Source of the DNA: Clostridiales bacterium
Lineage (GTDB): Bacteria > Bacillota > DSM-16504 > Desulfitibacterales > JAICDB01
Assembly (NCBI GenBank): GCA_020063565.1
Contig: JAICDB010000009.1
Location: forward strand, 65,393 to 129,392
DNA length: 64,000 nucleotides
Direction of reading: 5' to 3'
Numbering within the stretch: the first letter of the stretch is position 1; the number at the start of each line of letters is the position of its first letter. The notes under the pieces were generated by a model. The model worked only from the letters and a program-made list of their open reading frames with translations. It made no database searches and was not told the DNA's origin. Made by a program: the position numbers and the translations under genes. Of the stretch, positions 1 through 64,000 are shown in pieces.

Positions 1-977
1 AGGATCCGGTTAGCGGCAGGCAAAATGTAGGAATGTATCGCATGCATGTCTACGATGATAGAACAACCGGGATGCACTGGCACATTCATAAAGACGGCGC
101 AGGTCACTTTAAAAAACACCGGGAAACGGGAAATAAAATTATGGAAGTTGCAGTAGCACTGGGAGGTGACCCGGCGACTATCTATTCTGCAACTGCTCCT
201 CTCCCCAAAAATATAGATGAAATGCTGTTTGCCGGTTTTTTACGGCAGTCTCCCGTTGAGATGGTGCAGTGTAAAACTGTAGATTTAAAAGTTCCCGCCG
301 AAGCCGAGTTTATTCTGGAAGGATATGTAGATGTTTCGGAAAGAAGAATCGAAGGCCCGTTTGGAGATCATACCGGCTATTATTCTCCCGCTGACTCTTA
401 TCCTGTTTTTCATCTAAAATGTATAACAAGGCGAAGGCAGCCGGTTTATCCCGCTACCGTAGTAGGAATTCCGCCAATGGAAGACTGTTACCTTGGCAAG
501 GCGACAGAAAGAATCTTTTTACCGCTCCTGAAATTGCAGTTTCCTGAAATAGTGGATATCAATCTGCCATTTGAAGGGGTCTTTCACAACTGTGCTATTG
601 TTTCCATCAAAAAAGAATATCCGGGACATGCCAAAAAAATAATTAACGCCCTCTGGGGAATGGGACAAATGATGTTTACCAAAACAATCATCGTAGTTGA
701 TGCAGACGTAGATGTGCAGAATATTTCACGGACAGCCTGGAAAATTTTTAACTCAATAGATCCCAAAAGAGATTTTGTTTTCACGGAAGGGCCTCTTGAT
801 GCACTGGACCATGCAGCTCCCCTGCCCAATTACGGCAGTAAGGTGGGGATTGATGCTACTAAAAAATGGAGCTCAGAAGGTTATCCAAGGAAATGGCCTC
901 AAGAAGTTAAGATGCCTGAAGAAATAGAAAATCTCTTGGACAGGAAGTGGCAGGAATATGGTTTTAAAAAAGGTTAA
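1..977 (+). CDS. UbiD-family (prenyl-FMN dependent) decarboxylase; 5' end lies upstream of the window
   Basis: ORF 33..977 stays open in frame back to nt 3 (DPVSGRQNVGMYRM...). UbiD-like core (GPFGDHTGYY). Overlaps the next gene by 20 nt. Confidence 0.85.
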   Translation, partial: DPVSGRQNVGMYRMHVYDDRTTGMHWHIHKDGAGHFKKHRETGNKIMEVAVALGGDPATIYSATAPLPKNIDEMLFAGFLRQSPVEMVQCKTVDLKVPAEAEFILEGYVDVSERRIEGPFGDHTGYYSPADSYPVFHLKCITRRRQPVYPATVVGIPPMEDCYLGKATERIFLPLLKLQFPEIVDINLPFEGVFHNCAIVSIKKEYPGHAKKIINALWGMGQMMFTKTIIVVDADVDVQNISRTAWKIFNSIDPKRDFVFTEGPLDALDHAAPLPNYGSKVGIDATKKWSSEGYPRKWPQEVKMPEEIENLLDRKWQEYGFKKG

Positions 978-1812
978 AACATTTGCAGAGTTAGTAAAAT
1001 TTGAGCATACCGTTTTTGCACTTCCCTTTGCATATACTTCTGCTTTTCTGGCAGCAGGCGGTGTCCCCGCCGTACCGAAATTATTCTGGATAACAGTGGC
1101 AATGGTAGGGGCTCGCAGTGCCGCAATGGGGTTCAACAGACTGATCGACAGGGCAATCGATGCTAAAAACCCCAGAACTGCCGGAAGACACCTACCCCGG
1201 GGGAAAATCTCGATCCGGGAGGTATTGATCTTCAACCTTCTTGCAGTTTTACTGCTTACAGTATCAGTTTTGCAGCTAAGTCCAGGCCATATTATTTATT
1301 TGCCTTTTATCCTGGGTATACTGGTCGGTTATTCATACACAAAACGCTTTACTCCCTACTGTCACCTTGTTTTGGGACTGGCAATTTCCTTTGCTCCCTT
1401 GGGAGGCTGGATTGCCATTTCCCAAAAAAGCAGCCTTTCAGCGCTTCTTTTGGCTGCCACAGTTGGTGCCTGGGTGGCAGGCTTTGACATAATATATGCT
1501 ATGCAGGATATTGACTTTGACCGTGCGCATGGGCTGCATTCACTTCCTGCAGATTTTGGAGTCAAAACAGCCCTGTGGTGGTCCAGGTCGCTGCATATAT
1601 TATCTGTTCTTTTTTTACTACTGATTTACAAAGTGCTTTCACTGGGTGTGCCGTATCTTTTGGGGGTAGTTATTGTGGCAGGCCTTTTAGGGTATGAACA
1701 CGCCCTTGTCTCCCCTCGGGATTTTTCCAAAGTAAATGTGGCCTTTTTTAATGTTAACGGTATCATCAGTATGATAATTTTTTGTTTTACACTGCTCGAT
1801 ATCTTAATGTAA
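958..1812 (+). CDS. UbiA-family aromatic prenyltransferase (polytopic membrane protein)
   Basis: 284 aa, multi-TM. UbiA motifs NRLIDRAIDAKNPRT and DIDFD. Translationally coupled to the UbiD gene; this pairing is typical of quinone biosynthesis (possibly late futalosine-pathway steps). Confidence 0.85.
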   Translation: MVLKKVKTFAELVKFEHTVFALPFAYTSAFLAAGGVPAVPKLFWITVAMVGARSAAMGFNRLIDRAIDAKNPRTAGRHLPRGKISIREVLIFNLLAVLLLTVSVLQLSPGHIIYLPFILGILVGYSYTKRFTPYCHLVLGLAISFAPLGGWIAISQKSSLSALLLAATVGAWVAGFDIIYAMQDIDFDRAHGLHSLPADFGVKTALWWSRSLHILSVLFLLLIYKVLSLGVPYLLGVVIVAGLLGYEHALVSPRDFSKVNVAFFNVNGIISMIIFCFTLLDILM

Positions 1813-1852
1813 TCTTTCGGATTTTCAACTAAGTTATACTTTCTAATAGTAC

Positions 1853-1890
1853 AAAAAAATCCCCGCTACCGGTAGCGGGGAAAGCTTTTT
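1853..1890. terminator. Bidirectional rho-independent terminator between convergent genes
   Basis: Perfect palindrome CCCCGCTACCGGTAGCGGGG (1861..1880), flanked by an A-run on one side and a T-run on the other. Confidence 0.7.
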
Positions 1891-1901
1891 AAGAAGCTAA
1901 C

Positions 1902-3425
1902 TTACAAGCCGATACTTTTTGCTTCTCTTAAAAGTTTTTTGTCTATCTTACCTGTGACAGTCTTTGGCAATGACTCACAGAATTCAACCTGTTTGGGACA
2001 TTTATAATTGGCAAGGTTTTGACGGCAATAGCGGATAAGTTCTTTTTCAGTGGCTTCTTTACCGGGCTTTAATGCTACAAACGCTTTGGGTATTTCGCCC
2101 CTCAGTTCATCAGCAATGCCCACTACGGCAGCTTCAGCTACAGCAGGATGCTGGTAAAGAATCTCTTCTACTTCCCGGGGGTAAACATTCAGTCCGCCAA
2201 CAATAATCATGTCTTTTTTACGGTCTACAATGTAAATGTAGCCGTCTTCATCTTTTTTGCCCAAATCACCGGTATGGAGCCAGCCTCCCCGCAAGGCTTG
2301 AGCTGTTTCCTCCGGGCGGTTAAGGTATCCCTTCATCACGTTCCTACCCTTAACACAAATTTCACCTACTTCATTAACAGGAACCTCATTGTCATTATCA
2401 TCGACTATTTTTACCTCTACTCCCGGAACAGGTATACCCACGGAACCCGGTTTTCGAACCCCGTCAATTGGGTTTGCATATGAAACGGGGGATGTTTCTG
2501 TGGGACCGTTTCCTTCTATCATAATTACACCGTATCTTTCTTCAAAAACCTTCATTATTTCTACAGGGAGCGGCGCTCCACCGGAAACGCACAATTTAAT
2601 GGAAGAGAGATCGTAGCTCTTTGGATCTTTAATCGCGGCCAGGAAAGCTCCATACATGGCCGGCACACCGGCAAAAATCGTAACTTTTTTTGCTTCTACT
2701 TCTTTAAGAGTGGCATCGGGTTTAAACTGGCCGACAATAGTGATACTTGCTCCCGTATAAATAGGAACTATCATACAAACCATTTCAGCAAAAGAGTGGA
2801 ATAGAGGCAGCACGCAGAGATAGTTTTCATCAGAACCTAAACCTAAATGTTTTATGGTGGCCTCAGCATCAAAGATAAGGTTATCATGGGTCAAGAGTGC
2901 TCCCTTTGGCTTTCCTGTAGTCCCTGAGGTATAGAGGCAAGATGCGACATCGTCTGGTTCTATTGTAATATTAAATGGTTCACTTGCAGAACCTTCGATC
3001 AGTTCTGCAAAATCATAGATATCCTTTTCAGTTTCTCCTCCAATAATTATTAGGCTTTCTAGAGATTGTGCTTCATTCCAGATGCTTTCCACCAGGTTCT
3101 GAAAGGGGGCTGCAGTAATAAGTATTTTAATGCTGGCATCGTTTAAGATATACTTTAACTCCTCACCTTTAAAAAGTGGGTTGATGGGGACAATGGTAGC
3201 ACCGATACTGACAATACCAAAATAGGAAATGACAAACTCCGGACAGTTTGGTAATAAAACAGCTGCCCTTTCGCCTTTTTTTAAGCCCAAATTAGCCAAT
3301 CCGTTTGCCAATCTGTTAACCTTTTCTTCCAGGTCTTTGTAAGTTATTTCAATATCTTGGAAATAGATAGCTGTTTTGTCAGAAAATTCTGCAGCTGTTT
3401 TACGAAGCAAACTTGCAACAGACAT
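1902..3425 (-). CDS. AMP-dependent acyl-CoA synthetase (long-chain fatty acid-CoA ligase type)
   Basis: 507 aa. AMP-binding signature YTSGTTGKPKGA and the C-terminal TGDLG...GKIDKK motifs. Confidence 0.85.
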   Translation of the reverse strand: MSVASLLRKTAAEFSDKTAIYFQDIEITYKDLEEKVNRLANGLANLGLKKGERAAVLLPNCPEFVISYFGIVSIGATIVPINPLFKGEELKYILNDASIKILITAAPFQNLVESIWNEAQSLESLIIIGGETEKDIYDFAELIEGSASEPFNITIEPDDVASCLYTSGTTGKPKGALLTHDNLIFDAEATIKHLGLGSDENYLCVLPLFHSFAEMVCMIVPIYTGASITIVGQFKPDATLKEVEAKKVTIFAGVPAMYGAFLAAIKDPKSYDLSSIKLCVSGGAPLPVEIMKVFEERYGVIMIEGNGPTETSPVSYANPIDGVRKPGSVGIPVPGVEVKIVDDNDNEVPVNEVGEICVKGRNVMKGYLNRPEETAQALRGGWLHTGDLGKKDEDGYIYIVDRKKDMIIVGGLNVYPREVEEILYQHPAVAEAAVVGIADELRGEIPKAFVALKPGKEATEKELIRYCRQNLANYKCPKQVEFCESLPKTVTGKIDKKLLREAKSIGL

Positions 3426-3636
3426 AATTTTTACCTCCTCATTAATAAATAAAATCAGCTCTTAATACCAGGTAATAATATTATAGCAGAATTTTTCTGC
3501 AATGCATAGAAAAATATAGGGTCATTAAGAACCAACTGCGGTATTGAAATACCTATGCAATAACAAAGGGGAATTGTGTTAATATTAAAAGTGAAGAAAT
3601 CATTAAATAGTATGTAATTCCTAAGGGAGAACCGTT

Positions 3637-6345
3637 ATGAAAAGTAAAAAAACTGATTCAAATTATAATTTTATAGAGCAAACAGATACAAAAAAACGTG
3701 GCAGACTTACGATATTTTTGGGAGCCGCTGCAGGGGTTGGTAAAACTTATGCAATGCTGGAAAAAGCTTTGGAACTCTCAACACAAAGAGTAGATGTAGT
3801 GGTAGGCTGGGTAGGAAATCATGAGCTTACTGAAAAGAAGATTTTTCTTAAGGGTTTACCTGTAATGCCGCCTGCCAAGTTTGAACACCGGGGAAAGATT
3901 TTTAAAGAAATGGACCTTAAAGCACTTCTGGCGCGTCGTCCTCAACTTGTAGTCGTGGACGACCTGGCACATATCAATGCGCCCGGTTCCTGTCATGTGA
4001 ACAGGTATCAGGATATAGAAGAGCTTTTGCATGCCGGCATTGATGTTTATACGACCTTAAATATTCAGCAGGTTGAGAGTTTAAAAGACATTGTAGCTCA
4101 GATTACCGGGATACAGGTCAGGGAAACTGTTCCCGACCGCCTGTTGGAACAAGCAGATTATATAAAATTAATTGATGTTCCGCCGGAGGAATTAATCCAA
4201 CGTTTAAAAGAGGGCAAAGTTTCTGCTTCCTCACAGGAAAAAAAGGCGTTATCGAAACCTGGTAATATCAATGCCCTGAGGGAACTGGCCCTGCGCTATG
4301 CAGCGCAAAATGTGGATCATAAATTAAGCAGTTATATGAAGGTTCATTCCATTAAAGGGCCCTGGCCTGCCGGTGAAAGAATAATGGCCTGTGTTGGTCC
4401 CAGCCCGTTTTCCGCTCAAGTGATTCGGGCAGCCAGGCGGATGGCTGCCGGTTTAAAGGCGGAACTTATTGTTGCTTATGTAGAAACTCCCCATAGCTTC
4501 CCGACCAGTGATGCTGAACATGATCAACTGGCTCGTAATCTTCACCTGGCAGAGAAGCTGGGCGCTGAGGTTATAAATCTGACGGGAAGCGATGTGGCCG
4601 AGGAACTCCTTGCCTTAGCCCGGCGAAAAAATATTTCGCAAATTGTAATAGGAAAACCGCTCCGGCCTCGTTTGCGTGATTTGTGGAAAGGCTCAATAGT
4701 AAATAAGATTATTAAGGGCAGCCAGGGGATTAGTGTCCATGTCATACCCGGTAAATCAAAAAAAGTACAAGGCGAAGAAAAAGTTTCAAGGAATTCTTTA
4801 GACCCAAAAGTCTCCTTATGGTCCTATATAGGAACCGTACTATTTATTCTAATAATTACAGTGTTAAATAAAACATTGGAACCGTCATTTGATTTGATAA
4901 ATATTGACCTTCTCTACCTGTTGCCGGTATTATTTAGCGCTGCGTACTGGGGACGGGGCCCCTCCATTATGGCCTCCTTGATAGGAGTCCTGGCTTTTGA
5001 TATTTTTTTCGTACCACCTCAACTGAGTATTACTGTTGCCGACATACGCTATCTATTGAGTTTTGTAATTTTTTTGCTTGTGGCCATTATTACCAGTACC
5101 ATGGCTACAAGACTTAGAAATCAAGTTAATCTGGCGCGCTTAAGGGAAACCAGAACTGCAGCGCTTTATGCCCTCAGCCGTAAAATAGTGGCTGAAACCG
5201 ACATCGAAGGAATACTTAATACAGTTGCTAATGTAGTTGCAGATACCGTTGATGGCAAGGTAGTGATTTTAATGCCGGGTGAAAAGAACGAATTGGAAAT
5301 TCGCGCTACCACCGTTCTACCATTTGATAAATTATTGGATAATACAGAAAGGGAAACGGCTCAATGGGTTTTTGAACACGGTCAACTGGCCGGCAAAGGG
5401 ACTGAAACTTTCAATGAGTCAAATGCGTTGTATTTACCCCTTAAATCAGAAGATAAAAATATAGGTGTATTGGGAGTACAACTGGACTCCCCTGAAGAAT
5501 ACCTTACTCCGGAACAAAGGAGGCTGCTTGAAGCGTTTGCTAATCTAACAGCGGTTGCTATAGTTCGCCTGCAGCTTGCCGAAGAGGCGCAACAGGTCCG
5601 CTATTTGGCCCAGTCCGAAAAATTACGATCGGCTTTATTTAATTCAATTTCCCATGAAGTACGTACTCCTTTAGCATCAATAATTGGCGCCGTAACCAGC
5701 TTGCTTGAAGAGGGGGAAATTTATAGCCAGAGCGATCAGATCACCTTTTTGCAAACAATTAATGAGAGTGCCTTGCGTATAGATAGATTGTTAAAGAATT
5801 TACTTGATATGGCTCGTCTGGAAAGCGGTAAACTGCAGTTAAAATGGGAATGGTGTGATATCCAGGAAGTTATAGGAGTTGCTTTGCGGCGTCTTCAGGA
5901 GTCTTTGAAAGAGCATCATTTAAAGAAAGAAATCGCTCCGGATCTGCCCTTGGTAAGGGCTGATTTTGCTTTGATTGAACAGGTTTTGATCAACTTGCTT
6001 GACAATGCAGCGAAATATTCACGTGCCGGTAGTGAAATTTATATCAAAGTCAACCGGGAAGAAAATAATATCAAATTGGCTGTGGCTGACCGGGGGCCTA
6101 GAATTTCAGAAGAGGACAGTGAGCGGGTCTTTGATAAATTTTACCGTGCATACTATTCTAATAAAAAAACAGAAGGAACAGGCCTGGGACTTTCAATTTG
6201 TAAAGGAATTGTTGAAGCGCATGGCGGAAAGATATGGGTGGAACCCAATCCTGAAGATGGGAACATATTTATTTTTACTTTGCCTTTAAATCATAATGTA
6301 CCAAATGGAATACAGATAAGGAAAGGTGGTAAAGATGCCAACTAG
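3637..6345 (+). CDS. kdpD: Sensor histidine kinase KdpD (KdpD N-domain, Usp, 4 TM, GAF-like, HisKA, HATPase)
   Basis: 902 aa. N-terminal P-loop GAAAGVGKTY typical of KdpD. H-box SHEVRTPL. G-box GTGLGLSICKGIV. Confidence 0.9.
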   Translation: MKSKKTDSNYNFIEQTDTKKRGRLTIFLGAAAGVGKTYAMLEKALELSTQRVDVVVGWVGNHELTEKKIFLKGLPVMPPAKFEHRGKIFKEMDLKALLARRPQLVVVDDLAHINAPGSCHVNRYQDIEELLHAGIDVYTTLNIQQVESLKDIVAQITGIQVRETVPDRLLEQADYIKLIDVPPEELIQRLKEGKVSASSQEKKALSKPGNINALRELALRYAAQNVDHKLSSYMKVHSIKGPWPAGERIMACVGPSPFSAQVIRAARRMAAGLKAELIVAYVETPHSFPTSDAEHDQLARNLHLAEKLGAEVINLTGSDVAEELLALARRKNISQIVIGKPLRPRLRDLWKGSIVNKIIKGSQGISVHVIPGKSKKVQGEEKVSRNSLDPKVSLWSYIGTVLFILIITVLNKTLEPSFDLINIDLLYLLPVLFSAAYWGRGPSIMASLIGVLAFDIFFVPPQLSITVADIRYLLSFVIFLLVAIITSTMATRLRNQVNLARLRETRTAALYALSRKIVAETDIEGILNTVANVVADTVDGKVVILMPGEKNELEIRATTVLPFDKLLDNTERETAQWVFEHGQLAGKGTETFNESNALYLPLKSEDKNIGVLGVQLDSPEEYLTPEQRRLLEAFANLTAVAIVRLQLAEEAQQVRYLAQSEKLRSALFNSISHEVRTPLASIIGAVTSLLEEGEIYSQSDQITFLQTINESALRIDRLLKNLLDMARLESGKLQLKWEWCDIQEVIGVALRRLQESLKEHHLKKEIAPDLPLVRADFALIEQVLINLLDNAAKYSRAGSEIYIKVNREENNIKLAVADRGPRISEEDSERVFDKFYRAYYSNKKTEGTGLGLSICKGIVEAHGGKIWVEPNPEDGNIFIFTLPLNHNVPNGIQIRKGGKDAN

Positions 6346-7027
6346 TGGTGCACGAGTGCTTGTGATTGATGATGAAAGTCAGATCCGAAAGATGCTTAAA
6401 GTAGCCTTGAAAGCTCATGGTTACGAAATTGAAGAGGCATCTTTGGGCCAGGAAGGTTTGGAGAAGGCTGCCGTTTTTCATCCTGATTTGATAATACTTG
6501 ATTTAGGCTTACCCGACGTAGATGGTTTTCAAGTCATCAACCGGCTTAGAGAATGGTCTCAGGTACCCGTAATCATACTTTCTGTAAAGGAACAGGAAGA
6601 GGATAAAATAAAGGCTTTGGATGCAGGCGCTGACGATTATGTAACCAAGCCTTTCAGTATGGGTGAATTACTGGCCAGGGTAAGGGTGGCATTGCGCCAT
6701 GCGGCCAAAACTGAGGATGAACCGGTGCTCACAATAGGAGAACTTACTATTGATCTGGCACATCGCCTGGTAACAGTTGGAGGTCAACCAATAAAATTAA
6801 CACCTACAGAATATGACATTTTAAAAAATTTGGCTCTGCATGCGGGGCGAGTCCTAACTCACCAGCAACTGCTGCGTTCCATCTGGGGGAAGGAGTACCA
6901 GGAGGAAAATCACTATCTTCGAGTATATATTGGCCAGCTCCGCCGTAAAATTGAACCTGATCCTACTCAACCTACCTATATAATTACCGAGCCGGGGGTT
7001 GGCTACAGATTAATGGCAAAGGATTAA
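6335..7027 (+). CDS. kdpE: OmpR-family response regulator KdpE
   Basis: Receiver domain (VLVIDDE...DLGLPD) plus winged-helix domain (GVGYRL). ATG 6335 is preferred over GTG 6326 because of the GAAAGG RBS spacing. Overlaps the kdpD 3' end. Confidence 0.85.
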   Translation: MPTSGARVLVIDDESQIRKMLKVALKAHGYEIEEASLGQEGLEKAAVFHPDLIILDLGLPDVDGFQVINRLREWSQVPVIILSVKEQEEDKIKALDAGADDYVTKPFSMGELLARVRVALRHAAKTEDEPVLTIGELTIDLAHRLVTVGGQPIKLTPTEYDILKNLALHAGRVLTHQQLLRSIWGKEYQEENHYLRVYIGQLRRKIEPDPTQPTYIITEPGVGYRLMAKD

Positions 7028-7144
7028 AAGATGATCTTTATGTTTTTTTTATGTTTTCATAAATATTTTTAACAGCATATTGATGGGCAAAGAATTGATT
7101 AGGATTTATACTAAATTTATGCAGTAAAGAGGCGGGGATTTGGT

Positions 7145-8485
7145 ATGGAATCATATCCAAAGAATAATAATTTCAGGTATAATCCTGCAAAAGTACTTGT
7201 ACTAAGCTTTGCTATAATAATATTTTTAGGCTCTATACTTTTATCACTTCCCGTAGCAACTATCAACCACCGGAGTTTATCATATTTGGATGCGCTTTTT
7301 ACAGCTACTTCGGCAGTCTGTGTTACAGGACTGGTAGTGGTAGATACCGGAACGACTTTTTCCATATTTGGCCAAATAGTTATATTAATTTTGATTCAAA
7401 TAGGCGGCCTGGGGATAATGACTTTTGCAGCACTCATAGCCATGGCTTTAGGTAAAAAAATTTCTTTTAAGCAGCGCCTGATGTTACAGGAGACATTTAA
7501 TCAGAATTCTATCCAGGGTATAGTACGTCTTGTTAGATATGTTTTAGTGATAACTTTTATACTGGAATTTGCCGGGGCACTGATCTTAGGTGCTCACTGG
7601 TTTTCGGAAATGGGGTGGAAAGCATTCTATTACGGTTTGTTCCATTCTGTTTCGGCTTTCAATAATGCCGGCTTTGATTTAATGGGCGGTTTTTCCAGTC
7701 TGGCGTCCTATACATCTGATGTTATAACAAATGTCGTAATAATGTTTCTAATTTTAACAGGAGGAATCGGTTTTTTTGTGCTCTGGGATTTATATTTATA
7801 TCCCTGGAAAAGAAAATTTTCCTACCACAGTAAAATAGTTCTTACAACTTCAGGTTTACTTTTACTGGTGGCTTTTGCAGCAATATTTATACTTGAATTT
7901 CATAATCCAAACACCTTGGGAAGCCTTGATACCGGTGATAAAATTTTGGCTTCGTTTTTTATGGCAGTTACTCCGAGAACGGCAGGATTTAGCACCATTG
8001 ATGTGGGTAATATGACCCAGGCAAGTTTGTTTTTTACTATGATATTAATGTTTATAGGCGCTTCTCCGGGTTCAACCGGTGGAGGAATTAAAACATCTAC
8101 CTTTATTGTTGTCCTGGCATCTATTATGGCAAATATCAAAGGAAGGAAACAAAGCGTCCTTTTTAAAAAGGCAATCCCACTATCAGCATATACCAGGGCT
8201 ATTTCAATATTTCTTTTGTCGTTATTTCTGATAATAGGGACAGCTTTTCTACTTACGTTATTTGAAAATAATCCTTTAATGGACAATATATTTGAAGCGG
8301 TTTCCGCATTTGGTACAGTAGGGCTTTCTACGGGTATTACCCCGAGTCTAACATTGCCTGGCAAAATAGCGATTATAATAGCCATGTTTGCGGGAAGAGT
8401 AGGTCCGCTCACTCTTGCTTATGTTTTAGGAGAAAAAGGTTCTGACCTTATCAAATATCCTGAAGGTAATATTCTTATCGGCTAG
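7145..8485 (+). CDS. ktrB: Ktr/Trk-type K+ uptake membrane subunit (KtrB/TrkH family)
   Basis: 446 aa, polytopic. Repeated selectivity-filter-like GLG/GFS/TGG/STG loops characteristic of KtrB. Confidence 0.85.
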   Translation: MESYPKNNNFRYNPAKVLVLSFAIIIFLGSILLSLPVATINHRSLSYLDALFTATSAVCVTGLVVVDTGTTFSIFGQIVILILIQIGGLGIMTFAALIAMALGKKISFKQRLMLQETFNQNSIQGIVRLVRYVLVITFILEFAGALILGAHWFSEMGWKAFYYGLFHSVSAFNNAGFDLMGGFSSLASYTSDVITNVVIMFLILTGGIGFFVLWDLYLYPWKRKFSYHSKIVLTTSGLLLLVAFAAIFILEFHNPNTLGSLDTGDKILASFFMAVTPRTAGFSTIDVGNMTQASLFFTMILMFIGASPGSTGGGIKTSTFIVVLASIMANIKGRKQSVLFKKAIPLSAYTRAISIFLLSLFLIIGTAFLLTLFENNPLMDNIFEAVSAFGTVGLSTGITPSLTLPGKIAIIIAMFAGRVGPLTLAYVLGEKGSDLIKYPEGNILIG

Positions 8486-8496
8486 GAGGTATTTTT

Positions 8497-9147
8497 ATGG
8501 GCAGCTATGCTGTTATAGGATTGGGGAGATTTGGTTCCAGTGTAGCCAGGACTCTTGTCAAACTTGGCCACGAAGTACTGGGAATAGATAAATCCGAGAA
8601 AAAAGTTCAGGAAATGTCAAATATCTTAACCCATGTTGTGGCGGCAGATTCAAAGAATGAAGAGGTTTTAAAAAGCCTCGGGATCAGAAATTTTGATGCC
8701 GTGGTTGTTGCCATAGGTGAGGATACGGAAGCAAATATCTTAACCACTGTACTGCTTACACAACTAGGGGTAAAAAATATAATTGCGAAAGCAAATACGG
8801 ACATTCACGGAGAAGTTCTGAAAAGGGTAGGTGCCACAAAAATAGTTCACCCTGAAAAGGATATGGGTGAAAAAGTTGCCAATAATATGGCCTCTGGAAC
8901 TATTCTTGATTATATAGAATTGTCCCCCAAGCATTCAATAGTGGAATTTGCAGCGCCAAAAAAATTTGTTGGCAAAACTCTGGGTAAACTAAATTTAAGA
9001 GCCAAGTATGGTATAAGTGTGCTGGCAATAAAAAAAGGGGAAAGAATAATAGTTGCCCCCGGAGCAGATGGCTTGATTGAGGATAAGGACCTCTTAGTTG
9101 TTGTGGGGGAAAATGACAAGGTGAAAAAATGTTCCAAATCTAATTAA
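8497..9147 (+). CDS. ktrA: K+ uptake peripheral subunit KtrA (RCK N and C domains)
   Basis: 216 aa. Rossmann motif IGLGRFG. Lies immediately after ktrB. Confidence 0.85.
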   Translation: MGSYAVIGLGRFGSSVARTLVKLGHEVLGIDKSEKKVQEMSNILTHVVAADSKNEEVLKSLGIRNFDAVVVAIGEDTEANILTTVLLTQLGVKNIIAKANTDIHGEVLKRVGATKIVHPEKDMGEKVANNMASGTILDYIELSPKHSIVEFAAPKKFVGKTLGKLNLRAKYGISVLAIKKGERIIVAPGADGLIEDKDLLVVVGENDKVKKCSKSN

Positions 9148-9206
9148 AAATCATTATTATTATCTTAAATAATAAATATCTTTTTAAAAGATATTTACCC
9201 GCATAA

Positions 9207-9250
9207 AATAACGCTTCTCGAGCCATATTGAGAAGTGTTATTTTTTTTTA
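9207..9250 (+). terminator. Rho-independent terminator of ktrBA
   Basis: 13-bp stem AATAACGCTTCTC/GAGAAGTGTTATT (one G.U pair), followed by T9. Confidence 0.8.
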
Positions 9251-9327
9251 ATCTCCAGCGAATTTGTAATAAATTCTTGAAACATTTTCAGTAATATTCC
9301 GTCTATTGTCATGGAGGGATAATCAAA

Positions 9328-9912
9328 ATGACACAACAATTACTGGATATTTTTTTAAGAATGGGAATGACGGGACTCTTTGTAACTATGGCCTTTGAAG
9401 GATTATCGATTCCGTTTCCGGGTATCTTTGTAGCATTAACCTATGGCTATTTATTCAAACCCGGTTTAACAAAATTACCGCTCATAGCTTTGGAAATGAG
9501 TCTTGTCTATACTATGGCCAGTTTTATACCATATTTAATTGGTTTAAAACTGGAACAGAAAATAAAAAAGAGATTTCAAAATAAAATCCAAAAAGCGCAA
9601 AACTGGTTTCGTATATATGGGGAATGCAGTATTGCATTAACGCGTCCCTTTGGAGTAGGAAATTACATTTCATATGTGGCCGGTATAAGCAAGATAAAGT
9701 GGTGGAAATATGGTCTGTTAACACTTGTTGGAATATACCCGTGGTCTTTTGCTACTTTATTCCTCGGTTTAATTTATAAAGGTGAGATTACACAGATTAC
9801 TGAACAGCTTCAAGCTCATCGTGAGGATATTTACTTAGGCCTCATAATCATTATAGTGGTTTATGCTTGCATAGTTTTCGTACTAAACCATAACCAGGAA
9901 ACAAAAGTTTAG
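9328..9912 (+). CDS. DedA/VTT-domain family membrane protein
   Basis: 194 aa, 4-5 TM. N-terminal FEGLSIPFPG motif resembles the DedA family. Confidence 0.55.
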   Translation: MTQQLLDIFLRMGMTGLFVTMAFEGLSIPFPGIFVALTYGYLFKPGLTKLPLIALEMSLVYTMASFIPYLIGLKLEQKIKKRFQNKIQKAQNWFRIYGECSIALTRPFGVGNYISYVAGISKIKWWKYGLLTLVGIYPWSFATLFLGLIYKGEITQITEQLQAHREDIYLGLIIIIVVYACIVFVLNHNQETKV

Positions 9913-9998
9913 TTTTGTAAAGTATTTTCAAGTAAATGAGAGAATTTATCAAAGAAAGTAAGGCTTAAAATGGCTTGAGGCTGGAAATTTTAAAATTA

Positions 9999-10529
9999 CT
10001 ATGGTATCACTATCTCCTGCCCCGGGTAGATCATATCCGGGTTTTTTATATTATTCGCCTGTATCAATTTCTCTAAAGAGACACCATAGCGCCGCGCTAT
10101 CTTCCAGAGGCTATCTCCCTTCTTCACAATATATCTTCCGCCTACAGGCTTTTTCGGCCAATCCTTATCCTTTTCGCTTTCTTTTTTTGTTTTACCTGAA
10201 ATAATTTTCACAGTGGTTCCAATGGGGACCTGGGGAAAAAGCTCCTCCACATCCCAGTTATACATCCTTACGCAACCATGGGAAGCCATGGTTCCGATAG
10301 TCCAGGTAAGGGGCGTGCCGTGAATCCCGTAGCGGGGTATTGAAAGTCCCATCCAGCGGGTTCCCAGAAATTTATTAGCCGGGTTGACTATTTTATTTAC
10401 TATTGTAAAGGTACCTACGGGAGTGGGGGTTTCAGGCTTACCTATTGCCACAGGGTAGGATTTTACAAGGGTATCATTTTTATAAAAATAGAGACGGCGT
10501 TCAGCGAGATTAATGAGTATTTTTTCCAC
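9999..10529 (-). CDS. L,D-transpeptidase (YkuD domain) with C-terminal LysM
   Basis: YkuD catalytic HGC(V)RM motif. LysM: YIVKKGDSLWKIARRYGVSLEKLIQANN. GTG 10529 is preferred (AGAGGTG RBS); the ORF also opens at 10538. Confidence 0.8.
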   Translation of the reverse strand: MEKILINLAERRLYFYKNDTLVKSYPVAIGKPETPTPVGTFTIVNKIVNPANKFLGTRWMGLSIPRYGIHGTPLTWTIGTMASHGCVRMYNWDVEELFPQVPIGTTVKIISGKTKKESEKDKDWPKKPVGGRYIVKKGDSLWKIARRYGVSLEKLIQANNIKNPDMIYPGQEIVIP

Positions 10530-10628
10530 GTTTCTCACCTCTGTTTATTATATGTTCCATATAGTTCTAAAAGTGAATAAAGGAGGGATAAATGAGAGAT
10601 GAGCATAGTAGACAAATGCATAGAACTG

Positions 10629-11375
10629 TCACCGTTTATAAAAAGCACACGGCCCTGTTGCACATTTTCCACAAACATCACAAAGTCCTAAATCCGGGAA
10701 GCTAGAGTCGATTTCCAGCAAATGCCGGTAACACCTGTGCTTATCTAAATTTGCTACAGTAAGCGCCTTTGTAGGACAGTTATTTACGCAGAACAAGCAT
10801 TTTTTGTCCTTATAATAGAGGCAGTACTTTTCAGATGGGCGGGAACTAGGAGGAATTTCAGCGGAAATAATAAGACTTCCGAAGCGTCCTGCACAGCCTG
10901 CCGGGGTAATTAACATGCGGTGTACACCAAAATTGCCAAGGCCTGCAATATAAGCGGCGCTTTTATGGGACCAGCCGGCTTTCAATGTTTCCTCGTCAAA
11001 ATTGTGAGTAGCCTTCTCATTTGCCACTGCAATTCCCGCGGAAATTAAATCTTTTTTTAACTCGCGACAGATATTTTCTATTAATTTATTAGTTTCAATG
11101 TAGGCAACGGCCCACTCTTTAGCTACCCCGTCCGTTTTTTTATTGGCTTTCACTACATCTTCCGCAAAGGGCAGAAAAAAGGCTACAACCGTCTTTGCCT
11201 CCGGCAATATTTCCCAAGGTTGCATGTGGTGAGGACCGATAATTTCCTTCATTTTAGTAAACAGCCCATCATGTGCAGAGGCAAATCCCACTAATGGTTT
11301 ACGGTATTCTGTAACTGTATCGGCTTCCCTGACCAGAGAAATTATTTTTCTTGTAATCATTTGAGCCAGTTCCAT
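10629..11375 (-). CDS. Fe-S protein related to epoxyqueuosine reductase / reductive-dehalogenase-like family
   Basis: 248 aa. C-terminal CLFCVNNCP and CDVCGKCATGPC cluster motifs. Assigned by resemblance only. Confidence 0.45.
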   Translation of the reverse strand: MELAQMITRKIISLVREADTVTEYRKPLVGFASAHDGLFTKMKEIIGPHHMQPWEILPEAKTVVAFFLPFAEDVVKANKKTDGVAKEWAVAYIETNKLIENICRELKKDLISAGIAVANEKATHNFDEETLKAGWSHKSAAYIAGLGNFGVHRMLITPAGCAGRFGSLIISAEIPPSSRPSEKYCLYYKDKKCLFCVNNCPTKALTVANLDKHRCYRHLLEIDSSFPDLGLCDVCGKCATGPCAFYKR

Positions 11376-11396
11376 AAAAATCCCCTTTCTATCTAC

Positions 11397-12479
11397 TTAT
11401 TTTTTGGGATGGGTCAGTTCCTCGGGAGCAAGTGCATCCTCCAATTCTTCTTTACTTAGAAGACCCTTTTCCAGAATAATTTCAGTAATGGTTTTACCCT
11501 CTTTGATACTTGTATGGGCAACCTCTGAAGCTACATCGTAACCCAGCTTGGGAACAAGCGCAGTTGCCAGTACAGGGCTTTTTTCAAGCATAGTGCGGCA
11601 TCTTTTCGGGTTTGACTTAATACCCTTAATACAATAGTTTGTAAATTTTTCAAGGGCAGAAGCCATAATTTCGAGGGATTCCAAAAGGTGGTGCGCAATT
11701 GCGGGCGCAAATGAATTCAATTCAAGCTGCCCTCTGGCTGCAGCTGTTGTAATAACTGTATCATTGGCAATTACCCTCATTGCAACCTGGTTGACAAGTT
11801 CGGGAATGACAGGGTTTATTTTGCCCGGCATTATTGATGAGCCGGCCTGTCTTTCCGGCAAGGTAATTTCAGCCAGTCCCCCAAAGGGGCCGGAAGAGAG
11901 GAGTCGCAAATCATCAGCGATTTTATTTAGATTGACTGCTGCTGCCTTAATAAGCCCTGACACTTCCACAAAGACATCCATATTTTGAGTGACATCAATC
12001 ATATTCTCTGCCCTGGCCAAACCCAGGTGGGTAATGCGGCGCAGGTGGTCATTAACAAGGTAGATGTATTTTAAAGGAGCGGTGATTCCTGTACCTACAG
12101 CGGTACCCCCGAGGTTAACCTGGCGCAGTCTTTCTTCAACTTTGTAGATTCTCCAGCGGTCACGTTCCAGTGCTTGGGCATAGGCGCTGAACTCCTGGCC
12201 GAGGGTTACCGGGGCGGCATCCTGCAGCTGAGTCCTTCCAAGCTTGATAACCCCTGCAAATTCCGCTTCCTTGTCCTGCAGAGCAGCCTGCAGCCCGGCA
12301 AGCTTGTCCTCCAGGGGAGAAAGGAGTCTGAGGGCGGCCACTCGCATTGCAGTTGGGTAGACATCATTTGTTGACTGGTGTAAATTGACATGGTCGTTAG
12401 GGTGGATAATTTCATAACTTCCCTTTGGTTGCCCTAGAATTTCAAGGGCGCGGTTAGCTATTACTTTTCTTCTTCCCAT
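11397..12479 (-). CDS. Aspartase/fumarase-superfamily lyase, N-terminally short form (about 110 aa shorter than canonical AspA)
   Basis: 360 aa. Starts at the equivalent of ..VIANRALE.. of aspartases. Retains the SS-loop signature GSSIMPGKINP. The start overlaps the hydF stop by 19 nt. Confidence 0.75.
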   Translation of the reverse strand: MGRRKVIANRALEILGQPKGSYEIIHPNDHVNLHQSTNDVYPTAMRVAALRLLSPLEDKLAGLQAALQDKEAEFAGVIKLGRTQLQDAAPVTLGQEFSAYAQALERDRWRIYKVEERLRQVNLGGTAVGTGITAPLKYIYLVNDHLRRITHLGLARAENMIDVTQNMDVFVEVSGLIKAAAVNLNKIADDLRLLSSGPFGGLAEITLPERQAGSSIMPGKINPVIPELVNQVAMRVIANDTVITTAAARGQLELNSFAPAIAHHLLESLEIMASALEKFTNYCIKGIKSNPKRCRTMLEKSPVLATALVPKLGYDVASEVAHTSIKEGKTITEIILEKGLLSKEELEDALAPEELTHPKK

Positions 12480-13681
12480 GTTAACCTGGCAAGAGGGAAA
12501 GGCTGTAGTGCGCGGTCCAGTATGCCGTGGAGAAAGGCAATCAGCACACCGTAGTTAACTATGGGAATGCCCGCTTCCTTAGCAAGCTGGATGCGGTAGA
12601 GCATTTCCCGCCTGTTGATCATGCAGCCGCCGCAGTGGACGATAATTTTATAAGACTCTATATCCTCCGGGTATCCTCCGCCAGAATACCAGTTGAAATT
12701 CAGTTCGCCACCCACGTACTGCCTTAGCCAGCGGGGGATTTTTACCTTGCCGATATCATCCGCTTGGCGGTGATGGGTACAGGCTTCGGCAATCAGCACT
12801 TTATCCCCGGGTTTCAGTTCTTTGACTGCCTTGGCCCCCTTGACCAGCTCCACCAGGTCCCCTTTATACCGTGCGAAAAGAATAGAGAAGGAGGTCATTA
12901 AAATATCCGGCGGAGTATCGGCATCAACCTTTTGGAAGGCCTGGGAATCCGTAACTACTATTTTAGGTTTTGAAATTTTTTGCAGTGCAGCTTTCAGTTC
13001 CCGTTCTTTCACTACAAGGCCCATGGCATCGTGATCAAGAAGATCTCTTAATGTCTGGACCTGAGGTAAAATAAGTCTTCCCTTGGGAGCAGCCAGGTCA
13101 ATGGGAACCACTAGAACGGCGATATCTCCCGGATTAACCAGATCCCCAATAATAAACTGTTCTTCGAAGGATTCGGGAATATTTTTAATAAGTGCGCCTT
13201 TTAATTCTTCTATCCCCCGGCCTGTCAGGGCACTTACCGGGAGAATTTGCTGTCCCAAAGACTTTTCAAGATCTTGGATATTTACCTCTTGAGCCTGATC
13301 GCTCTTATTTAAGACAGCCACAATAGGTATCTTTTTGCTTTCTATTTGCTTTTTAAGATCCAGTTCATATTCTTCAATTCCGGCTTCCGGCTCAATTACC
13401 AGTACTGCCAGGTCTGTTTTTCTTAAGACTTCCATGGTTTTTTTGATACGTAACTTCCCAAGTTCCCCTACATCATCAATTCCTGCAGTGTCAATCAGCA
13501 TTACGGGACCTATGGGCAGTATTTCCATAGCCTTGAAGACGGGATCGGTTGTTGTTCCTGCAACATCAGAAACCAGTGCGATATCCTGATTTGTTAAAGC
13601 GTTGATCAGACTGGACTTTCCGGCATTACGGCGGCCGAAAATAGCAATGTGGGGTCTGTTGGCTTTTGGGGTATCCTGCAT
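12461..13681 (-). CDS. hydF: [FeFe]-hydrogenase maturation GTPase HydF
   Basis: 406 aa. GTPase P-loop GRRNAGKSS. C-terminal cluster motif CTHH...HCGGC, which is diagnostic for HydF. Confidence 0.85.
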   Translation of the reverse strand: MQDTPKANRPHIAIFGRRNAGKSSLINALTNQDIALVSDVAGTTTDPVFKAMEILPIGPVMLIDTAGIDDVGELGKLRIKKTMEVLRKTDLAVLVIEPEAGIEEYELDLKKQIESKKIPIVAVLNKSDQAQEVNIQDLEKSLGQQILPVSALTGRGIEELKGALIKNIPESFEEQFIIGDLVNPGDIAVLVVPIDLAAPKGRLILPQVQTLRDLLDHDAMGLVVKERELKAALQKISKPKIVVTDSQAFQKVDADTPPDILMTSFSILFARYKGDLVELVKGAKAVKELKPGDKVLIAEACTHHRQADDIGKVKIPRWLRQYVGGELNFNWYSGGGYPEDIESYKIIVHCGGCMINRREMLYRIQLAKEAGIPIVNYGVLIAFLHGILDRALQPFPLARLTWEEEK

Positions 13682-13759
13682 ATTTATTCCCTCCGCACTC
13701 GTTTTATAGCTATTATAACATAAGGGCTTAGAAAATAGGATCTTCTGGATGGATTTGAC

Positions 13760-13789
13760 TTGACCGGAGTTTAGAAATTGCTTTATAAT
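13760..13789 (+). promoter_or_regulatory. Candidate sigma-A promoter for the fluoride riboswitch-crcB unit
   Basis: TTGACC (13760..13765), 18 nt spacer, TATAAT (13784..13789), about 20 nt upstream of the aptamer. Confidence 0.5.
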
Positions 13790-13810
13790 TAATTCATGTA
13801 TAAATATTAC

Positions 13811-13886
13811 AGGTGATGGAGCTCACCTTTAACCGTCTGGCTATGACTGATGGCTCCTGCTGAGTTGTTCGGCAGGAGTCTTTTTT
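13811..13886 (+). promoter_or_regulatory. Fluoride riboswitch (crcB motif) with intrinsic terminator expression platform
   Basis: AGGUGAUGGAGCUCACC UUUAACCGUC ... CUGAUGGCUCCU matches the crcB-motif consensus. Overlapping terminator GGCTCCTGC..GCAGGAGTC plus T6. Lies directly upstream of crcB. Confidence 0.9.
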
Positions 13887-13922
13887 ATAGTAATTTCCAT
13901 CAATATTGAAGGAGTGATGTCA

Positions 13923-14357
13923 ATGACCGTGCTATACATTGCAATAGGAGGAGCATTAGGGGCCATTTCAAGATATTTGTGTTCAAATTGGGTGTTAAAG
14001 CTTCTGGGGGACCTGCTTCCTTATGGTACAATGGCAGTTAATATATTAGGCAGTTTTCTCCTGGGAATGATTTATACTATAAGTTTAAATACCACATCAT
14101 TTTCCGGGAATTTTCGTGGGCTTCTTACCATAGGATTTATTGGGTCCTTTACCACTTTTTCAACATTTACAACGGAAACCGTAAATCTTTTAAAAGAGGG
14201 CAACATCTTGTACGGTAGTATTTATCTTGGAGCAAGCATATTGTTTGGACTCATTGCGGTATTGCTGGGGATGGGTGCTGCAAATTTTTTTTTAGTATCC
14301 CGTGAAAGGGGGGAGAATAGTGAGCCCCAAGATAACAGGTCCCGCAAGAAGGATTAG
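13923..14357 (+). CDS. crcB: Fluoride channel CrcB/FluC
   Basis: 4-TM small protein with GGALGAISRY and GFIGSFTTFSTF motifs. Start ATG 13923 chosen from GAAGGAG RBS spacing; the ORF opens at 13914. Confidence 0.85.
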   Translation: MTVLYIAIGGALGAISRYLCSNWVLKLLGDLLPYGTMAVNILGSFLLGMIYTISLNTTSFSGNFRGLLTIGFIGSFTTFSTFTTETVNLLKEGNILYGSIYLGASILFGLIAVLLGMGAANFFLVSRERGENSEPQDNRSRKKD

Positions 14358-14622
14358 AGTCTATATAGGTGAGAGTGACAGGTCCAAGGGAATGCCTCTT
14401 TATCATGCAATAGTACTCCAGGCAAAGAAATTGGGACTGGCAGGAGCCACAGTATATAAGGGAGTGGAAAGTTTCGGAGCTAACAGCTTAGTAACGAAGA
14501 GAACAGGCTGTCCTGTGAAATTTAGGCCTCCGCGCACACTTTATTGTGCCGGAGTTTTTTTGCCCCAATATAATACGCAATTAATTTGTGAAGATTTCGT
14601 TAAGACTATTTATTTTGCGTAA
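14320..14622 (+). CDS. DUF190 (CrcB-associated) protein, apparently 3'-truncated or replaced
   Basis: RIRVYIGESDRSKGMPLYHAIV..LGLAGATVYKGVESFGANS matches the DUF190 N-half. After about nt 14488 the sequence no longer resembles the family and runs into a terminator. Confidence 0.5.
   Translation: MSPKITGPARRIRVYIGESDRSKGMPLYHAIVLQAKKLGLAGATVYKGVESFGANSLVTKRTGCPVKFRPPRTLYCAGVFLPQYNTQLICEDFVKTIYFA
14528..14561 (+). terminator. Rho-independent terminator inside the tail of the DUF190 reading frame
   Basis: CTCCG(C)GCACA-loop-TGTGCCGGAG stem, followed by T7. Confidence 0.7.
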
Positions 14623-14690
14623 GAAAACGTGTATAATAAGTAACTGAAACAGCTTGTGAATAACATGACAAGTACAAGGGGTGAATGTTT

Positions 14691-17153
14691 ATGAAAGTTG
14701 TAATAGTAGGTGGAGTTGCAGGTGGTGCAAGTGCTGCGGCACGTTTAAGAAGGTTAGATGAAAATGCGGAAATAATAGTCTTTGAAAGGGGTGGACATGT
14801 TTCCTTTGCCAATTGTGGCTTACCTTACTATATAGGCGGTGTAATAGAGGAAAGGGATAAGCTTCTATTACAAACACCTCAGAAATTTTACAACCGCTTT
14901 CGTGTCGATGTAAGGGTAAAAAGTGAAGTAATTAAAATAGACAGGGAGCAAAAGGAAGTTTTAGTAAAAGACTTAAATACCGGTAAAGAGTACAGGGAAA
15001 ACTATGATAAGCTTGTTTTATCTCCCGGTGCTGAGCCACTTAAACCAACTATCCCGGGGATAGATGGCGAAAGAATCTTTACTCTAAGGTCACTGGAAGA
15101 TACGGATAAAATTAAAGAGTATATAGATACCCATAAGCCTCAAAGTGCCGTTGTGGTTGGGGGAGGTTTTATAGGACTGGAAATGGTGGAAAACCTTCGC
15201 CATCTAGGTCTCCGGGTAAGCCTTGTTGAATTAGCAGACCAGGTTATGCCTCCCCTTGATGTGGAAATGACTGCCTATATAAATGAAAAACTGCTCATGA
15301 ATAATGTTGCATTATATTTGAAAGATGGTGTTAAATCATTATCTCACTCCGAAAAGACAACAACTGTCTATTTACAGAGCGGTAAAAAGTTGGAATGTGA
15401 TCTTGTAATCTCTGCCATGGGAATTCGCCCGGAAGGCAAACTTGCCAAGGAAGCAGGTTTGGAAGTTAGTGATAGGGGAGCAATAGTCGTAAATTCATCC
15501 CTCCAGACATCAGATCCTGATATTTATGCAGTGGGTGATGCCATCCAGGTTGAAGATTTTGTAACGGGCGAAAAGACTGTAATCCCCCTGGCAAGCCCGG
15601 CTAACAAGCAGGGCAGAATGGTTGCAGACCATATCTGTGGAAATGAAATACAATACGAGGGAAGCCTTGGCACAGCAGTGGCAAAGATTTTTGATATGAC
15701 TGTGGCCTCCACAGGAGCCAATGAAAAGGCCCTGAAAAGAAAAGGCGTAAAGTATATTGCTTCCCATACTCATTCGGGGTCCCATGCAGGATATTATCCG
15801 GGAGCAATTGACATGGCAATAAAAATTCTTTTTTCTCCTGATGACGGTAAGCTTTTAGGAGCACAGGCGGTAGGCTATAAAGGCGTTGATAAAAGGATTG
15901 ATGTTTTAGCAACAGTAATTAGAATGGGAGGCACTGTTCACGACCTAATTAAACTTGAACTTGCCTATGCACCTCCCTATTCCTCTGCCAAGGACCCTGT
16001 AAATATGGCAGGTTATGTTGCAGAAAATATCCTTAAAGGTAGAGTGAAAAACATTCAGTGGCATGAATTACAGGATCTATTGTCGGAAGATACCTGTATC
16101 CTTGACGTGAGAGACCCTGATGAAGTGGAATGCGGTAAAATTCCCGGCTCAATTAATATTCCCCTTAATGACTTGAGGGAGAGAGTAAATGAACTTCCGC
16201 AGGATAAGAAAATAGTGGTATATTGCAAGGTTGGCTTACGGGCATACATTGCCTGCCGTATTCTGGCACAAAAAGGTTTTGAAAATGTCTATAATTTAAG
16301 CGGTGGTTATAAAACCTACCAGGCTGCCCGGATGATAAATCCCCAGGAGCTGCAAGCAGGGAATCCTTCCTGTGATGAAGTTGCTGCCGCAAGTGAAAAA
16401 GAGATCTTTGAGGCAAAGGAAAGCCGGAGGGTTCAGCTCAATGCGTGCGGTCTACAGTGTCCGGGGCCTATTGTTCAGGTGAAAAAGCAAATGCAAGCAA
16501 TGAATCCTGGAGACATTTTAGAAGTAGTAGCAACTGATCCTGCTTTTGGAAGGGATATTCAGTCCTGGTGCAATACTACAGGTAACATTCTACTGGCGGT
16601 TCAGAGTAATGAAGGCAAGGTAACAGCAAAAATTCAAAAAGGAAAGGATAACAATGCTCCGGTATGTGAGGTAACTGCAAAAGGTGATGAAAAAACAATG
16701 GTTGTCTTTAGTGGTGACCTTGATAAGGCAATAGCGTCCTTTATCATTGCCAATGGAGCAGCTGCAACAGGTAAAAAGGTTACCATGTTCTTTACCTTCT
16801 GGGGCCTAAATATTTTGAGAAAACCTGATGGACCGGCTGTTAAAAAAGGATTTATTGAAAAAATGTTCGGTATGATGATGCCAAAGGGCGCTCCGCAGCT
16901 TACCCTGTCTAAAATGAACATGGGTGGACTTGGAAGCAAGATGATGAAATGGGTAATGAATAAGAAAAATGTTGACAGTCTGGAAAAATTAATTCAAACA
17001 GCACAGGAACAGGGTGTTAAAATGATAGCCTGCCAGATGTCAATGGATGTTATGGGGATTAAAAAGGAAGAATTGATTGATGGGGTGGAAATTGGTGGTG
17101 TTGCTACGTATCTGGATTCCGCAGAAAGATCAAACCTCAACCTGTTTATCTAA
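14691..17153 (+). CDS. Four-domain sulfur-trafficking fusion: CoA-disulfide/persulfide reductase, rhodanese, TusA-like, DsrE/DrsE-like
   Basis: FAD motif GGVAGG. Redox Cys SFANCGLPYY. Rhodanese loop CKVGLR. TusA CPGP motif (LNACGLQCPGPI). C-terminal DsrE-like MIACQMSMD. ATG 14691 chosen from AAGGGG RBS spacing. Confidence 0.8.
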   Translation: MKVVIVGGVAGGASAAARLRRLDENAEIIVFERGGHVSFANCGLPYYIGGVIEERDKLLLQTPQKFYNRFRVDVRVKSEVIKIDREQKEVLVKDLNTGKEYRENYDKLVLSPGAEPLKPTIPGIDGERIFTLRSLEDTDKIKEYIDTHKPQSAVVVGGGFIGLEMVENLRHLGLRVSLVELADQVMPPLDVEMTAYINEKLLMNNVALYLKDGVKSLSHSEKTTTVYLQSGKKLECDLVISAMGIRPEGKLAKEAGLEVSDRGAIVVNSSLQTSDPDIYAVGDAIQVEDFVTGEKTVIPLASPANKQGRMVADHICGNEIQYEGSLGTAVAKIFDMTVASTGANEKALKRKGVKYIASHTHSGSHAGYYPGAIDMAIKILFSPDDGKLLGAQAVGYKGVDKRIDVLATVIRMGGTVHDLIKLELAYAPPYSSAKDPVNMAGYVAENILKGRVKNIQWHELQDLLSEDTCILDVRDPDEVECGKIPGSINIPLNDLRERVNELPQDKKIVVYCKVGLRAYIACRILAQKGFENVYNLSGGYKTYQAARMINPQELQAGNPSCDEVAAASEKEIFEAKESRRVQLNACGLQCPGPIVQVKKQMQAMNPGDILEVVATDPAFGRDIQSWCNTTGNILLAVQSNEGKVTAKIQKGKDNNAPVCEVTAKGDEKTMVVFSGDLDKAIASFIIANGAAATGKKVTMFFTFWGLNILRKPDGPAVKKGFIEKMFGMMMPKGAPQLTLSKMNMGGLGSKMMKWVMNKKNVDSLEKLIQTAQEQGVKMIACQMSMDVMGIKKEELIDGVEIGGVATYLDSAERSNLNLFI

Positions 17154-17185
17154 ATAAAAACTAAACTATCTTCTTTGAAAAATTA

Positions 17186-17222
17186 GGGTAAACTAAGTTA
17201 CATGCTTGGTTTACCCTTTTTA
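17186..17222 (+). terminator. Rho-independent terminator
   Basis: GGGTAAAC ... GTTTACCC stem followed by a T-run. Confidence 0.7.
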
Positions 17223-17275
17223 TTAATGTTAAAATTTATAGTAACAGTACATACTAAAGAAAAGAGGTGAAGTTA

Positions 17276-18010
17276 ATGAGCTTTTATGGAGACTTGAGTA
17301 AATTTTATAAATACATATTTCCTGCCAAGGAACCTCAATTGAGCTTTTTCAAAAAACACTTTCGGGAGCACGGTGTTAAAAAAGTACTTGATGTAGCTTG
17401 TGGCACAGGTGAGTATACCAGAGAATTTGCTGCCTGGGGTATGAAATCCTATGGAATTGACATTCAAAGGGAAATGATTGAAATTGCCCGGGAAAGGGCT
17501 AAAAAAGAAGGATTGCCTGCTTTTTTTGAAACGGCTGATATGCTTAACCTTCCTTATCATGATGAAGAATTTCACGGAGTAATCTGTATAGGCAATTCCC
17601 TGGTACACCTTTTACAGGAAGAAGAAATACTGAAGTCTCTCCAAGAAATGTACCGGGTGCTGGTTGGCGGGGGCCTCATCATAATTCAAACTGTAAACTA
17701 CGACAGAGTCTTAAAGCAGAATGTTAGGCAACTTCCCACAATTACCAACAAAACAATGGGGATAGAATTTAAGAGGTACTATCATTTTAGGGATGATGGA
17801 AATATTGATTTTTGCACAGTGTTAAGCATTGAAAATGAAGGACAAAAAAGTGAGCATAAAAACACTGTGATTCTTAAACCCCTTTTAAGGAGCAACTTGA
17901 ATAGTTTACTAATGGAAGCAGGCTTCAAAGAAATGCAGTATTTTGGAAATTTCAAAGAGGAACAGTGGAGTGAAAATTCCTTTGCCACGGTAGTGAAGGC
18001 AATAAAGTGA
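17276..18010 (+). CDS. Class I SAM-dependent methyltransferase
   Basis: SAM motif I VLDVACGTGEY. About 245 aa. Substrate unknown. Confidence 0.7.
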   Translation: MSFYGDLSKFYKYIFPAKEPQLSFFKKHFREHGVKKVLDVACGTGEYTREFAAWGMKSYGIDIQREMIEIARERAKKEGLPAFFETADMLNLPYHDEEFHGVICIGNSLVHLLQEEEILKSLQEMYRVLVGGGLIIIQTVNYDRVLKQNVRQLPTITNKTMGIEFKRYYHFRDDGNIDFCTVLSIENEGQKSEHKNTVILKPLLRSNLNSLLMEAGFKEMQYFGNFKEEQWSENSFATVVKAIK

Positions 18011-18027
18011 AGAACGTGATAAAATAA

Positions 18028-18070
18028 TAAAAACGCAGGATATAATAATCTGAGTATCCTGCGTTTCTTT
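18028..18070. terminator. Bidirectional terminator between convergent genes
   Basis: ACGCAGGATA ... TATCCTGCGT 10-bp stem with flanking A and T runs. Confidence 0.75.
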
Positions 18071-18082
18071 ATACTTTATTCT

Positions 18083-19384
18083 CTACTCGCCGCGGGCCCG
18101 TTGTGCAGCCCGGATAGCTTTGTGTGCAAAATCTATGGATTTACCAATATAGTTTAAACCTTCTTCAGGGTTATGAAAACCCATACTGTTTTCTGCAGAC
18201 ATCCAGTCCCATAACCACTGGGCTTGACGATGATACTGCTGCGCTTGCTTAATAAGCTCTTGATCGGCTCCGGGTGAATTTAACGACTTTTCGATTTCTT
18301 TTATTGCTTCAACATTTCTATCTGCAGCAACTTTTAACAGGTTATAATTGTTGTCTTGAATATGTTCAACTCGGCTCTTTAAATATTCTTCATCTTCGCG
18401 ATGGCAAACGCCGCAACTTTCGCTGATATTGCGTAAAGGACTTTTCAAATCATGGGAACTAATTTTTACATTTCCTTGCTTGACATATGGCATATGACAA
18501 TCTGCACAGGCAACACCGGCTGCCTGGTGGGTGCTGTTCATAAAGAACTCATAATCCGGATGCTGAGCCTTTAGCATTGGCGTTTTACTCTTTGGGTGAG
18601 TCCAATCTACAAATGGTTTGTCTTTGTATTCACCACTCTGATAATATTCATAAACCTGTTCCGGTTTCATACCTTCAATACTTTCACCCCAGGGGAAGGT
18701 AACTATTTTTTTATCTCCGGCAAAATAATATTCAACGTGACACTGGGCACAGACAAGGGTCCGCATTTCCTGACGGTCAGCTTTATCCACATCTATACCC
18801 ATTTTGGACAGTGCTTTTCTCAGTGCCGGTCGTGTAATATGTAAATCCATAGTTTTGGGATCATGGCAATCTGAGCAAGCTATTGAGTGTTTTATATACT
18901 TGTCTTTTACCTCAGTAAAATCCATAGTATAGAAATCATCACCGAATTTTTCAAGTAATTCGGGTATTTCTGGAGATTTACAGGTTAAACATACTGCACC
19001 GGATTTTTTTCGAGCGGGGTTAATTGCACCGATATCCTGTACTGCGTAAGGGTGCCCCCTATCTTCATTATACTCTTCTGAAAAGCCATATCCTGCAAAT
19101 AGTGTGCGCATTTCCGGAAACTCTTCTAATTTGTCATACTTATCGTTACCACCGTATTTGGTGCGAACTACGGGACCTTCGACAGCGTTACGGTAACTGT
19201 CATAATGACGGGGGTAGTGTTGCCCCCAAACTTCCGGATCAGTTTCATCTTCTGCTATAGGCGGTAATTTTGGGTCTTCCGTCCTTACCACCCGATTATT
19301 ATTATAAATTAAAATAGCTCCTCCTAAAAACACTAAAGCTGCCAGAATTGAACCAATTATAATTTTCTTCTTCTCTTTAGCCAT
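18083..19384 (-). CDS. nrfA: Pentahaem cytochrome c nitrite reductase NrfA
   Basis: One CxxCK (CLTCK) plus four CxxCH motifs (CSDCH, CAQCH, CADCH, CGVCH). N-terminal membrane anchor/signal. Confidence 0.9.
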   Translation of the reverse strand: MAKEKKKIIIGSILAALVFLGGAILIYNNNRVVRTEDPKLPPIAEDETDPEVWGQHYPRHYDSYRNAVEGPVVRTKYGGNDKYDKLEEFPEMRTLFAGYGFSEEYNEDRGHPYAVQDIGAINPARKKSGAVCLTCKSPEIPELLEKFGDDFYTMDFTEVKDKYIKHSIACSDCHDPKTMDLHITRPALRKALSKMGIDVDKADRQEMRTLVCAQCHVEYYFAGDKKIVTFPWGESIEGMKPEQVYEYYQSGEYKDKPFVDWTHPKSKTPMLKAQHPDYEFFMNSTHQAAGVACADCHMPYVKQGNVKISSHDLKSPLRNISESCGVCHREDEEYLKSRVEHIQDNNYNLLKVAADRNVEAIKEIEKSLNSPGADQELIKQAQQYHRQAQWLWDWMSAENSMGFHNPEEGLNYIGKSIDFAHKAIRAAQRARGE

Positions 19385-19439
19385 TATTGTATCTCCTTTC
19401 TACTATTTATACTGTCTAAAGAGTAAGTGATATATAGTT

Positions 19440-19865
19440 CTACAGGGTATGGGGTGTGTTACGATGGCATTCAAAGCAGTATTTGCCTCCTCCCTTCTTC
19501 GTGTCACCGACAATTCGCATTAATTCGCCATGGCAGGAAAGACAGTTTTCATGTACCACTTGACTTCCGTGTTCAGTGATATAAAATGCTGTCGGTACTT
19601 TGCCTGCAATGGTTAATACCACATCTCTTGATCCGGTATAGGCTTTATAAAAAGAACCTCTTACAAAATCATGCGGAATGTGGCAATCGTTGCAACTGGC
19701 TACTTCCCTGTGTGCAGAGTGATACCAGGTTTGTGCCCATGGTCCCATAAAGTGGCAGGAACCACAGAATTGAGGTCCATCAAGCTTATCCTTTAGAGGC
19801 GGAGTTTTTAAGGCAAAAACACTGATTAGAAAGATAGGGATTAAGATAAGAAGTAATTTTTTCAT
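19440..19865 (-). CDS. nrfH: Tetrahaem NapC/NirT-family quinol dehydrogenase NrfH
   Basis: 141 aa, N-terminal TM. Four CxxCH motifs (CGSCH, CNDCH, CLSCH, CFECH). Directly upstream of nrfA. Confidence 0.85.
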   Translation of the reverse strand: MKKLLLILIPIFLISVFALKTPPLKDKLDGPQFCGSCHFMGPWAQTWYHSAHREVASCNDCHIPHDFVRGSFYKAYTGSRDVVLTIAGKVPTAFYITEHGSQVVHENCLSCHGELMRIVGDTKKGGGKYCFECHRNTPHTL

Positions 19866-20026
19866 GTTGCCCTCCCCGAAAAGCGTTGATTTTTTAATAT
19901 ATTCTCACAGTAAATGGTTATTTATACCGTGTATGTTTTAAAAAATATAAAGCTGTGTTTGTAGTAATATTTTTTTCTTTTTGTAGAAAACTAAACATGT
20001 AATTTTATAAATTAGGAGGTATTTTT

Positions 20027-21940
20027 GTGGCAAAGGAAATGATACACCGCATGGACGGGCGAATCAGTTATCACGATTCCGTTCAGGAAATGTATGAAAA
20101 GAGACTAAAGCCTGATGGCATGAGTACTGTTTTTGACCGGATGGACCCTCAGGTAAAAATCCGCTGCAATTTCTGTGAAGCGGGAGTTAGCTGTCAATTA
20201 TGCAGTAACGGTCCCTGCAGAATTTCAGAGAAAGCAGGTGCGGAACTCGGCACCTGTGGTATTAGTCCTGACGCAATGGCAATGAGAGATATGCTTCTTA
20301 GAAATGTGATGGGGACTTCAACATATGCGCACCATGCCTTTATGGCGTTTAGCACCTTAAAATCTACGGCTGAAGGTAAGACGCCTTATGGTATTACTGA
20401 CAAGGATAAATTATATAATATGGCAAACACTTTAGGAATTGACACTTCAGGAACGCAGGAAGAGGTCGCGGAAAGACTCGCAGATTTCCTCATAGCCGAA
20501 CTTTCCAAGGATTACCGTGAACCGAGTAAACTCATTCAGGCATATGCACCGCAAAAGAGGCAAAAGGTTTGGCAGGACCTTGCCATTTACCCTGCCGGAG
20601 TGTTACATGAAATCAAAGACGCAACTGCCAGCTGTTTAACTAACGTAGATGGCGACTATATTTCGTTAGCACGAAAAGCATTGCGACTGGGAATAGCCTG
20701 TATTTACGGCGCTCAGCTGCCCCTTGAGATGGTCCAGGATATTCTTTTTGGAACTCCCGCTCCCCACGAAGTTAATATGGACCTTGGCGTAATGGACCCT
20801 GACTATGTTAATATAGTTTTCAACGGTCATGAGCCGTGGGTAGGAATTGCAACAATTTACGAAGCTAAGAAACCCGAATGGCAGGAAAAGGCAAAACGTG
20901 CGGGAGCTAAAGGAATAAGGGTCATAGGTTCCATTGAGACAGGGCAGGAAATATTACAGCGCTTTGAAATGGATGATGTTTTTGCAGGTCATATTGGCAA
21001 CTGGATTTCAATAGAGCCCCTTTTGGCTACCGGTACGGTAGACGTATTTGCAATGGATGAAAACTGTTCTCCTCCGAATCTTCATCCTTATGCAGAAAAG
21101 TACAAAGTAACCCTCGTATCTGTGAATGACCTGGTAAGAATACCAAAGGTTGACAAAAACCTTGACTATAAACCGCCGGAAGCAGTGGAAATAGCAACTA
21201 AATTACTGGACTGGGGTATAGCCAACTTCCCCGTGAGAAAACAAAATGTACAACCGTATGTACCTCAAAAAACTACCAAGGCAATAGCAGGTTTTTCAAC
21301 GGAAGCAGTCTTAAAGGCACTGGGTGGAAAGTTGGATCCGTTCCTGGATGTTATCAAAGCCGGTAAAATAAAAGGCGTGACAGCCATTGTCAACTGCAGT
21401 ACCTTGAAAAACGGTCCCCAGGACTGGATGACAGTTAACCTGGCAAAAGAGCTTATAAAAAGAGATATTCTGGTAATAGCAGGCGGTTGCGGTAATCATG
21501 GCTTAGAGGTTGCCGGTATGGCCAACATGGATGCATTGCAGTATGCAGGCGAAGGGCTAAAGGAAGTTTGCAACAGCCTTGGAATTCCTCCCGTTTTAAG
21601 CTTTGGTACCTGCACGGATACAGGAAGAATATCAATGCTTGTTACTGCTATTGCAGATACACTCGGGGTTGATACTTCGGATTTACCGGTGGCTGTAAGT
21701 GCTCCTGAATGGATGGAACAAAAGGCTACCATTGACGGTCTATTTGCTCTAGCTTATGGTTTATATACTCATCTATCACCTGTTCCGCCTGTAACCGGTG
21801 GACCTGAACTTGCAAAACTATTAACTGAAGACTTAGAAGGTCTCACAGGTGGCAAAGTAGCGCTTGGTGATACTCCGGAAGAGGCAGCTCAAGGAATAGA
21901 GGATCATATTAACAAGAAGAGGCAGAAACTGGGTATTTAA
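20027..21940 (+). CDS. cooS: Anaerobic Ni,Fe carbon monoxide dehydrogenase catalytic subunit CooS
   Basis: 637 aa. N-terminal D/B-cluster pattern CNFCEAGVSCQLCSNGPCRI...GTCG. GTG start with a GGAGG RBS. Confidence 0.88.
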   Translation: MAKEMIHRMDGRISYHDSVQEMYEKRLKPDGMSTVFDRMDPQVKIRCNFCEAGVSCQLCSNGPCRISEKAGAELGTCGISPDAMAMRDMLLRNVMGTSTYAHHAFMAFSTLKSTAEGKTPYGITDKDKLYNMANTLGIDTSGTQEEVAERLADFLIAELSKDYREPSKLIQAYAPQKRQKVWQDLAIYPAGVLHEIKDATASCLTNVDGDYISLARKALRLGIACIYGAQLPLEMVQDILFGTPAPHEVNMDLGVMDPDYVNIVFNGHEPWVGIATIYEAKKPEWQEKAKRAGAKGIRVIGSIETGQEILQRFEMDDVFAGHIGNWISIEPLLATGTVDVFAMDENCSPPNLHPYAEKYKVTLVSVNDLVRIPKVDKNLDYKPPEAVEIATKLLDWGIANFPVRKQNVQPYVPQKTTKAIAGFSTEAVLKALGGKLDPFLDVIKAGKIKGVTAIVNCSTLKNGPQDWMTVNLAKELIKRDILVIAGGCGNHGLEVAGMANMDALQYAGEGLKEVCNSLGIPPVLSFGTCTDTGRISMLVTAIADTLGVDTSDLPVAVSAPEWMEQKATIDGLFALAYGLYTHLSPVPPVTGGPELAKLLTEDLEGLTGGKVALGDTPEEAAQGIEDHINKKRQKLGI

Positions 21941-22079
21941 TAAGTCTGCCACAAAAGAAGGGATTAGCCGCATGATAATGGCTAATCCCTCTTCCTAATA
22001 GCATAAGTGATTTTCATCACATTTTAAAAAATTTTCTTTGGGTATAATAAAATAAAATTTATATTGGGAGAGGAGTACC

Positions 22080-22706
22080 ATGATGAAGCAATATAATGGA
22101 GAGCCTTTAAAAATTGAGAGTTGCTGGGCTAAGGATGATTGCCCAAGTGCTTTAGATAACTTTGAGAGACTTCAAAAAATAATTCAAGATGTAGTAGAGG
22201 AAAGCAATTTCTCCGCTGAAAGAAAAGAAATGCTGCAGGGCAAAATAAAACCTCACCAGGTTTTTAAGATTTGCCTTGCAGGATGCCCTAACTGCTGCTC
22301 CCAGCCTCAAATCAAGGACTTTGGCCTATATAAGGTAGTTTATCCCGAAGTTAAGGAACAGTTATGTACTCTTTGTAATAAGTGCATTAAGGCTTGTCGG
22401 GAAAAAGCTATTTCTCCGGGCGGTAAGAGTGTAAAGATAAACAGTGAGAATTGTATTGGTTGCGGTGATTGTATCCGTGTTTGTCCTGTTAACGCCATAA
22501 CAAGAGGTAAGGAAGCATGGCGGATAATTGCGGGTGGCAAATTGGGCAGGCATCCCCGGCTTGCAGTAGATGTTGCTGAAATTGCGGACGAAGAGGAAGT
22601 AAAACAATATTTACAGGATGCTTTAAAGGTAGTTTTAGAAGCTCCTGGTTCTCATGTCAGATTTGGTGATTTAATAGAAAAATATTTGCATAAGATAGAA
22701 GGTTAG
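22080..22706 (+). CDS. Fe-S protein: sulfite/nitrite-reductase-like ferredoxin-insert domain with two CxxCxxCxxxC(P) motifs
   Basis: CLAGCPNCC, CTLCNKCIKAC, CIGCGDCIRVCP. Not a canonical CooF, which has four clusters. Confidence 0.45.
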   Translation: MMKQYNGEPLKIESCWAKDDCPSALDNFERLQKIIQDVVEESNFSAERKEMLQGKIKPHQVFKICLAGCPNCCSQPQIKDFGLYKVVYPEVKEQLCTLCNKCIKACREKAISPGGKSVKINSENCIGCGDCIRVCPVNAITRGKEAWRIIAGGKLGRHPRLAVDVAEIADEEEVKQYLQDALKVVLEAPGSHVRFGDLIEKYLHKIEG

Positions 22707-22779
22707 GGTTCTGGTATGCAGGGAAATTCAGGAGTTGAAGAGAAGATATGAAGCTAATACGAAATAATGAAAGGGGAAA

Positions 22780-23463
22780 ATGATGCACACAAAACTCCTG
22801 AGAAAAATAGACCTCTTTAGTGACTTATCGGAAGATTTGTTACAGAAAATATCCGAACTAATAGTTACCCAAACCTATAAAAAGGGGGAAACTATTTTCT
22901 GGGAAGGTGATCCCGGGGAAGCCTTTTACTTTTTATATTCGGGAAAAGTTAAAGCTTCAAAGCTTTTTCCGACGGGACAGGAAATTATCATTTGTACCCT
23001 GGGTCCTGGCGATGTTTTTGCTGAAGTTACACTTTTAAAAAAGGATCAGCCATATCCTGTAACTGCAACAGCGTTGGAAAAGTCAGAGGTAGGTTTTATA
23101 AAAAATAAAGACCTCGAAAACTTGCTTAAAGAGAATTCAGGACTGGCGCTTGAGCTTATTCGCCAGTTGAACAACAAGCTTATTGAAGCCCATCACAGGA
23201 TAAGAAATATGGGTGTAACCGATGTCTTTACCAGAACCGTTACCATCTTAAAGAAACTAAGTGAAAGCTTCGGCAAAGAAACAGGGGAAGGAATAAAAAT
23301 TGAATTAAGACTTTCCAGGCAGGACATGGCTAATCTGGTCGGTACAACGAGGGAAACAATCAGCAGGGTTGTTTCCAAACTTAAAAACCAGGAAATCATC
23401 GATGTTAAGGGGCAGGCCATTATTATCAAGGATATGGAAGCTTTAGAAGAATATCTTATGTAA
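22780..23463 (+). CDS. Crp/Fnr-family transcription regulator (cNMP-binding-like domain plus HTH)
   Basis: 227 aa. C-terminal HTH RQDMANLVGTTRETISRVVSKL. No N-terminal Cys cluster, so it is not an FNR-type Fe-S sensor. CooA/HcpR-like roles are possible. Confidence 0.8.
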   Translation: MMHTKLLRKIDLFSDLSEDLLQKISELIVTQTYKKGETIFWEGDPGEAFYFLYSGKVKASKLFPTGQEIIICTLGPGDVFAEVTLLKKDQPYPVTATALEKSEVGFIKNKDLENLLKENSGLALELIRQLNNKLIEAHHRIRNMGVTDVFTRTVTILKKLSESFGKETGEGIKIELRLSRQDMANLVGTTRETISRVVSKLKNQEIIDVKGQAIIIKDMEALEEYLM

Positions 23464-23576
23464 ATAAAATATTTAAATATCCCTTCACAATTTCTTCACA
23501 TTTTCTTCAAAACTTTATCAAAAGTCGGGGCTATACTAATAGTGAAAATACAAATAGTATTAAAGGAGGAATGCGC

Positions 23577-23867
23577 ATGAAGACAAAATTGATGGTTCTG
23601 CTTGTTGTAGTCCTATTGGTAGTAATGGCATATCCCGTTTTTGCGGCAGACAAGGCTGCCCCTGTAGTAACAGTATCTCCCCAGGATGAGGAACTTCAAG
23701 AACTTTACCAGAAGATGTGGGAAATCAGGCAAAAAATAGCAGAAAAACAGGGTATTCAGCTGCCGGATAACAATGGCAGGTTCTTTGGTCCCGGATTCTG
23801 CGGCGGATACGGAGGCTGTGGTTTTGGCCCCCGGGGAGGCTATGGTTTCCAAAATAATGCATACTAA
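23577..23867 (+). CDS. Small secreted protein: signal peptide, one amphipathic helix, Gly/Cys-rich tail
   Basis: MKTKLMVLLVVVLLVVMAYPVFA signal peptide. ELQELYQKMWEIRQKIAEK helix. Tail GPGFCGGYGGCGFGPRGGYGF. GGAGG RBS 7 nt upstream of ATG 23577. Confidence 0.6.
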   Translation: MKTKLMVLLVVVLLVVMAYPVFAADKAAPVVTVSPQDEELQELYQKMWEIRQKIAEKQGIQLPDNNGRFFGPGFCGGYGGCGFGPRGGYGFQNNAY

Positions 23868-23894
23868 TTAAACCGCTCAATAATAAGATTTAAA

Positions 23895-23946
23895 GAAAAC
23901 GGCAACTCCTAAGATAAGGGTTGCCGTTTTCTTTGAGCTTTTTTTT
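23895..23946 (+). terminator. Rho-independent terminator
   Basis: 12-bp perfect stem GAAAACGGCAAC/GTTGCCGTTTTC, followed by a T-rich run. Confidence 0.8.
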
Positions 23947-23973
23947 AGATATAATAACCATGAGGTGATAAAA

Positions 23974-24669
23974 ATGCATGAACATATTAAGATACTGGTG
24001 GTAGATGACGAAGAAAAAATTCGCTCCCTTGTTAAAATGTATCTTCAGAGAGAGGGCTTCAAAATAGATGAGGCAGCTGACGGGGATGAAGCATTGACAA
24101 AAATCAAAAAAACCGACTACAACCTGGTAGTTCTTGATCTGATGCTTCCGGTGATTGACGGAATGGCGGTTTGCAGGGAAGTTCGCTCTTTTTCCGATGT
24201 TCCCATTATCATGCTTACTGCCAAGGGTGATGAGGTGGACAAGCTGGTCGGTTTTGAAATGGGAGCCGATGACTATGTTGTCAAACCCTTTAGCCCAAGG
24301 GAAGTGGTTGCCAGGGTAAAAGCGCTTCTGAAGCGTACGAAAGGCAATAAGATGGAACAAAAGACCGAAAAACTGGAGTTTCCCGGGTTAATAATGGAAA
24401 TGGAATCACGAAGGGTATTTGTTGAGGGAAAGGAAATTACACTGACACCCAAGGAATATGATCTTTTTTATTACCTGGCCAGCAATAAAGGCAGGGTTTT
24501 TAGCCGTGAGAAGATACTTGAAGAAGTATGGGGCTATGATTATTTTGGTGATTTAAGAACTGTTGATACCCACATCAAAAATTTACGGGAAAAGATAGCA
24601 GCTAACTCTGATAGAAAATATATTCATACTGTCTGGGGAGTAGGCTATAAATTTGAGGTGGTAGATTGA
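23974..24669 (+). CDS. OmpR-family response regulator
   Basis: Receiver domain (ILVVDDEE, DLMLPVIDG) plus winged helix (WGVGYKF). Confidence 0.85.
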   Translation: MHEHIKILVVDDEEKIRSLVKMYLQREGFKIDEAADGDEALTKIKKTDYNLVVLDLMLPVIDGMAVCREVRSFSDVPIIMLTAKGDEVDKLVGFEMGADDYVVKPFSPREVVARVKALLKRTKGNKMEQKTEKLEFPGLIMEMESRRVFVEGKEITLTPKEYDLFYYLASNKGRVFSREKILEEVWGYDYFGDLRTVDTHIKNLREKIAANSDRKYIHTVWGVGYKFEVVD

Positions 24670-26075
24670 GGGAGAGCATTGCGGTAAAATTGTGGCTTCT
24701 AATAGTAATACTGGTATCAATTACCCTGATGGTTGTGGGGCTTTCCCTGAATACCTTGCTTGAGGATTTATATTTTGATATACAGGCTCGAGCAATGATT
24801 GAACAGGGCAGGAATATAGAGCAAATTATGAAAAAAGTTACCAGCCAGGAGGAACTGTCATATCAGATAAATACTATAAGCAGCTTTATTCAAGGCCATA
24901 TTATGGTTGTAGACAGAAAGGGTATGGTTGGAACCTGTAATCCGGGTATGCCTATGCAACCCGGGATGAATCTTAGCTGTGAGGAAGTGGATGAAGTTCT
25001 GAAGGGTAGTATTATCATTAGAAAGGGAAGAAATTTTGGTTTTGAAAAATCAATGCTGATGGTTGCAGTTCCGGTACAAGAGCAAGAAGAAGTGCTGGGT
25101 GCAATTATGCTCTTTAAACCTGTGGAGCCCATAACAAAAACAGTAAGTGACTTTCGAAGACTGATTTTTTTAACTGCAATTGGTGCAATTGTTTTGGCTA
25201 CAATTCTCAGTTTCTTTCTATCCCGTAAAATTACCAAACCCCTTTTAAAAATGAATGGCTTTGCCAAGAGGGTGGCTGCCGGCGATTTTAGCGGCAGAGT
25301 GCCTGTGGAAACAAGTGACGAAGTAGGTAACCTGGCAAAAACTTTTAACTTTATGTCAGAAGAGCTGGAAAAGGCGGAAGAAGTAAGAAAACAGTTTTTA
25401 TCAGATGTATCACATGAACTTCGAACTCCCTTAAGTTTGTTACAGGGTTACGCTGAAGCGCTATCCGATGGCATGGCTTCGACTGAGGAGGAACAAAAGG
25501 AATATCTGGATATTATATCAGATGAAGCCACAAGGCTTAATCGTATTGTTGATGACTTGTCCGATTTAAATGCCATGGAAGCAGGCCAACTCACCCTTAA
25601 TATAAGTGAATTTCATATCAATGATGTTCTGAAAAGTATAGTACGGACATTTAAACCTGCTGCGGAAGAAAAGAAAGTTACCCTGGATTTGAAAGCTCTT
25701 GTTGGAGAAACTCCGCCTATATCTGGGGATCAGGGAAGAATTGAGCAGATCCTGATAAATCTTGTAAACAATGCTATTCACTATACACCTGCCGGTGGAA
25801 AGGTAAGCCTTGAGGCGCAATATAACGGTGATAACTTCATTATTAAGGTTAGCGATACAGGAGAAGGGATTCCTCCTGAAGAACTACCGTATATTTGGGA
25901 AAGGTTTTACCGGGTGGACAAGGCCAGAACCAGGAAAAAAGGAGGCAGTGGCTTAGGATTAGCAATCGTTAAAAGTCTGGTGAGGGCGCATGGTGGTACT
26001 GTAACTGCCAGCAGCAAACCCGGTGAAGGAAGTACCTTTACGGTAACCTTACCACGCAAATGTAAAACTGCATAA
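24666..26075 (+). CDS. Sensor histidine kinase (2 TM, extracytoplasmic domain, HAMP, HisKA, HATPase)
   Basis: H-box SHELRTPL. G-box GGSGLGLAIVKSLV. Overlaps the regulator stop by 4 nt. Confidence 0.85.
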   Translation: MRESIAVKLWLLIVILVSITLMVVGLSLNTLLEDLYFDIQARAMIEQGRNIEQIMKKVTSQEELSYQINTISSFIQGHIMVVDRKGMVGTCNPGMPMQPGMNLSCEEVDEVLKGSIIIRKGRNFGFEKSMLMVAVPVQEQEEVLGAIMLFKPVEPITKTVSDFRRLIFLTAIGAIVLATILSFFLSRKITKPLLKMNGFAKRVAAGDFSGRVPVETSDEVGNLAKTFNFMSEELEKAEEVRKQFLSDVSHELRTPLSLLQGYAEALSDGMASTEEEQKEYLDIISDEATRLNRIVDDLSDLNAMEAGQLTLNISEFHINDVLKSIVRTFKPAAEEKKVTLDLKALVGETPPISGDQGRIEQILINLVNNAIHYTPAGGKVSLEAQYNGDNFIIKVSDTGEGIPPEELPYIWERFYRVDKARTRKKGGSGLGLAIVKSLVRAHGGTVTASSKPGEGSTFTVTLPRKCKTA

Positions 26076-26154
26076 TTTTTTTCTTCTCGGGTAGACTAAA
26101 TTTTGAATAGCTATTTAAAATTGTAAAGAAAATTACCCGAGGAGGTGATTATAA

Positions 26155-26295
26155 GTGGGCCTTGGTATTAAATGCATGGTTGAAGAATGTCATCACAATC
26201 AAAATAAGGTTTGCGCTGCTGATTCCATCGAGGTGACTTCTAGTATGGGTAGGCAGGTAAACAGTTCTGACGGAACAGCCTGCAAAACCTTTAAA
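26155..26295 (+). CDS. DUF1540-like small Cys-rich protein, reading frame apparently broken near the 3' end
   Basis: GGAGGTG RBS then GTG 26155. KCMVEECHHNQNKVCAADSIEV matches the DUF1540 pattern. The conserved C-terminal ..TACKTFKPKQ* is only readable in the +1 frame (to 26308), after the C-run at 26279..26281. Confidence 0.5.
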
Positions 26296-26534
26296 CCCAA
26301 ACAATAGTGTGGTAGGGTTTACAGAGTGGTGCCAGGCACTTAAGTTATTAAGTTATTGGCTAATTCCTTTTTATTTTCTCTTTAGCCCTGGCATTACTTT
26401 GTTTACCCATCTCATAAAAACGCTTGTCTATTCCAAGTTCCACACTAATATCATATTGTTCCATTTGCGCAAAGCATATTGAATCACAAAGCGAAAAATT
26501 CTGGTCACTAAATTTTTTTATTGTCGTGGCTTTT

Positions 26535-27944
26535 TTATTTCGTCGGTAACCAGATGGTAAAGGTACTTCCCTTTCCCGGTTCACTTTCTACCTCTATCCG
26601 TCCTTCGTGCTGCTCCACTATCCATTTACAGATTGCAAGCCCCAGGCCGGTACCGCCCTTTTTCCTGGAAGGATCCACCCTGTAAAATCTTTTGAAGATA
26701 TTTTCCAGGTTATCCGGGGAGATGCCTATGCCGGTATCCCTGACAGCTATTCCAACTTCTTGGGGATTTTCCAGTACTTCAAGCGTTACTTTTCCCTCCG
26801 GGGGAGTGTACTTGAAGGCATTGTCAAGAAGTATGAAAAATGCTTCTTGCAGGTAATCCTTATTTGCATTTACCGTAATGCCTTTAGCTTTATCCAAATC
26901 AGCAGTCAGGAAGGTTTGCGAAACATCCCATCTTTCCACTGAGCGAATTACCTTTATCAATATCTCATGGAGTGATTGAGGGCTTTTTTGAAGCTGAAAA
27001 CCCGCATCTGCCCTTGCCAGTGCAAGCATATCCTGAATCAAGCGGGACATTCTTTCAGCTTCTGACTCTATATCCTTCAGGATATCCTTTGTTATTTCCG
27101 GATCCGAGTTGCCTATCTTTTGCAAGAATTCCACATTGCCTCGAATGGTGGTCAGGGGAGTACGCAGCTCATGGGAGGCATCAGCTACAAATCTCTTTTG
27201 TGCGGAGTGACTTTCCTGCAATCTCTGGTAAGCCTTTTCCAGTTTACTGACCATGGCATCAAAGGTATCTGCCAGATGTCCCAATTCATCTTTAGGCCCG
27301 CGGTAATTTATGCGGCGGGTCATATCGCCTGTTTTAGCTATCTCAGTTGCTATTTTGGAGATTTCCGTGACAGGCCTTAATGCCACTTTGGAGAGGTACC
27401 AGCCTGAAGTTGCAGCAACTGCAATTGCAAGAAAACTGCCTATAATGAGAAGCAGCTTTAACCTGTTTAAGGCTTGATCCACTGCAATAAGTGAACGTCC
27501 CACCTGAATTATACCTAAATAATTTCCCTTAATAATAAGGGGGTGATTGATAACCCTTAAACGGGCATTTTCATAGCGAAAGGTTTGATAAAATTCTTTT
27601 CCATCCTGACCTTTGGTAATAGTCCGTAAAGAAAAAGGAAGCGACTGTCCTGCTAAATTTTGAGACCTGGCAATAATCTTTCCCCTGGTGTTTACCACCT
27701 GCAAATAAGTGTCGGGGGCTGCAAATACGTCCACATCGGGAAGTACTACCTCCTCAAGGGGAAAGGGAAAACGGTCCACTATGCGGATGGAAAGCAAGAC
27801 TTCCCTGGATTGTTGAGCTATTTCCTTATCAACTCCCGCCATGAGGTTACTGGCCATAAAAACATACAAAAGGAGCGCCATCAGCAGTAATGTAGTTCCC
27901 AAAACCGTAGAGTATAAAAGTGTGAGGCGACTTCTCAAAGACAT
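26535..27944 (-). CDS. Sensor histidine kinase (CssS-like architecture)
   Basis: 2 TM with an extracytoplasmic loop, HAMP, H-box SHELRTPL, G-box GGTGLGLAICKWIV. Confidence 0.85.
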   Translation of the reverse strand: MSLRSRLTLLYSTVLGTTLLLMALLLYVFMASNLMAGVDKEIAQQSREVLLSIRIVDRFPFPLEEVVLPDVDVFAAPDTYLQVVNTRGKIIARSQNLAGQSLPFSLRTITKGQDGKEFYQTFRYENARLRVINHPLIIKGNYLGIIQVGRSLIAVDQALNRLKLLLIIGSFLAIAVAATSGWYLSKVALRPVTEISKIATEIAKTGDMTRRINYRGPKDELGHLADTFDAMVSKLEKAYQRLQESHSAQKRFVADASHELRTPLTTIRGNVEFLQKIGNSDPEITKDILKDIESEAERMSRLIQDMLALARADAGFQLQKSPQSLHEILIKVIRSVERWDVSQTFLTADLDKAKGITVNANKDYLQEAFFILLDNAFKYTPPEGKVTLEVLENPQEVGIAVRDTGIGISPDNLENIFKRFYRVDPSRKKGGTGLGLAICKWIVEQHEGRIEVESEPGKGSTFTIWLPTK

Positions 27945-27947
27945 AGT

Positions 27948-28637
27948 TTACACCTCTTCTTTTAGAGTATATCCTACTCCTCGAACTGTATGGATTAAGC
28001 GTGAATTATCCCCTTCTTCAAGTTTTTGACGCAGCATACGGATATAGACTTCCAGAACATTTGATTCACCGCTATAATCGAATCCCCAGATTTTCTCCAT
28101 AATAAGTTCTTTAGAAAGTACCTGACGGGGATTTTCTAAAAAGAGCTTTAAAAGTTCAAATTCCTTTGTAGTTAGAGTTAACCTTCTTTTTCCTCGAAAT
28201 ACTTCCCTGGTAGCAGTATTAAGGGTTAAATCTGCGAATTTAAGTGTATTCTTATCACCTTTCTCTTCTCTCTGGCGGCGTCTCAAGAGTGCCCGTACCC
28301 TGGCCAACAGCTCTTCCAGTGCAAAGGGCTTTACCAAATAATCGTCAGCTCCTGCATCGAGTCCCTGGACACGGTCTGTAACTTCATCCTTGGCAGTAAG
28401 CATTAGGAAGGGGGTAGTAACATTTTGTTTTCTGAGGCGTTTGCAAACCTCAATACCGTCTATACCGGGCATCAAAATATCCAGAATAACAAGATCCGGT
28501 TTAACTTCCAAAGTTTTATTAAAACCCTCGATTCCATCATGTGCAACGTATACTTCATAGCCCTCGTAGGTCAAAATACGATATAAAAAGGTAGTTATTT
28601 TTTCATCGTCATCTACCACAAGTATAGTAGCAGGCAT
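27948..28637 (-). CDS. OmpR-family response regulator (CssR-like)
   Basis: ILVVDDDE, DILMPGIDG, RGVGYTL. Divergent from htrA. Confidence 0.85.
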   Translation of the reverse strand: MPATILVVDDDEKITTFLYRILTYEGYEVYVAHDGIEGFNKTLEVKPDLVILDILMPGIDGIEVCKRLRKQNVTTPFLMLTAKDEVTDRVQGLDAGADDYLVKPFALEELLARVRALLRRRQREEKGDKNTLKFADLTLNTATREVFRGKRRLTLTTKEFELLKLFLENPRQVLSKELIMEKIWGFDYSGESNVLEVYIRMLRQKLEEGDNSRLIHTVRGVGYTLKEEV

Positions 28638-28760
28638 AATTACACACTCCCTTTGAGAGGATGTTCGAACACTTACTTCAAAATTTTAACGCTTTTTTAT
28701 TCTATTTTAAGGTAATTTTAAGGTTTATGCATTATTCTTTTATACAGGAGGTGGAATAAT

Positions 28761-29900
28761 ATGAATTTAAATAAAAGAACGCTAACTATTTTACTGGTTG
28801 TTGTATTTTTAATAGGAGTTGGGGTTGGGGGATATCTCTTTTATTCCCGCCCATCTATAGCCCAAACAGGTTTAGATGATGGTCAAGATGCCAGTGAAGT
28901 AATTTCTCATCCACAGACCGGGGGGCCTATTGACGTAGCTTCTATAGCCAAAAAGGTAAGTCCTGCAGTAGTTAAAATTGAAACTATCAGGACAGTTTCC
29001 GCAAGCCAGATGGATCCGTTTTTTAACGATCCCTTCTTCAGGGAATTTTTTGGAGGCAAACAGTTTGAGGTTCCCAGAAAAAGCAGCGGTTTAGGGTCCG
29101 GTTTCATTATTTCCAAAGAAGGGTATATCCTGACAAATCAGCATGTTGTTGATAATGCAGAAAAGATTACCGTAACTATGCAGGATAAAGAGGAACCAAT
29201 AGAAGCTAAAATAATAGGCCAGGATGAGCAACTCGATCTGGCAGTCTTAAAAATTCCCGAAGATAAAGATTTGCCTGTTTTAAAACTGGGAGACTCAGAA
29301 AAAGTAAATGTAGGCGATTGGGTAGTAGCAATAGGCAACCCCTACGGGTTGGACCACACAGTGACAGCAGGTGTGATAAGTGCTAAAGGACGTCCTCTAA
29401 CAATTGACGGTAAAGTGTTTAAGAATCTCCTGCAGACAGATGCTTCCATTAACCCTGGAAACAGTGGAGGACCCCTTTTAAATTTGAAAGGAGAAGTTAT
29501 AGGTATCAATACTGCAATAAATGCCAGAGCGCAGGGGATAGGATTTGCTATTCCAACAGAAACAGTTAAGGAAGTTTTAGACCAGTTAATTGAAAAGGGA
29601 GAGGTAATTCGCCCCTGGTTAGGCGTATATATCCAGGATGTTACCCCGGAATTACAGGAGTACTTTGGCCTATCCGAGCAGAAAGGCGCTGTTATAGCGA
29701 GTGTTCAGCCCGGAAGCCCTGCAGAAAAAGCCGGTTTACGACGTGGGGATGTGGTACTTGAATTTAACCGCCAGGAAATTAAAACTTCAGAAGACCTTGT
29801 GGAAAAAATTAAAAAGTGCGAAGTGGGACAAAAGGTAGTTCTCCTGGTCTTCAGGGATGGAGTTACCAAATATGTTACTGTTAAAATAGGCAAAAGTTAA
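28761..29900 (+). CDS. htrA: HtrA/DegP-family serine protease with PDZ domain, membrane anchored
   Basis: N-terminal TM. Catalytic GNSGGPL. C-terminal PDZ (GSPAEKAGLRRGDVV). Confidence 0.85.
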   Translation: MNLNKRTLTILLVVVFLIGVGVGGYLFYSRPSIAQTGLDDGQDASEVISHPQTGGPIDVASIAKKVSPAVVKIETIRTVSASQMDPFFNDPFFREFFGGKQFEVPRKSSGLGSGFIISKEGYILTNQHVVDNAEKITVTMQDKEEPIEAKIIGQDEQLDLAVLKIPEDKDLPVLKLGDSEKVNVGDWVVAIGNPYGLDHTVTAGVISAKGRPLTIDGKVFKNLLQTDASINPGNSGGPLLNLKGEVIGINTAINARAQGIGFAIPTETVKEVLDQLIEKGEVIRPWLGVYIQDVTPELQEYFGLSEQKGAVIASVQPGSPAEKAGLRRGDVVLEFNRQEIKTSEDLVEKIKKCEVGQKVVLLVFRDGVTKYVTVKIGKS

Positions 29901-29903
29901 AAC

Positions 29904-30042
29904 TGTGGATAACTCTGTGGACAAATGTGGATAACTCAAGTGTTTATGTGGAAAAAAGCTTCCTGACCGCAAGTCCTTACCCCTAAAATACTACTGGGGG
30001 TAGGGACTTTTGTCTTATTTTGTAGAATTTTGTTGTGGATAA
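29904..30042 (-). promoter_or_regulatory. Cluster of five co-oriented DnaA boxes (TTATCCACA on the minus strand)
   Basis: Plus-strand TGTGGATAA at 29904, 29926 and 30034 (perfect). TGTGGACAA at 29916 and TGTGGAAAA at 29947 (one mismatch each). Confidence 0.6.
29971..30014 (+). terminator. Rho-independent terminator of htrA
   Basis: AAGTCCTTACCCC ... GGGGTAGGGACTT 13-bp stem (one G.U pair), then TTTTG. Confidence 0.7.
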
Positions 30043-30094
30043 CTGTAAATTACATTTTTCTCTGAGAAAGCGAGCCCTTTCACTAATTGAAAAA

Positions 30095-30118
30095 TAGTAA
30101 TATTTTTAGAAATATTAC
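30095..30118. promoter_or_regulatory. Perfect AT-rich palindrome (10-bp arms, 4-nt spacer) upstream of the nuoE-like operon
   Basis: AGTAATATTT-TTAG-AAATATTACT. Followed by an extended -10-like TGTTATAAT near 30157..30165. Confidence 0.4.
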
Positions 30119-30204
30119 TAAAATATTAACTCTTAATAGAGAAAGTTATATTCATATGTTATAATACAACTTGTATCAAAGTAGTTTCGTTTTATATAGA
30201 TGAG

Positions 30205-30231
30205 TGTTCGAAAAGCAGCGCTTTTCGAACA
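30205..30231 (+). repeat. Hairpin-only (core-less) copy E1 of the TGTTCGAAAAG/CTTTTCGAACA repeat family
   Basis: TGTTCGAAAAGC-AGC-GCTTTTCGAACA, a 12-bp perfect stem. The flanks (GAG- / -TCCTTTTGAAGA) match the flanks of the long copies. Confidence 0.8.
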
Positions 30232-30266
30232 TCCTTTTGAAGAATATTAGCAAGGGAGAGGGGATA

Positions 30267-30821
30267 ATGGCATTAAAACTGGAACTTGATGTTCAAATGC
30301 AGGAAAAGATCGATAATATAGTGCACCGTCATTGGACAAAGCGTGGCGCTGCTATACCAATTCTTCAAAACATTCAAAACGAATTTGGCTATGTGCCTAA
30401 GGAGTCATTGCCCAGAGTTACTGAACTAACAGGAATTCCCGCCAGTGATTTATTTAGCATTATTACTTTCTACTCCCAGTTTCGTCTCCAACCCATCGGC
30501 GAAAACCTTATTCAGGTTTGCCATGGAACGGCATGCCATTTAGCTGGGGCTGAAGAAATCACTGATGCTTTACTGCGGGCCGCAAACATTAAAGAAGGTA
30601 ATACCAGCCCTGATGGAAAGTTTACCGTGGAAAAGGTAGCTTGTTTAGGGTGCTGCAGCTTGGCACCTGTTATAAATATTAATGGTGAAACCTTCGGACG
30701 TTTAACTCCTGAAAAGGCAACCAAGCTTGTTAAAAGCGGGGATTTTCCCCAAAAAGTAAGGGACGAGCAACCGGAAGGAAAAAGTCAATGTCAATGCCAA
30801 TGCGGATGTGGGGGTGACTAA
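30267..30821 (+). CDS. NuoE/HydC-like thioredoxin-fold [2Fe-2S] subunit
   Basis: CHGTACHL...CLGCCSLAPV motif. ATG 30267 has an AGGGAGAGGGG RBS; the upstream part of the track ORF runs through repeat E1. Unusual tail CQCQCGCGGD. Confidence 0.8.
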   Translation: MALKLELDVQMQEKIDNIVHRHWTKRGAAIPILQNIQNEFGYVPKESLPRVTELTGIPASDLFSIITFYSQFRLQPIGENLIQVCHGTACHLAGAEEITDALLRAANIKEGNTSPDGKFTVEKVACLGCCSLAPVININGETFGRLTPEKATKLVKSGDFPQKVRDEQPEGKSQCQCQCGCGGD

Positions 30822-30823
30822 AA

Positions 30824-32647
30824 ATGAGTGGCAAAAAAATTGTTAAAGTAGGATTGGCAAGTTGCGGAATTGCAGCCGGTGCTCAAAAAATTTACGACTA
30901 TTTACAAAATAACCTCAATAAAGATAAGGCAAAACTTTATAAAACCGGTTGTATAGGTATGTGCTTCCATGAACCTCTGGTGGAGGTTAAGGATGAAAAG
31001 GGAATATTTTTGTATGGTGACGTAGATGAAAAGAAAATTGAGCAAATAATTACGGAGCATATTGAAGGCGACCGGCCAATTTTGGATTGGGTAGTATACT
31101 CTGATACAGAAGCATTGGGAGATAGTGACTATTTGACAAAACAACACCGCATACTTTTAAGAAACAGCGGTGTGATTGATCCCGAGAGTATCGACAGCTA
31201 CCTTCAAGCAGGAGGATATGAAGGTTTCAAAAAAGCTGTTACAACCATGACTCCTGAAGAAGTTATTGCAGAAGTTGAAAAATCAGGTTTAAGGGGTCGC
31301 GGTGGTGCAGGTTTCCCCACTTATCTGAAGTGGAAGTTTACAAGGGAAGCGAATAGCACCCCGAAATATGTGGTCTGTAATGCCGACGAAGGTGACCCCG
31401 GAGCTTTTATGGACAGAAGTGTGCTGGAAGGCGATCCCCATAGTCTTTTAGAGGGTATGGCAATAGCAGCTTATGCAATTGGAGCAGATACAGGTTATAT
31501 TTATATCCGTGCCGAGTATCCTCTGGCAGTTAAGCGTTTAAGAATAGCCATCCGGCAGGCTGAAGAAAAAGGGTACTTAGGGAAAAATATCCAGGGTACC
31601 GGCTTTGATTTCAATATAGAAATTCGTGAAGGTGCAGGAGCGTTTGTTTGCGGTGAGGAAACCGCATTAATTGCCAGTATTGAAGGCCAGAGGGGTATGC
31701 CGCGTTTCAAGCCTCCTTTCCCTGCACAAAAGGGCCTTTGGCAACAACCCACCTGTATCAATAACGTTGAGACTCTTGCTAACGTAGCAAGGATATTCTC
31801 CGATGGCGCCGAAGCTTACAGTAAGTGTGGAACTGAAAAAAGCAAAGGAACCAAAGTTTTTGCACTTGCCGGTAAAGTAAAACGCGGTGGCCTTATCGAA
31901 GTACCGATGGGAATCAGTATTAGAGATATTGTCTTTGATATCGGTGGAGGAATTTCGTCCGGTAAACCTTTTAAAGCTGTTCAGACCGGTGGACCTTCAG
32001 GTGGATGTATACCTGCCGATATGCAGGACACTTCAGTAGACTACGAATCATTGAAAGAAATTGGCGCCATTATGGGTTCAGGCGGTCTTTTAGTAATGGA
32101 TGAAGATACCTGTATGGTTGATGTTGCGCGTTTCTTCCTGAGATTTACTACTGAAGAATCATGCGGTAAGTGTACCTTCTGCAGGATTGGAACCAAGCAA
32201 ATGCTTGATATATTGGATAGAATTTGCCAGGGCGAAGGACAACCTGAAGACATCGACAGGTTGGAAAAGCTGGGTAAAAACATTATCAAGGGATCTCTGT
32301 GTGGACTTGGCCAGACTGCTCCAAACCCGGTACTTACAACTATCAAGTATTTCCGGGATGAATATGAAGCTCATGTCCATGAAAAGAGATGTCCCGCCAA
32401 GAAGTGTAAGGACCTTATTAGCTATAGAGTTATCGAGGATAACTGTAAGGGATGCGGGCTCTGTAAGAAGCAGTGCCCTGCCGCAGCCATTACAGGTGAC
32501 AAGAAAGAACCCCATGTTATTGACGAAGAAGCCTGCATCAGGTGCGGTTTATGTATCAGCGCCTGCAAGTTTGATGCAATTGAAGTTGTTTCGGAAGGTA
32601 AAACAAATGCTGTAAAAGAGACTGCAGCCAGCGGGGGGAGGGAATAG
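30824..32647 (+). CDS. NuoF/HydB-like NAD(H)-binding FMN/Fe-S subunit with extra N- and C-terminal Fe-S domains
   Basis: GLRGRGGAGFPT (FMN/NADH site). SCGKCTFCR N3 cluster. C-terminal 2x[4Fe-4S] CKGCGLCKKQCP / CIRCGLCISAC. Confidence 0.85.
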   Translation: MSGKKIVKVGLASCGIAAGAQKIYDYLQNNLNKDKAKLYKTGCIGMCFHEPLVEVKDEKGIFLYGDVDEKKIEQIITEHIEGDRPILDWVVYSDTEALGDSDYLTKQHRILLRNSGVIDPESIDSYLQAGGYEGFKKAVTTMTPEEVIAEVEKSGLRGRGGAGFPTYLKWKFTREANSTPKYVVCNADEGDPGAFMDRSVLEGDPHSLLEGMAIAAYAIGADTGYIYIRAEYPLAVKRLRIAIRQAEEKGYLGKNIQGTGFDFNIEIREGAGAFVCGEETALIASIEGQRGMPRFKPPFPAQKGLWQQPTCINNVETLANVARIFSDGAEAYSKCGTEKSKGTKVFALAGKVKRGGLIEVPMGISIRDIVFDIGGGISSGKPFKAVQTGGPSGGCIPADMQDTSVDYESLKEIGAIMGSGGLLVMDEDTCMVDVARFFLRFTTEESCGKCTFCRIGTKQMLDILDRICQGEGQPEDIDRLEKLGKNIIKGSLCGLGQTAPNPVLTTIKYFRDEYEAHVHEKRCPAKKCKDLISYRVIEDNCKGCGLCKKQCPAAAITGDKKEPHVIDEEACIRCGLCISACKFDAIEVVSEGKTNAVKETAASGGRE

Positions 32648-32649
32648 AT

Positions 32650-34737
32650 ATGGAACAAGTGAAGCTGACAATTGACGGTAAAGAAATAGCGGTTGCAAAA
32701 GGTACAAAAGTGATAGAAGCAGCTAGAAAAGCAGGTATCGATATCCCAAGCCTGTGTTATGACCCGAGAATTGAACCATTTGGAGCCTGTCGTCTCTGTT
32801 TTGTTGAAGTTGAAGGCGCTCCAAAACTTTTAACCGCCTGCTCAACTGAAGTTAGTGACGGCATGGTGGTAACTACCGATACCGAGGCTCTGGCTGAAAT
32901 CAGAAAGAGCGCCCTGGAACTGCTCCTGTCCAATCACTATGGTGACTGTATAGCTCCTTGCCAACTGGCATGCCCTGCCCAAATTGATATTCAAGGCTTC
33001 ATTGCCTATATAGCTAACGGCGAATATATTGAAGCTTCAAAGTTAATTAAAGAACAGCTTCCTTTACCGGCCTCCGTAGGGCGAGTTTGTCCTCGTTTCT
33101 GTGAAGAGGCATGCCGGAGAAATTTAGTTGATGAGCCTCTGGCTATCTGTACGCTGAAGCGCTATGCAGGAGACCAGGATTTGGCTTCCGACAAACCGTA
33201 TATACCGGAAGTAAAGCCTGAAACAGGTAAAAAGGTAGCTGTAATCGGTGGCGGACCTGCAGGTCTCACGGCTGCTTACTATCTCCGCCTGGAAGGTCAC
33301 AAGGTTACAATCTTTGAGGCTGAAGCAAAGCTTGGAGGTATGATGCGCTATGGTATCCCCGAGTATAGACTGCCTAAGAAGATTCTTGATGAGGAAATCC
33401 AGCGTATTTTAGATCTTGGTGTTGAAGCAAAATTTGGCATAAAAATGGGCAGAGACTTTACCATAGACAGCTTAAGAAAAGACGGCTTTGATGCTATCTT
33501 TATAGGTATCGGCTGCCAGAAAGATACACAGGTGAGGCTGGAAGGAAGAGAAGCTCCCGGCGTATTTTCAGGAATTGAGTTCTTGAGGGAAGTAGCTTAC
33601 GGCAGAAAAGTAGACCTCGGTGACAGAGTAGTTGTGGTGGGCGGAGGAAATACCGCCATGGATGCTGCAAGAACAGCAGTAAGACTGGGAGTTAAAGAAG
33701 TTACCGTAGTTTACAGGAGGACGGAAAAAGAAATGCCTGCTGATCCAAGGGAAGTAAAAGAGGCCAAGGAAGAAGGAGTTATCTTCCGGTTCCTGACCAA
33801 TCCCAAGAGCATCAAATCCGACTCCCGGGTAAATGCCGTAGAATGTATCAGGATGGAATTAGGCGAACCTGATGAAAGCGGCAGACGTCGTCCTGTTCCA
33901 ATAGAAAACTCAGAATTTGATATTGCCGCAGATTCAGTGATTCTGGCAATTGGTCAGGGTGTAGATACTGCAAGTTTCGAAGGTAGCGAAGCCCTTGAAA
34001 CAAATCGCTGGGACTGCGTAGCTACGGATGAAGATACGTTGAGTACCTCTCTTGAAGGCGTATTTGCAGCCGGTGACTGTGTACTTGGTGCAAGTACGGT
34101 TGTAGAGGCAGTAGGCCAGGGTAAGATTGCTGCTACTTCAATCAATAAATACCTCAAGGGTGAACCTGTTGTAGCAGATGTGAAGCCTTATAACTGCAGC
34201 AAAGGTAAACTTGATGAAATTGACCCTGAAGAGTTCAGTCATATTGAAAAGGCAGAACGTAAACACCAGCCTGCCCTTACGGTAGATGAAAGAAAAGACA
34301 ACTTCAAGGAGTTTGAGCTTGGCTTTACTGAGGAGTTGGCACAAAAAGAAGCTAACAGATGCTTGTCCTGCGGTTGTCTGAGTGTCTTTGATTGCCGCCT
34401 GAGAGAACTGGCAACGAGGTATGGTGTGAAAGACGAGGAGTTAATGAAGATTGATTATAAACACCCGATAATTGATGATCATGACCTTATACAGCGTGAT
34501 CCTAATAAATGTGTACTTTGCGGTAACTGTATCAGAATATGTAAAGAAGTAAAGGGAATCAGTGCTTTAGGATTTGTTAACAGGGGACTTGAGACAGTTG
34601 TCGAGCCGGCTCTCGGATTACCTTTAAAGGAAACCGATTGTGAAGAGGGATGCACAGAGTGTGTATCTGCTTGTCCAACCGGCGCTTTAACTATTAAGGT
34701 ATCTTTGCCAAAACCCGGGCCGTGGAAAAAGAAATAG
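32650..34737 (+). CDS. Chimeric subunit: NuoG/HydA-type N-terminal [2Fe-2S], GltD/NfnB-type NAD(P)H-FAD module, NuoG-type C-terminal [4Fe-4S] domains
   Basis: CYDP..GACRLCFVEV. GRVCPRFCEEACRR. GGGPAGLTAAYYL and VVVGGGNTAMDAART dinucleotide folds. CVLCGNCIRICKEV, CTECVSACPTGAL. Confidence 0.75.
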   Translation: MEQVKLTIDGKEIAVAKGTKVIEAARKAGIDIPSLCYDPRIEPFGACRLCFVEVEGAPKLLTACSTEVSDGMVVTTDTEALAEIRKSALELLLSNHYGDCIAPCQLACPAQIDIQGFIAYIANGEYIEASKLIKEQLPLPASVGRVCPRFCEEACRRNLVDEPLAICTLKRYAGDQDLASDKPYIPEVKPETGKKVAVIGGGPAGLTAAYYLRLEGHKVTIFEAEAKLGGMMRYGIPEYRLPKKILDEEIQRILDLGVEAKFGIKMGRDFTIDSLRKDGFDAIFIGIGCQKDTQVRLEGREAPGVFSGIEFLREVAYGRKVDLGDRVVVVGGGNTAMDAARTAVRLGVKEVTVVYRRTEKEMPADPREVKEAKEEGVIFRFLTNPKSIKSDSRVNAVECIRMELGEPDESGRRRPVPIENSEFDIAADSVILAIGQGVDTASFEGSEALETNRWDCVATDEDTLSTSLEGVFAAGDCVLGASTVVEAVGQGKIAATSINKYLKGEPVVADVKPYNCSKGKLDEIDPEEFSHIEKAERKHQPALTVDERKDNFKEFELGFTEELAQKEANRCLSCGCLSVFDCRLRELATRYGVKDEELMKIDYKHPIIDDHDLIQRDPNKCVLCGNCIRICKEVKGISALGFVNRGLETVVEPALGLPLKETDCEEGCTECVSACPTGALTIKVSLPKPGPWKKK

Positions 34738-34757
34738 AAAAATTATCTTAAATATAC

Positions 34758-34787
34758 AAAAGGTGCCGAGCATCCCGGCACCTTTTT
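34758..34787. terminator. Bidirectional terminator
   Basis: AAAAGGTGCCG-7 nt-CGGCACCTTTT. Confidence 0.8.
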
Positions 34788-34790
34788 ACT

Positions 34791-35261
34791 TTAATCCGCA
34801 TAAATATTGATGTCTTCAATAAACTTAAGATAGGCCCAGGTTGCCAAAGAATTCCATGAAATATAGATTAAAAATGGAATAAAAATTTTGCCATAATTCC
34901 ATTCAAAAATTCCCAGGTTAGAGAGAACATTAGAAAATATTACGCTATAAGATGCTGCCGTTACTGTAAAAATATAATTCCAGGGTGGTTGTTTTGGCAG
35001 AAAATAAAAATATATTATGTAATATACAGTCCAGGCAATTAACGGCAAAAAAGGCATTCCTAAAAGAGCCAACGGCCCGTAATTAAGGTATCCCCCTACG
35101 TCAAGAAGATGGGTAAACAAAATAATTGCAAAGGCATCCACCACTGCTCCAAAGAGTATACCCCAGAAGGCCAGTCTTCTAATTTCCTTTCTGGGTACGA
35201 CGAGTATGAGGATTAAAGCTAATAGTCCAGTATATATTAAGTAAATATAATATTTCGGCAT
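34791..35261 (-). CDS. Hypothetical polytopic membrane protein
   Basis: 156 aa, about 5 predicted TM helices. No family recognised. Confidence 0.5.
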   Translation of the reverse strand: MPKYYIYLIYTGLLALILILVVPRKEIRRLAFWGILFGAVVDAFAIILFTHLLDVGGYLNYGPLALLGMPFLPLIAWTVYYIIYFYFLPKQPPWNYIFTVTAASYSVIFSNVLSNLGIFEWNYGKIFIPFLIYISWNSLATWAYLKFIEDINIYAD

Positions 35262-35306
35262 TTAAAAAATCACCTCTTTTCTTATGATGCTATATTGAGG
35301 TGATTT

Positions 35307-36302
35307 CTATACTAGTCGTTTTTTGGCAATAATTTTTTTAAGTTCTCCCGGTAGAGCGCAATTAAATGTCCTTCCTGTAAGATGTTTCAGGATGCCTGTG
35401 CACTCCCCAAAACTCAAGGAATGGGCATGTAAAAACTGCCGTTTTAACCCGTATTTTTTTCTCAAGTAATCATTCCAGGTACTGTCACCGTATTTGGGAT
35501 CTCCGGCCAGGGGATGTTTTATACTCTGCAGGTGAGCCCTGATTTGGTGCGGCCTGCCCGTAACCAACTCCATTTCTAACAGCGTATATGCCGGGTATGA
35601 CTTAATTGCCTTGTATCTTGTTACAATTTCCCTGGCTTTGATTTTTTTAGTACCCTGTGACAGTTGGCTGACAGATACTTTGTTGGTTTGGGGGTCTTTT
35701 TGTAGATAACCTCTTATTTCACCCGTACCAGGCAAGGAACCTTTAACCAGTGCCAGGTAAAGCTTTTGGATTTTATCCTTTCTCATCAACTCATTTAAAA
35801 TTTGCAGGCTCTTGTAGTTTTTGGCAAAGAGAACCATTCCGCTTGTATTCAAATCAAGCCTGTTCACACTGGCGGGGGAAAAAGTAACTTCTTCTCTGGG
35901 GTCATACTCTCCTTTATCATATAAATATTTTGCGGCCATATCTACAAGTGTATTGGTATGATGCTTCTGATCAGGGTGCACTATTACTCCCGCAGGTTTA
36001 TTTACTATCAAAATATTGCTATCCTCATAAATTACGGTAAAGTTTGGAACAATATCCTTATTTACGGTGGTCTTTTTTCCGGTGAGTTCACTTAGGGTGT
36101 CTACATTTAACCTGAATTCAACAATATCCCCAATTTGTAACAGGTAATTTTCCCTGGTTTTTTTACCGTTTACCCTGATAATTTTTTTGCGCAGCATTTT
36201 AAAGATATTTCCTCGGGAAGAGTTGTGAAGATATTTTTTTAAAAACCGATCACATCTTTGACCTGCTTCGTTTTCACCAATTTTTATTTTATGAAATTCC
36301 AT
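35307..36302 (-). CDS. RluA/RluD-family 23S rRNA pseudouridine synthase with S4 domain
   Basis: HRLDLNTSG-type catalytic-Asp region (NRLDLNTSGMV) and GRPHQIRAHL motif. Confidence 0.85.
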   Translation of the reverse strand: MEFHKIKIGENEAGQRCDRFLKKYLHNSSRGNIFKMLRKKIIRVNGKKTRENYLLQIGDIVEFRLNVDTLSELTGKKTTVNKDIVPNFTVIYEDSNILIVNKPAGVIVHPDQKHHTNTLVDMAAKYLYDKGEYDPREEVTFSPASVNRLDLNTSGMVLFAKNYKSLQILNELMRKDKIQKLYLALVKGSLPGTGEIRGYLQKDPQTNKVSVSQLSQGTKKIKAREIVTRYKAIKSYPAYTLLEMELVTGRPHQIRAHLQSIKHPLAGDPKYGDSTWNDYLRKKYGLKRQFLHAHSLSFGECTGILKHLTGRTFNCALPGELKKIIAKKRLV

Positions 36303-36417
36303 AGTATCAACCTATCTAGCATTTTTTATCATAAAACCAGCTATTAGGAGTTTTGTCAAGAGGTTTTTGTTTTCCTCCGGCGAAATAAAAACTAAGTAAT
36401 GATAGGAGGTATCGTTT

Positions 36418-37230
36418 ATGGATTATAAACTGGCAGTTATCCAGCATAAGGTCGGGTTTGACAAAAAGGAAAACATGGAAAGGGCAGCCAGGGGAATACG
36501 GGAAGGAGTGGAAAAGGGGGCACAAATTGTAGTTCTTCCGGAAATGTTTAACTGTCCCTATGCTAATGATTATTTTCCCGAGTATGCTGAAAGCTATCCC
36601 CGGGGGGAGACATACCGCTTCTTACAAAGACAGGCTACAGAGCACGGGATTTACCTGGTGGGAGGTTCGGTTCCCGAAAAGGAAGGTGAAAGCTTATATA
36701 ATACGAGTTTTGTTTTTGGACCGGATGGTTCTTTACTCGGTAGGCACCGTAAAATGCATCTTTTCGATATAAATGTCCCGGGAAAAATTTACTTTAAAGA
36801 GTCGGATACACTTTCGCCCGGAGAGAAAATAACATTAATAGATACCGAGTTTGGCAAAATTGGTGTTGCCATCTGTTATGATGTGCGTTTTCCGGAAATG
36901 TTCAGAGTAATGGCTCTGAAAGGTGTCAGGCTGGTTGTAATACCTGGCGCATTTAATATGACCACGGGACCTGCCCACTGGGAGTTATTATTAAGGGCAA
37001 GGGCTGTCGATAATCAAATCTATGTTGCGGCAGCATCACCCAGTAGAGATACTGCAGGAGTATATACCGCCTGGGGACATTCAATGATTGTAGACCCCTG
37101 GGGTGAAGTAGTGGTGGAGGCAGGCAGTGGTGAAGAAGTTCTGGTTGCTGACATTGAATCTGCACAGATAGAAAGAGTACGCCAGCGATTGCCGGTGTAT
37201 AAACATTTAAAACAGGAGTTGTATAAGTAA
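36418..37230 (+). CDS. Carbon-nitrogen hydrolase (Nit/omega-amidase family)
   Basis: E-K-C triad context: VLPEMF, HRKMHLFD, AICYDVRFPE. Confidence 0.85.
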   Translation: MDYKLAVIQHKVGFDKKENMERAARGIREGVEKGAQIVVLPEMFNCPYANDYFPEYAESYPRGETYRFLQRQATEHGIYLVGGSVPEKEGESLYNTSFVFGPDGSLLGRHRKMHLFDINVPGKIYFKESDTLSPGEKITLIDTEFGKIGVAICYDVRFPEMFRVMALKGVRLVVIPGAFNMTTGPAHWELLLRARAVDNQIYVAAASPSRDTAGVYTAWGHSMIVDPWGEVVVEAGSGEEVLVADIESAQIERVRQRLPVYKHLKQELYK

Positions 37231-37240
37231 GAGTACTCAC

Positions 37241-37275
37241 CTACCCCATTCTTTAAAAAGAGTGGGGTGGTTTTT
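37241..37275 (+). terminator. Rho-independent terminator
   Basis: CTACCCCA ... TGGGGTGG stem, then T5. Confidence 0.6.
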
Positions 37276-37285
37276 GACAAAATAT

Positions 37286-37301
37286 TGTGATTGCCATCAC
37301 A
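37286..37301. promoter_or_regulatory. Perfect TGTGA-N6-TCACA palindrome (Crp/Fnr-family or Rex-type operator candidate)
   Basis: TGTGATTGCCATCACA, 7 nt downstream of a TTGACA hexamer (37274..37279) and 64 nt upstream of the ferredoxin-like gene start. Confidence 0.5.
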
Positions 37302-37364
37302 GTAAATATCCCACACACGATTTATAATATAACCAACAAATGATACAGAAAGGGGAATAATACA

Positions 37365-38093
37365 ATGGTTGTCAGAAAGATTATTCAAATTGATGAAGAT
37401 AAATGTAACGGCTGCGGACTATGCGTTCCCGCGTGCCATGAAGGTGCGCTTCAAATTGTAGATGGCAAAGCAAAACTTGTATCTGACAAATACTGTGATG
37501 GTCTAGGTGATTGTTTGGGAGAATGTCCTCAGGACGCTATTAAAATTGTTGAAAGAGAAGCAGATGAATATGATGATAAAGCAGTACAGGAAAGACTTGC
37601 AAAACTGAACAAGGAAAAAGAAGAGGGGGATTCCTGCCATACTGGAGGTTGTCCGGGAAGCAGGATGATGAGTTTTGTAGAAGAGCCAGAACAAGGCGAG
37701 GCTGCAAAAACAGATAATATCCGCTTAAAATCACAGCTCAGACAGTGGCCCGTACAGATTACGCTTGTACCGCCGGATGCTCCGTATTTTGAAGATGCCA
37801 GTCTTCTTGTCTGTGCAGATTGCGTACCATTTGCATACCCAAACCTGCATAACGATTTCATGAAAGACAGAGTAGTACTCGTAGGTTGTCCAAAACTGGA
37901 TAATGCTGAACATTATCTTGAGAAGTTTGCAGAAATTTTTAGATTAAATAATATCAAAGATATCACACTTACCAGAATGGAAGTTCCCTGCTGTGGTGGA
38001 ATGAGAATTATTTTAGAAAAAGCACTGCAAATAGCAGGCAAGGATATTCCAATAAATGATGTGGTAGTTGGGATTAAAGGAGATTTAAAATAA
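37365..38093 (+). CDS. 2x[4Fe-4S] ferredoxin-domain protein with conserved Cys-rich C-terminal domain
   Basis: CNGCGLCVPACHEGAL and CDGLGDCLGECPQDAI. C-terminal CADCVPF...GCPKLD...PCCGG. Confidence 0.6.
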   Translation: MVVRKIIQIDEDKCNGCGLCVPACHEGALQIVDGKAKLVSDKYCDGLGDCLGECPQDAIKIVEREADEYDDKAVQERLAKLNKEKEEGDSCHTGGCPGSRMMSFVEEPEQGEAAKTDNIRLKSQLRQWPVQITLVPPDAPYFEDASLLVCADCVPFAYPNLHNDFMKDRVVLVGCPKLDNAEHYLEKFAEIFRLNNIKDITLTRMEVPCCGGMRIILEKALQIAGKDIPINDVVVGIKGDLK

Positions 38094-38131
38094 AATGTAA
38101 CTTCCTGATATTCAAATAGCCTTCTGAAATT

Positions 38132-38165
38132 GCCTCTCTGACTTAGTGTCAGGGAGGCATTTTTC
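38132..38165 (+). terminator. Rho-independent terminator
   Basis: GCCTCTCTGAC-TTAGT-GTCAGGGAGGC (11 bp, one G.U pair), then ATTTTTC. Confidence 0.75.
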
Positions 38166-38178
38166 TATTTCAAGAGGT

Positions 38179-38303
38179 TGTTCGAAAAGTCCGCGCGAAA
38201 TCCACTTCGAATTTCGGCGTTGGCTTGTCTCCTGCGCTGCTCACCCGGCACTTAACCAGACAATTTGCCTTCTTCTCGTGTCTTTCGTGCTCCTTTTCGA
38301 ACA
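38179..38303 (-). repeat. Long copy A of the repeat family (reverse orientation, variant central module)
   Basis: Plus strand TGTTCGAAAAGTCCGCGCGAAATCCACTTCGAATTTCGGCGTTGGCTTGTCTCCTGCGCTGCTCAC...CGTGCTCCTTTTCGAACA. Abuts the znuB stop codon. Confidence 0.85.
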
Positions 38304-38316
38304 CGCACTTCAAAAA

Positions 38317-39135
38317 TCATATTTTCGCTCGAGAGAGAATTTTTTTGAAGGCTGAGAAAATAAAATACGCGGATACTGATAAGATGATAATAGCTGCACC
38401 TGAAGGTATATTAAGCTTATAAGAAAAAAGTAATCCCAGCAGGCAAAAAAGAATTCCCAGTAAGATTGATAATGCCATGAGGTGTTTAAGATTATAGGTA
38501 AATTGTTTTGCTATTGATGTAGGGGCAGTTAATAGGGCAATAATCAAAATGATGCCTACGACTCTAATTAAAATAACAACTGTCAGAGCAATCAGTATGA
38601 AAAGTATATAATCAAGTAGTGTGGTTGGAATGCCGAGAACAGCAGTAAATTCTTCATCAAATAAAAATGCCTTAAACAGGTTGAAGAAAGATAGTATTAC
38701 AGAGATTATTATCACATCAAGAACTACAATAATATATAAATCAATTTTTGAAACAGTCAGGATATCTCCAAATAGATAAGAAGTCATATCAGGTGGATAG
38801 CCCGGTGTAAATGCGACAAAAAGAATTCCTACAGCCATTCCAAAGGACCAAAACAAGCCTATTAAAATATCAGAATTTGTAGTAGTTTTTCTTTGAATGG
38901 TCGGAATGCCTAATGCAGCAAGTACAGAAAAAATTAAGCCACCAATGATAGGCTCTATGTTAAAATAGTACCCCATTCCTATTCCGCCAAATGCCGTATG
39001 TGCTATCCCGCCGCTTATCATTACCATTTTCTTTTCCATGATAATTGTCCCAATAATTCCACATGCAATGCTTGCCAGAATCGCGCTGAATACGGCGTTT
39101 TGTAAAAAGTTATACTTGAAAATAGCCTCAAGCAT
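38317..39135 (-). CDS. znuB: Zn/Mn-type metal ABC transporter permease
   Basis: Polytopic. ATG 39135 has a GAGGAGGG RBS and an ATGCTTGA overlap with the znuC stop. Confidence 0.85.
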   Translation of the reverse strand: MLEAIFKYNFLQNAVFSAILASIACGIIGTIIMEKKMVMISGGIAHTAFGGIGMGYYFNIEPIIGGLIFSVLAALGIPTIQRKTTTNSDILIGLFWSFGMAVGILFVAFTPGYPPDMTSYLFGDILTVSKIDLYIIVVLDVIIISVILSFFNLFKAFLFDEEFTAVLGIPTTLLDYILFILIALTVVILIRVVGIILIIALLTAPTSIAKQFTYNLKHLMALSILLGILFCLLGLLFSYKLNIPSGAAIIILSVSAYFIFSAFKKILSRAKI

Positions 39136-39898
39136 AATTTCCCTCCTCATGCTCTTGCAAAACCCTGTGCGGGACACCATGAGCAATTAAGTCCACGGGG
39201 CAACCATAGATTTTTGAAACAAGAGTACTGTTTAACTCCGGTTCTCCGTGGTAATATAATTTAGTATTTAAGCAAGCAATGCTTTTAACATATGAAGATA
39301 CTGCTCCCATGTCGTGGGTTACCAGAATAATTGTCATATATTTATTTAACTCGCTTAAAATGGAATAAATTTGTGTCCTGGATTTGGAGTCAAGGCTTGC
39401 AGTTGGTTCATCCAGCAAAATTATTTTAGGTTCCAGGGCTAAGGCCCTTGCAATCAAAACCCTTTGTAATTGGCCTGCAGACAGCCGGCCTATCTGCCTG
39501 TCTCTTAAATCATAAATATTTAACCGGTTGAGTAACTCTCTAACAGCCTCTTTGTCTTGCAGGGTATAGCGGCGAAAGAGGCAGTTTTTTTTGCGCAACC
39601 TTCCCGTTAAGACAACATCCCATACGTTAATGGGAAAACTTTTAGCAAACTTGGAAGCCTGAGGAACGTAGCCAATGAGCCCGCCTACTTTATGGGGTGG
39701 GCTGCCAAAAACGCGGATACTGCCGGTTGCGGGCTTTAGGAGCCCTAAAATAGTCTTCAATAAGGTACTCTTTCCGCCGCCGTTTGGCCCTAAAATACCA
39801 AGAAAATCTTTGTCTTTAATTGTTAAATTAATATCAGACAGCGCTATAACATGGTCGTAATATACACTTACATTTTCAATTTCCACTACATTTTCCAT
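39128..39898 (-). CDS. znuC: Metal ABC transporter ATPase
   Basis: Walker A GPNGGGKST. Signature LSAGQLQR. Walker B ILLDEP. Confidence 0.85.
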   Translation of the reverse strand: MENVVEIENVSVYYDHVIALSDINLTIKDKDFLGILGPNGGGKSTLLKTILGLLKPATGSIRVFGSPPHKVGGLIGYVPQASKFAKSFPINVWDVVLTGRLRKKNCLFRRYTLQDKEAVRELLNRLNIYDLRDRQIGRLSAGQLQRVLIARALALEPKIILLDEPTASLDSKSRTQIYSILSELNKYMTIILVTHDMGAVSSYVKSIACLNTKLYYHGEPELNSTLVSKIYGCPVDLIAHGVPHRVLQEHEEGNYA

Positions 39899-39907
39899 CT
39901 AACCACC

Positions 39908-40882
39908 TCAGTTTAAAACATTAGAAAAGAGTTCTGCTATCTTTTCCAGATTGTCTATATAATTTGGTGCAAGGGGCGCAACCTGCAGAGTTTTACCTCC
40001 TATTTCTTCAGCTATGGTCTGTGCTTGTTTGCTGTCAATTTCCGCCTGGTAAAAGATTACTTTAATATTTTTTTGCTTTGCCAGATCTATGACTTCTTGC
40101 ATATGTTCTATGGTAGCTTCTTTGCCGTGCTTTTCTATAGCTACCATTTTTAGTCCGTAATCGTCAGCAAAGTATCCAAAGACGGGATGGTAAACTAAGA
40201 AAGTTTTATTGGTTACCCCCGATAAAACTGTTTTTATTTTCCGGTCTACTTGAGAGAGCAGTTCCTGATAGCTTTGGGCATTTTTTTGATATGTATCTTT
40301 ATTGCCGGGATCTATTTCAGAAAGCCTATCGGCAATTACCTGAACCATTACCTGTACTCTCTTGGGAGAAAGCCAGATATGAGGGTCTCTACCGCTATGA
40401 TGATGGTCCTCTACCTGTTCCCTGTGGTGATCATCAGCAGGTTCATCTTGCTCTTCAGCGGAGTCGAAGTACCTTTCAGGATATACCTCAGCTACATGCC
40501 GTGCTAAATCTACGACCTTTAAGTTTTTATTAAAATCCGCAAGCTTTGGCAAAATATTTGCCTTCTCTGTTGGAACCCCTATGGAGAAATATAAGGAGGC
40601 TTCACTGAGCTGTGTCAGTTCCCGGGGAGAAGGGGCATAATTAGTAGGGCTGTTTCCCGGTGGAATCATAGTTACCACATCAACTAAGTCACCGGCTACA
40701 GCCTTTACAAAGGTAGCCTGGGGAACAATTGAAACGGCAACTGCCGGTTTTTTATCATTTGCTTCAGTGGTTGCAGGCCTGGATTTGTCAGCAGCAGTAC
40801 TTCCGGTAGAGCAACCGCTAAAAAGTATGGTTAGGACACAAATTAAAAATATAATGTGGATTTTATTTAATAAATTTTTCAT
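39908..40882 (-). CDS. znuA: Metal (zinc) ABC substrate-binding lipoprotein with His-rich loop
   Basis: Lipobox LFSGC. His/Asp/Glu loop DDHHREQVEDHHHSGRDPH, typical of ZnuA/AdcA. ATG 40882 chosen from GGAGG spacing. Confidence 0.85.
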   Translation of the reverse strand: MKNLLNKIHIIFLICVLTILFSGCSTGSTAADKSRPATTEANDKKPAVAVSIVPQATFVKAVAGDLVDVVTMIPPGNSPTNYAPSPRELTQLSEASLYFSIGVPTEKANILPKLADFNKNLKVVDLARHVAEVYPERYFDSAEEQDEPADDHHREQVEDHHHSGRDPHIWLSPKRVQVMVQVIADRLSEIDPGNKDTYQKNAQSYQELLSQVDRKIKTVLSGVTNKTFLVYHPVFGYFADDYGLKMVAIEKHGKEATIEHMQEVIDLAKQKNIKVIFYQAEIDSKQAQTIAEEIGGKTLQVAPLAPNYIDNLEKIAELFSNVLN

Positions 40883-40934
40883 AACCATACCTCCAGTTTT
40901 TGTTCCAGTAACTAGTGACGCAAGACTTTTTTCA

Positions 40935-41345
40935 CTAACGACAACGAGAACAGTATCCATATATTTTAAAACTATGGGTTGCAATTTCAAAATTGTGTTC
41001 ATTAACTGCTTCCTCTACTTTATGTTGTAAAGGGCACATTTCTAGTTCTATTGCTTTGCCGCACCCCAAACAAACTAAATGGTGATGATGTTTTCCGGCT
41101 AACTCATAACGATTGCAACCGTCTTTAAAATCCAGTTCCCTTACCAGACCCAAATCATTTAAAATATTGAGGTTTCTGTAAACTGTTCCAAAGGAGACAT
41201 TAGGCTGTTTCTTTTTTACTTCATTAAAAATTTCGTCGGCGCTTTTGTGGCTGCCATTCTCTAAAATTTCTATTATCAGCCTTCTCTGAGGAGTAATCTT
41301 ACACCCCTTATCCTTCATGATTTCCAGTAGATGTTTTGCCACCAT
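40935..41345 (-). CDS. zur: Fur-family metalloregulator, Zur by context
   Basis: 136 aa. HHHHLVCLGCG and C-terminal CSRC zinc sites. First gene of the znu cluster. Confidence 0.8.
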   Translation of the reverse strand: MVAKHLLEIMKDKGCKITPQRRLIIEILENGSHKSADEIFNEVKKKQPNVSFGTVYRNLNILNDLGLVRELDFKDGCNRYELAGKHHHHLVCLGCGKAIELEMCPLQHKVEEAVNEHNFEIATHSFKIYGYCSRCR

Positions 41346-41451
41346 ATAAATATGCCTCCTACATAAGAAATATTCCTATTTGAAAATAAACATAGCATAC
41401 AAAAAGTAATTTTTCAACAAAAAGATCACAACCAATGAAAAAAAGCGGCAG

Positions 41452-41794
41452 CTACTTTGTGATAAAGTAAGTTCCAATCAGTAACAAAACAACTCCTGAT
41501 AATTTATACAAAAGTAATTCTTTTTGCTTTGAAATAAATAAGTCAATTACTAAGCCGCTTATGATTTACTCCTCCAATAAGCCATTGGGGGCTGACATAA
41601 ATAATCTTAGTATATTGATTGAGACTTCCTCTTACCAGGTTTGCGGTCAAAATAACAATAACCCCGGTAATCAAACTATGGAGAGTTGCAATTTTCGGGG
41701 TTACGATACTTCCTAATTTAGCATTAACAGTAGCCTCTAATGTTGTAAAAATTCCAGCCAGAATGGCAAATAAAAATGGCGTTAATTCTTTCAT
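41452..41794 (-). pseudogene. Disrupted DMT-superfamily YdcZ/DUF606-like membrane protein gene
   Basis: The N-terminal 83-aa ORF (41543..41794) ends prematurely. A C-terminal-like segment IDLFISKQKELLLYKLSGVVLLLIGTYFITK* is readable in another frame down to 41452. Confidence 0.5.
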
Positions 41795-42019
41795 GTAACT
41801 ACTCCTCCCCTACTTTTCTCCCTCTAAACGTATATATTCTAAATGCTTTTGGCATATTCCCTTCACTATGCGGAGGTTCTGGCAATAAAGTCATGACATT
41901 CTGGTCTGAACAGGCCAAGATATGCATGGCTTTATAATTTGTGAAAAAAATTATAAAGTAACGATCAATTAAGGAGGAACTTTGAAAGATATGTAGAATT
42001 ATAAAATTAAAAGAAAACA

Positions 42020-42134
42020 ACATGTCACGAAGGCATGTGCCATTTTAACTTTTCCTAAAAATAATATATCTGCGCAGTAAGGCCATGAAGGTCTGGCTCA
42101 TTAAGGGCCATACTTTTCATGGCCTATTTTATTT
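42020..42134 (+). promoter_or_regulatory. Two-hairpin leader A (ACGAA-pentaloop hairpin plus terminator-like hairpin) upstream of the ABC importer
   Basis: ACATGTC-ACGAA-GGCATGT (42020..42038). GGCCATGAA...TTCATGGCC (42081..42124), followed by TATTTTATTT. Paralogous to 53374..53493. Confidence 0.55.
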
Positions 42135-42151
42135 CATGGAGGTATGTGCAA

Positions 42152-43732
42152 ATGTTTCAAGGAAAAAAAGTAATTTATCTTTTGCTTTTCGGTCTATTAA
42201 TGGTTTTTATACTTGCTGGCTGTGGTGCAAAAACAGAAAATGAGAAAGATATGAACAGCGCTGCAGTCACCTATACAATTGCTGATGCAACAGGGGACTG
42301 GGGATTTCCCGCTCCCTATACCCACTATTTAAGGGGACCGGGCTATGTCAGAATGAGTTTTATTTTTGATACCCTGGTCTGGAAGGATCAAGAAGGATTC
42401 ACGGAGGCACTGGCTGACAAGTGGGAGTACCTGGAAGAAGAAAATGCCTTTTTATTTAACCTCAGGAAGGATGTGACCTGGCATGACGGGGAAAAATTTA
42501 CTGCCGATGATGTAGTGTTTACTTTCCAGTATACAAGGGAAAACCCGTATCCGTGGAGTGATACGACAATTGTCAAAAATGTAGAAGCACTTGATGAGTA
42601 TACGGTCAAAGTCTACCTGGAAAAACCATATGCCCCGTTTTTAGCAAATGTTGCCGGGACACTTCCCATTATCCCGCGCCATATCTATGAAAACATTGAA
42701 AACCCCAGGGATTGTAAAGATATGAAGGCAGCTACGGGGACAGGCCCATTTAAGCTGGTTGACTATAACAAGGAGCACGGAACATATCTTTATGAGGCAA
42801 ATCCGGATTATTATCTTGGCAAACCTCAGGTAGATAAAATCCGCTTTATAAAAGTGGGAAAACAGATGATACCTTCAGCTTTGCTGGAAGGCACTGTAAA
42901 TGCCGGCGATATTCCCGCTGAAATGATTGCTAAATTTACAGGTAAAGAATTTATTGTCTTAACTTCCGATCATAGCTGGAATGCAAAACTGATGTTTAAC
43001 CACCAGGAAGAACCTTTTTCAGACAAGAAATTCAGGCAGGCTATAGCATATGCCATTAACAGGGGAAAGCTTGTGGAAATAGCCCAGAGGGGCCATGCCC
43101 TGCAGGGAAGTCCGGGGATCTTTGCACCTGACAATCCCTGGTATTCACCGGAGATAAATAACTATTCATTTAGTCCGGAAAAGGGCAGAAAGCTCCTTGA
43201 GGAACTGGGTTATGAGTGGAAAGATGGAGTTCTTTATAAAGATGGCAGGGCGCTTCAAATTGAACTATTGATTAAGTCCAGATTTGCAAGGGATGCGGAG
43301 CTTATTAAGGCAGATCTCGAGGATATAGGGATAAAGGTTGAACTTCGCAGCCTTGAGGATAAAACTGTTGATTCAAAAATAGAGGATTGGGATTTCCAGA
43401 TGGCAATCAGCGGTCACGGAGGCCTGGGAGGAGACCCCCAGAATCTTAATAAGTTTATTCTGGGTAAAGGCTTCAACAGTGCCAGGTATTTTGAAAATGA
43501 AGAACTTACCGGACTCTTAAAGAAACAGCTGTCTGTAATGGACAGTGCTGAACGCAAAAAAATTGTAGCCCGTATTCAGAAAATGTACTCTGAAGAGCTC
43601 CCTACCCTTACCCTTTATTACCCTGACTGGCAGTGGGCGCATGACGGGAAAGTGGATTTATATTATACGCCCGGTGGAATGGCATTGGGGATTCCGATAC
43701 CGTTAAATAAGCTGTCTTTTGTCAAACCTTAA
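42152..43732 (+). CDS. ABC substrate-binding lipoprotein, family 5 (NikA/OppA/DppA type)
   Basis: Lipobox LAGCG after ATG 42152 (GGAGG RBS). About 526 aa, the usual family-5 SBP length. Confidence 0.8.
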   Translation: MFQGKKVIYLLLFGLLMVFILAGCGAKTENEKDMNSAAVTYTIADATGDWGFPAPYTHYLRGPGYVRMSFIFDTLVWKDQEGFTEALADKWEYLEEENAFLFNLRKDVTWHDGEKFTADDVVFTFQYTRENPYPWSDTTIVKNVEALDEYTVKVYLEKPYAPFLANVAGTLPIIPRHIYENIENPRDCKDMKAATGTGPFKLVDYNKEHGTYLYEANPDYYLGKPQVDKIRFIKVGKQMIPSALLEGTVNAGDIPAEMIAKFTGKEFIVLTSDHSWNAKLMFNHQEEPFSDKKFRQAIAYAINRGKLVEIAQRGHALQGSPGIFAPDNPWYSPEINNYSFSPEKGRKLLEELGYEWKDGVLYKDGRALQIELLIKSRFARDAELIKADLEDIGIKVELRSLEDKTVDSKIEDWDFQMAISGHGGLGGDPQNLNKFILGKGFNSARYFENEELTGLLKKQLSVMDSAERKKIVARIQKMYSEELPTLTLYYPDWQWAHDGKVDLYYTPGGMALGIPIPLNKLSFVKP

Positions 43733-43773
43733 GCAATTAGAGCATATGGTAATACTTTTGGGTAATAGTTAGG

Positions 43774-44739
43774 GTGAGGAACGTGAAAAAGAAAGCGCTT
43801 GATTACCTGCTAGCATTTATAATTATTATCAGCTTGAATTTTCTCCTTCCCCGTTTGCTGCCGGGGGACCCTCTGGCAGCCATCTACGGGGAGGAGGCTC
43901 TCATTGCCATGACTTCCGAACTGGAGGCAGAGTTAATCGAACGCTTTGGCCTGGATAAATCTCTGCCCGAGCAGTTTATTATATATTTATCTTCACTTCT
44001 TAAAGCCGATCTCGGGTATTCATATTATTATGAAACATCTGTTACGAAACTTATCCTGGGAGCCCTGCCCTGGACCCTGCTGCTTGTAGGTTTGGGACTT
44101 GTCCTGTCAACTCTTTTGGGATTTATTTTGGGCCTGGAATCGGGTTGGAACCGTGGTAGATGGCAGGATAAGGGGATACTAACAGGTCTAATGCTTCTTA
44201 ACGGATTTCCGGATTTTTTCATAGGGATACTTCTTCTTTTGGTATTTGCAGTATCTTTGGGTATTTTCCCTTTATCGGGGGCACTTACTCCTTATACAGG
44301 GCTATCGGGGTTTGCCCTTGTGAGGGACATCTTATGGCACCTGTCACTTCCTTTAGCTGCCGTAGTGCTCTCGGAAATAACAGCCTCTTACCTCCTTACA
44401 AGGACGACAGTAATAACAATTTTAGGTGAGCCATTCATACTCACTGCCAGGGCAAAGGGACTCAAAGACACTGCCATCAGGTACAGGCATGTGGGCAAAA
44501 ATTCCCTTTTACCCATACTCACAAGGACCGGAATCAGGGTAGGCAGGATCTTTGCAGGAGCAATATTTATTGAAATTGTTTTTGCTTATCCGGGACTGGG
44601 TGTGCTTATTTTTAACTCTCTAATGGCCAGAGATTACCCTGTCCTGCAGGGAATCTTTTTACTGGTTGCGATAGGGGTCCTGGCAACCAATTTTATTGTG
44701 GACCTCTTGTACAAAAAAATTGATCCCAGGGTGGTATAA
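43774..44739 (+). CDS. ABC permease (NikB/DppB type)
   Basis: 6 TM. EAA-like loop region (ARAKGL). Operon position. Confidence 0.8.
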   Translation: MRNVKKKALDYLLAFIIIISLNFLLPRLLPGDPLAAIYGEEALIAMTSELEAELIERFGLDKSLPEQFIIYLSSLLKADLGYSYYYETSVTKLILGALPWTLLLVGLGLVLSTLLGFILGLESGWNRGRWQDKGILTGLMLLNGFPDFFIGILLLLVFAVSLGIFPLSGALTPYTGLSGFALVRDILWHLSLPLAAVVLSEITASYLLTRTTVITILGEPFILTARAKGLKDTAIRYRHVGKNSLLPILTRTGIRVGRIFAGAIFIEIVFAYPGLGVLIFNSLMARDYPVLQGIFLLVAIGVLATNFIVDLLYKKIDPRVV

Positions 44740-45582
44740 ATGCATGTAGACTATTTTAATTGTGTGAAAAAGAATAATATGGGTAGAATGGGCTTGATAT
44801 TACTCGTTATAATATCTACCATTGCCATATTTGCGCCGCTTTTAACCTTTTACCACCCTGCAGAGACCTCGCCCAACACATTACAGTTCCCTTCAGCAAA
44901 GCACCCGCTGGGTACCAATGATATCGGCCAGGATATCTTAAGCAGGGTGCTATATGGTGCGAGAACCACCCTTGTAGTTGCCTTCCTGGTGGGGATAACT
45001 TCAACGCTACTCAGCGCCTTTCTGGGAGGGACCGCAGCGCTTTTTGGCGGTCTCTATGAAAGAATTGTCATGAGGATTGCAGATGTTTTTTTAACACTGC
45101 CCAGTATCTTGGTAATTATTTTAATAACTTCCTATGTCAGGCCGGGTTTGTTAATGCTTGTAATAGTTATTTCTGCCTTCAGCTGGCAGGGAGGCGCTCG
45201 GGTTATCAGGGCCCAAACCCTTTCTCTTAAAAATAAAGCGCATATTGCGGCGGCTAGAACCTTTGGTGCAGGTAACCTCTATATTTTAAGAAAACATATA
45301 CTTCCCGATTTAGGCCCCCTTATGGTAGCAGGTTTTGTACAGCATGCCCGCAGGGCGGTTTTTATGGAAGCAGGTCTGGCCTTTTTGGGAATTTGTGATC
45401 CAACTACAGTCAGCTGGGGAATTATGCTTAACAGGGCTCTGGAATTTGCATATTTAAATGTCTGGTACTGGTTACTACCTCCCGGGTTAGCACTTTCCCT
45501 TACGGTCTTATCTTTCACGTTTTTAGGTTATGCGCTGGAGGAAACAGTGAATCCAAGATTGAGGGTGAAGGAAAATGCTTAA
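44740..45582 (+). CDS. ABC permease (NikC/DppC type)
   Basis: Polytopic. Conserved AARTFGAG loop. The start abuts the previous stop. Confidence 0.8.
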   Translation: MHVDYFNCVKKNNMGRMGLILLVIISTIAIFAPLLTFYHPAETSPNTLQFPSAKHPLGTNDIGQDILSRVLYGARTTLVVAFLVGITSTLLSAFLGGTAALFGGLYERIVMRIADVFLTLPSILVIILITSYVRPGLLMLVIVISAFSWQGGARVIRAQTLSLKNKAHIAAARTFGAGNLYILRKHILPDLGPLMVAGFVQHARRAVFMEAGLAFLGICDPTTVSWGIMLNRALEFAYLNVWYWLLPPGLALSLTVLSFTFLGYALEETVNPRLRVKENA

Positions 45583-47299
45583 GATAAATGATTTAAAAGT
45601 CTGCTATGGTAACTACCGGATATTAAAGGGTATAGATTTAGAAATACGGCAAGGTGAGGTACTGTCCATAGTTGGTGAGTCGGGAACCGGAAAGACTACA
45701 CTTGCCCTTACCCTCCTGGGATTATGCCAGGGCAAGGTTGAGGGAAAAGTTACCTTGGAAGATGAAAATATCCTTACACTTTCGGAAGATGAAAAAAGAA
45801 CGCTGCGCTGGAATAAGATAAGTATTGTTTTTCAGGACGTGGCAAGGGCCCTCAACCCGCTCATGACAGCCGGTGAGCAAATTATGGAGCCAATGCTTGA
45901 GAATAAGCTGTACAGCCTTGAAAAAGCAAAAGCCCGTGTCTTAACTCTCTTAAAGGAAGTGGGGTTATCTCAAGGTTGTGCTGACCTTTACCCTCACCAG
46001 CTGAGCGGAGGGGAAAAACAGCGGGTCTTAATTGCAATGGCTCTGGCAAATAACCCGGAGGTTATAATACTTGATGAACCTACTTCCGCACTGGATGCAA
46101 TTACCAGGGTGGAAATACTCAAATTGCTTAAAAAGATAGCTGCCGGGCGGACTGTGATTGTAGTTACCCATGACCTTTCAGTTGCGGCAAAACTGTCCCA
46201 AAAAATGGCCGTCCTGTATTCCGGTAGGATTGTAGAACTCGGGGAGACAAAAAAATTGCTTCAGAATCCGAAACATCCTTATACCAGAGGGTTACTCCGT
46301 TCTTTTCCCAACATGACTACAACCAAGGATTTGCAGGGTATCCCCGGCAGGCAGGAAAATGTTTTGGAGGGTTGTACCTTTCACCCCAGGTGTACCCAGA
46401 AAATATCCCGTTGTGAACAGGAAGTGCCGGAATTGGAACAACAAGCTGATAGAAAAATTGCCTGTCACAGGGGCGGCATAGTTACACTTTTGGAAACAAG
46501 GGATTTGGTGAAAAAGTATAACCGGGTTAAAGCGCTGGATAAGGTAAGTATAGAGCTGGTTGAAGGTGAAACTCTGGCAGTGGTGGGGCAAAGCGGCTCC
46601 GGAAAGACAACACTTGCCAAATGTTTAATGGGTCTGGAAGATTCGGAGTCAGGTGAAATTTTTTTTAATGGAAGTAAGCTGGTGAATAGAAAGAAGGAAT
46701 TCTACAAACAGGTGCAAATGATCTTTCAAACCCCCCAGGAGTGCATAAGCCACCGCTTGAATGTGCTGGATGCGGTAATTGAACCTTTAAATATTCAGGG
46801 AATTGGTTCCCGGGAAGAAAGAAAAGAGATGGCGAAAAAAGCGCTGCAGGAAGTACAGTTGGCTGTTGACGATAGCTTTTTAAAAAGATATGCACACTAC
46901 TTGAGCGGTGGTGAAATTCAAAGGGTGGCAATAGCCAGGGCTCTGGTAATTAACCCTAAATTGATTATTGCTGATGAGCCCACATCTGCCCTGGATGCCA
47001 GCGTCCAGGCAAAAATAATCAGGCTACTTTTAGACATCCAGGAAAAAAGAGGCTTAACAATGTTGTTTATAACTCATGATATTGCACTGGCCAGAAAAAT
47101 AAGCGACAGGGTGGCGGTAATGCTCTCCGGCCGGATAGTAGAAGAGGGACCCACGTGTGAAGTCTTTTCATCGCCACAGCATCCTTATACCAGAGATTTA
47201 TTAAGGGCGGCACCTGAGTTGTCATCTCATTACTCACAGGAAACAAAAACCCTGCAATACTGCCAGGTGCTAAAATTACAGGAAAGGAGCGGTTACTAG
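45575..47299 (+). CDS. Fused double ATPase (NikD-NikE/DppD-DppF type)
   Basis: Two Walker A motifs (GESGTGKTT, GQSGSGKTT). Two signatures (LSGGEKQR, LSGGEIQR). Confidence 0.85.
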   Translation: MLKINDLKVCYGNYRILKGIDLEIRQGEVLSIVGESGTGKTTLALTLLGLCQGKVEGKVTLEDENILTLSEDEKRTLRWNKISIVFQDVARALNPLMTAGEQIMEPMLENKLYSLEKAKARVLTLLKEVGLSQGCADLYPHQLSGGEKQRVLIAMALANNPEVIILDEPTSALDAITRVEILKLLKKIAAGRTVIVVTHDLSVAAKLSQKMAVLYSGRIVELGETKKLLQNPKHPYTRGLLRSFPNMTTTKDLQGIPGRQENVLEGCTFHPRCTQKISRCEQEVPELEQQADRKIACHRGGIVTLLETRDLVKKYNRVKALDKVSIELVEGETLAVVGQSGSGKTTLAKCLMGLEDSESGEIFFNGSKLVNRKKEFYKQVQMIFQTPQECISHRLNVLDAVIEPLNIQGIGSREERKEMAKKALQEVQLAVDDSFLKRYAHYLSGGEIQRVAIARALVINPKLIIADEPTSALDASVQAKIIRLLLDIQEKRGLTMLFITHDIALARKISDRVAVMLSGRIVEEGPTCEVFSSPQHPYTRDLLRAAPELSSHYSQETKTLQYCQVLKLQERSGY

Positions 47300-47301
47300 A
47301 A

Positions 47302-47748
47302 ATGAAACTCAAACAAATAGGCATCATCCATTCACCATATAAAGAAAAATCAGCTGCACCTCCGCAAGGGCGTATGAAGGAAGATACATTTGAAATTGAA
47401 ATACTTTCTCAATTTGCAGATGGTTTAAAGGATATAGAGACTGCTACGCATTTGATAATACTTTACTGGCTGGACAGGGCGGAGAGAGATAAGCTAATTG
47501 CCAACACGCCATGGGATGACGAACCCCACGGGGTCTTTGCAACACGTTCCCCCGCACGCCCCAACCCCATCGCATTTGATATAGTTGATTTAGTGAAGAG
47601 AGAAGGAAATAAATTATACGTAAAGGGTATGGATGCTTTGGATCAGAGCCCGCTTCTTGATATTAAGCCGTATAATTCCCGAACCGATGCAATACCGGAT
47701 GCCAAACTCGGGTGGTTTGAGAAGGCAGTAACAGAAAGAAATAAATAG
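47302..47748 (+). CDS. TsaA/TrmO-like (UPF0066) SAM-binding beta-barrel protein
   Basis: GVFATRSPARPNPI and LLDIKPY motifs. 2 nt after the ATPase stop, so it is the last gene of the transporter operon. Confidence 0.7.
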   Translation: MKLKQIGIIHSPYKEKSAAPPQGRMKEDTFEIEILSQFADGLKDIETATHLIILYWLDRAERDKLIANTPWDDEPHGVFATRSPARPNPIAFDIVDLVKREGNKLYVKGMDALDQSPLLDIKPYNSRTDAIPDAKLGWFEKAVTERNK

Positions 47749-47824
47749 TTTAAGGGAAGCTTTTTTGAATAATCCCATCTGTTATAATACTTGTAAAAGT
47801 ATGAACGGACGGGATTTTTCATGG

Positions 47825-48565
47825 TTAAACCTCCTCAATTTTCATTTCCTTACTTCCTATTTTCATAGTTAACTTCTTGTCGTTCAGATAACAAATCACT
47901 TCTTGTGTGGCACTTATCCACTCAACTCTACCGCCAAAGGCTTCCACAAATGCTCTAACTGGCAGGAATGTTCTGCCGTCTTTGGTAAAGGGTGCTACGT
48001 CACTATAAATGACTTTTTCCTTTGGTTTAAAAGGTATTTCTAAATACTCACAGATCCCTTTGGCATGGGCTTCTCCGAGTTTTTTCTGATTTTCCGGTAT
48101 GGATAGCCATTTTTCTTCTCTAGGATTCGTTAAAAAACCATTCTCCGATAAAATGGCGGGCATTTTTGTTTCACGTACCATGTGGAAATTTGCTTCTCTT
48201 ACTCCCCCGTCAGGCCAACCGGTTACTTTCACTAACTCCCTTTGTGTTAAGGTAGCTGCTATTTCAGCATTATAACCTTTTTCAATAACATAAGTGGAAA
48301 TATAATCTGCGTTTTCGCTTGAAGAAGCGTTACAGTGAATTGACACTGCTAAATCAACTTCTTCAGCATTAAAAAGATTACTTCTTTCGAATAGTGTCAA
48401 GAATTTATCTGTAGTGCGAGTTATTATTACTTCTACTCCACAACGTTCCAATGCTTCCTTGCAAAAAAGAGCTATTCCCAAATTTACATCCTTTTCTAGA
48501 GCGCCTATTCCTCTAGCACCAGGGTCGTGTCCTCCATGACCGGGATCAATACCAACCTTTGGCAT
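47825..48565 (-). CDS. N-acetylmuramoyl-L-alanine amidase (Amidase_3) with C-terminal copper-amine-oxidase-N-like stalk domain
   Basis: GIDPGHGGHDPGA zinc site. C-terminal RTFLPVRAFVEAFGGRVEW repeat. No signal peptide. Confidence 0.75.
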   Translation of the reverse strand: MPKVGIDPGHGGHDPGARGIGALEKDVNLGIALFCKEALERCGVEVIITRTTDKFLTLFERSNLFNAEEVDLAVSIHCNASSSENADYISTYVIEKGYNAEIAATLTQRELVKVTGWPDGGVREANFHMVRETKMPAILSENGFLTNPREEKWLSIPENQKKLGEAHAKGICEYLEIPFKPKEKVIYSDVAPFTKDGRTFLPVRAFVEAFGGRVEWISATQEVICYLNDKKLTMKIGSKEMKIEEV

Positions 48566-48860
48566 TTTTCTACCTCCTACTTTACTTTAAAACCATTCTT
48601 TAATTTTTTTCCTCTTCTTATATATATTCCTGCCATTCTTCCTTTGTTATTAATGGAGGCTACAACTGACAATACAATTTACTATCTTTAATAGTTTATG
48701 TTTAAAAAGCAACGGCTGCTATGATAAGTTGTGGATATTTATGGATGCCTGTAATAGTGATATAATTGAAGAATAATAGATATTCTTAGTAAATCTGGGA
48801 ACTTTTGAGCGCTTTAGTACGTCTTTCTAGTATAGATGTTTTTGTGAAAGGGGGAGAAAG

Positions 48861-49586
48861 TTGCCGCTTCTAGAGCTAAAGGATGTAACACGCCAGTATA
48901 AAACGGGCCAGGTAAAGGTTGATGCCCTAAAGGGTGTCAGCTTGAGTGTAGAAGAAGGGGATTTTGTGTCCATCATGGGACCTTCCGGTTCAGGGAAATC
49001 AACACTTTTAAATATTATCGGCTGCCTTGACCGCCCTTCAACAGGTACATATATATTGGCCGGCCAGCACGTTGAGAAATTAAGTGACAGCCGTTTAGCA
49101 GATATTCGCAACCAGTTTTTAGGATTTGTTTTTCAAAGCTTTCACCTGCTACCGGACCTGGATGCCCAGGCTAATGTGGAACTGCCTTTAATTTACAGGG
49201 GGATGGGAAGTAAAGAAAGAAGAAAGCGTTCAGCAAAAGCGCTTGAATCCGTAGGCCTTGGAGAAAGGCTTCGCCATAAGCCTTCGCAGCTTTCAGGCGG
49301 TGAACAGCAGCGGGTTGCAATTGCCAGGGCGCTGGTTGGTGAGCCGAAAATTATTTTGGCGGATGAGCCTACAGGTGCCCTTGATTCACGTTCCGGACAT
49401 ACCATAATGAGTATTTTTCAGCGTCTCAACAGGGAAGAGGGGCTAACAATCGTCCAGGTCACCCATGAAGAAAATATCGCCCGGCACGGCTACCGGGTTA
49501 TTCACCTTCTCGATGGAGAACTGGAACGTGAAGAGGTTTTGGAAGAACCGATTGATGCTTTAGGGAAAAATGTTAATGTGTCCTAG
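48861..49586 (+). CDS. ABC exporter ATPase, MacB/LolD/FtsE family
   Basis: TTG start with an [39 protein letters not shown]. Confidence 0.85.
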
Positions 49587-49600
49587 GGGGGTAAAGATAT

Positions 49601-51349
49601 ATGATGCAGCGAGTTCTTATGATTGTACTTATTGTAGTTGTTGTTCTGGGTGGGGGGTATTATGCTTACCAGCAGCTTGTGCCGCCGCCCCAGGAAGAGA
49701 CTCAAGGTCCCGTCTATGCTACAAAACCTGTGGTCCGCGGCGATATCCAGGTGGGAGTTGAGGTGACAGGTACGCTCAATCCTTCCAGGGGAGGCTCCTT
49801 GCGTACTCCCGGCAGCTACGACCACAGAATGAACACTTCCTACAATTTTAACTTTATAATTGATGAGATTCTGGCAGAGGAAGGGGACGAAGTTAAAAAA
49901 GGACAGGTTGTCATGAGACTGATCTCCCCTGAACTGGAAACAAAAATTGAAACCCTGGAGGATCAACTGGAAGCCGATAAGGAAGCGTTGGCCGATAAAA
50001 TGAATGTCAGCGTGGATAGGCTCAATACGGTGAATCCCGCCAGGGGGATTAATCTGACGGCTCCTATTTCGGGCCGGGTCATGGGTTTAAATGTCAAGGA
50101 AGGCCAGGAATTGCAAGCAGGGGATATTATCGCCAGAATTGTGAACGACTCCCGCTTTCGTTTAGTTGCCAAACTGTCCAAAGCTGAATTTCAACATGTT
50201 GAGGTCGGCCAGCGGGTAGCTTTGAGATTTTCCACTTATAACGGTTTTGTAGAAGGCAAGGTGGTGGAAATTAATCCCGATCCCGTTCCGGAGCCGGTCT
50301 CTGCTTTGCGAGGCGATTCATCCGTGGGAAGTTCGGAAGAAGAACAGTACCAGTTTGTGCACTGGGTGACGATAGAAGGCGATAACCCGGGTTTAATTCG
50401 CCCTGGTATGGAAGTCAATGTTGGACTGGTAGACAAGTCTTACACAGGTGAAATCAAACAGACGATGGATTTTGGCAAGATCAGGTGGATAGGCTATCCT
50501 TCCAAAGTTGAAAGTTATGTTGATGAGGAAAAGGTTTTGAGTACTGCGGAAGCGATTGCTACTGAAGTACATGTTAAGGAAATGCAACAGGTCAAAAAGG
50601 GTGAACCCCTGGTTTCACTCTCCGGTGAAGATGCTCGAGAACAGATTGAAGCAGAGCTTGAAGAAATACGAGAAAAGGAAGAGGATTTAAGACAGCTGCG
50701 CTCCCTCTTTGATCAGATGGAAATTGAATCACCCATAGACGGAGTGGTAGCAAATATCAGGGGAGAAGTTGGAGAGTCAGTACCGATGGGCGACTGGCTC
50801 GGTCACATCTATAATACGGGAGATATGCGGATGGGAGTGCGTGTCGATGATGTAGACGTACTTTTAATCAGGCAGGATGCACCTGTTGAAATTACACTTG
50901 ATGCAGTCCCCGGCAAAACCTTTGAAGGAAAAGTGGAGCATGTTTCCACAATGGGAGAGGACCGGGACGGAGTCACCCGTTTCTATGTGGATATCAGTGT
51001 CAAGGGAGGACCTGAATTGAGGCCCGGCATGCAGGCAAAGGGCTATATTAATGCTGGAAGTGCTGAAAACGTCTTACTGGTTCCGCTGGAGGCTATTTTT
51101 GAAGAGGACGGCAAGCCTAAAGTTGAAGTATTGCAGGAGGACGGTTCCGTTAAAGTAGTCCCCGTTAAACTTGGTTTGATGAATGACCGTGTAGCGGAGG
51201 TGAAAAGCGGACTTCAGGAAGGAGACCAGGTGGTTGTCGGCAGTTCGGCCGATATTCTGCCCAGCCAGCGTATCCAGTCTCAAGATTCCCTCCTCCCGGA
51301 TACGCCTGATGATGGCGGTGGAGAAGACAACGGCAGCGGATCTGAGTGA
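49601..51349 (+). CDS. HlyD/MacA-family periplasmic adaptor-like protein (long, acidic Gly-rich tail)
   Basis: N-terminal TM, coiled-coil segments, barrel-sandwich/beta-barrel-like repeats. 582 aa. Confidence 0.7.
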   Translation: MMQRVLMIVLIVVVVLGGGYYAYQQLVPPPQEETQGPVYATKPVVRGDIQVGVEVTGTLNPSRGGSLRTPGSYDHRMNTSYNFNFIIDEILAEEGDEVKKGQVVMRLISPELETKIETLEDQLEADKEALADKMNVSVDRLNTVNPARGINLTAPISGRVMGLNVKEGQELQAGDIIARIVNDSRFRLVAKLSKAEFQHVEVGQRVALRFSTYNGFVEGKVVEINPDPVPEPVSALRGDSSVGSSEEEQYQFVHWVTIEGDNPGLIRPGMEVNVGLVDKSYTGEIKQTMDFGKIRWIGYPSKVESYVDEEKVLSTAEAIATEVHVKEMQQVKKGEPLVSLSGEDAREQIEAELEEIREKEEDLRQLRSLFDQMEIESPIDGVVANIRGEVGESVPMGDWLGHIYNTGDMRMGVRVDDVDVLLIRQDAPVEITLDAVPGKTFEGKVEHVSTMGEDRDGVTRFYVDISVKGGPELRPGMQAKGYINAGSAENVLLVPLEAIFEEDGKPKVEVLQEDGSVKVVPVKLGLMNDRVAEVKSGLQEGDQVVVGSSADILPSQRIQSQDSLLPDTPDDGGGEDNGSGSE

Positions 51350-51414
51350 GTCAAGGGGACGTTTATTTTAACTCATTCTGCAGCAGCTATCCTTTCAAAG
51401 TGAGGTGGTTAATA

Positions 51415-52743
51415 ATGCTTAAATGGATACGTTCCTTGTGGGTCCGCTTTTGGTTCAGCGCTCAGATGGCCTGGCACGGGGTTTTGGCTAACCCCTTGCG
51501 TTCGGCGCTTACCATACTGGGTGTGGCAATTGGCGTCGCTTCGGTGGTCAGTCTGATGTGCATCGGAGAAGGGGCGCGCCAGGCAGTAGTCAGGCAGTTT
51601 AAAAGTCTGGGTTCCAATGTAATTGTAGTGAAGGCAATGGAAGAAAGTGTGGAGTTTGAACCGGGGTTAAGTGAAGATCTGGTGGAGCGTGTAGAAGGGC
51701 TGGAAATGGCGACACCCGTTGTTCACGGCAAAGCCCTCATGCGCTGGCGCCGTTCGAGGGGAAATGCAGAGCTTATAGGCGTTAACAGCCGGTTTCCAGA
51801 AATACGTGACCACGCAGTGATTTCAGGTCATTTCTTTACAAAATGGCATGTGGAGCAGCGCTCGCCCGTTGCAGTGCTAGGCTATGAACTGGCGGCAGGA
51901 CTTTTAGGGGGGCGCAGTCCGGTGGGACGAACATTTACCCTTGACGGCAGCACTTTTCGGATTGTGGGGGTTTTAGAGCCAAAGGGTAAAGGTAATGCCG
52001 AAGGAATAGACTATAAAATACTTATTCCTTATACTACAGCGCAAAAAATAGTTGAGAAGAGGACAGTGGAGGAGATCTGGGGCAAGGCGGGTTCTCCGCG
52101 GGAAGCAGACCTGGCTGTTGTTCAGATGGGAAGAATTTTTCGCCGCAAGCTAGGTATGGATCAAAAGGCGCCTACGCCTGTTGTGCCTGGTAACAATGAG
52201 GGAGAAGCGGGCGGTGCGCCGGCTAAACCGATGCCTGCTATGGAAAAATCGCCTGATATGCCTGCACCTGATAAAAATGAAATACCCGGACTTGGCGGCA
52301 AGGACTTGATTACTATAACTAACCTCAATCAATTAGTAGAGGAAGCGGATAAGGCAAATAGAGTAATGACACTCCTTTTAGGAGGAATTGCAGCCGTTTC
52401 ACTCCTTGTTGGCGGCCTGGGCATTATGAATATTATGCTTGTGGCTGTAAGTGAAAGAACTAAAGAAATAGGAGTGCGCAGGGCCCTCGGGGCCAAGCAG
52501 GGAGATTTGCTTGTGCAGTTTATGCTGGAAGCAATCTATTTGAGCGGAATTGGCGCAATTGCGGGAGTGGCTGCCGGAATCTGGGGAGTGAACTTCTTTG
52601 CCCGCTACGGCTTTGAAACTGCAATCAGCTTCCAGTCTATCCAGGTTTCCACCATGGTGGCATTCGGAGCAGGACTCCTCTTTGGAGTTTACCCGGCCAT
52701 CTCAGCTTCCTCGGTGCCTCCCGTTGAGGCATTACGAAGGTAA
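51415..52743 (+). CDS. MacB/FtsX-family ABC permease
   Basis: MacB_PCD-like extracytoplasmic domain followed by the FtsX 3-TM domain ([28 protein letters not shown]). Pro/Ala-rich insert. ATG 51415 has a GAGGTGG RBS. Confidence 0.8.
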   Translation: [442 protein letters not shown]

Positions 52744-52771
52744 ATACCCGAATTTTTTCGGGTATTTTTTT
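52742..52771 (+). terminator. Rho-independent terminator
   Basis: AAATACCCG-8 nt-CGGGTATTT, then a T-run. Confidence 0.8.
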
Positions 52772-52800
52772 GTTATTTAGGAAAGTATGGTAGAGGATTC

Positions 52801-52809
52801 TGTGGATAA
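52801..52809 (-). promoter_or_regulatory. Isolated perfect DnaA box
   Basis: TGTGGATAA on the plus strand, same orientation as the 29904..30042 cluster. Confidence 0.35.
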
Positions 52810-53004
52810 CTTGGAGAATTGGTAATATTATGAAACGAGATGCTACTACTCAAATAAAAGTTAAAAAAATAAGTTCTTCTTGCTTGCTCTTGCAAAAAAA
52901 TAATTGTATCGAAAAAGGAGTTAGTCTCCTTTGCACTAAAAATTATTGATATGGTAATTTTATAATAGTAAAATAATAATAGTAGTTAAAAGGTGGTGTA
53001 AGGA

Positions 53005-53205
53005 ATGGATAGGGAAACAAAAGAGATGTTTGAGGTTATTTTAAGTAAGCTTAATAGAGTGGAAAGTAGGCAAGATGAAATTTATGAAATAGTGAAGGCT
53101 ATACAACATAGTAATGAGGTACATAAAGCAGAATTGGATCACCTCAAAATAAGGGTATCCCAAGGTGAAGGCAATTTTTCACGAATTAAGGCAGCAATAA
53201 AATAA
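53005..53205 (+). CDS. Hypothetical 66-aa coiled-coil protein
   Basis: AAGGTGG RBS 7-8 nt upstream. Heptad-like, charged sequence. No family recognised. Confidence 0.45.
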   Translation: MDRETKEMFEVILSKLNRVESRQDEIYEIVKAIQHSNEVHKAELDHLKIRVSQGEGNFSRIKAAIK

Positions 53206-53373
53206 GCGGATTGGAACCCTGTTTGTAAAGGCAAGCCGGGGACGGTTCTTGTTCCTATTGACAAATTAAACTGTCATGGTTTAAAAAAACTAAAATAAAA
53301 CCTTATAAAGGAGAAAGTGAACTATGGACAGGAAGGAATTTTACATTCTTTGTTGAAGTTTAAATATATAACC

Positions 53374-53493
53374 GCATACTACGAAAGTATGCAGCTATTT
53401 ATTTGAATGGATGGACATTAAATCTTAATATCGCTAATAATAAAGCCATGAAGGTTGTGAACTATCGTTAGGCTCTACCATCATGGTTTTTTT
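53374..53493 (+). promoter_or_regulatory. Two-hairpin leader B, paralogous to leader A, upstream of the FmdE-like gene
   Basis: GCATACT-ACGAA-AGTATGC (53374..53392). CCATGA(A)GGT...ACC(A)TCATGG (53446..53486), followed by T7. Confidence 0.55.
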
Positions 53494-53534
53494 ATTACCA
53501 CCTGGCTAAGAAAAAATTAAAGGAGCGTGATATC

Positions 53535-54137
53535 ATGTGCAGACAATTAACCCCCTGGGAAGAGGCTGTACAATTTCACGGGCATGCCTGTCCCGGGCTG
53601 GCAATGGGCGTCAGGGCCAGTCAAATCGCTTTGGAAAAACTGGGTGTAGAGAGGGCTGAAGATGAAGAACTGATAGCAATTGCTGAAACTGACGGCTGCG
53701 GTGTAGACGGTGTACAGGTCATAACTGCCTGTACACTGGGTAAAGGAAACCTCTTTTTAAAGGATTACGGAAAGCAGGTCTATACAATTGCCAGCAGGAA
53801 AACAGGTCAAGGCGTAAGGGTGTATTTTAAGCCGTTTGATTTCTCCGCTGCAGAGAAGGATTTGCGCAAAAAGGTTTTTGCAGGAGAAGCCACTCCCGAA
53901 GAACAGAAGGAATTTAAGAAGATGCAGGAAAAATTGATAGATCATATTCTCAATTCCACCGCTGAAGAGATTTGTGATGTGCAGGTGAAAAAAGTGGAAC
54001 TCCCCGGGAAGGCACGCATTTTCCAGTCGGTACGCTGTGAAAAATGCGGTGAATACTTTATGGAACCAAGGGCCAGGTTCCAGGACGGTAAAATTGTCTG
54101 CCTGGAATGCTTTGAGGACTATAACAGGCAAATTTAG
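53535..54137 (+). CDS. FmdE-domain protein with C-terminal zinc ribbon
   Basis: FHGHACPGLAMG and ETDGCGVDG motifs of the FmdE family. C-terminal CEKCGE...CLEC. Confidence 0.75.
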   Translation: MCRQLTPWEEAVQFHGHACPGLAMGVRASQIALEKLGVERAEDEELIAIAETDGCGVDGVQVITACTLGKGNLFLKDYGKQVYTIASRKTGQGVRVYFKPFDFSAAEKDLRKKVFAGEATPEEQKEFKKMQEKLIDHILNSTAEEICDVQVKKVELPGKARIFQSVRCEKCGEYFMEPRARFQDGKIVCLECFEDYNRQI

Positions 54138-54274
54138 AAAAAGTGAGACCGATCTAGGCCGGATCGGTCTTGTAAATTTTTTAAGGTAATGCTAAATTTA
54201 AATGGCAAGAATGTGGTAAAATAAAATTAAATGTGGTAATATAAAAGTTATTATAATTAAAAGAGGTGTACTAT

Positions 54275-54724
54275 ATGAAGCTTGCACTTGGTAGTGATCA
54301 CGGCGGGTTTAATCTAAAGGAAAAGATTAAAGAATATTTAGATGAAAAGGGAATTACATATGAAGATATGGGTACATATAATTCAGAGTCAGCTGATTAT
54401 CCTGACTTTGCTAAAAAGGTCGCGGAAGCTGTGGCAAAGGGTGAATATGAACGGGGAATTTTAATATGTGGAACCGGAATTGGAATAGGGATTGCCGCAA
54501 ACAAGGTTCCCGGAATTAGAGCAGCCCTCTGTCATGATACCTTTAGCGCGAGATATGCCAGGGAGCACAACAACGCCAATATCCTGACAATGGGTGAAAG
54601 GGTAATCGGTCCAGGTCTTGCAATAGAAATAGTGGACACCTGGTTAAAGGCCGAGTTTAGCGGTGGTAGACATGAACGCCGTGTAAATAAGATCACCGAA
54701 ATAGAAAAAGAATACAGTATTTAA
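54275..54724 (+). CDS. rpiB: Ribose-5-phosphate isomerase B
   Basis: GSDHGG, ICGTGIGIGIAANK, RHERRV motifs. ATG 54275 has an AGAGG RBS. Confidence 0.9.
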   Translation: MKLALGSDHGGFNLKEKIKEYLDEKGITYEDMGTYNSESADYPDFAKKVAEAVAKGEYERGILICGTGIGIGIAANKVPGIRAALCHDTFSARYAREHNNANILTMGERVIGPGLAIEIVDTWLKAEFSGGRHERRVNKITEIEKEYSI

Positions 54725-54736
54725 CTTAAAAATAAG

Positions 54737-54841
54737 TGTTCGAAAAGGAGCACGATAGACACGAGAAGTTCAAGGCGGCGCAGACTTTGAGCAGCGGAGC
54801 GTACATAGAAGTACGTGAGCAGCGGAGAAGTCAAGACATCC
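54737..54841 (+). repeat. Copy B of the repeat family (right module internally deleted)
   Basis: TGTTCGAAAAGGAGCACGATAGACACGAGAAGTTCAAGGCGGCG...GCGTACATAGAAGTACGTGAGCAGCGGAGAAGTCAAGACATCC. Confidence 0.85.
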
Positions 54842-54875
54842 TATTTAAAAAATTTTATAGATAGGGGAGATAGTA

Positions 54876-56120
54876 ATGGAGCTGGAACTTATTAAAAATG
54901 TAGACCCGGAAATTGCGGAAGCTGTTCAAAAGGAATTGGACAGGCAGGAAGGTTTTCTGGAAATGATTGCTTCAGAGAACTTTGCCAGCCCGGCAGTAAT
55001 GGCTGCCATGGGAACAGTCCTCACCAACAAGTATGCGGAAGGATATCCCGGCAAAAGATATTACGGTGGCTGCCATTGTGTAGATATCGCTGAGGACCTG
55101 GCAAGGGATAGGGCTAAGGAGATTTTTGGGGCAGAGCATGCCAACGTGCAACCCCATTCGGGAGCCCAGGCCAATACGGCAGTCTATTTTGCATTTTTAA
55201 ACCCGGGAGATAAAGTCCTGGGAATGAGCCTTGCCCATGGGGGACACTTAACTCACGGAAGTCCCGTCAATATTTCCGGAAAGTATTATGAATTCTATGC
55301 TTACGGGGTTGATCCCGAAACAGAAACCATCGACTATGATGAGCTGGCTAAAAAGGCCAGAGAAGTAAAGCCAAAGATGATAGTGGCCGGCGCTAGCGCT
55401 TATCCCAGAATTATTCATTTTGATAAAATCAGGGAAATTGCAGATGAAGTAGGGGCCTTAATGATGGTGGATATGGCGCATATTGCAGGATTAGTGGCTG
55501 CAGGACTGCATCCTAACCCTGTACCTTATGCAGATTTTGTAACAAGTACCACCCACAAAACGCTGCGTGGCCCCAGAGGCGGTTTGATTCTCTGCAAGGA
55601 AAAATATGCCAAGGAAATAGATAAGGCTGTTTTCCCGGGCATCCAGGGCGGTCCCCTCATGCATATCATTGCTTCAAAGGCTGTAGCATTTAAAGAAGCG
55701 ATGAAGCCGGAATTTAAGGAATATCAAGAACAGGTAGTCAAGAATTGTAAGGCATTTGCAGAAGCAATGATTGAAGAAGGCTTCCGTCTTGTTTCGGGCG
55801 GCACCGACAATCATATGGTGCTTGTTGACTTAAGACCCAAGAATGTAACAGGTAAGGAAGCAGAGGAAATCCTGGACTCTGTTCATATTACCGTAAATAA
55901 AAACGCAATTCCCAATGATCCTGAAAAGCCTTTCGTAACAAGCGGTGTGAGGATAGGTACTCCTGCACTTACCACCAGGGGCTTAAAAGAAGAAGAAATG
56001 AAAGTTATAGCACAATGTATCAATAAGGCTCTAACTTCAAAAACTGAAAAAGAGCGAGATGAAGTTAGAGAAACAGTAGCGGAAATCTGTGCTAAATTTC
56101 CACTTTACAAAAATATTTGA
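54876..56120 (+). CDS. glyA: Serine hydroxymethyltransferase
   Basis: 414 aa. PLP site [14 protein letters not shown]. The last two codons and the stop are supplied by repeat copy C. Confidence 0.95.
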
Positions 56121-56258
56121 AAAGGAGCACGAGAGACACGAGAAGTTCAAGGCGGCGAAGGCTCCGAGCAGCGGAGCGTACATCTAAAAGTACGTGAGCA
56201 GCGCAGGAGACAAGCCAACGCCGAAATTCGAAGTGGATTTCGCGCGGACTTTTCAAAT
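56115..56258 (+). repeat. Copy C of the repeat family, flanked by a 20-bp perfect direct repeat
   Basis: Termini ATTTGAAAAG/CTTTTCAAAT. Direct repeats AAATTTCCACTTTACAAAAA at 56094..56113 and 56255..56274. Confidence 0.9.
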
Positions 56259-56351
56259 TTCCACTTTACAAAAAGTAGGTAAAAGTGTAAGGTATATCGG
56301 GGGACGCGAGGATTCTCGCTTCCCCAATTTACTGTTGGGAGGAAGATTTTA

Positions 56352-56981
56352 ATGTCTAAAGTACATACTTTTGATCACCCGCTGATTCAACACAAGCTTG
56401 GCCTCATCAGGGATAAAAATACCGGTTCAAAGGACTTCAGGGAGCTTGTTGAAGAAGTTTCCATGCTGATGGCTTATGAAGTATTCAGAGATCTCCCCCT
56501 GGAAGAGAAGGAAGTGGAGACTCCGATTTGTAAAACCACAGTTAAGTCTATCAGCGGCAAAAAGGTTGGAATCGTTCCTATCTTAAGGGCGGGTCTGGGA
56601 ATGGTCGAAGGAATGGTAAAGCTGATTCCGGCAGCTAAAGTAGGACACGTGGGACTTTACAGGGACCCCGAAACACTGAAGCCAGTGGAATACTACTGCA
56701 AGCTTCCCACTGACGTTGAGGAAAGGGACCTTATCATCGTTGATCCCATGCTGGCAACAGGGGGGTCCGCTTCAGCAGCCATAACATTTTTAAAAGAAAG
56801 GGGAGCCAAGAGCATTAAGCTTGTCTGCCTTATCTCTGCTCCCGAAGGCATTGAAAAGGTTCACTCCGAGCACCCGGATGTACCCATCTTTACAGCAGCG
56901 GTAGATGAAAAACTCAACGAACATGCTTACATAGTACCCGGCCTGGGAGACGCCGGAGACCGCCTCTTTGGAACCAAGTGA
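56352..56981 (+). CDS. upp: Uracil phosphoribosyltransferase
   Basis: 209 aa. ILRAGLGM and [13 protein letters not shown] motifs. Confidence 0.95.
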
Positions 56982-57048
56982 ATCAAGGGAAGCCAAGGGG
57001 ACGGTTCTTCTGGCTCATTGGGAAATTATGAATGAAAGGTGTATTATC

Positions 57049-57489
57049 ATGCGAAAGGATTGGGATACATACTTTATGGATATTGCCTTTGAAGTGGCCA
57101 CAAGGAGTACCTGCCCGCGGAGGTATGTGGGGGCTGTAGTTGTTAAGGACAGAAGAATTAAGGGGACAGGCTATAACGGCAGCGCCTCGAGACTGCCCCA
57201 CTGTATTGATGAAGGTTGTATGGTGGTCAATAACCACTGTATCAGGACTATCCATGCGGAAGTTAACGCGCTTTTAGAATGTACTCCTGAGGAGAGACAG
57301 GGCGCTACCATCTATGTCACGGACCGTCCCTGCGCCGAATGCTCAAAGCTTATTATTTCTACCGGCATTAAAAAAGTAGTATACGCCAGGGATTATCATA
57401 TTGATTACGACTGGTTCTCCCGGGCTCCCTGGGTAGAGGTAGTGCATTTAGCGGATTATGATAATCCTCATGCCAAAACCGGTAAATAG
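57049..57489 (+). CDS. comEB: dCMP deaminase (ComEB type)
   Basis: HAEVNAL and PCAECSKLI zinc motifs. ATG 57049 has an AAAGGTG RBS. Confidence 0.85.
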   Translation: MRKDWDTYFMDIAFEVATRSTCPRRYVGAVVVKDRRIKGTGYNGSASRLPHCIDEGCMVVNNHCIRTIHAEVNALLECTPEERQGATIYVTDRPCAECSKLIISTGIKKVVYARDYHIDYDWFSRAPWVEVVHLADYDNPHAKTGK

Positions 57490-57509
57490 TTGTATTGAAG
57501 GTGAATAAA

Positions 57510-58136
57510 ATGGAGAACTTAGCACTCCCAAAGCTTAACGCCCTTTCCCCCACTCTGGACTCTACACTCCTGAAAATGATGGAGGAGATAGGGGAGCTTT
57601 CGGAACAACTGGAACTCCTTGAAGAAGGTGAAGGCTCCATCAGTTCAGTGGCAGAAGAACTTCTTGACCTTGCCCAAACGGTTATTACACTCATGTTCGT
57701 TTTTGAAAAGGAAGGAATCAGAGTGCAGGAATGGTTGGACGACCATATTGAAAAGCTTATAGAAAAGAAATATCTCAAGCCTGAACGCAGAGACGAGATT
57801 CTACTTAAGTCTGACGGCAAATACCAGTATATTTCCTTACCGCAGTTAAATATCTCAGGGGTAACCCTGGATAAAACACTGCGCAATATCAACAAGGCAA
57901 TGGGAAGGCTTGCCCAGGCCAGGGGAAAGTTCAGGGGAATGAACGGTGAAAATTGCATGCCAAAATCATCTGAAGTTAACAAAATCATGGGACTTGCTCT
58001 TCTTCACGTTGCCCAGTGCTGCTATACGATGATGTATGTTCTCAAAAACCAGTACGGTGTAAATATCAAAGAAATTGTAGAGAGACATCTTGAAAAACTG
58101 GAAAGAAAAGGGTATTTAAGTTCCAAGGTGTCTTAA
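57510..58136 (+). CDS. Tandem MazG-like all-alpha NTP-pyrophosphohydrolase-fold protein (second half degenerate)
   Basis: N-half MMEEIGELSEQ...AEELLDLAQ. Both halves end H(I/L)EKL(I/E)(E/R)K(K/G)YL. The C-half has KAMGRLAQA in place of the EExGE motif. Confidence 0.5.
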   Translation: MENLALPKLNALSPTLDSTLLKMMEEIGELSEQLELLEEGEGSISSVAEELLDLAQTVITLMFVFEKEGIRVQEWLDDHIEKLIEKKYLKPERRDEILLKSDGKYQYISLPQLNISGVTLDKTLRNINKAMGRLAQARGKFRGMNGENCMPKSSEVNKIMGLALLHVAQCCYTMMYVLKNQYGVNIKEIVERHLEKLERKGYLSSKVS

Positions 58137-58170
58137 AGGTCATTGATGGCAGGCCTTTTTATTTCTTGTT

Positions 58171-58212
58171 AAATATATCTACAATATGGTATACTATATT
58201 GTAGATATATTT
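58171..58212. promoter_or_regulatory. 17-bp-arm perfect palindrome overlapping the mazEF promoter (likely autoregulation operator)
   Basis: AAATATATCTACAATAT-GGTATACT-ATATTGTAGATATATTT, 25 nt upstream of the mazE start. The spacer contains the -10-like TATACT. Confidence 0.6.
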
Positions 58213-58236
58213 GTATCATAAATAAGGAGGCGTTTT

Positions 58237-58485
58237 ATGGGAAGTTCAACAGTTAGAATAAGTGATGATACCTTAAAAATTCTAAGGGAGATTGCAAATC
58301 AAGCAGGAAAACCTATGCAGGAAATACTTGATAAAGCAATCGAAGAGTATCGGAGAAAGCAATTTCTGATAGAAGCTAATAAAGCTTATGCTAATTTAAA
58401 AAATAATCCTCAAAAATGGCAAGAAGAGCTAAAAGAAAGAAAAGAATGGGATTCTACTCTTGCCGATGGATTGGAGGATAAGTAA
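58237..58485 (+). CDS. mazE: Ribbon-helix-helix antitoxin (MazE/EndoAI type)
   Basis: 82 aa. N-terminal RHH (STVRISDDTLKILREIA). The stop abuts the mazF ATG. Confidence 0.75.
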   Translation: MGSSTVRISDDTLKILREIANQAGKPMQEILDKAIEEYRRKQFLIEANKAYANLKNNPQKWQEELKERKEWDSTLADGLEDK

Positions 58486-58824
58486 ATGAAACCTTCAAGG
58501 GGCGAGGTGTGGCTTGTAGAACTTAATCCTGTGCGTGGACATGAACAGGCAGGAACAAGGCCGTGCCTAGTTGTTTCAGTTGATTTATTCAATCATGGGC
58601 CGGCGGATCTTGCTGTTGTTTTACCAATTACTACTAAGAATAAAGGGATTCCTTTCCATGCTGAAATAATGCCACCGGAAGGTGGCTTGAAAGAGAGATG
58701 CTTCATAAAATGTGAGGATGTCAGGTCTGTATCAACAGATAGATTTATAGAACGGTGGGGTGCGGTATCTTTAGATACATTAGCATTAGTTGAAGATAGA
58801 CTGAGGATTTTGATGGGATTATAA
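58486..58824 (+). CDS. mazF: MazF/PemK-family mRNA interferase toxin
   Basis: RGEVWLVELNPVRGHEQAGTRPCLVVS is the hallmark PemK N-terminus. 112 aa. Confidence 0.9.
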   Translation: MKPSRGEVWLVELNPVRGHEQAGTRPCLVVSVDLFNHGPADLAVVLPITTKNKGIPFHAEIMPPEGGLKERCFIKCEDVRSVSTDRFIERWGAVSLDTLALVEDRLRILMGL

Positions 58825-58999
58825 TTTTACATAATGTTTTCTATTTATTATCCAATTATATTTCTGCTTAAAATTTTAAAGGTATTTTCATTTTTTTGTC
58901 GAATAGTAAACTCTTGTATGAAAAATAACATTCCACAGGAATTCTGTTACTGATTTGTATACTATCTTCCAATTTGCAGCAAACTTATTTTGTAGAGAA

Positions 59000-59025
59000 T
59001 GCTCGAAAGGAGCGCTTTTCGAACA
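59000..59025 (+). repeat. Hairpin-only copy E2 of the repeat family (imperfect)
   Basis: TGCTCGAAAGG-AGCG-CTTTTCGAACA, followed by TCCTCTTGAAGA as in E1 and copy A. Confidence 0.7.
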
Positions 59026-59056
59026 TCCTCTTGAAGACATACAGAGGAGGAATTTT

Positions 59057-60202
59057 GTGATTAAAGTTCTTACAGTATTCGGTACCAGGCCGGAAGCAAT
59101 CAAAATGGCTCCGCTTGTCAAAAAACTGGAAGAACATCCCGAGATTGAAAGTCGCGTGCTGGTTACGGCCCAGCACCGGGAAATGCTCGATATGGTTCTG
59201 GAGCTTTTCCAAATCAAGCCCCATTATGATTTAAATATCATGAAGGAACGCCAGACCCTTACCGGCGTAACCACAAGGGTCCTGGAAGGAATTGAAAAGG
59301 TTTTTGCAAACGAAAAACCTGATCTGGTTTTGGTGCACGGGGATACCACAACCACCTTTACGGCGTCCCTTGTTTCCTTTTATCATAAAATTTCTGTTGG
59401 GCATGTAGAGGCAGGCCTGAGGACTTCCAATAAGTACTCGCCCTTCCCGGAGGAGATCAACCGCAGGCTTACCGGCTCGCTGGCCGACCTGCATTTTGCA
59501 CCGACTGCCATTGCAAAAAACAATCTTCTCAGGGAAAACACTCCCGAAAAGGGAATTTTCATTACAGGCAACACTGTCATAGATGCGCTTTTAAGCGCTG
59601 TAAATAAAAACTTTGCTTTTGAGGGAAGACTAAAGAGTATAGATTTTGTCGGTAAAAAGGTAGTGTTGGTAACTGCTCACCGCAGGGAAAACTTGGGTCG
59701 TCCCATGGAAAACATCTTTACCGCACTTAAGGAAATTGTTGAAGGGAATGAGCAGGTGGAGGTAGTTTTTCCGGTTCATAAAAACCCCCGGGTTAGGGAA
59801 CACGCCTATAGTGTGCTGGCTGGGCTGGAGAGGGTCCATTTAATAGAGCCGCTTGATTACGAACCATTTATTAACCTCATGGACCGCTCTTACATGGTGC
59901 TCACAGATTCAGGGGGAATGCAGGAAGAGGCTCCGGCCCTTGGTAAGCCCGTACTGGTCCTGAGGGACACCACAGAACGCCCGGAAGCAGTGGAGGCAGG
60001 CACTGTAAAGCTTGTCGGAACAGATAAAAAACAAATAATAGCTGCTGCCATGGAGCTTCTCACAGATAAGCGGGAATATGACAAAATGGCAAATGCAGTC
60101 AATCCTTACGGGGATGGCAGGGCTTCAGAAAGAATAGTACAAGCCTTACTGTACTACTTTGGCAGGAAATCCCATCCCCCCCGGGAATGGAGCCTTAATT
60201 GA
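59057..60202 (+). CDS. wecB: UDP-N-acetylglucosamine 2-epimerase (non-hydrolysing)
   Basis: VFGTRPEAIKMAP, VHGDTTT, TDSGGMQEEAP motifs. GTG 59057 has an AGAGGAGG RBS; the upstream part of the track ORF crosses repeat E2. Confidence 0.88.
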   Translation: MIKVLTVFGTRPEAIKMAPLVKKLEEHPEIESRVLVTAQHREMLDMVLELFQIKPHYDLNIMKERQTLTGVTTRVLEGIEKVFANEKPDLVLVHGDTTTTFTASLVSFYHKISVGHVEAGLRTSNKYSPFPEEINRRLTGSLADLHFAPTAIAKNNLLRENTPEKGIFITGNTVIDALLSAVNKNFAFEGRLKSIDFVGKKVVLVTAHRRENLGRPMENIFTALKEIVEGNEQVEVVFPVHKNPRVREHAYSVLAGLERVHLIEPLDYEPFINLMDRSYMVLTDSGGMQEEAPALGKPVLVLRDTTERPEAVEAGTVKLVGTDKKQIIAAAMELLTDKREYDKMANAVNPYGDGRASERIVQALLYYFGRKSHPPREWSLN

Positions 60203-60368
60203 ATAATAACTGGTAATACTATTGTTTTTTAGGTTGTTTTTAATGAACTTGGCTAGAAGACATAGGTGTTGAAAGGACTTTCACAAAGTTATAACGAACA
60301 AGTAGTAAATATAAAAATTTAATATATAAAATAAGTTTTTCTTATATACCGACTAAGGGTGTTGAAAT

Positions 60369-60641
60369 GTGAAAAAGGACTATTTCAATTATGCCCGTTA
60401 TGCCAATTTTGCACTGTCCTTTGGCGTCACTTCAATAGCTGCCATGCTTCTTTGCTTTTTTGGAGGGCAGTGGCTGGATAAAAAATTGGGAACTTCACCT
60501 GCATTTCTATTAATAGGAATTTTTCTGGGAATAGCGGTAACCTTTAAGAGTCTCATGACAGAACTCAAGATTTTAAATAAATCAGAAGAGCTTTATGAGG
60601 AAGAGGAAAAGGAGAAGAACGGGGGAAAAAGCAAGCAGTGA
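60369..60641 (+). CDS. AtpZ/ATPase_gene1-like small membrane protein
   Basis: 90 aa, 2 TM (GGQWLDKKLGT motif). First gene of the atp operon. Confidence 0.65.
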   Translation: MKKDYFNYARYANFALSFGVTSIAAMLLCFFGGQWLDKKLGTSPAFLLIGIFLGIAVTFKSLMTELKILNKSEELYEEEEKEKNGGKSKQ

Positions 60642-61003
60642 AGTTTACCGATTTCAAAAACAGGGTTGTCCAGATTGTAGTTTTTGGTCTTATAACTGCG
60701 GCGCTGGGCTATTTGTTTGTGGATCACAGGTTTGGAATTGGAGTCATTGCCGGACTGCCTTTTAGCATATTTAATTTTTGGCTTGTGGCCAGCGCTGTGG
60801 AAGGACTTGAGGGAGAAAGTCCCCGCCGGTCCCAGAACAGGTTCATGCTGAGGTCTTTCCTGAGAATGTTTATTTCCATGGCTGTTCTGTTTATCTCAAT
60901 AAAGTGGGGCATTTACTTCATGTTAGGGGTTGCCATGGGACTTATCCTGCAAATGCTTACTTACTTTAAGGATGCTGTAAAATTGCTTTCCGGAAAGGGG
61001 TGA
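60638..61003 (+). CDS. atpI: ATP synthase protein I
   Basis: 121 aa, 4 TM. Located directly upstream of atpB. Confidence 0.7.
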   Translation: MKFTDFKNRVVQIVVFGLITAALGYLFVDHRFGIGVIAGLPFSIFNFWLVASAVEGLEGESPRRSQNRFMLRSFLRMFISMAVLFISIKWGIYFMLGVAMGLILQMLTYFKDAVKLLSGKG

Positions 61004-61007
61004 AATC

Positions 61008-61712
61008 GTGGAACATATAATGGAAAAGATAGTCCATAAACTGGCCCATGTAATGGAACATATCCAGCCGTATGTAGCTTATAAAGTAGGTCCCGTGGAA
61101 ATTACAGATACAGTTGTAACAACCTGGATTGTAATGATTGTTTTATTTGCAGTAATATTTTTCTTTACAAGGGGCTTGAGCGAAAAACCTACAACTAAAA
61201 GACAACACATCATTGAAATGATCGTAGGATTTATTGTGGATTTAATAGACTCTATTCTAGGCAAGCAAGGCAGAAAATATCTACCTCTAATCGGCACACT
61301 ATTCATATTTATTCTCTTTTTGAACCTGTCATGGTTTATACCGACATTGAAACCACCTACCATGGACTTAAGTACTACAGCGGCCTTTGCAGTAACAACT
61401 ATAATCATAGTTCAGCTGATAGGTATCAAGAAAAAGGGAATAGTCGGGTATGTGAAGCACTTTTTTGAACCAGTACCGTTTCTTTTTCCGCTAAATGTCC
61501 TGGAGGAGCTGGTAAAACCCTTCTCCCTTGCACTCCGTCTTTTCGGAAACATGTTTGGGGAAGAAATGGTAGTGACAATTCTTTTCATTATCTTGCCGCT
61601 GTTTTTGCCGGTACCAATCCAGGTACTGGGAGTGTTAATGGGTACAATCCAGGCTATGGTGTTTACAATGCTACCAGTTATATATATAGCTAGCTTCATA
61701 CACGGCCATTAA
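61008..61712 (+). CDS. atpB: F0F1 ATP synthase subunit a
   Basis: Conserved LALRLFGNMFGEE (essential Arg) motif. Confidence 0.92.
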   Translation: MEHIMEKIVHKLAHVMEHIQPYVAYKVGPVEITDTVVTTWIVMIVLFAVIFFFTRGLSEKPTTKRQHIIEMIVGFIVDLIDSILGKQGRKYLPLIGTLFIFILFLNLSWFIPTLKPPTMDLSTTAAFAVTTIIIVQLIGIKKKGIVGYVKHFFEPVPFLFPLNVLEELVKPFSLALRLFGNMFGEEMVVTILFIILPLFLPVPIQVLGVLMGTIQAMVFTMLPVIYIASFIHGH

Positions 61713-61739
61713 TTCCGGTAAACACCTCTTAATTTGTAA

Positions 61740-62000
<261 letters not shown>

Positions 62001-62032
62001 GATGGAACAACATCTTAAAATGAAAAGGTACA

Positions 62033-62057
62033 TACCGGGGGATATTTTCCCCCGGTA
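62033..62057 (+). other. Strong stem-loop immediately after atpE without a U-tract (mRNA stabiliser or processing hairpin candidate)
   Basis: TACCGGGGG-ATATTTT-CCCCCGGTA, 9-bp stem. Confidence 0.5.
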
Positions 62058-62158
62058 AAACTACAAGTGCCGTGTAAGACGCAAAGTATGGATTGTAAAA
62101 TGAATTCCGGGCGGGGTGAAGCTTCGAGTATATTTCCCTGCCTTTTTCAAAAAATGAG

Positions 62159-62305
62159 TGTTCGAAAAGGAGCACGAGAGACACGAGAAGTTCAAGGCGG
62201 CGAAGGCTTCGAGCAGCGGAGCGTAGTATAGAAACCTACGTGAGCAGCGCAGGAGACGAGCCAACGTAGAAATTCGAAGTGGATTTCGCGCGGACTTTTT
62301 GAACA
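62159..62305 (+). repeat. Long copy D of the repeat family, inside the atp operon (atpE-atpF spacer)
   Basis: TGTTCGAAAAGGAGCACGAGAGACACGAGAAG...GCGTAGTATAGAAACCTACGT...GAAATTCGAAGTGGATTTCGCGCGGACTTTTTGAACA. A partial extra fragment GGCGGGGTGAAGCTTCGAG lies near 62111..62129. Confidence 0.9.
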
Positions 62306-62350
62306 TCCTATAAAATAAAAACCCTGGTGTACAAGGGGGGGGACAGCTAT

Positions 62351-62857
62351 ATGGCTTCTGTACTGGAGGCCCTTCACTTCAACTTTTCAACCTTTATACT
62401 GCAAGCAATCAACCTTCTGATAGTGATGGGAGTTCTCTATATTCTTTTATACAAACCATTGATGAGGGTTATAGAAGAAAGGGACAACAAAATAGAAAAC
62501 AACCTGCAGGAAGCACAGTCTGCCAAGGAAGAGGCAAATGAACTCCTTGCTCAATATAAGGAGCAGTTGGGGCAGGCAAGGGAAGAAGCACGGGGTATTA
62601 TTGAAAATGCCAAGAAAATTGGCGACGATACCCGTGAGAGAATTATAGCGGAAGCCCGTGAAGAGGCCAACAAAACACTTGAAAAGGCTAAAAGAGAAAT
62701 TGAAACAGAAAAGGCAAAGGCCCTGGGAGAAATCCGCTCAGAAGCAGCTACTCTTGCAGTACTAGTTGCAGGTAAGGTTATCAAGAAGGAATTGGACACT
62801 GAGGAGCACAAAAGACTGGCTCAGGAATTTGTTGATGAGGTAGGCGAAGTACAATGA
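62351..62857 (+). CDS. atpF: F0F1 ATP synthase subunit b
   Basis: N-terminal TM then a long charged helix. ATG 62351 has a G-rich RBS. Confidence 0.9.
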   Translation: MASVLEALHFNFSTFILQAINLLIVMGVLYILLYKPLMRVIEERDNKIENNLQEAQSAKEEANELLAQYKEQLGQAREEARGIIENAKKIGDDTRERIIAEAREEANKTLEKAKREIETEKAKALGEIRSEAATLAVLVAGKVIKKELDTEEHKRLAQEFVDEVGEVQ

Positions 62858-63405
62858 GTGACAAATCCGTAGCTCGCCGTTATGCACAGGCTCTGTTCGA
62901 ACTGGGTCAGGAAAAGGATCTGCTGGAAGAAATCCAAAAGGATTTAAAGCTGGTCATAAACGTTATAGCTGAAAATGAAGAGCTGAAAAAGGTTGTAGAA
63001 CATCAACTGATTATGGCAGAAGACAAACAGGAAATATTTAAGGAAATCTTTGCAGATAAAGTCAATCCAATCACTCTCAATTTCCTGCTTCTTGTCATTC
63101 AGAAAAGAAGAGAGTTTTATCTCCAAAGTATGTATGAACAATTTCTGGAATATCTCGATGAATTCCGGGGAATTGAAGAAGCCCGGGTTAAATCTGCCGT
63201 TCAGTTAAGTGATGATATCAGGAAAAGCCTGGAAAAACAGCTCGAAAAGGTTACAGGTAAGAAAATTCGCCTGAAAACGGAGGTAGATCCGGAAATACTT
63301 GGCGGGCTCACTGTAAGAATAGGCGATAAGGTAATAGATGGAAGCATTAAAACCAGGTTAAATTTGCTCCAAAAACATTTACGGCAGACAGAACTTGCAA
63401 AGTGA
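62854..63405 (+). CDS. atpH: F0F1 ATP synthase subunit delta
   Basis: 183 aa. VARRYAQALFEL N-terminus and C-terminal GGL(T)VRIGDKVIDGS motif. Confidence 0.9.
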   Translation: MSDKSVARRYAQALFELGQEKDLLEEIQKDLKLVINVIAENEELKKVVEHQLIMAEDKQEIFKEIFADKVNPITLNFLLLVIQKRREFYLQSMYEQFLEYLDEFRGIEEARVKSAVQLSDDIRKSLEKQLEKVTGKKIRLKTEVDPEILGGLTVRIGDKVIDGSIKTRLNLLQKHLRQTELAK

Positions 63406-63418
63406 GGGGTGAGAAAAG

Positions 63419-64000
63419 ATGAGCATTCGACCCGATGAAATAAGTTCCATCCTCAAAGACCAGATAGAAAATTTTGACCAGGAAGTTGATGTGGCAGAGG
63501 TGGGAACTGTAATACAGATTGGGGACGGTATTGCCAGAATTTACGGCTTAGAGAAGGCAATGGCCGGTGAAATGCTGGAGTTTCCCGGCGGAGTTTACGG
63601 CATGGTACTCAACCTTGAAGAGGATAATATTGGTTGTGTTATCCTGGGACCCTATACTCAAATTAAGGAAGGCGACCAGGTCAAAAGAACAGGCCGTGTT
63701 GTGGAGGTTCCGGCGGGACCTGCCATGATAGGCCGCGTTGTTAATGCCCTGGGTCAGCCTATAGACGGAATGGGCCCAATTGAAACTAATGAAACCCGTC
63801 CTGTGGAATTTAAGGCTCCGGGTGTTGTTGCACGTAAGCCTGTGGACGTACCGCTGCAAACAGGTCTCAAGGCTATTGACTCACTGGTTCCAATCGGTAG
63901 GGGCCAGAGGGAGTTAATTATTGGTGACAGGCAGACAGGAAAAACGGCAGTAGCTGTAGATACAATTATCAATCAAAAGGGTCAGGACGTTATCTGCATT
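63419..64000 (+). CDS. atpA: F0F1 ATP synthase subunit alpha, 3' end beyond the window
   Basis: ATG 63419 after a [32 protein letters not shown]... to P-loop GDRQTGKTA. Open to nt 64000, so it is absent from the ORF track. Confidence 0.93.

What the first reader, a model, noticed from the sequence alone, without database searches (positions are those of the whole stretch)
42020..42134. Paralogous two-hairpin leaders upstream of a Nik/Opp-type importer and an FmdE-like gene: candidate new cis-regulatory RNA
Both 5' regions share the same architecture. Hairpin 1 is a 7-bp stem with an identical ACGAA pentaloop but different stem sequences: ACATGTC-ACGAA-GGCATGT at 42020..42038 and GCATACT-ACGAA-AGTATGC at 53374..53392. 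This is covariation at every stem position. An AT-rich linker of about 40-50 nt follows, sharing ATATC.GC..A.TAA. Hairpin 2 begins with the identical 11-mer GCCATGAAGGT. It folds as a 6-9 bp outer stem, one unpaired nucleotide (a bulge in A, a 1x1 mismatch in B), then a GGT/ACY inner stem, and is followed by a U-run (42081..42134 and 53446..53493). No plus-strand gene lies upstream of leader A, so its terminator-like hairpin is best explained as an attenuator. I could not match either leader to riboswitch classes I know (B12, NiCo, Moco, T-box, PyrR). Both downstream genes are plausibly linked to metals or cofactors.
Basis: seen in the sequence. Interest (0 to 1): 0.72.

Follow-up and report, generated by a model that had tools for sequence, protein, structure and literature searches.

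The report
New two-hairpin transcription attenuator for nickel genes
Both leaders are copies of a widespread, undescribed RNA switch: small hairpins with an A-N-G-A-A loop compete with a transcription terminator in front of nickel-associated transport and chaperone genes, probably under control of an unidentified RNA-binding factor.

Summary
The interpretation, a new cis-regulatory RNA acting as an attenuator, holds up and can be sharpened.

The shared 11-mer GCCATGAAGGT is more than the 5' strand of the terminator. It can fold on its own into a small hairpin, (R)CC-AUGAA-GG(Y), with the same kind of pentaloop (A-N-G-A-A) as hairpin 1. This small hairpin and the terminator exclude each other, so it is an antiterminator.

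I found about 78 such attenuators in Clostridia, Negativicutes, Syntrophomonas, Anaerolineales and delta-proteobacterial genomes and metagenomes. They always lie upstream of one gene set: an Opp/Nik-type ABC importer with TrmO_N and FmdE, DUF3842 with CooT, and CbiMNQO.

The evidence:
- The small hairpin shows covariation.
- An upstream ANGAA hairpin is enriched (P about 1e-16).
- Rfam 15 has no match, and no paper describing the motif was found.

The architecture copies ANTAR targets, but the loops and linker differ.

Best mechanism: termination by default, with a trans-acting factor that clamps the ANGAA loops to allow read-through. That factor is probably a nickel-responsive protein. The CooT family is the leading candidate, but this is unproven. 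A direct riboswitch remains a serious rival.

The parts
41994..41999 (+). Possible -10 box (TAGAAT) of the leader A promoter, placing the transcript start about 13 nt before hairpin 1. Inferred only.
   Evidence: Read from the sequence. The consensus scan did not list it. It lists instead a 9/12 site at 42037-42065 between the two hairpins. In other loci clear TTGACA-17-TATAAT promoters lie upstream of hairpin 1.
42020..42038 (+). Leader A hairpin 1 (h1): 7-bp stem with ACGAA pentaloop.
   Evidence: -7.9 kcal/mol. Same unit found upstream of 12 of 24 homologous attenuators as a perfect hairpin.
42039..42079 (+). Leader A linker, not conserved in sequence or length across homologues (about 20-66 nt).
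42080..42094 (+). Leader A hairpin 2 (h2), the proposed antiterminator: AGGCC-AUGAA-GGUCU, 5 bp plus AUGAA pentaloop. It is entirely contained in the 5' strand of the terminator.
   Evidence: -5.8 kcal/mol on its own
42080..42134 (+). Leader A intrinsic terminator: stem-loop 42080-42125 followed by U run 42127-42134.
   Evidence: -28.6 kcal/mol; R1 hit 42075-42136, E 4e-10
42152..47748 (+). Regulated operon A: SBP_bac_5 (42152-43732), two permeases (43774-44739, 44740-45582), fused double ATPase (45575-47299), stand-alone TrmO_N protein (47302-47748).
53374..53392 (+). Leader B hairpin 1 (h1): 7-bp stem with ACGAA pentaloop.
   Evidence: -8.5 kcal/mol
53444..53456 (+). Leader B hairpin 2 (h2), the proposed antiterminator: AGCC-AUGAA-GGUU.
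   Evidence: -2.8 kcal/mol on its own
53442..53493 (+). Leader B intrinsic terminator: stem-loop 53442-53490 with U run 53487-53493.
   Evidence: -17.0 kcal/mol; R1 hit 53438-53500, E 1e-8
53535..54137 (+). Regulated gene B: FmdE domain plus C-terminal DksA/TraR-type zinc ribbon. In relatives this is the last gene of operon A.

Best explanation
Each leader is a transcription attenuator of a previously undescribed family.

The nascent RNA carries hairpin 1 (stem plus A-N-G-A-A pentaloop) and, 40-50 nt later, the sequence RCC-ANGAA-GGY. That sequence has two mutually exclusive fates:
- It can pair with a downstream complement to form a strong intrinsic terminator followed by a U run. This is the thermodynamic default and switches the genes off.
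- It can fold back on itself into a weak 4-5 bp hairpin that displays a second ANGAA loop. This is the antiterminator and switches the genes on.

The small hairpin is about 15-23 kcal/mol weaker than the terminator, so it can only win if something holds it. I propose that a trans-acting factor recognises the ANGAA loops of hairpins 1 and 2. In other subclasses it would recognise hairpin 2 plus an (A)GAA-type loop at the terminator apex. Binding while the RNA is being made would prevent terminator formation.

The factor is most likely a dimeric or multimeric RNA-binding protein that is active when nickel is scarce. The genes switched on are an Opp/Nik-type importer with TrmO_N, FmdE and, in other genomes, DUF3842-CooT and CbiMNQO.

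The leading candidate for the factor is the CooT family. It is a small dimeric nickel-binding protein whose gene is typically flanked by two of these attenuators.

What is shown:
- the structures
- their mutual exclusivity
- conservation and covariation
- the gene association.

What is inferred:
- the direction of regulation
- nickel as the signal
- a protein as the partner
- CooT as that protein.
For: 1. Alternative folds and energies in the window: h2 alone -5.8 and -2.8 kcal/mol, against -28.6 and -17.0 for the terminators.
2. Recurrence: 24 curated attenuators in FmdE or SBP loci, 51 further distinct ones in CooT loci, and 3 in Calderihabitans. All are on the sense strand upstream of the gene set.
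3. The 5' strand is conserved in sequence, while the 3' strand is only complementary and often uses G-U. This argues for RNA rather than a DNA palindrome, and for sequence-specific recognition of the non-terminator fold.
4. Covariation in the small hairpin: pair 6-18 is AU 11, GC 8, UG 1, unpaired 4. Pair 8-16 is CG 22, GC 2. The covariation score is 0.355 against 0.21 in shuffles (0 of 500 reach it) and at most 0.14 when the partners are slid.
5. An upstream perfect ANGAA hairpin is present in 12 of 24 leaders, against a background of 1.4e-4 per nt (binomial P 2e-16). Of 34 pentaloop hairpins upstream, 13 are ANGAA. Hairpin 1 stems vary freely while the loop stays constant.
6. Loop position 2 takes all four bases with no correlation between h1 and h2. 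It behaves like a flipped-out base rather than a loop-loop pairing position.
7. Loop position 4 varies in concert within a genome. All four Calderihabitans loops are AUGGA and both L094 loops are ACGGA (permutation P 7e-4). This is what a co-evolving protein partner would produce.
8. The layout [attenuator]-DUF3842-(FmdE)-CooT-[attenuator]-CbiM recurs in many metagenome contigs. It resembles hutP, glcT and pyrR, where the regulator gene sits just upstream of the terminator it controls (established knowledge).
9. CooT is a dimer that binds one Ni per dimer with Kd 9 nM through Cys2 (PMC6006190). Cys2 is invariant here. Several sources label the family 'predicted RNA-binding protein'.
10. The architecture equals that of ANTAR targets: two small hairpins with conserved loops, the second at the 5' base of a terminator (PMC3369931).
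Against: - No experiment exists. The direction of control and the signal are inferred from gene content alone.
- The 64-kb window has no CooT or DUF3842 gene, and neither do several other class I loci within about 8 kb. The relative Calderihabitans has the pair on another contig.
- CooT and DUF3842 may be regulated cargo rather than the regulator.
- Foldseek with a confident CooT model finds only CooT structures. It finds no Sm/Hfq or other RNA-binding fold at significance: the next hit is a RimM-like protein at E 0.03.
- From memory, the authors of the first CooT structure looked for RNA binding and found none, though not with this RNA.
- About a quarter of attenuators lack a recognisable hairpin 1.
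- The linker length is very variable (about 20-66 nt), unlike ANTAR targets.
- In both window leaders the promoter scan places its best sites between hairpin 1 and hairpin 2. If those are the real promoters, hairpin 1 is not transcribed here.
- The hairpin 1 alignment used for pair counts was selected for pairing, so only the enrichment test is unbiased.
Confidence: 0.6

Rival explanations
1. A true riboswitch. The two (or three) ANGAA loops together form the pocket for a small ligand or metal ion, as the two ACGR loops do in guanidine-II. Binding stabilises hairpin 2 and so prevents termination, with no protein involved.
For: - Only loops and closing pairs are conserved, the linker is free, and the hairpins are tandem, exactly as in mini-ykkC.
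- Many loci with the element have no candidate regulator gene nearby.
- Wide phylogenetic spread with nearly invariant A1, G3, A4, A5.
Against: - Binding to the conserved fold would switch importers on. That is the wrong sign if the ligand is the imported metal, so a deficiency signal or a substrate-type inducer would be needed.
- Loop position 2 is any base, so a guanidine-II-like C-G kissing pair is excluded.
- The loops are not mutually complementary.
- Concerted loop changes within a genome (AUGGA or ACGGA at all sites) fit a co-evolving macromolecule better than a fixed small ligand.
- Two pentaloops carry very little information for a selective pocket.
Confidence: 0.25
2. DNA-level operators. 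The inverted repeats are binding sites for a metal-responsive transcription factor of the NikR, Zur or ArsR type, and the hairpins are incidental.
For: Both elements are palindromic and lie near promoter-like sites. A Fur-family gene, probably zur, sits next to leader A. Nickel importers are classically controlled by NikR (established knowledge).
Against: - Half-site sequences are not conserved between sites, while pairing is.
- G-U pairs are frequent.
- The conserved loop is asymmetric and strand-specific.
- The element is always in sense orientation and followed by a U run.
- Spacing between the two units varies from about 20 to 80 nt without helical phasing.
- The 3' half of the long hairpin is much less conserved than the 5' half.
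Confidence: 0.03
3. Independent small RNA genes. Promoter, hairpin 1, linker and terminator make a roughly 115-nt sRNA that acts in trans, and its position before the genes is secondary.
For: The default fold ends in a strong terminator, so short transcripts should accumulate. Terminated riboswitch leaders can act in trans in other bacteria (established knowledge).
Against: The element is always immediately upstream of, and co-oriented with, the same gene families. It also occurs inside operons between CooT and CbiM. No conserved single-stranded seed exists in the linker.
Confidence: 0.05
4. The similarity between A and B is only recent paralogy or chance, and the hairpins have no function beyond an ordinary terminator.
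For: Within the window there are just two copies. They share an ACGAA loop, an 11-mer and similar spacing, as expected after a duplication.
Against: About 78 further instances occur in several phyla with different stems, the same loops and the same downstream genes. The enrichment statistics agree. There is no upstream plus-strand gene for the terminator of leader A to serve.
Confidence: 0.02

Closest known systems
ANTAR-protein target RNAs (EutV, NasR, AmiR antiterminators)
   Same: Two small tandem hairpins whose terminal loops carry the conserved nucleotides. The second hairpin is built from the 5' base of an intrinsic terminator, so binding of a dimeric protein to both loops prevents termination. 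Several copies occur within one regulon or operon (PMC3369931).
   Different: - Loops here are pentaloops with A at position 1 and G at position 3 (A-N-G-A-A). ANTAR targets have hexaloops with A1 and G4.
- The linker is about 20-66 nt rather than 5-12 nt.
- Hairpin 1 is optional, and a third (A)GAA-type loop at the terminator apex can take its place.
- No ANTAR gene was seen in the neighbourhoods examined.
- The gene content is nickel and transport, not ethanolamine, nitrate or amidase.
Guanidine-II riboswitch (mini-ykkC, RF01068)
   Same: Two tandem hairpins in which essentially only the loop (ACGR) and the closing pairs are conserved, joined by a variable linker. Hairpin 1 of both window leaders even reads ACGA-A.
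   Different: - mini-ykkC loops are tetraloops whose C and G pair between the two hairpins. Here position 2 is any base and the loops cannot pair.
- There is no Rfam hit even at E up to 10.
- mini-ykkC usually controls translation of guanidine exporters or carboxylases. This element controls termination before metal-related importers.
NiCo (czcD) riboswitch and NikR repressor, the known nickel sensors
   Same: They control genes of nickel and cobalt homeostasis. In these genomes the element occupies the regulatory position that NikR operators hold before nik and cbiMNQO genes.
   Different: - NiCo is a four-way-junction aptamer that turns on efflux genes.
- NikR is a DNA-binding protein.
- Neither resembles this RNA in sequence or structure. 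Rfam scans found no NiCo match at these leaders or elsewhere in the loci scanned.
Regulator-before-terminator operons (hutP-hut, glcT-ptsG, pyrR-pyr)
   Same: The gene order [attenuator]-small protein gene(s)-[attenuator]-structural genes seen for DUF3842-CooT-CbiMNQO matches operons where the RNA-binding regulator is encoded just upstream of the terminator it controls.
   Different: The RNA motifs are unrelated (UAG repeats, RAT, PyrR binding loop). The regulator role of CooT or DUF3842 is conjecture.

Membership tests
ANTAR target RNA | Two tandem small hairpins, the second overlapping the 5' strand of an intrinsic terminator | tested here: met
   h1 42020-42038 and h2 42080-42094 lie within terminator 42080-42125. 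The same holds in leader B and in homologues.
ANTAR target RNA | Hexanucleotide loops with A at position 1 and G at position 4 | tested here: not met
   Loops are 5 nt, A-N-G-A-A, with G at position 3, in 24 + 51 instances. The definition comes from PMC3369931.
ANTAR target RNA | Short linker, 5-12 nt in the eut examples, whose length matters | tested here: not met
   Linkers are 41 and 51 nt in the window and about 20-66 nt elsewhere.
ANTAR target RNA | ANTAR-domain (PF03861) protein in the genome or neighbourhood | tested here: inconclusive
   No ANTAR domain was found among the roughly 60 neighbouring proteins scanned or listed. Whole genomes could not be searched.
Guanidine-II riboswitch (mini-ykkC) | ACGR tetraloops whose C and G form inter-loop pairs | tested here: not met
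   Pentaloops. Position 2 is A, C, G or U with no correlation between the two hairpins.
Guanidine-II riboswitch (mini-ykkC) | Match to the Rfam model RF01068 | tested here: not met
   No hit with E up to 10 in either leader.
Any Rfam 15 family | Score at or above the gathering threshold | tested here: not met
   In the window only the fluoride riboswitch at 13803-13866 passes. In the 12 motif-bearing loci scanned, none of the hits (group II intron, cobalamin riboswitches, c-di-GMP-I, SSU rRNA) falls at an attenuator position.
Intrinsic (Rho-independent) terminator | G+C-containing stem-loop directly followed by a U run | tested here: met
   All 17 instances used for the model, and the later ones, have it.
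NiCo (czcD) riboswitch | Four-way junction aptamer upstream of metal efflux genes; Rfam match | tested here: not met
   No Rfam hit. The downstream genes are importers.
Lambda/P22 boxB-type pentaloop hairpin (N-protein antitermination) | GNRA-like pentaloop starting with G (GAAAA, GAAGA, GACAA) within a nut site | tested here: not met
   The loop starts with A in nearly all cases. There is no phage context. The boxB consensus is from established knowledge.

The most novel reading that the evidence does not exclude
CooT-family proteins, whose role has been unclear since they were described as CODH 'accessory' nickel binders, would be nickel-sensing RNA-binding antiterminators. The apo dimer would clamp two ANGAA-loop hairpins on the nascent leader and allow read-through into nickel importers and chaperones. 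Ni(II) bridging the two Cys2 residues would release the RNA. This would be the first metal-responsive transcription attenuation protein, and a third way besides NikR and the NiCo riboswitch in which bacteria sense nickel.
Probability: 0.25. Interest if true: 0.9.

Novelty: new variant of a known kind. Interest (0 to 1): 0.78.

Why it matters
- **Unexplained regulation.** Nickel uptake in many anaerobes (acetogens, syntrophs, sulfate reducers, Chloroflexi) has no recognised regulator.
- **A defined regulon.** This element gives those organisms a conserved, easily recognisable control element. It ties together Opp/Nik-type importers, CbiMNQO, CooT, FmdE-like proteins, DUF3842 and stand-alone TrmO_N proteins, several of which have no known function.
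- **A new recognition code.** It adds a second, independent example of the ANTAR-style 'two loops against a terminator' design, with a different code: an A-N-G-A-A pentaloop closed by C-G.
- **A testable hypothesis.** The partner should be either a nickel-binding protein or a ligand. Either outcome would be a new sensor class.
- **Better annotation.** A covariance model built from these sequences would annotate many leaders now left blank, in addition to the roughly 78 found here.

Tried and rejected
- **Rfam.** Gathering and E up to 10 scans of the window and leaders, and gathering scans of 21 related loci, gave nothing at the leaders.
- **Leader peptide.** I read 'CC AUG AAG GU' as a start codon. 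The ORFs differ in length and sequence and have no SD, so I rejected this.
- **Additional window copies.**
  - The third 11-mer at 37435 lies in a coding region.
  - The AGGAA hairpin at 6450 lies in a coding region.
  - R1 with filters off finds only the two leaders.
- **NikR or Zur operator.** Rejected on asymmetry, G-U pairs and variable half-sites.
- **Loop-loop kissing as in guanidine-II.** Rejected because loop position 2 is unconstrained.
- **Pattern scans of the big collections for the motif.** Not run, because any pattern specific enough for the tool's 14-base rule was estimated to give from thousands to hundreds of thousands of chance hits. Protein-anchored retrieval was used instead.
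- **DUF3842 structure.** The AF2 model is confident (pLDDT 91.7) and Rossmann-like. PDB matches are weak and generic and give no functional clue.
- **CooT structure.** The fold search did not recover Sm/Hfq-like RNA binders.
- **SBP against PDB.** It is roughly equidistant from HbpA, DppA, NikA and CntA, so the substrate cannot be read from sequence.
- **Literature.** Nine searches (FmdE + riboswitch, DUF3842, pentaloop + antiterminator + nickel, nikA + riboswitch, CooT + RNA-binding, and others) found no description of this motif.
Full report
**1. What is in the window**

| Part | Leader A | Leader B |
|---|---|---|
| Hairpin 1 | ACATGTC-ACGAA-GGCATGT, 42020-42038 | GCATACT-ACGAA-AGTATGC, 53374-53392 |
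| Linker | 41 nt | 51 nt |
| 11-mer GCCATGAAGGT | 42082-42092 | 53445-53455 |
| Long hairpin | 42080-42125, -28.6 kcal/mol | 53442-53490, -17.0 kcal/mol |
| U run | 42127-42134 | 53487-53493 |
| SD and start | GGAGG, ATG at 42152 | AAGGAG, ATG at 53535 |

The A and B stems of hairpin 1 differ at four of seven pairs, three by double compensatory change. The other three pairs are identical, so 'covariation at every position' is too strong.

Leader A precedes these genes:
- an SBP_bac_5 binding protein
- two permeases
- a fused double ATPase
- a stand-alone TrmO_N protein.

Leader B precedes an FmdE-domain protein with a DksA/TraR zinc ribbon.

The gene upstream of leader A is on the other strand. 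Beyond it lie a Fur-family gene (probably zur) and znuACB. The terminator-like hairpin of leader A therefore has no gene to terminate.

Rfam 15 has no match for either leader, even at E up to 10. The only family in the window is a fluoride riboswitch at 13803-13866.

**2. The element is conserved elsewhere**

The FmdE protein is 100% identical to one from a 'Clostridia bacterium' MAG. Its nearest relatives are about 65% identical: Calderihabitans and Peptococcaceae.

Contigs encoding these relatives showed the 10-mer CCATGAAGGT again. Each time it formed the 5' strand of a terminator just upstream of FmdE or of an operon containing it.

A scan of species-representative genomes with an FmdE alignment gave 80 loci. 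Relaxed pattern searches plus folding, and then a covariance model (R1), gave attenuators in the following groups:
- Peptococcaceae, other Bacillota, Syntrophomonas and Negativicutes
- Anaerolineales
- Syntrophobacteraceae and Desulfomonilaceae.

The archaeal FmdE loci have none.

In four close relatives the genes of 'operon A' and FmdE form a single operon: SBP-permease-permease-ATPase-TrmO_N-FmdE. In all four the element lies upstream of the SBP gene. A fifth relative, L086, has the same operon without TrmO_N. It carries an ANGAA hairpin 1 but an atypical terminator, and R1 gives no hit there.

Leader B in the window is thus a duplicate that accompanies a split-off FmdE. This explains the paralogous look of A and B. 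It also makes the compensatory changes in their hairpin 1 stems meaningful.

**3. The key structural point**

Across instances the 5' strand of the terminator is conserved in sequence: A-R-C-C-A-N-G-A-A-G-G-Y. The 3' strand is merely complementary, often through G-U pairs.

That asymmetry means the conserved bases matter in a fold other than the terminator. The conserved stretch can fold by itself as RCC-ANGAA-GGY. This is a 4-5 bp hairpin with the same A-N-G-A-A pentaloop and C-G closing pair as hairpin 1.

On 24 anchored sequences the small hairpin shows the following:

| Pair | Counts |
|---|---|
| Closing C-G | invariant |
| Second pair | CG 22, GC 2 |
| Third pair | GU 8, GC 7, AU 5 |
| Fourth pair | AU 11, GC 8, UG 1, unpaired 4 |

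The covariation score is 0.355, against 0.21 ± 0.03 in shuffles (0 of 500 reach it) and at most 0.14 when the partners are slid.

The terminator does not require positions 6 and 18 to be complementary. This is therefore independent evidence that the small hairpin forms.

It is far weaker than the terminator: -5.8 and -2.8 kcal/mol against -28.6 and -17.0. Termination is the default, and the antiterminator needs help.

**4. Hairpin 1 is part of the element**

A perfect ANGAA-loop hairpin of at least 4 bp lies 15-120 nt upstream of hairpin 2 in 12 of 24 leaders. The background rate is 1.4e-4 per nt over 2.2 Mb, giving binomial P 2e-16. Imperfect or variant versions occur in about six more.

I also listed all perfect hairpins upstream without regard to loop sequence. 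The four commonest pentaloops are AAGAA, AGGAA, AUGAA and ACGAA, and 13 of 34 pentaloops are ANGAA.

Stems vary freely (a selected set). Loop position 2 takes all four bases without correlation between the two hairpins.

Clear TTGACA-17-TATAAT promoters lie 10-20 nt upstream of hairpin 1 in several loci, so hairpin 1 is transcribed there.

In the window the promoter is less clear. The consensus scan puts its best sites between the two hairpins. I regard TAGAAT at 41994-41999 as a plausible -10 box for leader A. This remains a caveat.

**5. The regulon points to nickel**

Clustering the ORFs of motif-bearing loci gave these recurrent partners:
- FmdE
- the Opp/Nik-type ABC components
- TrmO_N
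- DUF3842
- CooT, which matches the Carboxydothermus CooT structure 6FAN at E 3e-21.

A metagenome scan with a CooT alignment returned 80 loci. R1 hits 46 of them, nearly always on the CooT strand.

The recurrent map is [attenuator]-DUF3842-(FmdE)-CooT-[attenuator]-CbiM.... These loci add 51 distinct attenuators.

Three subclasses appear:

| Class | Position | Features |
|---|---|---|
| I (window type) | upstream of SBP or FmdE | h1 plus h2 |
| II | CooT-CbiM intergenic | h2 is GGCC-ACGAA-GGYC; the terminator apex is often itself a C-AGAA-G hairpin (with UGAA and GGAA variants); usually no h1 |
| III | upstream of CooT without DUF3842 | h1 is uguagc-AAGAA-gcuaca about 25 nt before an AGCC-AGAAA/AGAAG-GGCU h2 |

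The common rule is at least two hairpins with (A)NGAA-type loops, one of which is consumed by the terminator.

Arguments for nickel as the physiological theme:
- CooT binds one Ni(II) per dimer with nanomolar affinity through Cys2 (PMC6006190).
- Cys2 is invariant in these homologues.
- The CbiMNQO genes here lack a B12 riboswitch.
- In contrast, neighbouring cobalt or B12 genes (CbiK; CobN only by my reading of L172) have their own cobalamin riboswitches. The L172 one upstream of CobN was read by eye only.

The theme is an inference. The SBP itself is about equally distant from HbpA, DppA, NikA and CntA.

**6. Mechanism**

The structures and their mutual exclusivity are shown. The rest is inferred.

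The conserved nucleotides are displayed only in the non-terminator fold, and that fold is weak. Recognition of the loops must therefore favour read-through.

For importer genes this implies a factor that binds when the metal is scarce. An apo-protein fits this. The imported metal as a direct ligand does not.

Three observations favour a protein:
- **Architecture.** The design matches ANTAR targets: two loops, with the second hairpin at the 5' base of the terminator, bound by a dimer (PMC3369931).
- **Loop position 2.** It is unconstrained and looks like a flipped-out base.
- **Concerted loop variation within genomes.** All four loops in Calderihabitans are AUGGA: the SBP leader, h1 and h2 of the DUF3842 leader, and the CooT-distal attenuator. 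I predicted the SBP leader loop before retrieving it. Both loops in L094 are ACGGA. Most other genomes use A at position 4 throughout (permutation P 7e-4 on a small sample).

The candidate partner is CooT:
- It is dimeric and senses nickel.
- Its gene sits between two attenuators, like hutP, glcT or pyrR.
- Several sources still label the family 'predicted RNA-binding protein'.

Against CooT:
- The fold search finds only CooT structures and nothing RNA-binding at significance.
- CooT is absent from the window.
- CooT could simply be cargo.

DUF3842 is Rossmann-like and uninformative. FmdE is the other ever-present gene, but it also occurs in archaea, which lack the motif.

**7. Comparison with known systems**

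- **ANTAR targets.** It works like one but is not a member. It has pentaloops A1/G3 rather than hexaloops A1/G4, and long variable linkers rather than 5-12 nt.
- **Guanidine-II.** It resembles this riboswitch in having information only in the loops. It fails the defining ACGR tetraloop and kissing-pair features, and it fails the Rfam model.
- **NiCo and cobalamin riboswitches.** It is unrelated to the NiCo riboswitch and is not a cobalamin riboswitch.
- **Literature.** Nine searches found no description. The library lacks most subscription journals, so absence is not proof.

**8. Verdict**

| Claim | Confidence |
|---|---|
| Genuine, widespread, apparently unreported cis-regulatory RNA family acting by terminator/antiterminator competition | about 0.9 |
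| The partner is a protein | about 0.55-0.6 |
| A direct riboswitch | about 0.25 |
| CooT specifically | about 0.25 |

The refinement is the recognition code and the regulon.

Noticed in passing
window 13803-13866 (+): Fluoride riboswitch (crcB motif), 52.7 bits, E 9e-12. It is the only Rfam family in the window at gathering threshold.
   Followed up: no
window 38317-41345 (-): A Fur-family regulator (probably zur, 40935-41345), znuA, znuC and znuB form a minus-strand cluster upstream of leader A, beyond a short DMT_YdcZ-like ORF (41543-41794). Zinc and the presumed nickel system are therefore neighbours.
   Followed up: partly
window 53005-53205 (+): A 66-aa ORF (MDRETKEMFEVILSKL...), preceded by a 10/12 promoter-like site at 52946-52974, lies just upstream of leader B. 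Its function is unknown and it was not searched.
   Followed up: no
window 41928-41958 (+): A 12-bp AT-rich perfect hairpin (gctttataattt-GTGAAAA-aaattataaagt) lies in the divergent intergenic region upstream of leader A. It is unexplained.
   Followed up: no
window 37435-37445 and 6440-6464 (+): A third exact copy of GCCATGAAGGT and a 10-bp AGGAA-loop hairpin both lie inside ORFs: a Cys-rich, ferredoxin-like ORF (my reading of its translation) and a response-regulator-like ORF (my reading). I judged them chance look-alikes.
   Followed up: yes
L052 1133-6322 and 9307-16577; L009 1940-4387: Next to motif-regulated genes lie cobalamin riboswitches (three in L052, one in L009). Nearby genes include CbiK chelatases, CobN/ChlI/ChlD and a fused NifH/NifD-like protein resembling tetrapyrrole reductive cyclases. 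A tetrapyrrole or cobalt neighbourhood accompanies the presumed nickel regulon.
   Followed up: partly
L172 about 9040-9330: In Calderihabitans the DUF2162-ExbB-DUF2149-CobN cluster downstream of FmdE is preceded by what reads like a cobalamin riboswitch (GCCACUG box). This was seen by eye only and not run through Rfam.
   Followed up: no
L086 2790-2840: In one relative the terminator before the SBP gene is a perfect 16-bp hairpin whose own apex is CCC-AAGAA-UGGG. No separate hairpin 2 is recognisable, so this is an atypical or degenerate version of the element.
   Followed up: no
L012 15173-15402 (-) and 3206-3292 (-): A group II intron domain and a c-di-GMP-I riboswitch lie in a related locus. 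They are unrelated to the finding.
   Followed up: no

Follow-up and report, generated by a model that had tools for sequence, protein, structure and literature searches.

Among the described systems closest to the repeats of this study, ERIC (or IRU) is an imperfect palindrome of 127 bp that lies in transcribed intergenic regions and is conserved across genera; it occurs in size variants with internal indels, has no known transposase, and is reported to act at the RNA level on mRNA decay (PMC10969869, PMC3184786). The bcr1 repeats (with bcr2 and bcr3) of the B. cereus group, about 155 bp in length, are MITE-like and transcribed and occupy UTRs and operon spacers; they are flanked by short direct repeats, their distribution varies between close strains, and compensatory changes keep the RNA structure (PMC3184786, PMC3446304). 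The Correia (or NEMIS) repeats of Neisseria (ca. 104-157 bp) have terminal inverted repeats and are co-transcribed with genes, and RNase III cuts their terminal RNA hairpin (PMC10969869).

The repeats described here were found in a window of 64,000 nucleotides, namely the whole stretch of DNA that was analysed, and constitute a family of small, non-coding and apparently mobile DNA elements that are intergenic in anaerobic Clostridia and have had no name so far; the carriers are one uncultured lineage of Clostridia and several genera of the Desulfotomaculum group. They are of the same kind as the ERIC, Correia and bcr1 repeats, and it is hence the family and not the kind of system that is new. 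As with ERIC, we see an imperfect palindrome of similar size with conservation across genera, size variants, and no transposase found. The two nonetheless have no sequence similarity, as judged by eye against the ERIC consensus, and while ERIC is hosted by Gammaproteobacteria and flanked by a TA dinucleotide, the present family resides in anaerobic Clostridia with TTAAAG-like flanks of about 10-11 nt, and its top strand is rich in purines and markedly asymmetric in G·U, with optional structured modules at the apex and within the right arm. With bcr1 it shares Firmicute hosts, a location in UTRs and operon spacers, flanking direct repeats, variability between strains and compensatory changes; bcr1 is, however, confined to one species group and has 5-bp TTTAT repeats and a two-stem, cruciform-like fold, whereas the present family occurs in two or more families of Clostridia and has longer repeats and a single long foldback. 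The Correia elements are likewise MITEs with terminal inverted repeats and internal deletion variants, but their TA duplication, 26-bp repeats, IHF sites and outward promoters were not seen in our family. Also, the REP/BIME and the pneumococcal BOX/RUP/SPRITE repeats are intergenic, hairpin-forming and multi-copy, and BOX is similarly modular; the present family has no sequence or Rfam relationship to any of them, REP being 20-40 nt long, GC-rich and linked to RAYT, and the modules of BOX not forming one long foldback. REP is able to protect upstream mRNA.

An element measures 145-170 bp, and up to 282 bp with the optional modules. Seven copies lie in the window, as listed below with the nhmmer E values of the long ones, and about 60 non-redundant copies were found elsewhere.

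28659..28672, minus strand: seventh member, the fully collapsed remnant GTGTTCGAACATCC with the family flanks TTGAAGTAA … TCTCAAAGGGAG
30204..30234, plus strand: short hairpin consisting of the termini only, GTGTTCGAAAAGCAGCGCTTTTCGAACATCC, in the 5' leader of an operon of NuoE-like, NuoF-like and formate-dehydrogenase-like genes
38166..38316, minus strand: copy A, 3' of a znuB-like gene (E=6e-30)
54736..54842, plus strand: copy B, in the rpiB-glyA spacer (E=8e-33)
56094..56113, plus strand: left copy of a 20-nt direct duplication, AAATTTCCACTTTACAAAAA, corresponding to the native glyA end (codons KFPLYK)
56114..56263, plus strand: copy C, full-length, at the 3' end of glyA (E=3.9e-50)
56255..56274, plus strand: right copy of the 20-nt duplication, overlapping the right end of copy C
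59000..59028, plus strand: short hairpin consisting of the termini only, TGCTCGAAAGGAGCGCTTTTCGAACATCC, lying some 30 nt before the start codon of a wecB-like (Epimerase_2) gene
62158..62309, plus strand: copy D, full-length, in the atpE-atpF spacer (E=1.4e-51), with the left module at 62170-62190, the apical stem at 62221-62226 with 62236-62241, and the right module at 62269-62295

All six copies claimed in an earlier note on this DNA were recovered, far above chance, and the four long ones are as it described them. Its two core-less hairpins are real as well, although it did not recognise them as the end-products of a series of internal deletions; they have in common the termini plus the flank ATCC(T)yTTGAAGA (families D4, D14), and the one at 59000..59028 occurs with identical sequence in four other assemblies. 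The seventh member is located 22 nt upstream of the ATG of a minus-strand gene (27948-28637). In the window, the left module GAGCACGANAGACACGAGAAG occurs four times and the right module GAAATTCGAAGTGGATTTCGCGCGGAC three times, with none of either expected from shuffles, and the terminal 11-mer TGTTCGAAAAG is matched eight times at up to one mismatch versus 1.4 times expected. The terminal inverted repeats, GTGTTCGAAAAG / CTTTTCGAAC, extend weakly to about 22 nt; the 11-nt inverted repeat noticed earlier is therefore present, but the conserved element reaches beyond it, as far as G(A)GTG at the left end and CATCCT at the right end. The apex and the right arm can carry optional structured modules.

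No conserved ORF was found in any frame, in agreement with the earlier statement that no start codon or ribosome-binding site is conserved. A coding reading was rejected: although a wobble position is suggested by the variable base in GAGCACGA[N]AGA, changes elsewhere are non-synonymous, and open-frame artefacts account for long reverse-strand ORFs such as 62061-62306 (minus strand).

When folded, the top strand of the element makes a single foldback, a long irregular hairpin closed by a terminal stem of 10-12 bp (helix 1) that is paired in 99.4% of cells. In the alignment of the copies, the fold comprises 41 pairs that are 98.3% paired, and 13 of these 41 show double changes, compared with 4.0±1.2 after shuffling and 2-4 in slid controls. 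Among the pairs with a Watson-Crick majority state, G·U occurs in 35 cells versus A·C in 7. Furthermore, in each of the 31 full copies stability is higher for the top strand, by 10 kcal/mol on average, and the RNA fold of copy D (-55.2 kcal/mol) has a z score of -4.76 on the top strand versus -1.21 on the reverse. The earlier proposal of one family with a strand-specific, single-stranded fold is thus upheld, the covariation standing well above the controls. The compensatory change described at the apical pair is also there, and columns 81/114, in the helix formed by the GAGCAGCG pair, change from C-G to G-C between subfamilies; the direct GAGCAGCG pair itself exists, but what had been taken for brackets are the two sides of one helix. 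It is between subfamilies that the helices covary, while the internal loops of both modules are almost invariant, and the optional modules likewise have covarying stems and a conserved loop.

The termini of copy D are GTGTTCGAAAAG and CTTTTTGAACATCCT, and in copy C both are changed, to (A)TATTTGAAAAG and CTTTTCAAAT. The co-change is compensatory as the earlier note had it, but is partly tied to the creation of a glyA stop codon and to the 20-nt target duplication: the TGA of glyA (56118-56120) sits inside the left terminus of copy C, and the G TAG just after the right duplication is presumed, from the sequence, to be the original stop. The FPLY motif of the native end is also found in the glyA of the host L034. 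In the perfect terminal stem, seemingly compensatory substitutions could result from template-switch (quasipalindrome) mutation instead of selection.

Several of these features would suit a cis-acting RNA module selected by the host, i.e., an intercistronic or UTR stabiliser or a processing signal for a specific protein or RNase, for which mobility would be dispersal only and the invariant internal loops the recognition surface. Almost invariant loops within covarying helices, a fold specific to RNA, and the left-terminus change of copy C and of L012, which creates an upstream stop codon and is matched at the right terminus, are all in its favour. We nonetheless consider such a module unlikely on account of the neighbouring genes, the antisense copies and the ready loss of copies, which are described below.

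The strand-specific fold of the whole element, with a variable apex and conserved loop bases, is also reminiscent of attC and of REP/PATE, and might then point to a single-stranded DNA hairpin that is moved or recombined by a Y1 transposase (IS200/IS605 or REP-RAYT type) or by an integron-like integrase. Indeed, the top strand has the same overall hairpin as its minimum-energy structure when DNA parameters are used. This DNA fold is, however, no better than that of shuffles (z -0.48 on the top strand and -0.10 on the reverse), so that significance is reached only with RNA parameters. Insertion of the IS200/IS605 type, to our knowledge, makes no target duplication, whereas flanking duplications are present here, and no integrase or Y1 gene was found beside the copies. 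The core sites of attC are RYYYAAC … GTTRRRY; the termini GTTCGAA / TTCGAAC break this core, with C at position 4, and the copies are scattered among housekeeping genes and operons, not in cassette arrays. We therefore rejected an integron attC site, for the violated R positions of the core and the scattered housekeeping location, as well as a PATE or REP-RAYT element derived from IS200/IS605, for the flanking duplications, the non-significant DNA fold and the lack of a recurrent neighbour protein, and we regard a mobile single-stranded DNA hairpin as very unlikely. A resemblance of the apex to domain V of group II introns was dismissed as well, no Rfam hit being obtained.

As for their genomic context, most copies follow a stop codon and precede the next ribosome-binding site, with the stop codon of the upstream gene often in the left flank and the ribosome-binding site often directly after the right one. 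The neighbours in the window (hydrogenase/FDH-like, znuB, rpiB, glyA, upp, wecB and atp genes) are functionally unrelated, which speaks against a host-selected regulatory module. Within 53500-63000, no sense-strand terminator or promoter pattern was found inside the copies, and an intrinsic terminator was rejected since the copies have no such site on the sense strand and have CATCCTCTTAAAG after their right end. Separate small-RNA genes, every one under a promoter and a terminator of its own, would account for a stable and conserved structure, but no conserved promoter-like or terminator-like site was found in or beside the copies, the flanks vary from copy to copy, and many copies abut a stop codon and a ribosome-binding site within operons; such genes are hence scarcely credible.

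The copies had been said to be always co-oriented with the local transcript. This is true of the window, where 7 of 7 follow transcription, including two minus-strand copies on the lagging strand; the GC skew is positive throughout the window, and orientation therefore tracks transcription and not replication. By crude longest-ORF gene calls, the window MAG and the metagenome Ga0182240 together have 24 sense copies and 1 antisense, but the claim fails in general, as the hosts of the Desulfotomaculum type have 7 sense versus 9 antisense. The extreme bias in the window-type hosts would favour the host-selected RNA module; the lack of bias in the other hosts would not, nor would the antisense copies, in which the top-strand fold is as good as in the sense copies. 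Given that antisense copies keep this fold, it is inherited from source copies and need not reflect selection at the level of the local mRNA.

The element also shows hallmarks of a MITE that were overlooked in the earlier note, namely flanking duplications, a filled and an empty site, tandem insertions and spread across hosts. It is small, occurs in many copies, has no coding capacity and ends in terminal inverted repeats (GTGTTCGAAAAG / CTTTTCGAAC(A)); target-site duplication and insertion polymorphism are also found, with the repeats being imperfect, sharing a consensus and uncertain in length (11 to 20-27 nt). The flanks form imperfect direct repeats of about 10-11 nt that resemble CTTAAAGTGA (TTAAAG-like sites), and the two flanks of one copy are more alike than flanks of different copies, the longest exact match being 5.75 nt as against 4.57 nt (p<0.0002 by permutation), with no comparable effect in an inverted control; as the repeats are imperfect and share a consensus, this signal could partly reflect subfamily structure or terminal direct repeats and not true target duplications. 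The duplication at copy C, with 20 nt, departs from this length of about 11.

One such site is the rpiB-glyA spacer, filled or empty between strains that are 99.9% identical: the strains L002-L005 have the short hairpin only, while L001 has a full element and a duplicated, locus-specific CTTAAAAATAA. In L034, which belongs to another genus, the orthologous spacer is empty and the stop codon lies within TTTAAAAAG, directly before the ribosome-binding site. Tandem arrangements of a short and a long copy occur in L027, L063, L068, L023 and L001. At the atpE, Fer4-gene and PemK loci, the search for further empty sites gave only filled sites or contigs breaking inside the repeat.

Decay proceeds by nested internal deletions that spare both ends, down to remnants of 14-35 nt, and the length of the element varies between contigs or assemblies whose flanking DNA is 99.5-99.99% identical. 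In copy B, for example, the left module and the centre are intact while the right module is deleted up to the ACATCCT of a short hairpin that once adjoined it; the copy is not merely shortened, since this right-hand ACATCCT is kept, and it goes back to a full copy in tandem with a short hairpin, an arrangement that survives in a 99.99% identical contig. Copy A retains both termini, the right module and a leftover of an alternative apical module (…AAGGCAAATTGTCTGGTTAAGTGCCGGG), and represents a 99-nt internal deletion relative to the longer variant L071 in that same contig. Copies so easily lost between near-identical strains are a further point against a module selected by the host.

The nhmmer search gave 92 hits, corresponding to the ~60 non-redundant further copies outside the window, in Desulfoscipio, Desulforadius, Peptococcaceae, MAGs of Clostridia and metagenomes; copies were sampled through exact-pattern scans, and three loci in high-GC genomes (L007, L015, L018) as well as four falling in one high-GC gene (L024, L029, L035, L040) were discarded as chance pattern hits. 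At least two families of Clostridia are represented among the hosts, which are Desulfallaceae, Peptococcaceae and Clostridia MAGs; two of the hosts are cultured. Copies in different hosts are as alike (84-98%) as those within one host; those of D. geothermicus and MES5 are 98% identical, and those of the window MAG and Ga0182240 up to 99.3%. In contrast to this identity of the repeats, the glyA DNA of the window and of the L034 host is only 67% identical.

That the family had not been recognised under any name is consistent with our searches. The Rfam scan proposed earlier was run with Rfam 15 on the whole window at the gathering threshold and gave nothing for the element, the only match being a fluoride riboswitch elsewhere; neither copy D at E up to 10 nor five loci with module variants had a match. 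The element matched no plasmids or phages by BLASTN and no viral contigs by exact scan, and no description of the family was found in the literature by sequence strings or topic.

A transposase was found neither inside the copies nor recurrently beside them, and no multi-copy protein was found near them. In about 0.6 Mb of fetched loci, no autonomous IS with the same termini was found, and no separated pair of termini was found to enclose a gene. The apparent insertion in L020 was rejected as cargo, since what lies upstream of a P-loop gene and rph there is a truncated half of a copy, and so were the centres of L008, L011, L016 and L017, which are non-coding structured modules.

Spread across hosts with no recognisable transposase might also suggest an RNA-mediated, SINE-like element whose top-strand RNA intermediate is copied back by a reverse transcriptase of the host or of an intron. 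Such retro-mobility would explain why an RNA-specific fold is kept at the level of the propagating subfamily, with covariation mostly between subfamilies and antisense copies retaining the top-strand fold, as well as why duplications range from 11 to 20-27 nt. We know of no bacterial precedent for it, however, and the copies show no bias toward 5' truncation, the partial ones being mainly internal deletions with both ends; terminal inverted repeats and a sequence-specific target are clear, an A-rich tail and an internal promoter are lacking, and no link to a reverse transcriptase was found. Retro-mobility is accordingly highly improbable in our view. Somewhat less so, yet still doubtful, is the broader idea that the top-strand RNA fold is needed for the propagation or recognition of the element, either as a retro-mobile SINE-like element or as a mobile cis-regulatory module read by a dedicated protein through the invariant loops, with horizontal spread among anaerobic Clostridia.

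The explanation that we favour, and consider probable, is a trans-mobilised, non-autonomous MITE of about 145-170 bp with no ORF, which mRNAs would carry as a hairpin with an effect on processing or stability. The copies would be inserted by a transposase acting in trans, which probably cuts TTAAAG-like sites with a stagger of about 10-11 bp. As the majority of sites are intra-operonic, the element would be transcribed within the mRNA and fold to the hairpin, and the insertion would thereby be tolerable or of use; as a compact stem between cistrons, the hairpin could serve as a ribonuclease barrier or processing site, as with REP, ERIC and Correia, and would have no role in terminating transcription. 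The lineage of the window, we infer, retains only the sense-oriented copies.

In conclusion, the family adds a well-defined structured repeat to the poorly studied uncultured Clostridia and the sulfate reducers of the Desulfotomaculum type, as a Gram-positive counterpart to ERIC. The repeat breaks metagenome assemblies, many contigs ending inside it, and seeds spurious reverse-strand ORFs. As two hosts are cultured, movement with no visible transposase, conservation across hosts and the action of the hairpin on mRNA are all testable, and the contrast in orientation bias between the host groups (24:1 versus 7:9) offers a concrete lead.

Direct reading of the sequence bears out the four long copies reported in the earlier note, and the two core-less short hairpins are also real, sharing the downstream flank ATCCTyTTGAAGA besides their termini. 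The count of six was nonetheless incomplete, as relaxing the search revealed one more member with the flanks of the family, the seventh.

Copies of the repeat family in the window
38166-38316, minus strand: copy A, 3' of a znuB-like gene; left module at 38272-38292
54736-54842, plus strand: copy B, between rpiB and glyA; left module at 54748
56114-56263, plus strand: copy C, at the 3' end of glyA; left module at 56125
62158-62309, plus strand: copy D, between atpE and atpF; left module at 62170
30204-30234, plus strand: short hairpin
59000-59028, plus strand: short hairpin
28659-28672, minus strand: remnant GTGTTCGAACATCC, 22 nt upstream of the ATG of a minus-strand gene

The left module GAGCACGANAGACACGAGAAG is present in all four long copies and the right module GAAATTCGAAGTGGATTTCGCGCGGAC in three, with no occurrence of either in dinucleotide-preserving shuffles, and the terminal 11-mer has 8 matches (at most one mismatch) against 1.4 expected. 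The remnant is what a deletion of all sequence from one TTCGAA half-site to the other would leave. Copies across the fetched loci (L numbers) can be ordered by progressively larger, nested internal deletions with both ends kept (e.g., L060, L030, L019, L050, L053, L056, L033, and L068), a series that ends in hairpins of 28-35 nt, as the two in the window, and then in the 14-nt remnant.

Proteins encoded in the window are on record only from "Clostridia/Clostridiales bacterium" MAGs, and near-identical contigs occur in several metagenomes; away from the repeats, their identity with the window is 99.5-100%. We scanned one genome per species with the exact left-module pattern and found true copies in five hosts: namely, Desulfoscipio geothermicus (Desulfallaceae in the NCBI taxonomy), Desulforadius tongensis (Peptococcaceae), Peptococcaceae bacterium BRH_c8a, Clostridiales bacterium PH28_bin88, and Bacillota bacterium MES5; three more matches, in high-GC genomes, were dismissed as chance. 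A right-module scan of metagenomes gave 45 loci, four of which were chance matches inside one high-GC gene, and a profile search of all fetched sequence gave 92 hits, or about 60 non-redundant elements. Copies are as similar between hosts as within them (means 83% to 98%). Those of D. geothermicus and MES5 are 98% identical, and the loci fetched from these two differ by about 10 points in G+C; copies of the window MAG and the metagenome Ga0182240 reach 99.3% identity. The glyA DNA of the window is only 67% identical to that of the sole other comparable host. The element matched nothing in Rfam, in plasmids, phages, or viral contigs, and no description was found in the literature searched.

In several loci the apex is replaced by an optional domain whose closing sequences are CCCGGCACUUA / UAAGUGCCGGG (also given as CCCGGCACTTA…TAAGTGCCGGG). 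Its interior, about 75-85 nt long, is of two unrelated types: L002 (11300-11410), L038, L043, and L046 have one, of which copy A retains a remnant (38230-38265, minus strand), and L032, L042, and L044 have the other. Apical domains may have been swapped, or a second repeat family may be nested in the element. L008 has an apical insert of another kind. Furthermore, a two-hairpin right-arm module, about 100 nt long and without an Rfam match, is inserted after CCAACGCAG within elements (L011:1500-1600, L016, L017:5030-5130 on the minus strand, L062, and L045) and stands alone, with no main element, at L066:4090-4200 (minus strand). Its first stem covaries (AAAAAGACGCGC vs GGGAAUGCGCGC vs GGGAAGGCGCGC) around a conserved loop, (A)UUCAGUUCCCUUAG (also given as (A)TTCAGTTCCCTTAG), and its second hairpin reads TTGCCATAwATATGGCAA. 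The carriers are mostly elements antisense to their genes, five copies being antisense or partly so.

Evidence for mobility was seen at the rpiB-glyA site. Four assemblies with flanks 99.5-99.9% identical to the window have only a short hairpin there. In L001, a full element comes first, next the locus-specific CTTAAAAATAA for the second time, and last the short hairpin; what the window contains is a deletion derivative of this layout. The orthologous spacer in another genus (L034) is empty, with the stop codon within TTTAAAAAG immediately 5' of the RBS. Flanks of 10-11 nt on each side resemble CTTAAAGTGA, and the similarity between the two flanks of one copy exceeds their similarity to flanks from other copies (5.75 vs 4.57 nt for the longest exact match; 0 of 5000 permutations reached the observed value), with no effect in the inverted-orientation control. 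Examples are TTAGCAA/TTAGCAA in L011, TTAGAGT/TTAGAGT in L046, and ATTAAAGTGA/CTTAAAGTGA in L009. Tandem elements are frequent (L023, L027, L063, L068, and L001), which would be expected of an element whose insertion re-creates the target site.

Compared with L071 and L001 (JGI contig Ga0310146_00084), the window differs only by internal deletions in the repeats at 38169-38314 and 54736-54842, and is otherwise 99.99-100% identical; short-read contigs of the same population often end inside a copy (L003-L006, L072-L078). Copy A has lost 99 nt relative to the copy in a near-identical contig, with AAGGC microhomology. Structural variation and assembly breaks are thus concentrated in the repeats. 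No transposase was found inside or recurrently near the copies, and we found no ORF inside any copy, no multi-copy protein nearby, and no distant terminus pairs flanking a gene. L020, considered as a copy with cargo, was rejected as a truncated copy.

Copy C lies within the end of glyA. The native end, AAA TTT CCA CTT TAC AAA AA (KFPLYK), is a 20-nt direct repeat on both sides of the copy, and glyA of another genus natively has the FPLY motif too. The glyA frame now enters the left terminus and ends at a TGA made by TTCGAA -> TTTGAA, and the base that pairs with the altered one, at the right terminus, has changed to match. As a side observation, the C-terminus of GlyA (56094-56274) is now …KFPLYKNI* against an inferred …KFPLYKK*. 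An identical pair of changes is seen independently in an unrelated gene and host, BRH_c8a (L012:1822-1841, minus strand), likewise making the stop codon of the upstream ORF; the left flank gives TAA and TGA in two frames, and CGA -> TGA is the quickest stop in the third. These matched changes are the best hint in the sequences that the terminal stem is under local selection. A template-switch mutation in the quasipalindrome could also have produced them. The coincidence of the right end of copy C with glyA sequence is only partly explained.

As RNA, copy D folds into a single long interrupted hairpin (-55.2 kcal/mol, z = -4.76), whereas the opposite strand is less stable at -37.2 kcal/mol (z = -1.21); folds with DNA parameters were no better than shuffled sequence on either strand (z = -0.48 and -0.10). 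RNAalifold gave 41 pairs in 9 helices for an alignment of 31 distinct full copies.

Support for the consensus structure
Cells paired: observed 98.3%; shuffles 94.6%; slid controls 29-44%
Pairs changed on both sides: observed 13; shuffles 4.0±1.2 (0 of 500 reach 13); slid controls 2-4

The compensatory substitutions that the earlier note suspected in the termini of copy C and at the apical pair are as it describes. Covariation clusters at four places: the terminal stem; the helix GGCUUUG / CAAAAGCC, with the alternatives GGUUUC/GAAACC, GACUU/AAGUC, and GGCUCC/GGAGAC; a C-G to G-C switch within the "GAGCAGCG" brackets (15 vs 14 sequences); and the apical pair (U-A 15, C-G 9, G-C 5). The left and right modules pair with one another and are nearly invariant, as are the loops. 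The two strands are markedly asymmetric: among pairs with a Watson-Crick majority state, G·U fills 35 cells against 7 for A·C, these counts being of non-independent events (14 vs 5 by column), and the top (forward) strand, 62% purine, folds better in all 31 copies by a mean of 10 kcal/mol. No reading frame is conserved among copies. The element's reverse strand has an open frame (…RKVRARSTSNF…), as in the ORF at 62061-62306 (minus strand) and similar ORFs in L017 and L055; it gives rise to or lengthens spurious ORFs in mechanical ORF lists, and probably in automatic annotation too.

The GC skew is positive throughout the window, and the plus strand is therefore the leading strand; since copy A and the remnant at 28659 lie on the minus strand beside minus-strand genes, orientation in the window tracks transcription (7/7) and not replication. 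A wider sample comprised elements between two co-directional genes, with crude longest-ORF gene calls and pattern-selected copies.

Orientation relative to the flanking genes (crude gene calls, pattern-selected copies)
All hosts: sense 27, antisense 10; binomial p 0.008
Window MAG and Ga0182240: sense 24, antisense 1; binomial p 1.5e-6
Desulfotomaculum-type hosts: sense 7, antisense 9; binomial not significant

The host groups differ (Fisher p = 0.0003; loci L008-L068, with the same crude ORF calls and pattern selection), and the earlier claim of constant co-orientation stands for the window and nearly so for the window MAG taken with Ga0182240, but not for the Desulfotomaculum-type hosts. Antisense copies retain the top-strand fold like sense ones (40.4 of 41 pairs; forward -61 vs reverse -52.5 kcal/mol). 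About half of the sense copies start within a few nt of the upstream stop codon, many stop just 5' of the next RBS, and no sense-strand terminator or promoter pattern was found inside copies (for terminators, the copies in 53500-63000 of the window).

Other features were noticed along the way.

Incidental features
Window 13803-13866, plus strand: fluoride riboswitch (crcB motif, RF01734), 52.7 bits, the sole Rfam gathering-threshold hit of the window
Window 58171-58212: perfect 21+21 nt palindrome with zero spacer, AAATATATCTACAATATGGTA followed by TACTATATTGTAGATATATTT
Window 23992-24020 and 28597-28625: inverted-repeat pair (93%)
Window 24202-24230 and 28384-28412: inverted-repeat pair (83%)
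L043:2696-2929, plus strand: T-box leader (RF00230, 105 bits), about 380 nt 3' of an element copy and before the next gene

The palindrome overlaps a promoter-like site (58166-58195) just 5' of an 82-aa ORF and PemK-toxin pair (58237-58824) and looks like the operator of this toxin-antitoxin operon. The inverted repeats join sequence around 24 kb to the minus-strand gene 27948-28637, and probably represent paralogous coding sequence in opposite orientations.

The simplest account of the family is a non-autonomous MITE-type mobile element that is part of operon transcripts, where it forms a long RNA hairpin. A transposase would move it in trans with a stagger of about 10-11 bp at a TTAAAG-like target; the element would then be co-transcribed with the operon genes, and its hairpin would act as a putative barrier to RNases or a processing site, or would at a minimum render insertions harmless. 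Because the covariation is mostly between subfamilies and antisense copies fold equally well, the fold is a property of propagating lineages, and both findings speak against a hairpin that is purely passive. On a minority reading, the invariant loops and the lineage-level fold leave room for a sequence-specific partner, even an RNA intermediate.

The element tested negative as an Rfam family, an IS200/605-type or REP element, an attC site, and a terminator. Under the mobile-element account, ERIC/IRU, bcr1, and Correia elements are alike in kind, being small palindromic intergenic repeats that are co-transcribed (as would be the case here), and published work on them reports compensatory substitutions as well as an influence on mRNA decay or on cleavage by RNase (PMC10969869, PMC3184786, PMC3446304). 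The present family is not one of these, however, as its sequence, hosts, and flanking repeats are all unlike theirs. It is useful for the annotation and assembly of the host genomes and, since two hosts are cultured, offers a tractable Gram-positive model for ERIC-type questions.

Follow-up and report, generated by a model that had tools for sequence, protein, structure and literature searches.

A mobile hairpin repeat has inserted into the last codons of glyA, the gene for serine hydroxymethyltransferase, duplicating 20 bases of the gene and supplying it with a new stop codon. The insertion lies in the window, the 64,000-nt stretch of DNA analysed here, which belongs to a metagenome-assembled genome (MAG) of 2.36 Mb in 29 contigs, 81% complete. 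The inserted repeat, designated copy C, is a member of a dispersed, non-coding, hairpin-forming family of MITE-like elements that is apparently undescribed. The insertion is a fairly ordinary mobile-element event in all but one respect, the length of the duplication it left in the target.

Results

The 20-bp repeat and the present end of glyA

The 20-mer AAATTTCCACTTTACAAAAA occurs at 56094-56113 and again at 56255-56274 with no mismatches, which confirms the initial observation that an exact duplication brackets copy C. No further match was found in the window with up to three mismatches allowed, and none of 100 shuffles contained two matches. The repeat is exactly 20 nt long, because the bases bordering its two copies differ (T against C on the 5' side, T against G on the 3' side). 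The two copies are separated by 141 nt of element-derived sequence (56114-56254, forward strand; T ATTTGAAAAGG...GGACTTTTC), which are missing from the empty allele described below and which form a long imperfect palindrome. As RNA, these 141 nt fold at -60.4 kcal/mol (z = -5.8). The whole palindrome of copy C extends over 56115-56258, the AAAT of the right 20-mer pairing with ATTT of the left arm, and its interior aligns with other full copies at 87-91% identity.

The present glyA allele, defined by its open reading frame and by Pfam SHMT matches on homologous contigs, occupies 54876-56120 of the forward strand and encodes 414 amino acids (protein P0001). It ends in CCA CTT TAC AAA AAT ATT TGA, translated as ...PLYKNI*. 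The left 20-mer, the same as the single copy in the empty allele, contains the true last codons of the gene (K F P L Y K and AA), and the Asn-Ile-stop that now follows uses T56114 and the adjoining ATTTGA, all of them element bases, as had been proposed from the sequence. The further proposal that the element terminus donated the stop codon needs a qualification: the TGA (56118-56120) is element-derived, but the left terminus that provides it is atypical (ATTTGA), and the canonical GTTCGA gives no stop in the glyA frame. The right 20-mer reads in frame as AAA TTT CCA CTT TAC AAA AAG TAG, or KFPLYKK*, and its TAG at 56276-56278 is the old glyA stop, stranded 3' of the element. The spacer to the next gene, upp (uracil phosphoribosyltransferase, open reading frame at 56352-56981, forward strand), measures 231 nt in the window against 73 nt in the empty allele.

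Empty and filled alleles

A search with GlyA retrieved a protein of 413 amino acids (P0002) that is 100% identical and has the C-terminus ...PLYKK; the gene end that the sequence-only reading had presumed to be ancestral exists in nature. Its contig (L021, 23.5 kb) comes from the Logan assembly of SRR23823798 and has the gene order of the window. The junction reads ...gctAAATTTCCACTTTACAAAAAgtaggtaaaag / gctAAATTTCCACTTTACAAAAAgtaggtaaaagtg, with a single 20-mer and without the element, establishing the 20-mer as the duplicated original end of glyA, and the TAG stranded in the window is here the functional stop. Alignment by blastn shows 100% identity with the window over 54836-56113 (1278 nt) and 56255-59278 (3024 nt); what these alignments have in common on the contig is precisely the 20-mer. 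The empty junction represents real sequence, since an assembly with k=31 cannot jump a 20-nt repeat. The filled allele, with the same junctions as in the window, was found in a JGI contig (L026) and in many Logan and ENA contigs. In two ENA MEGAHIT contigs (L027 and L035), copy C is connected via the repeat to copy B or another locus; these contigs are probably assembly chimeras formed through the shared repeat, and only their unique parts were used.

Two outgroup contigs (L023 and L024), with 85% amino acid identity, retain the rpiB-glyA-upp order and have a glyA-upp spacer of 28 nt, in which no element was found. The outgroup GlyA ends in ...PLYKNKI*, and its TAG with the ATTAAAGTAA behind it aligns with the downstream TAG of the window and the GTAAAAGTGTAA that follows there, not with the element-derived NI*. 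The outgroup stop and spacer align downstream of the element, and the right 20-mer with its TAG is therefore the original end of the gene. Comparison of the glyA-upp spacer with element-free sequence has thereby recovered the empty site in L021, and no element-free relative was found to have two 20-mers or a gene end matching the element-derived NI*. The species-representative genomes include no close relative; the nearest among them, from the same order and with ~70% DNA identity, lack the element. A metagenome scan with GTGCTAAATTTCCACTTTACA yielded one match, unrelated and by chance. Another contig (L022, 3001-4290) encodes a GlyA with 94% identity in another gene context, beside PALP and serine dehydratase genes, and with a C-terminal tail of its own, 17 residues long; it could be a second glyA lineage or a paralogue in a related organism.

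Comparison of SNPs places the filled allele on at least three haplotype backgrounds: that of the window and L026, that of L027 and L029, with 54387G and 54393T, and that of L028, with 18 SNPs in ~3.8 kb (~0.5%). The insertion is therefore older than the present diversity. The single empty allele has 54387G/54393T together with the mini form of copy A, as do the filled contigs L027 and L029, and neither its glyA nor the 3 kb that follow contain any private difference. Judged from these haplotypes, the element was probably lost from this allele at a later time, by precise deletion between the 20-bp repeats, with recombination as the alternative. The empty allele shows the gene end as it was before the insertion, but is probably not a surviving ancestor; in either direction, the 20-mer is seen in it to be the only duplicated material. 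With 20-bp repeats around a hairpin, the insertion would be precisely reversible.

The repeat family

The family numbers about 60-90 loci in the 2.4-Mb MAG: blastn recovers ~63 loci, and searches for the termini with at most one mismatch recover 54 left and 59 right ends in 2.36 Mb. Full copies measure 141-146 nt from core to core. The canonical copy consists of seven target nucleotides, TGAGT, GTTCGAAAAGGAGC ... GCGGACTTTTCGAAC, ATCCT and again seven target nucleotides, its terminal inverted repeats (T)GAGT-GTTCGAAAAGG and CCTTTTCGAAC-ATCCT being the outer part of the long imperfect palindrome. Copy-specific direct repeats of 7 bp are positioned exactly 5 nt outside both cores. These boxes average CTTTAAG, AT-rich and roughly palindromic, and co-vary within a copy in direct orientation (for example CTAACAG, CTTCTAG, TTAGAGT and CTTATA in this genome, and CTACCAG, CAAGAA and CATAAA in the three other genomes named below). 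Box identity within copies is 4.8 of 7 against 4.0 between copies in this genome, and 5.3 against 4.2 in the three others; the excess is significant by permutation in this genome and in the three others (p < 1/5000). The signature of the family is thus MITE-like, with a 7-bp target duplication whose fixed length is the family rule; copy C departs from it with 20 bp. Filled and empty sites occur between close relatives, the glyA-upp site carrying the element in the window and in L026 but not in L021.

Members with ~85-90% identity are present in Desulfoscipio geothermicus DSM 3669 (19 left ends), Desulforadius tongensis DSM 29799 (9 left ends) and the MAG Bacillota MES5 (11 left ends), which together hold 27 complete copies. 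The family is absent from the same-order relatives of the window, and among 400 other sampled genomes of the phylum one had a single exact match and one a single match with one mismatch. This patchy distribution suggests horizontal spread.

No description of the hairpin family was found in the literature searched, and Rfam covariance models run over copies A, C and D (54000-63000) gave no match at E <= 1. Pairs of left and right ends 0.4-6 kb apart enclosed no transposase-like open reading frame in the 81%-complete MAG. Known classes of small repeats were considered and rejected: REP/REPIN (RAYT) elements on account of the copy-specific 7-bp duplications, the element length of over 140 nt and the AT-rich ends; IS200/IS605 derivatives, which make no duplication and insert 3' of a fixed tetra- or pentanucleotide, because here the repeats flanking one copy differ from those of the next, left and right changing in concert (CTAACAG, CTTCTAG, CTACCAG and others); and integron attC-like sites because the ends do not fit RYYYAAC/GTTRRRY and the copies carry target duplications.

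Instability and orientation of other copies

Family elements are unstable in the population, copy A occurring in three states and copy B having undergone a 99-nt deletion. Copy A (54728-54850, forward strand), identified by family match and allele comparison in the rpiB-glyA spacer, has lost its right arm in the window and marks a polymorphic locus. A mini hairpin alone, in a spacer of 77 nt, is present in L021 (2930-2975), L027 and L028; L026 (2265-2470) has a full copy and the mini hairpin in tandem, with a 27-nt direct repeat, CTTAAAAATAAGTGTTCGAAAAGGAGC, in common; the window has the L026 form minus 86 nt. Copy B (38172-38310, reverse strand), the copy with arms closest to those of copy C, retains the remnant of a nested palindromic module. 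In a JGI contig (L043, 1700-1950) the whole module of ~107 nt (CCGGCACTTA...TAAGTGCCGG) replaces the apical hairpin, and it is from this module that the 99 nt are internally deleted in the window. The nested module is found at varying palindrome depths in other copies, and the copies of D. geothermicus contain a different nested palindrome (GGTGCCAGGTGTTGAAAGTTGAAAA...). Copy D (62150-62310, forward strand), in the atpE-atpF spacer, is full-length and canonical by family match and alignment.

Across the whole genome (G000), copies located between co-directional genes are oriented as the genes in 49 of 52 cases. RNA of the sense strand folds more stably than that of the antisense strand in all 23 long copies, by a mean of 9.6 kcal/mol. 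The co-orientation and the fold bias suggest that selection acts on the RNA or that insertion is strand-specific. Six near-identical left-half copies (C4:12525, C10:66887, C17:17712, C3:98468, C12:7631 and C25:178020) end after ...GTACATTGAAGTACGTGAGCAGC; they could be a truncated subfamily that was amplified recently, or mark an end-point at which deletions recur. Other gene ends also overlap the family: two genes take their TGA from the terminus TGAGT (C16:151044-151046 and C10:26240-26242), two take a TAA from the target box (C4:12527 and C3:114853), and one reads 80 nt into a left-half copy (C3:98468-98547).

Copy C against the family norm

Copy C alone, among the 49 complete copies of this genome and the 27 of the three others, has a long flanking repeat of unique target DNA. 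All other flanking repeats of at least 11 nt in these copies consist of adjacent or tandem element ends, which upholds the impression, gained by eye in the window, that no other copy has a comparable duplication. The repeat of copy C keeps the canonical register: the left gap, the right gap and the length of the repeat add up to 17, and copy C aligns without gaps with canonical copies. Its 20-mer consists of 9 nt, CTTTACA and 4 nt of target sequence, with CTTTACA located at the canonical left position of the 7-bp duplication (56103-56109, 5 nt outside the GTTCG core) and at the canonical right position (56264-56270). The target CTTTACA resembles the preferred site of the family (~CTTTAAG). The 9 nt to its left (AAATTTCCA), with which the right 20-mer begins, fill the positions of the canonical right terminus GAACATCCT, and the 4 nt to its right (AAAA) fill the TGAG positions of the left terminus. 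The 13 extra target bases thus stand one for one in place of terminal bases of the element, and the element-like remainder at the ends of copy C comprises only T56114 and the cores ATTTG and CAAA(T). Random mutation cannot give identity at 20 of 20 positions.

The end variants GTTTG/CAAAC, TAAAT and TTCCA are each seen in other copies. A donor copy with the required ends or with at least 99% identity was not found in the 81%-complete assembly, where the nearest internal match is 91%; TATTTGAAAAGG and TTTCAAATTTCC were not found outside copy C, the hits at C27:22267 and C4:83830 lying in coding DNA and resembling them by chance. A fold-back origin, with the left arm copied from the right, was considered and rejected, as the arms are imperfect complements with mismatches conserved across copies.

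Discussion

Origin of the long duplication

We tentatively favour, at somewhat less than an even chance, a one-off non-canonical insertion by a double template switch at AAA microhomologies, retained by selection, with the empty allele representing a loss. A single insertion of a family copy near the glyA stop would have preceded the diversification of the present population, with both junctions inside the element termini and not at the termini themselves. During replication or repair, the nascent strand would have left glyA after ...ACAAAAA, copied a donor element and returned 20 nt upstream, at GCT-AAA. From a donor with ends of the TAAAT-GTTTG...CAAAC type, both switches would fall on AAA microhomologies. 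Template switches of the FoSTeS/MMBIR type leave a duplication as long as the stretch from the point of departure to that of return, with 2-5 nt of microhomology at the junctions. Copy C may be likened to such events, the predicted donor being absent from the assembly. To our knowledge, no description exists of a bacterial MITE reaching a new locus by template switching.

Selection probably accounts for the survival of the unusual junction. A canonical insertion at the glyA site would replace the last two residues by a read-through tail of 57 residues (MSVRKGARET...FTKSR*), and the odd junction probably persisted because it adds Asn-Ile-stop where the canonical one would add this tail. We infer the switch itself, the type of donor, the part played by selection and the direction of change in the empty allele from the junctions and haplotypes described above, and several features fit the proposed switch poorly. 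Even from the best type of donor, ATTTG needs an extra G to A change. The A of ATTTG pairs with a target-derived T on the other side, a pairing that the template switch does not explain. The canonical register becomes a mere coincidence of the positions of AAA runs, or the product of an alignment anchored on ~7-12 imperfect bases.

The register would suit an insertion made by a transposase with an abnormally long (20-bp) or variable stagger, the latter as in YPAL/RU-2, of an element damaged or trimmed at both ends. We consider this unlikely, although CTTTACA resembles the preferred target and MITEs with duplications of 3-26 bp are documented in the account in PMC2229807. An apparently fresh canonical event of 7-8 bp at copy A indicates that mobilising activity may persist, and an unusual property of the family's own transposase is a possible cause of the 20 bp. 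A DDE-type enzyme, however, needs intact termini, and in copy C the outermost 4 nt of the left end and 9 nt of the right end are missing or replaced. Such a stagger does not predict the one-for-one replacement by target bases, the 75 other complete copies in four genomes have duplications of ~7 bp without length spread, and a transposase with matching ends was not found in the 81%-complete genome. The canonical geometry is also compatible with an ordinary 7-bp insertion at CTTTACA whose termini were later rewritten from the flanks by short-patch conversion, hairpin-directed repair or selected mutations. The age of the insertion, which precedes the 0.5% diversification, leaves time for such rewriting; the C-to-T change that makes the TGA would be strongly selected; and ATTT on the left and AAAT on the right are complementary, which looks like the correction of one arm by the other. 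This course of events still appears improbable: it takes at least seven specific changes to reach 20/20 identity, against ~10% divergence in the interior, and ordinary conversion requires more initial identity than 7 bp. Intermediates, with CTTTACA-TGAGTGTTCG on the left or CGAACATCCT-CTTTACA on the right, were found in none of ~15 contigs, all of which have the same junctions.

Much of the 20-bp identity might instead have pre-existed the insertion, if homology guided the element to a target resembling its own right end (AAAC TTCCA against AAAT TTCCA in glyA). Variants with a right-terminal TTCCA and a CAAAC core do occur in other copies (C27:207686 and C17), about 8 of 60 loci are tandem with or adjacent to the right end of another copy, and at C25:92016 a right-end-like AACATCTACTT lies upstream of the left end, in register. 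Across the 48 and 27 copies compared, however, the flanks outside the 7-bp repeat have no excess likeness to the element ends, the tandem copies have private variants in common, which suggests local duplication, and no donor of the required type turned up in the 81%-complete assembly; we regard guidance by homology as quite improbable. Capture of a trimmed, excised element by end-joining of the Ku/LigD type at a staggered double-strand break is a very improbable origin. Fill-in of 20-nt overhangs would produce a 20-bp duplication around an eroded fragment, and Ku and LigD are common among spore-formers. The register and the ATTT/AAAT complementarity would nevertheless go unexplained, and a search for Ku (PF02735) in the 81%-complete genome, positive for the B. 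subtilis control, found none, which speaks mildly against it. An artefact, in the form of a 20-mer repeat that existed beforehand or an assembly error in one allele, is barely credible: JGI, ENA and several Logan assemblies agree on the filled junctions; assembling the empty junction takes 31-mers across the 20-mer, none of which exist in the filled allele; and both the element and a second 20-mer are missing from the outgroups.

Relation to known repeats

The long duplication is the only unusual point of the copy C insertion, and it has a precedent. The YPAL/RU-2 repeats of Yersinia, as relayed by Delihas (2008, PMC2229807) from De Gregorio et al. (2006), display duplications of 3-26 bp, filled and empty sites, and co-translation with the upstream gene. 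The sequence-only reading took 20 bp as the mark of a different insertion mechanism; copy C is indeed an outlier to the 7-bp norm of its family, but the range known for YPAL/RU-2 embraces 20 bp, and the mechanism proposed here is our own reconstruction from the junctions. The present family resembles YPAL/RU-2, on that account, in being a palindromic non-coding repeat of ~150-170 bp with filled and empty sites and targets with dyad symmetry. The original glyA stop region (56264-56290 in the window) forms a small dyad, CACTTTAC-AAAAAGTAG-GTAAAAGTG, with the element inserted in its left arm, which recalls the preference of YPAL for targets at dyad symmetry. The two differ in their hosts, Firmicutes here and not Enterobacteria, and in the terminal inverted repeats and AT-rich target of the present family, and no relationship in sequence is expected between them. 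Variable duplication is moreover a property of the YPAL family as a whole, whereas here 75 complete copies have ~7 bp and only copy C a long repeat.

The nearest Firmicute analogue is bcr1 of the Bacillus cereus group (Okstad 2004; Klevan 2007, both as related in PMC3184786), a transcribed repeat of ~155 bp with 5-bp AT-rich repeats and compensatory changes. In that account bcr1 is likewise MITE-like and its distribution is not conserved between close strains; it differs from the present family in sequence, in having 5-bp and not 7-bp repeats and in folding as a cruciform of two stem-loops instead of one long nested hairpin. We found no report on bcr1 that mentions long duplications or the exchange of a nested module at the tip of the hairpin. 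Repeats fused to or read from open reading frames, altering C-termini and the 3' structure of mRNA, are represented in the account in PMC2229807 by Rickettsia RPE, the 107-bp form of Neisseria Correia/NEMIS, and ERIC. These are usually in-frame insertions or long fusions, whereas copy C changes two residues and brings an immediate stop from an atypical terminus.

Implications

Copy C provides a clean natural example of a small mobile hairpin that rewrote the stop of an essential gene, with both alleles public and the pre-insertion sequence visible. It also indicates that only some junctions survive, two residues being changed here against the 57-residue tail of a canonical insertion. The apparently undescribed family, with its 7-bp duplication, nested palindromic modules and strong co-orientation with transcription, is present in cultured Desulfotomaculia and is therefore experimentally accessible. 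Its repeats break metagenome assemblies or make them chimeric, and they displace gene ends, a point to consider when such MAGs are annotated. We also put forward, as a speculation more likely wrong than right by a wide measure, that the family can gain loci without a transposase, the replication fork copying an element by a double template switch at 3-nt microhomologies and so creating a reversible on/off polymorphism. If true, this polymorphism would edit the 3' end of an essential gene and the glyA-upp transcript.
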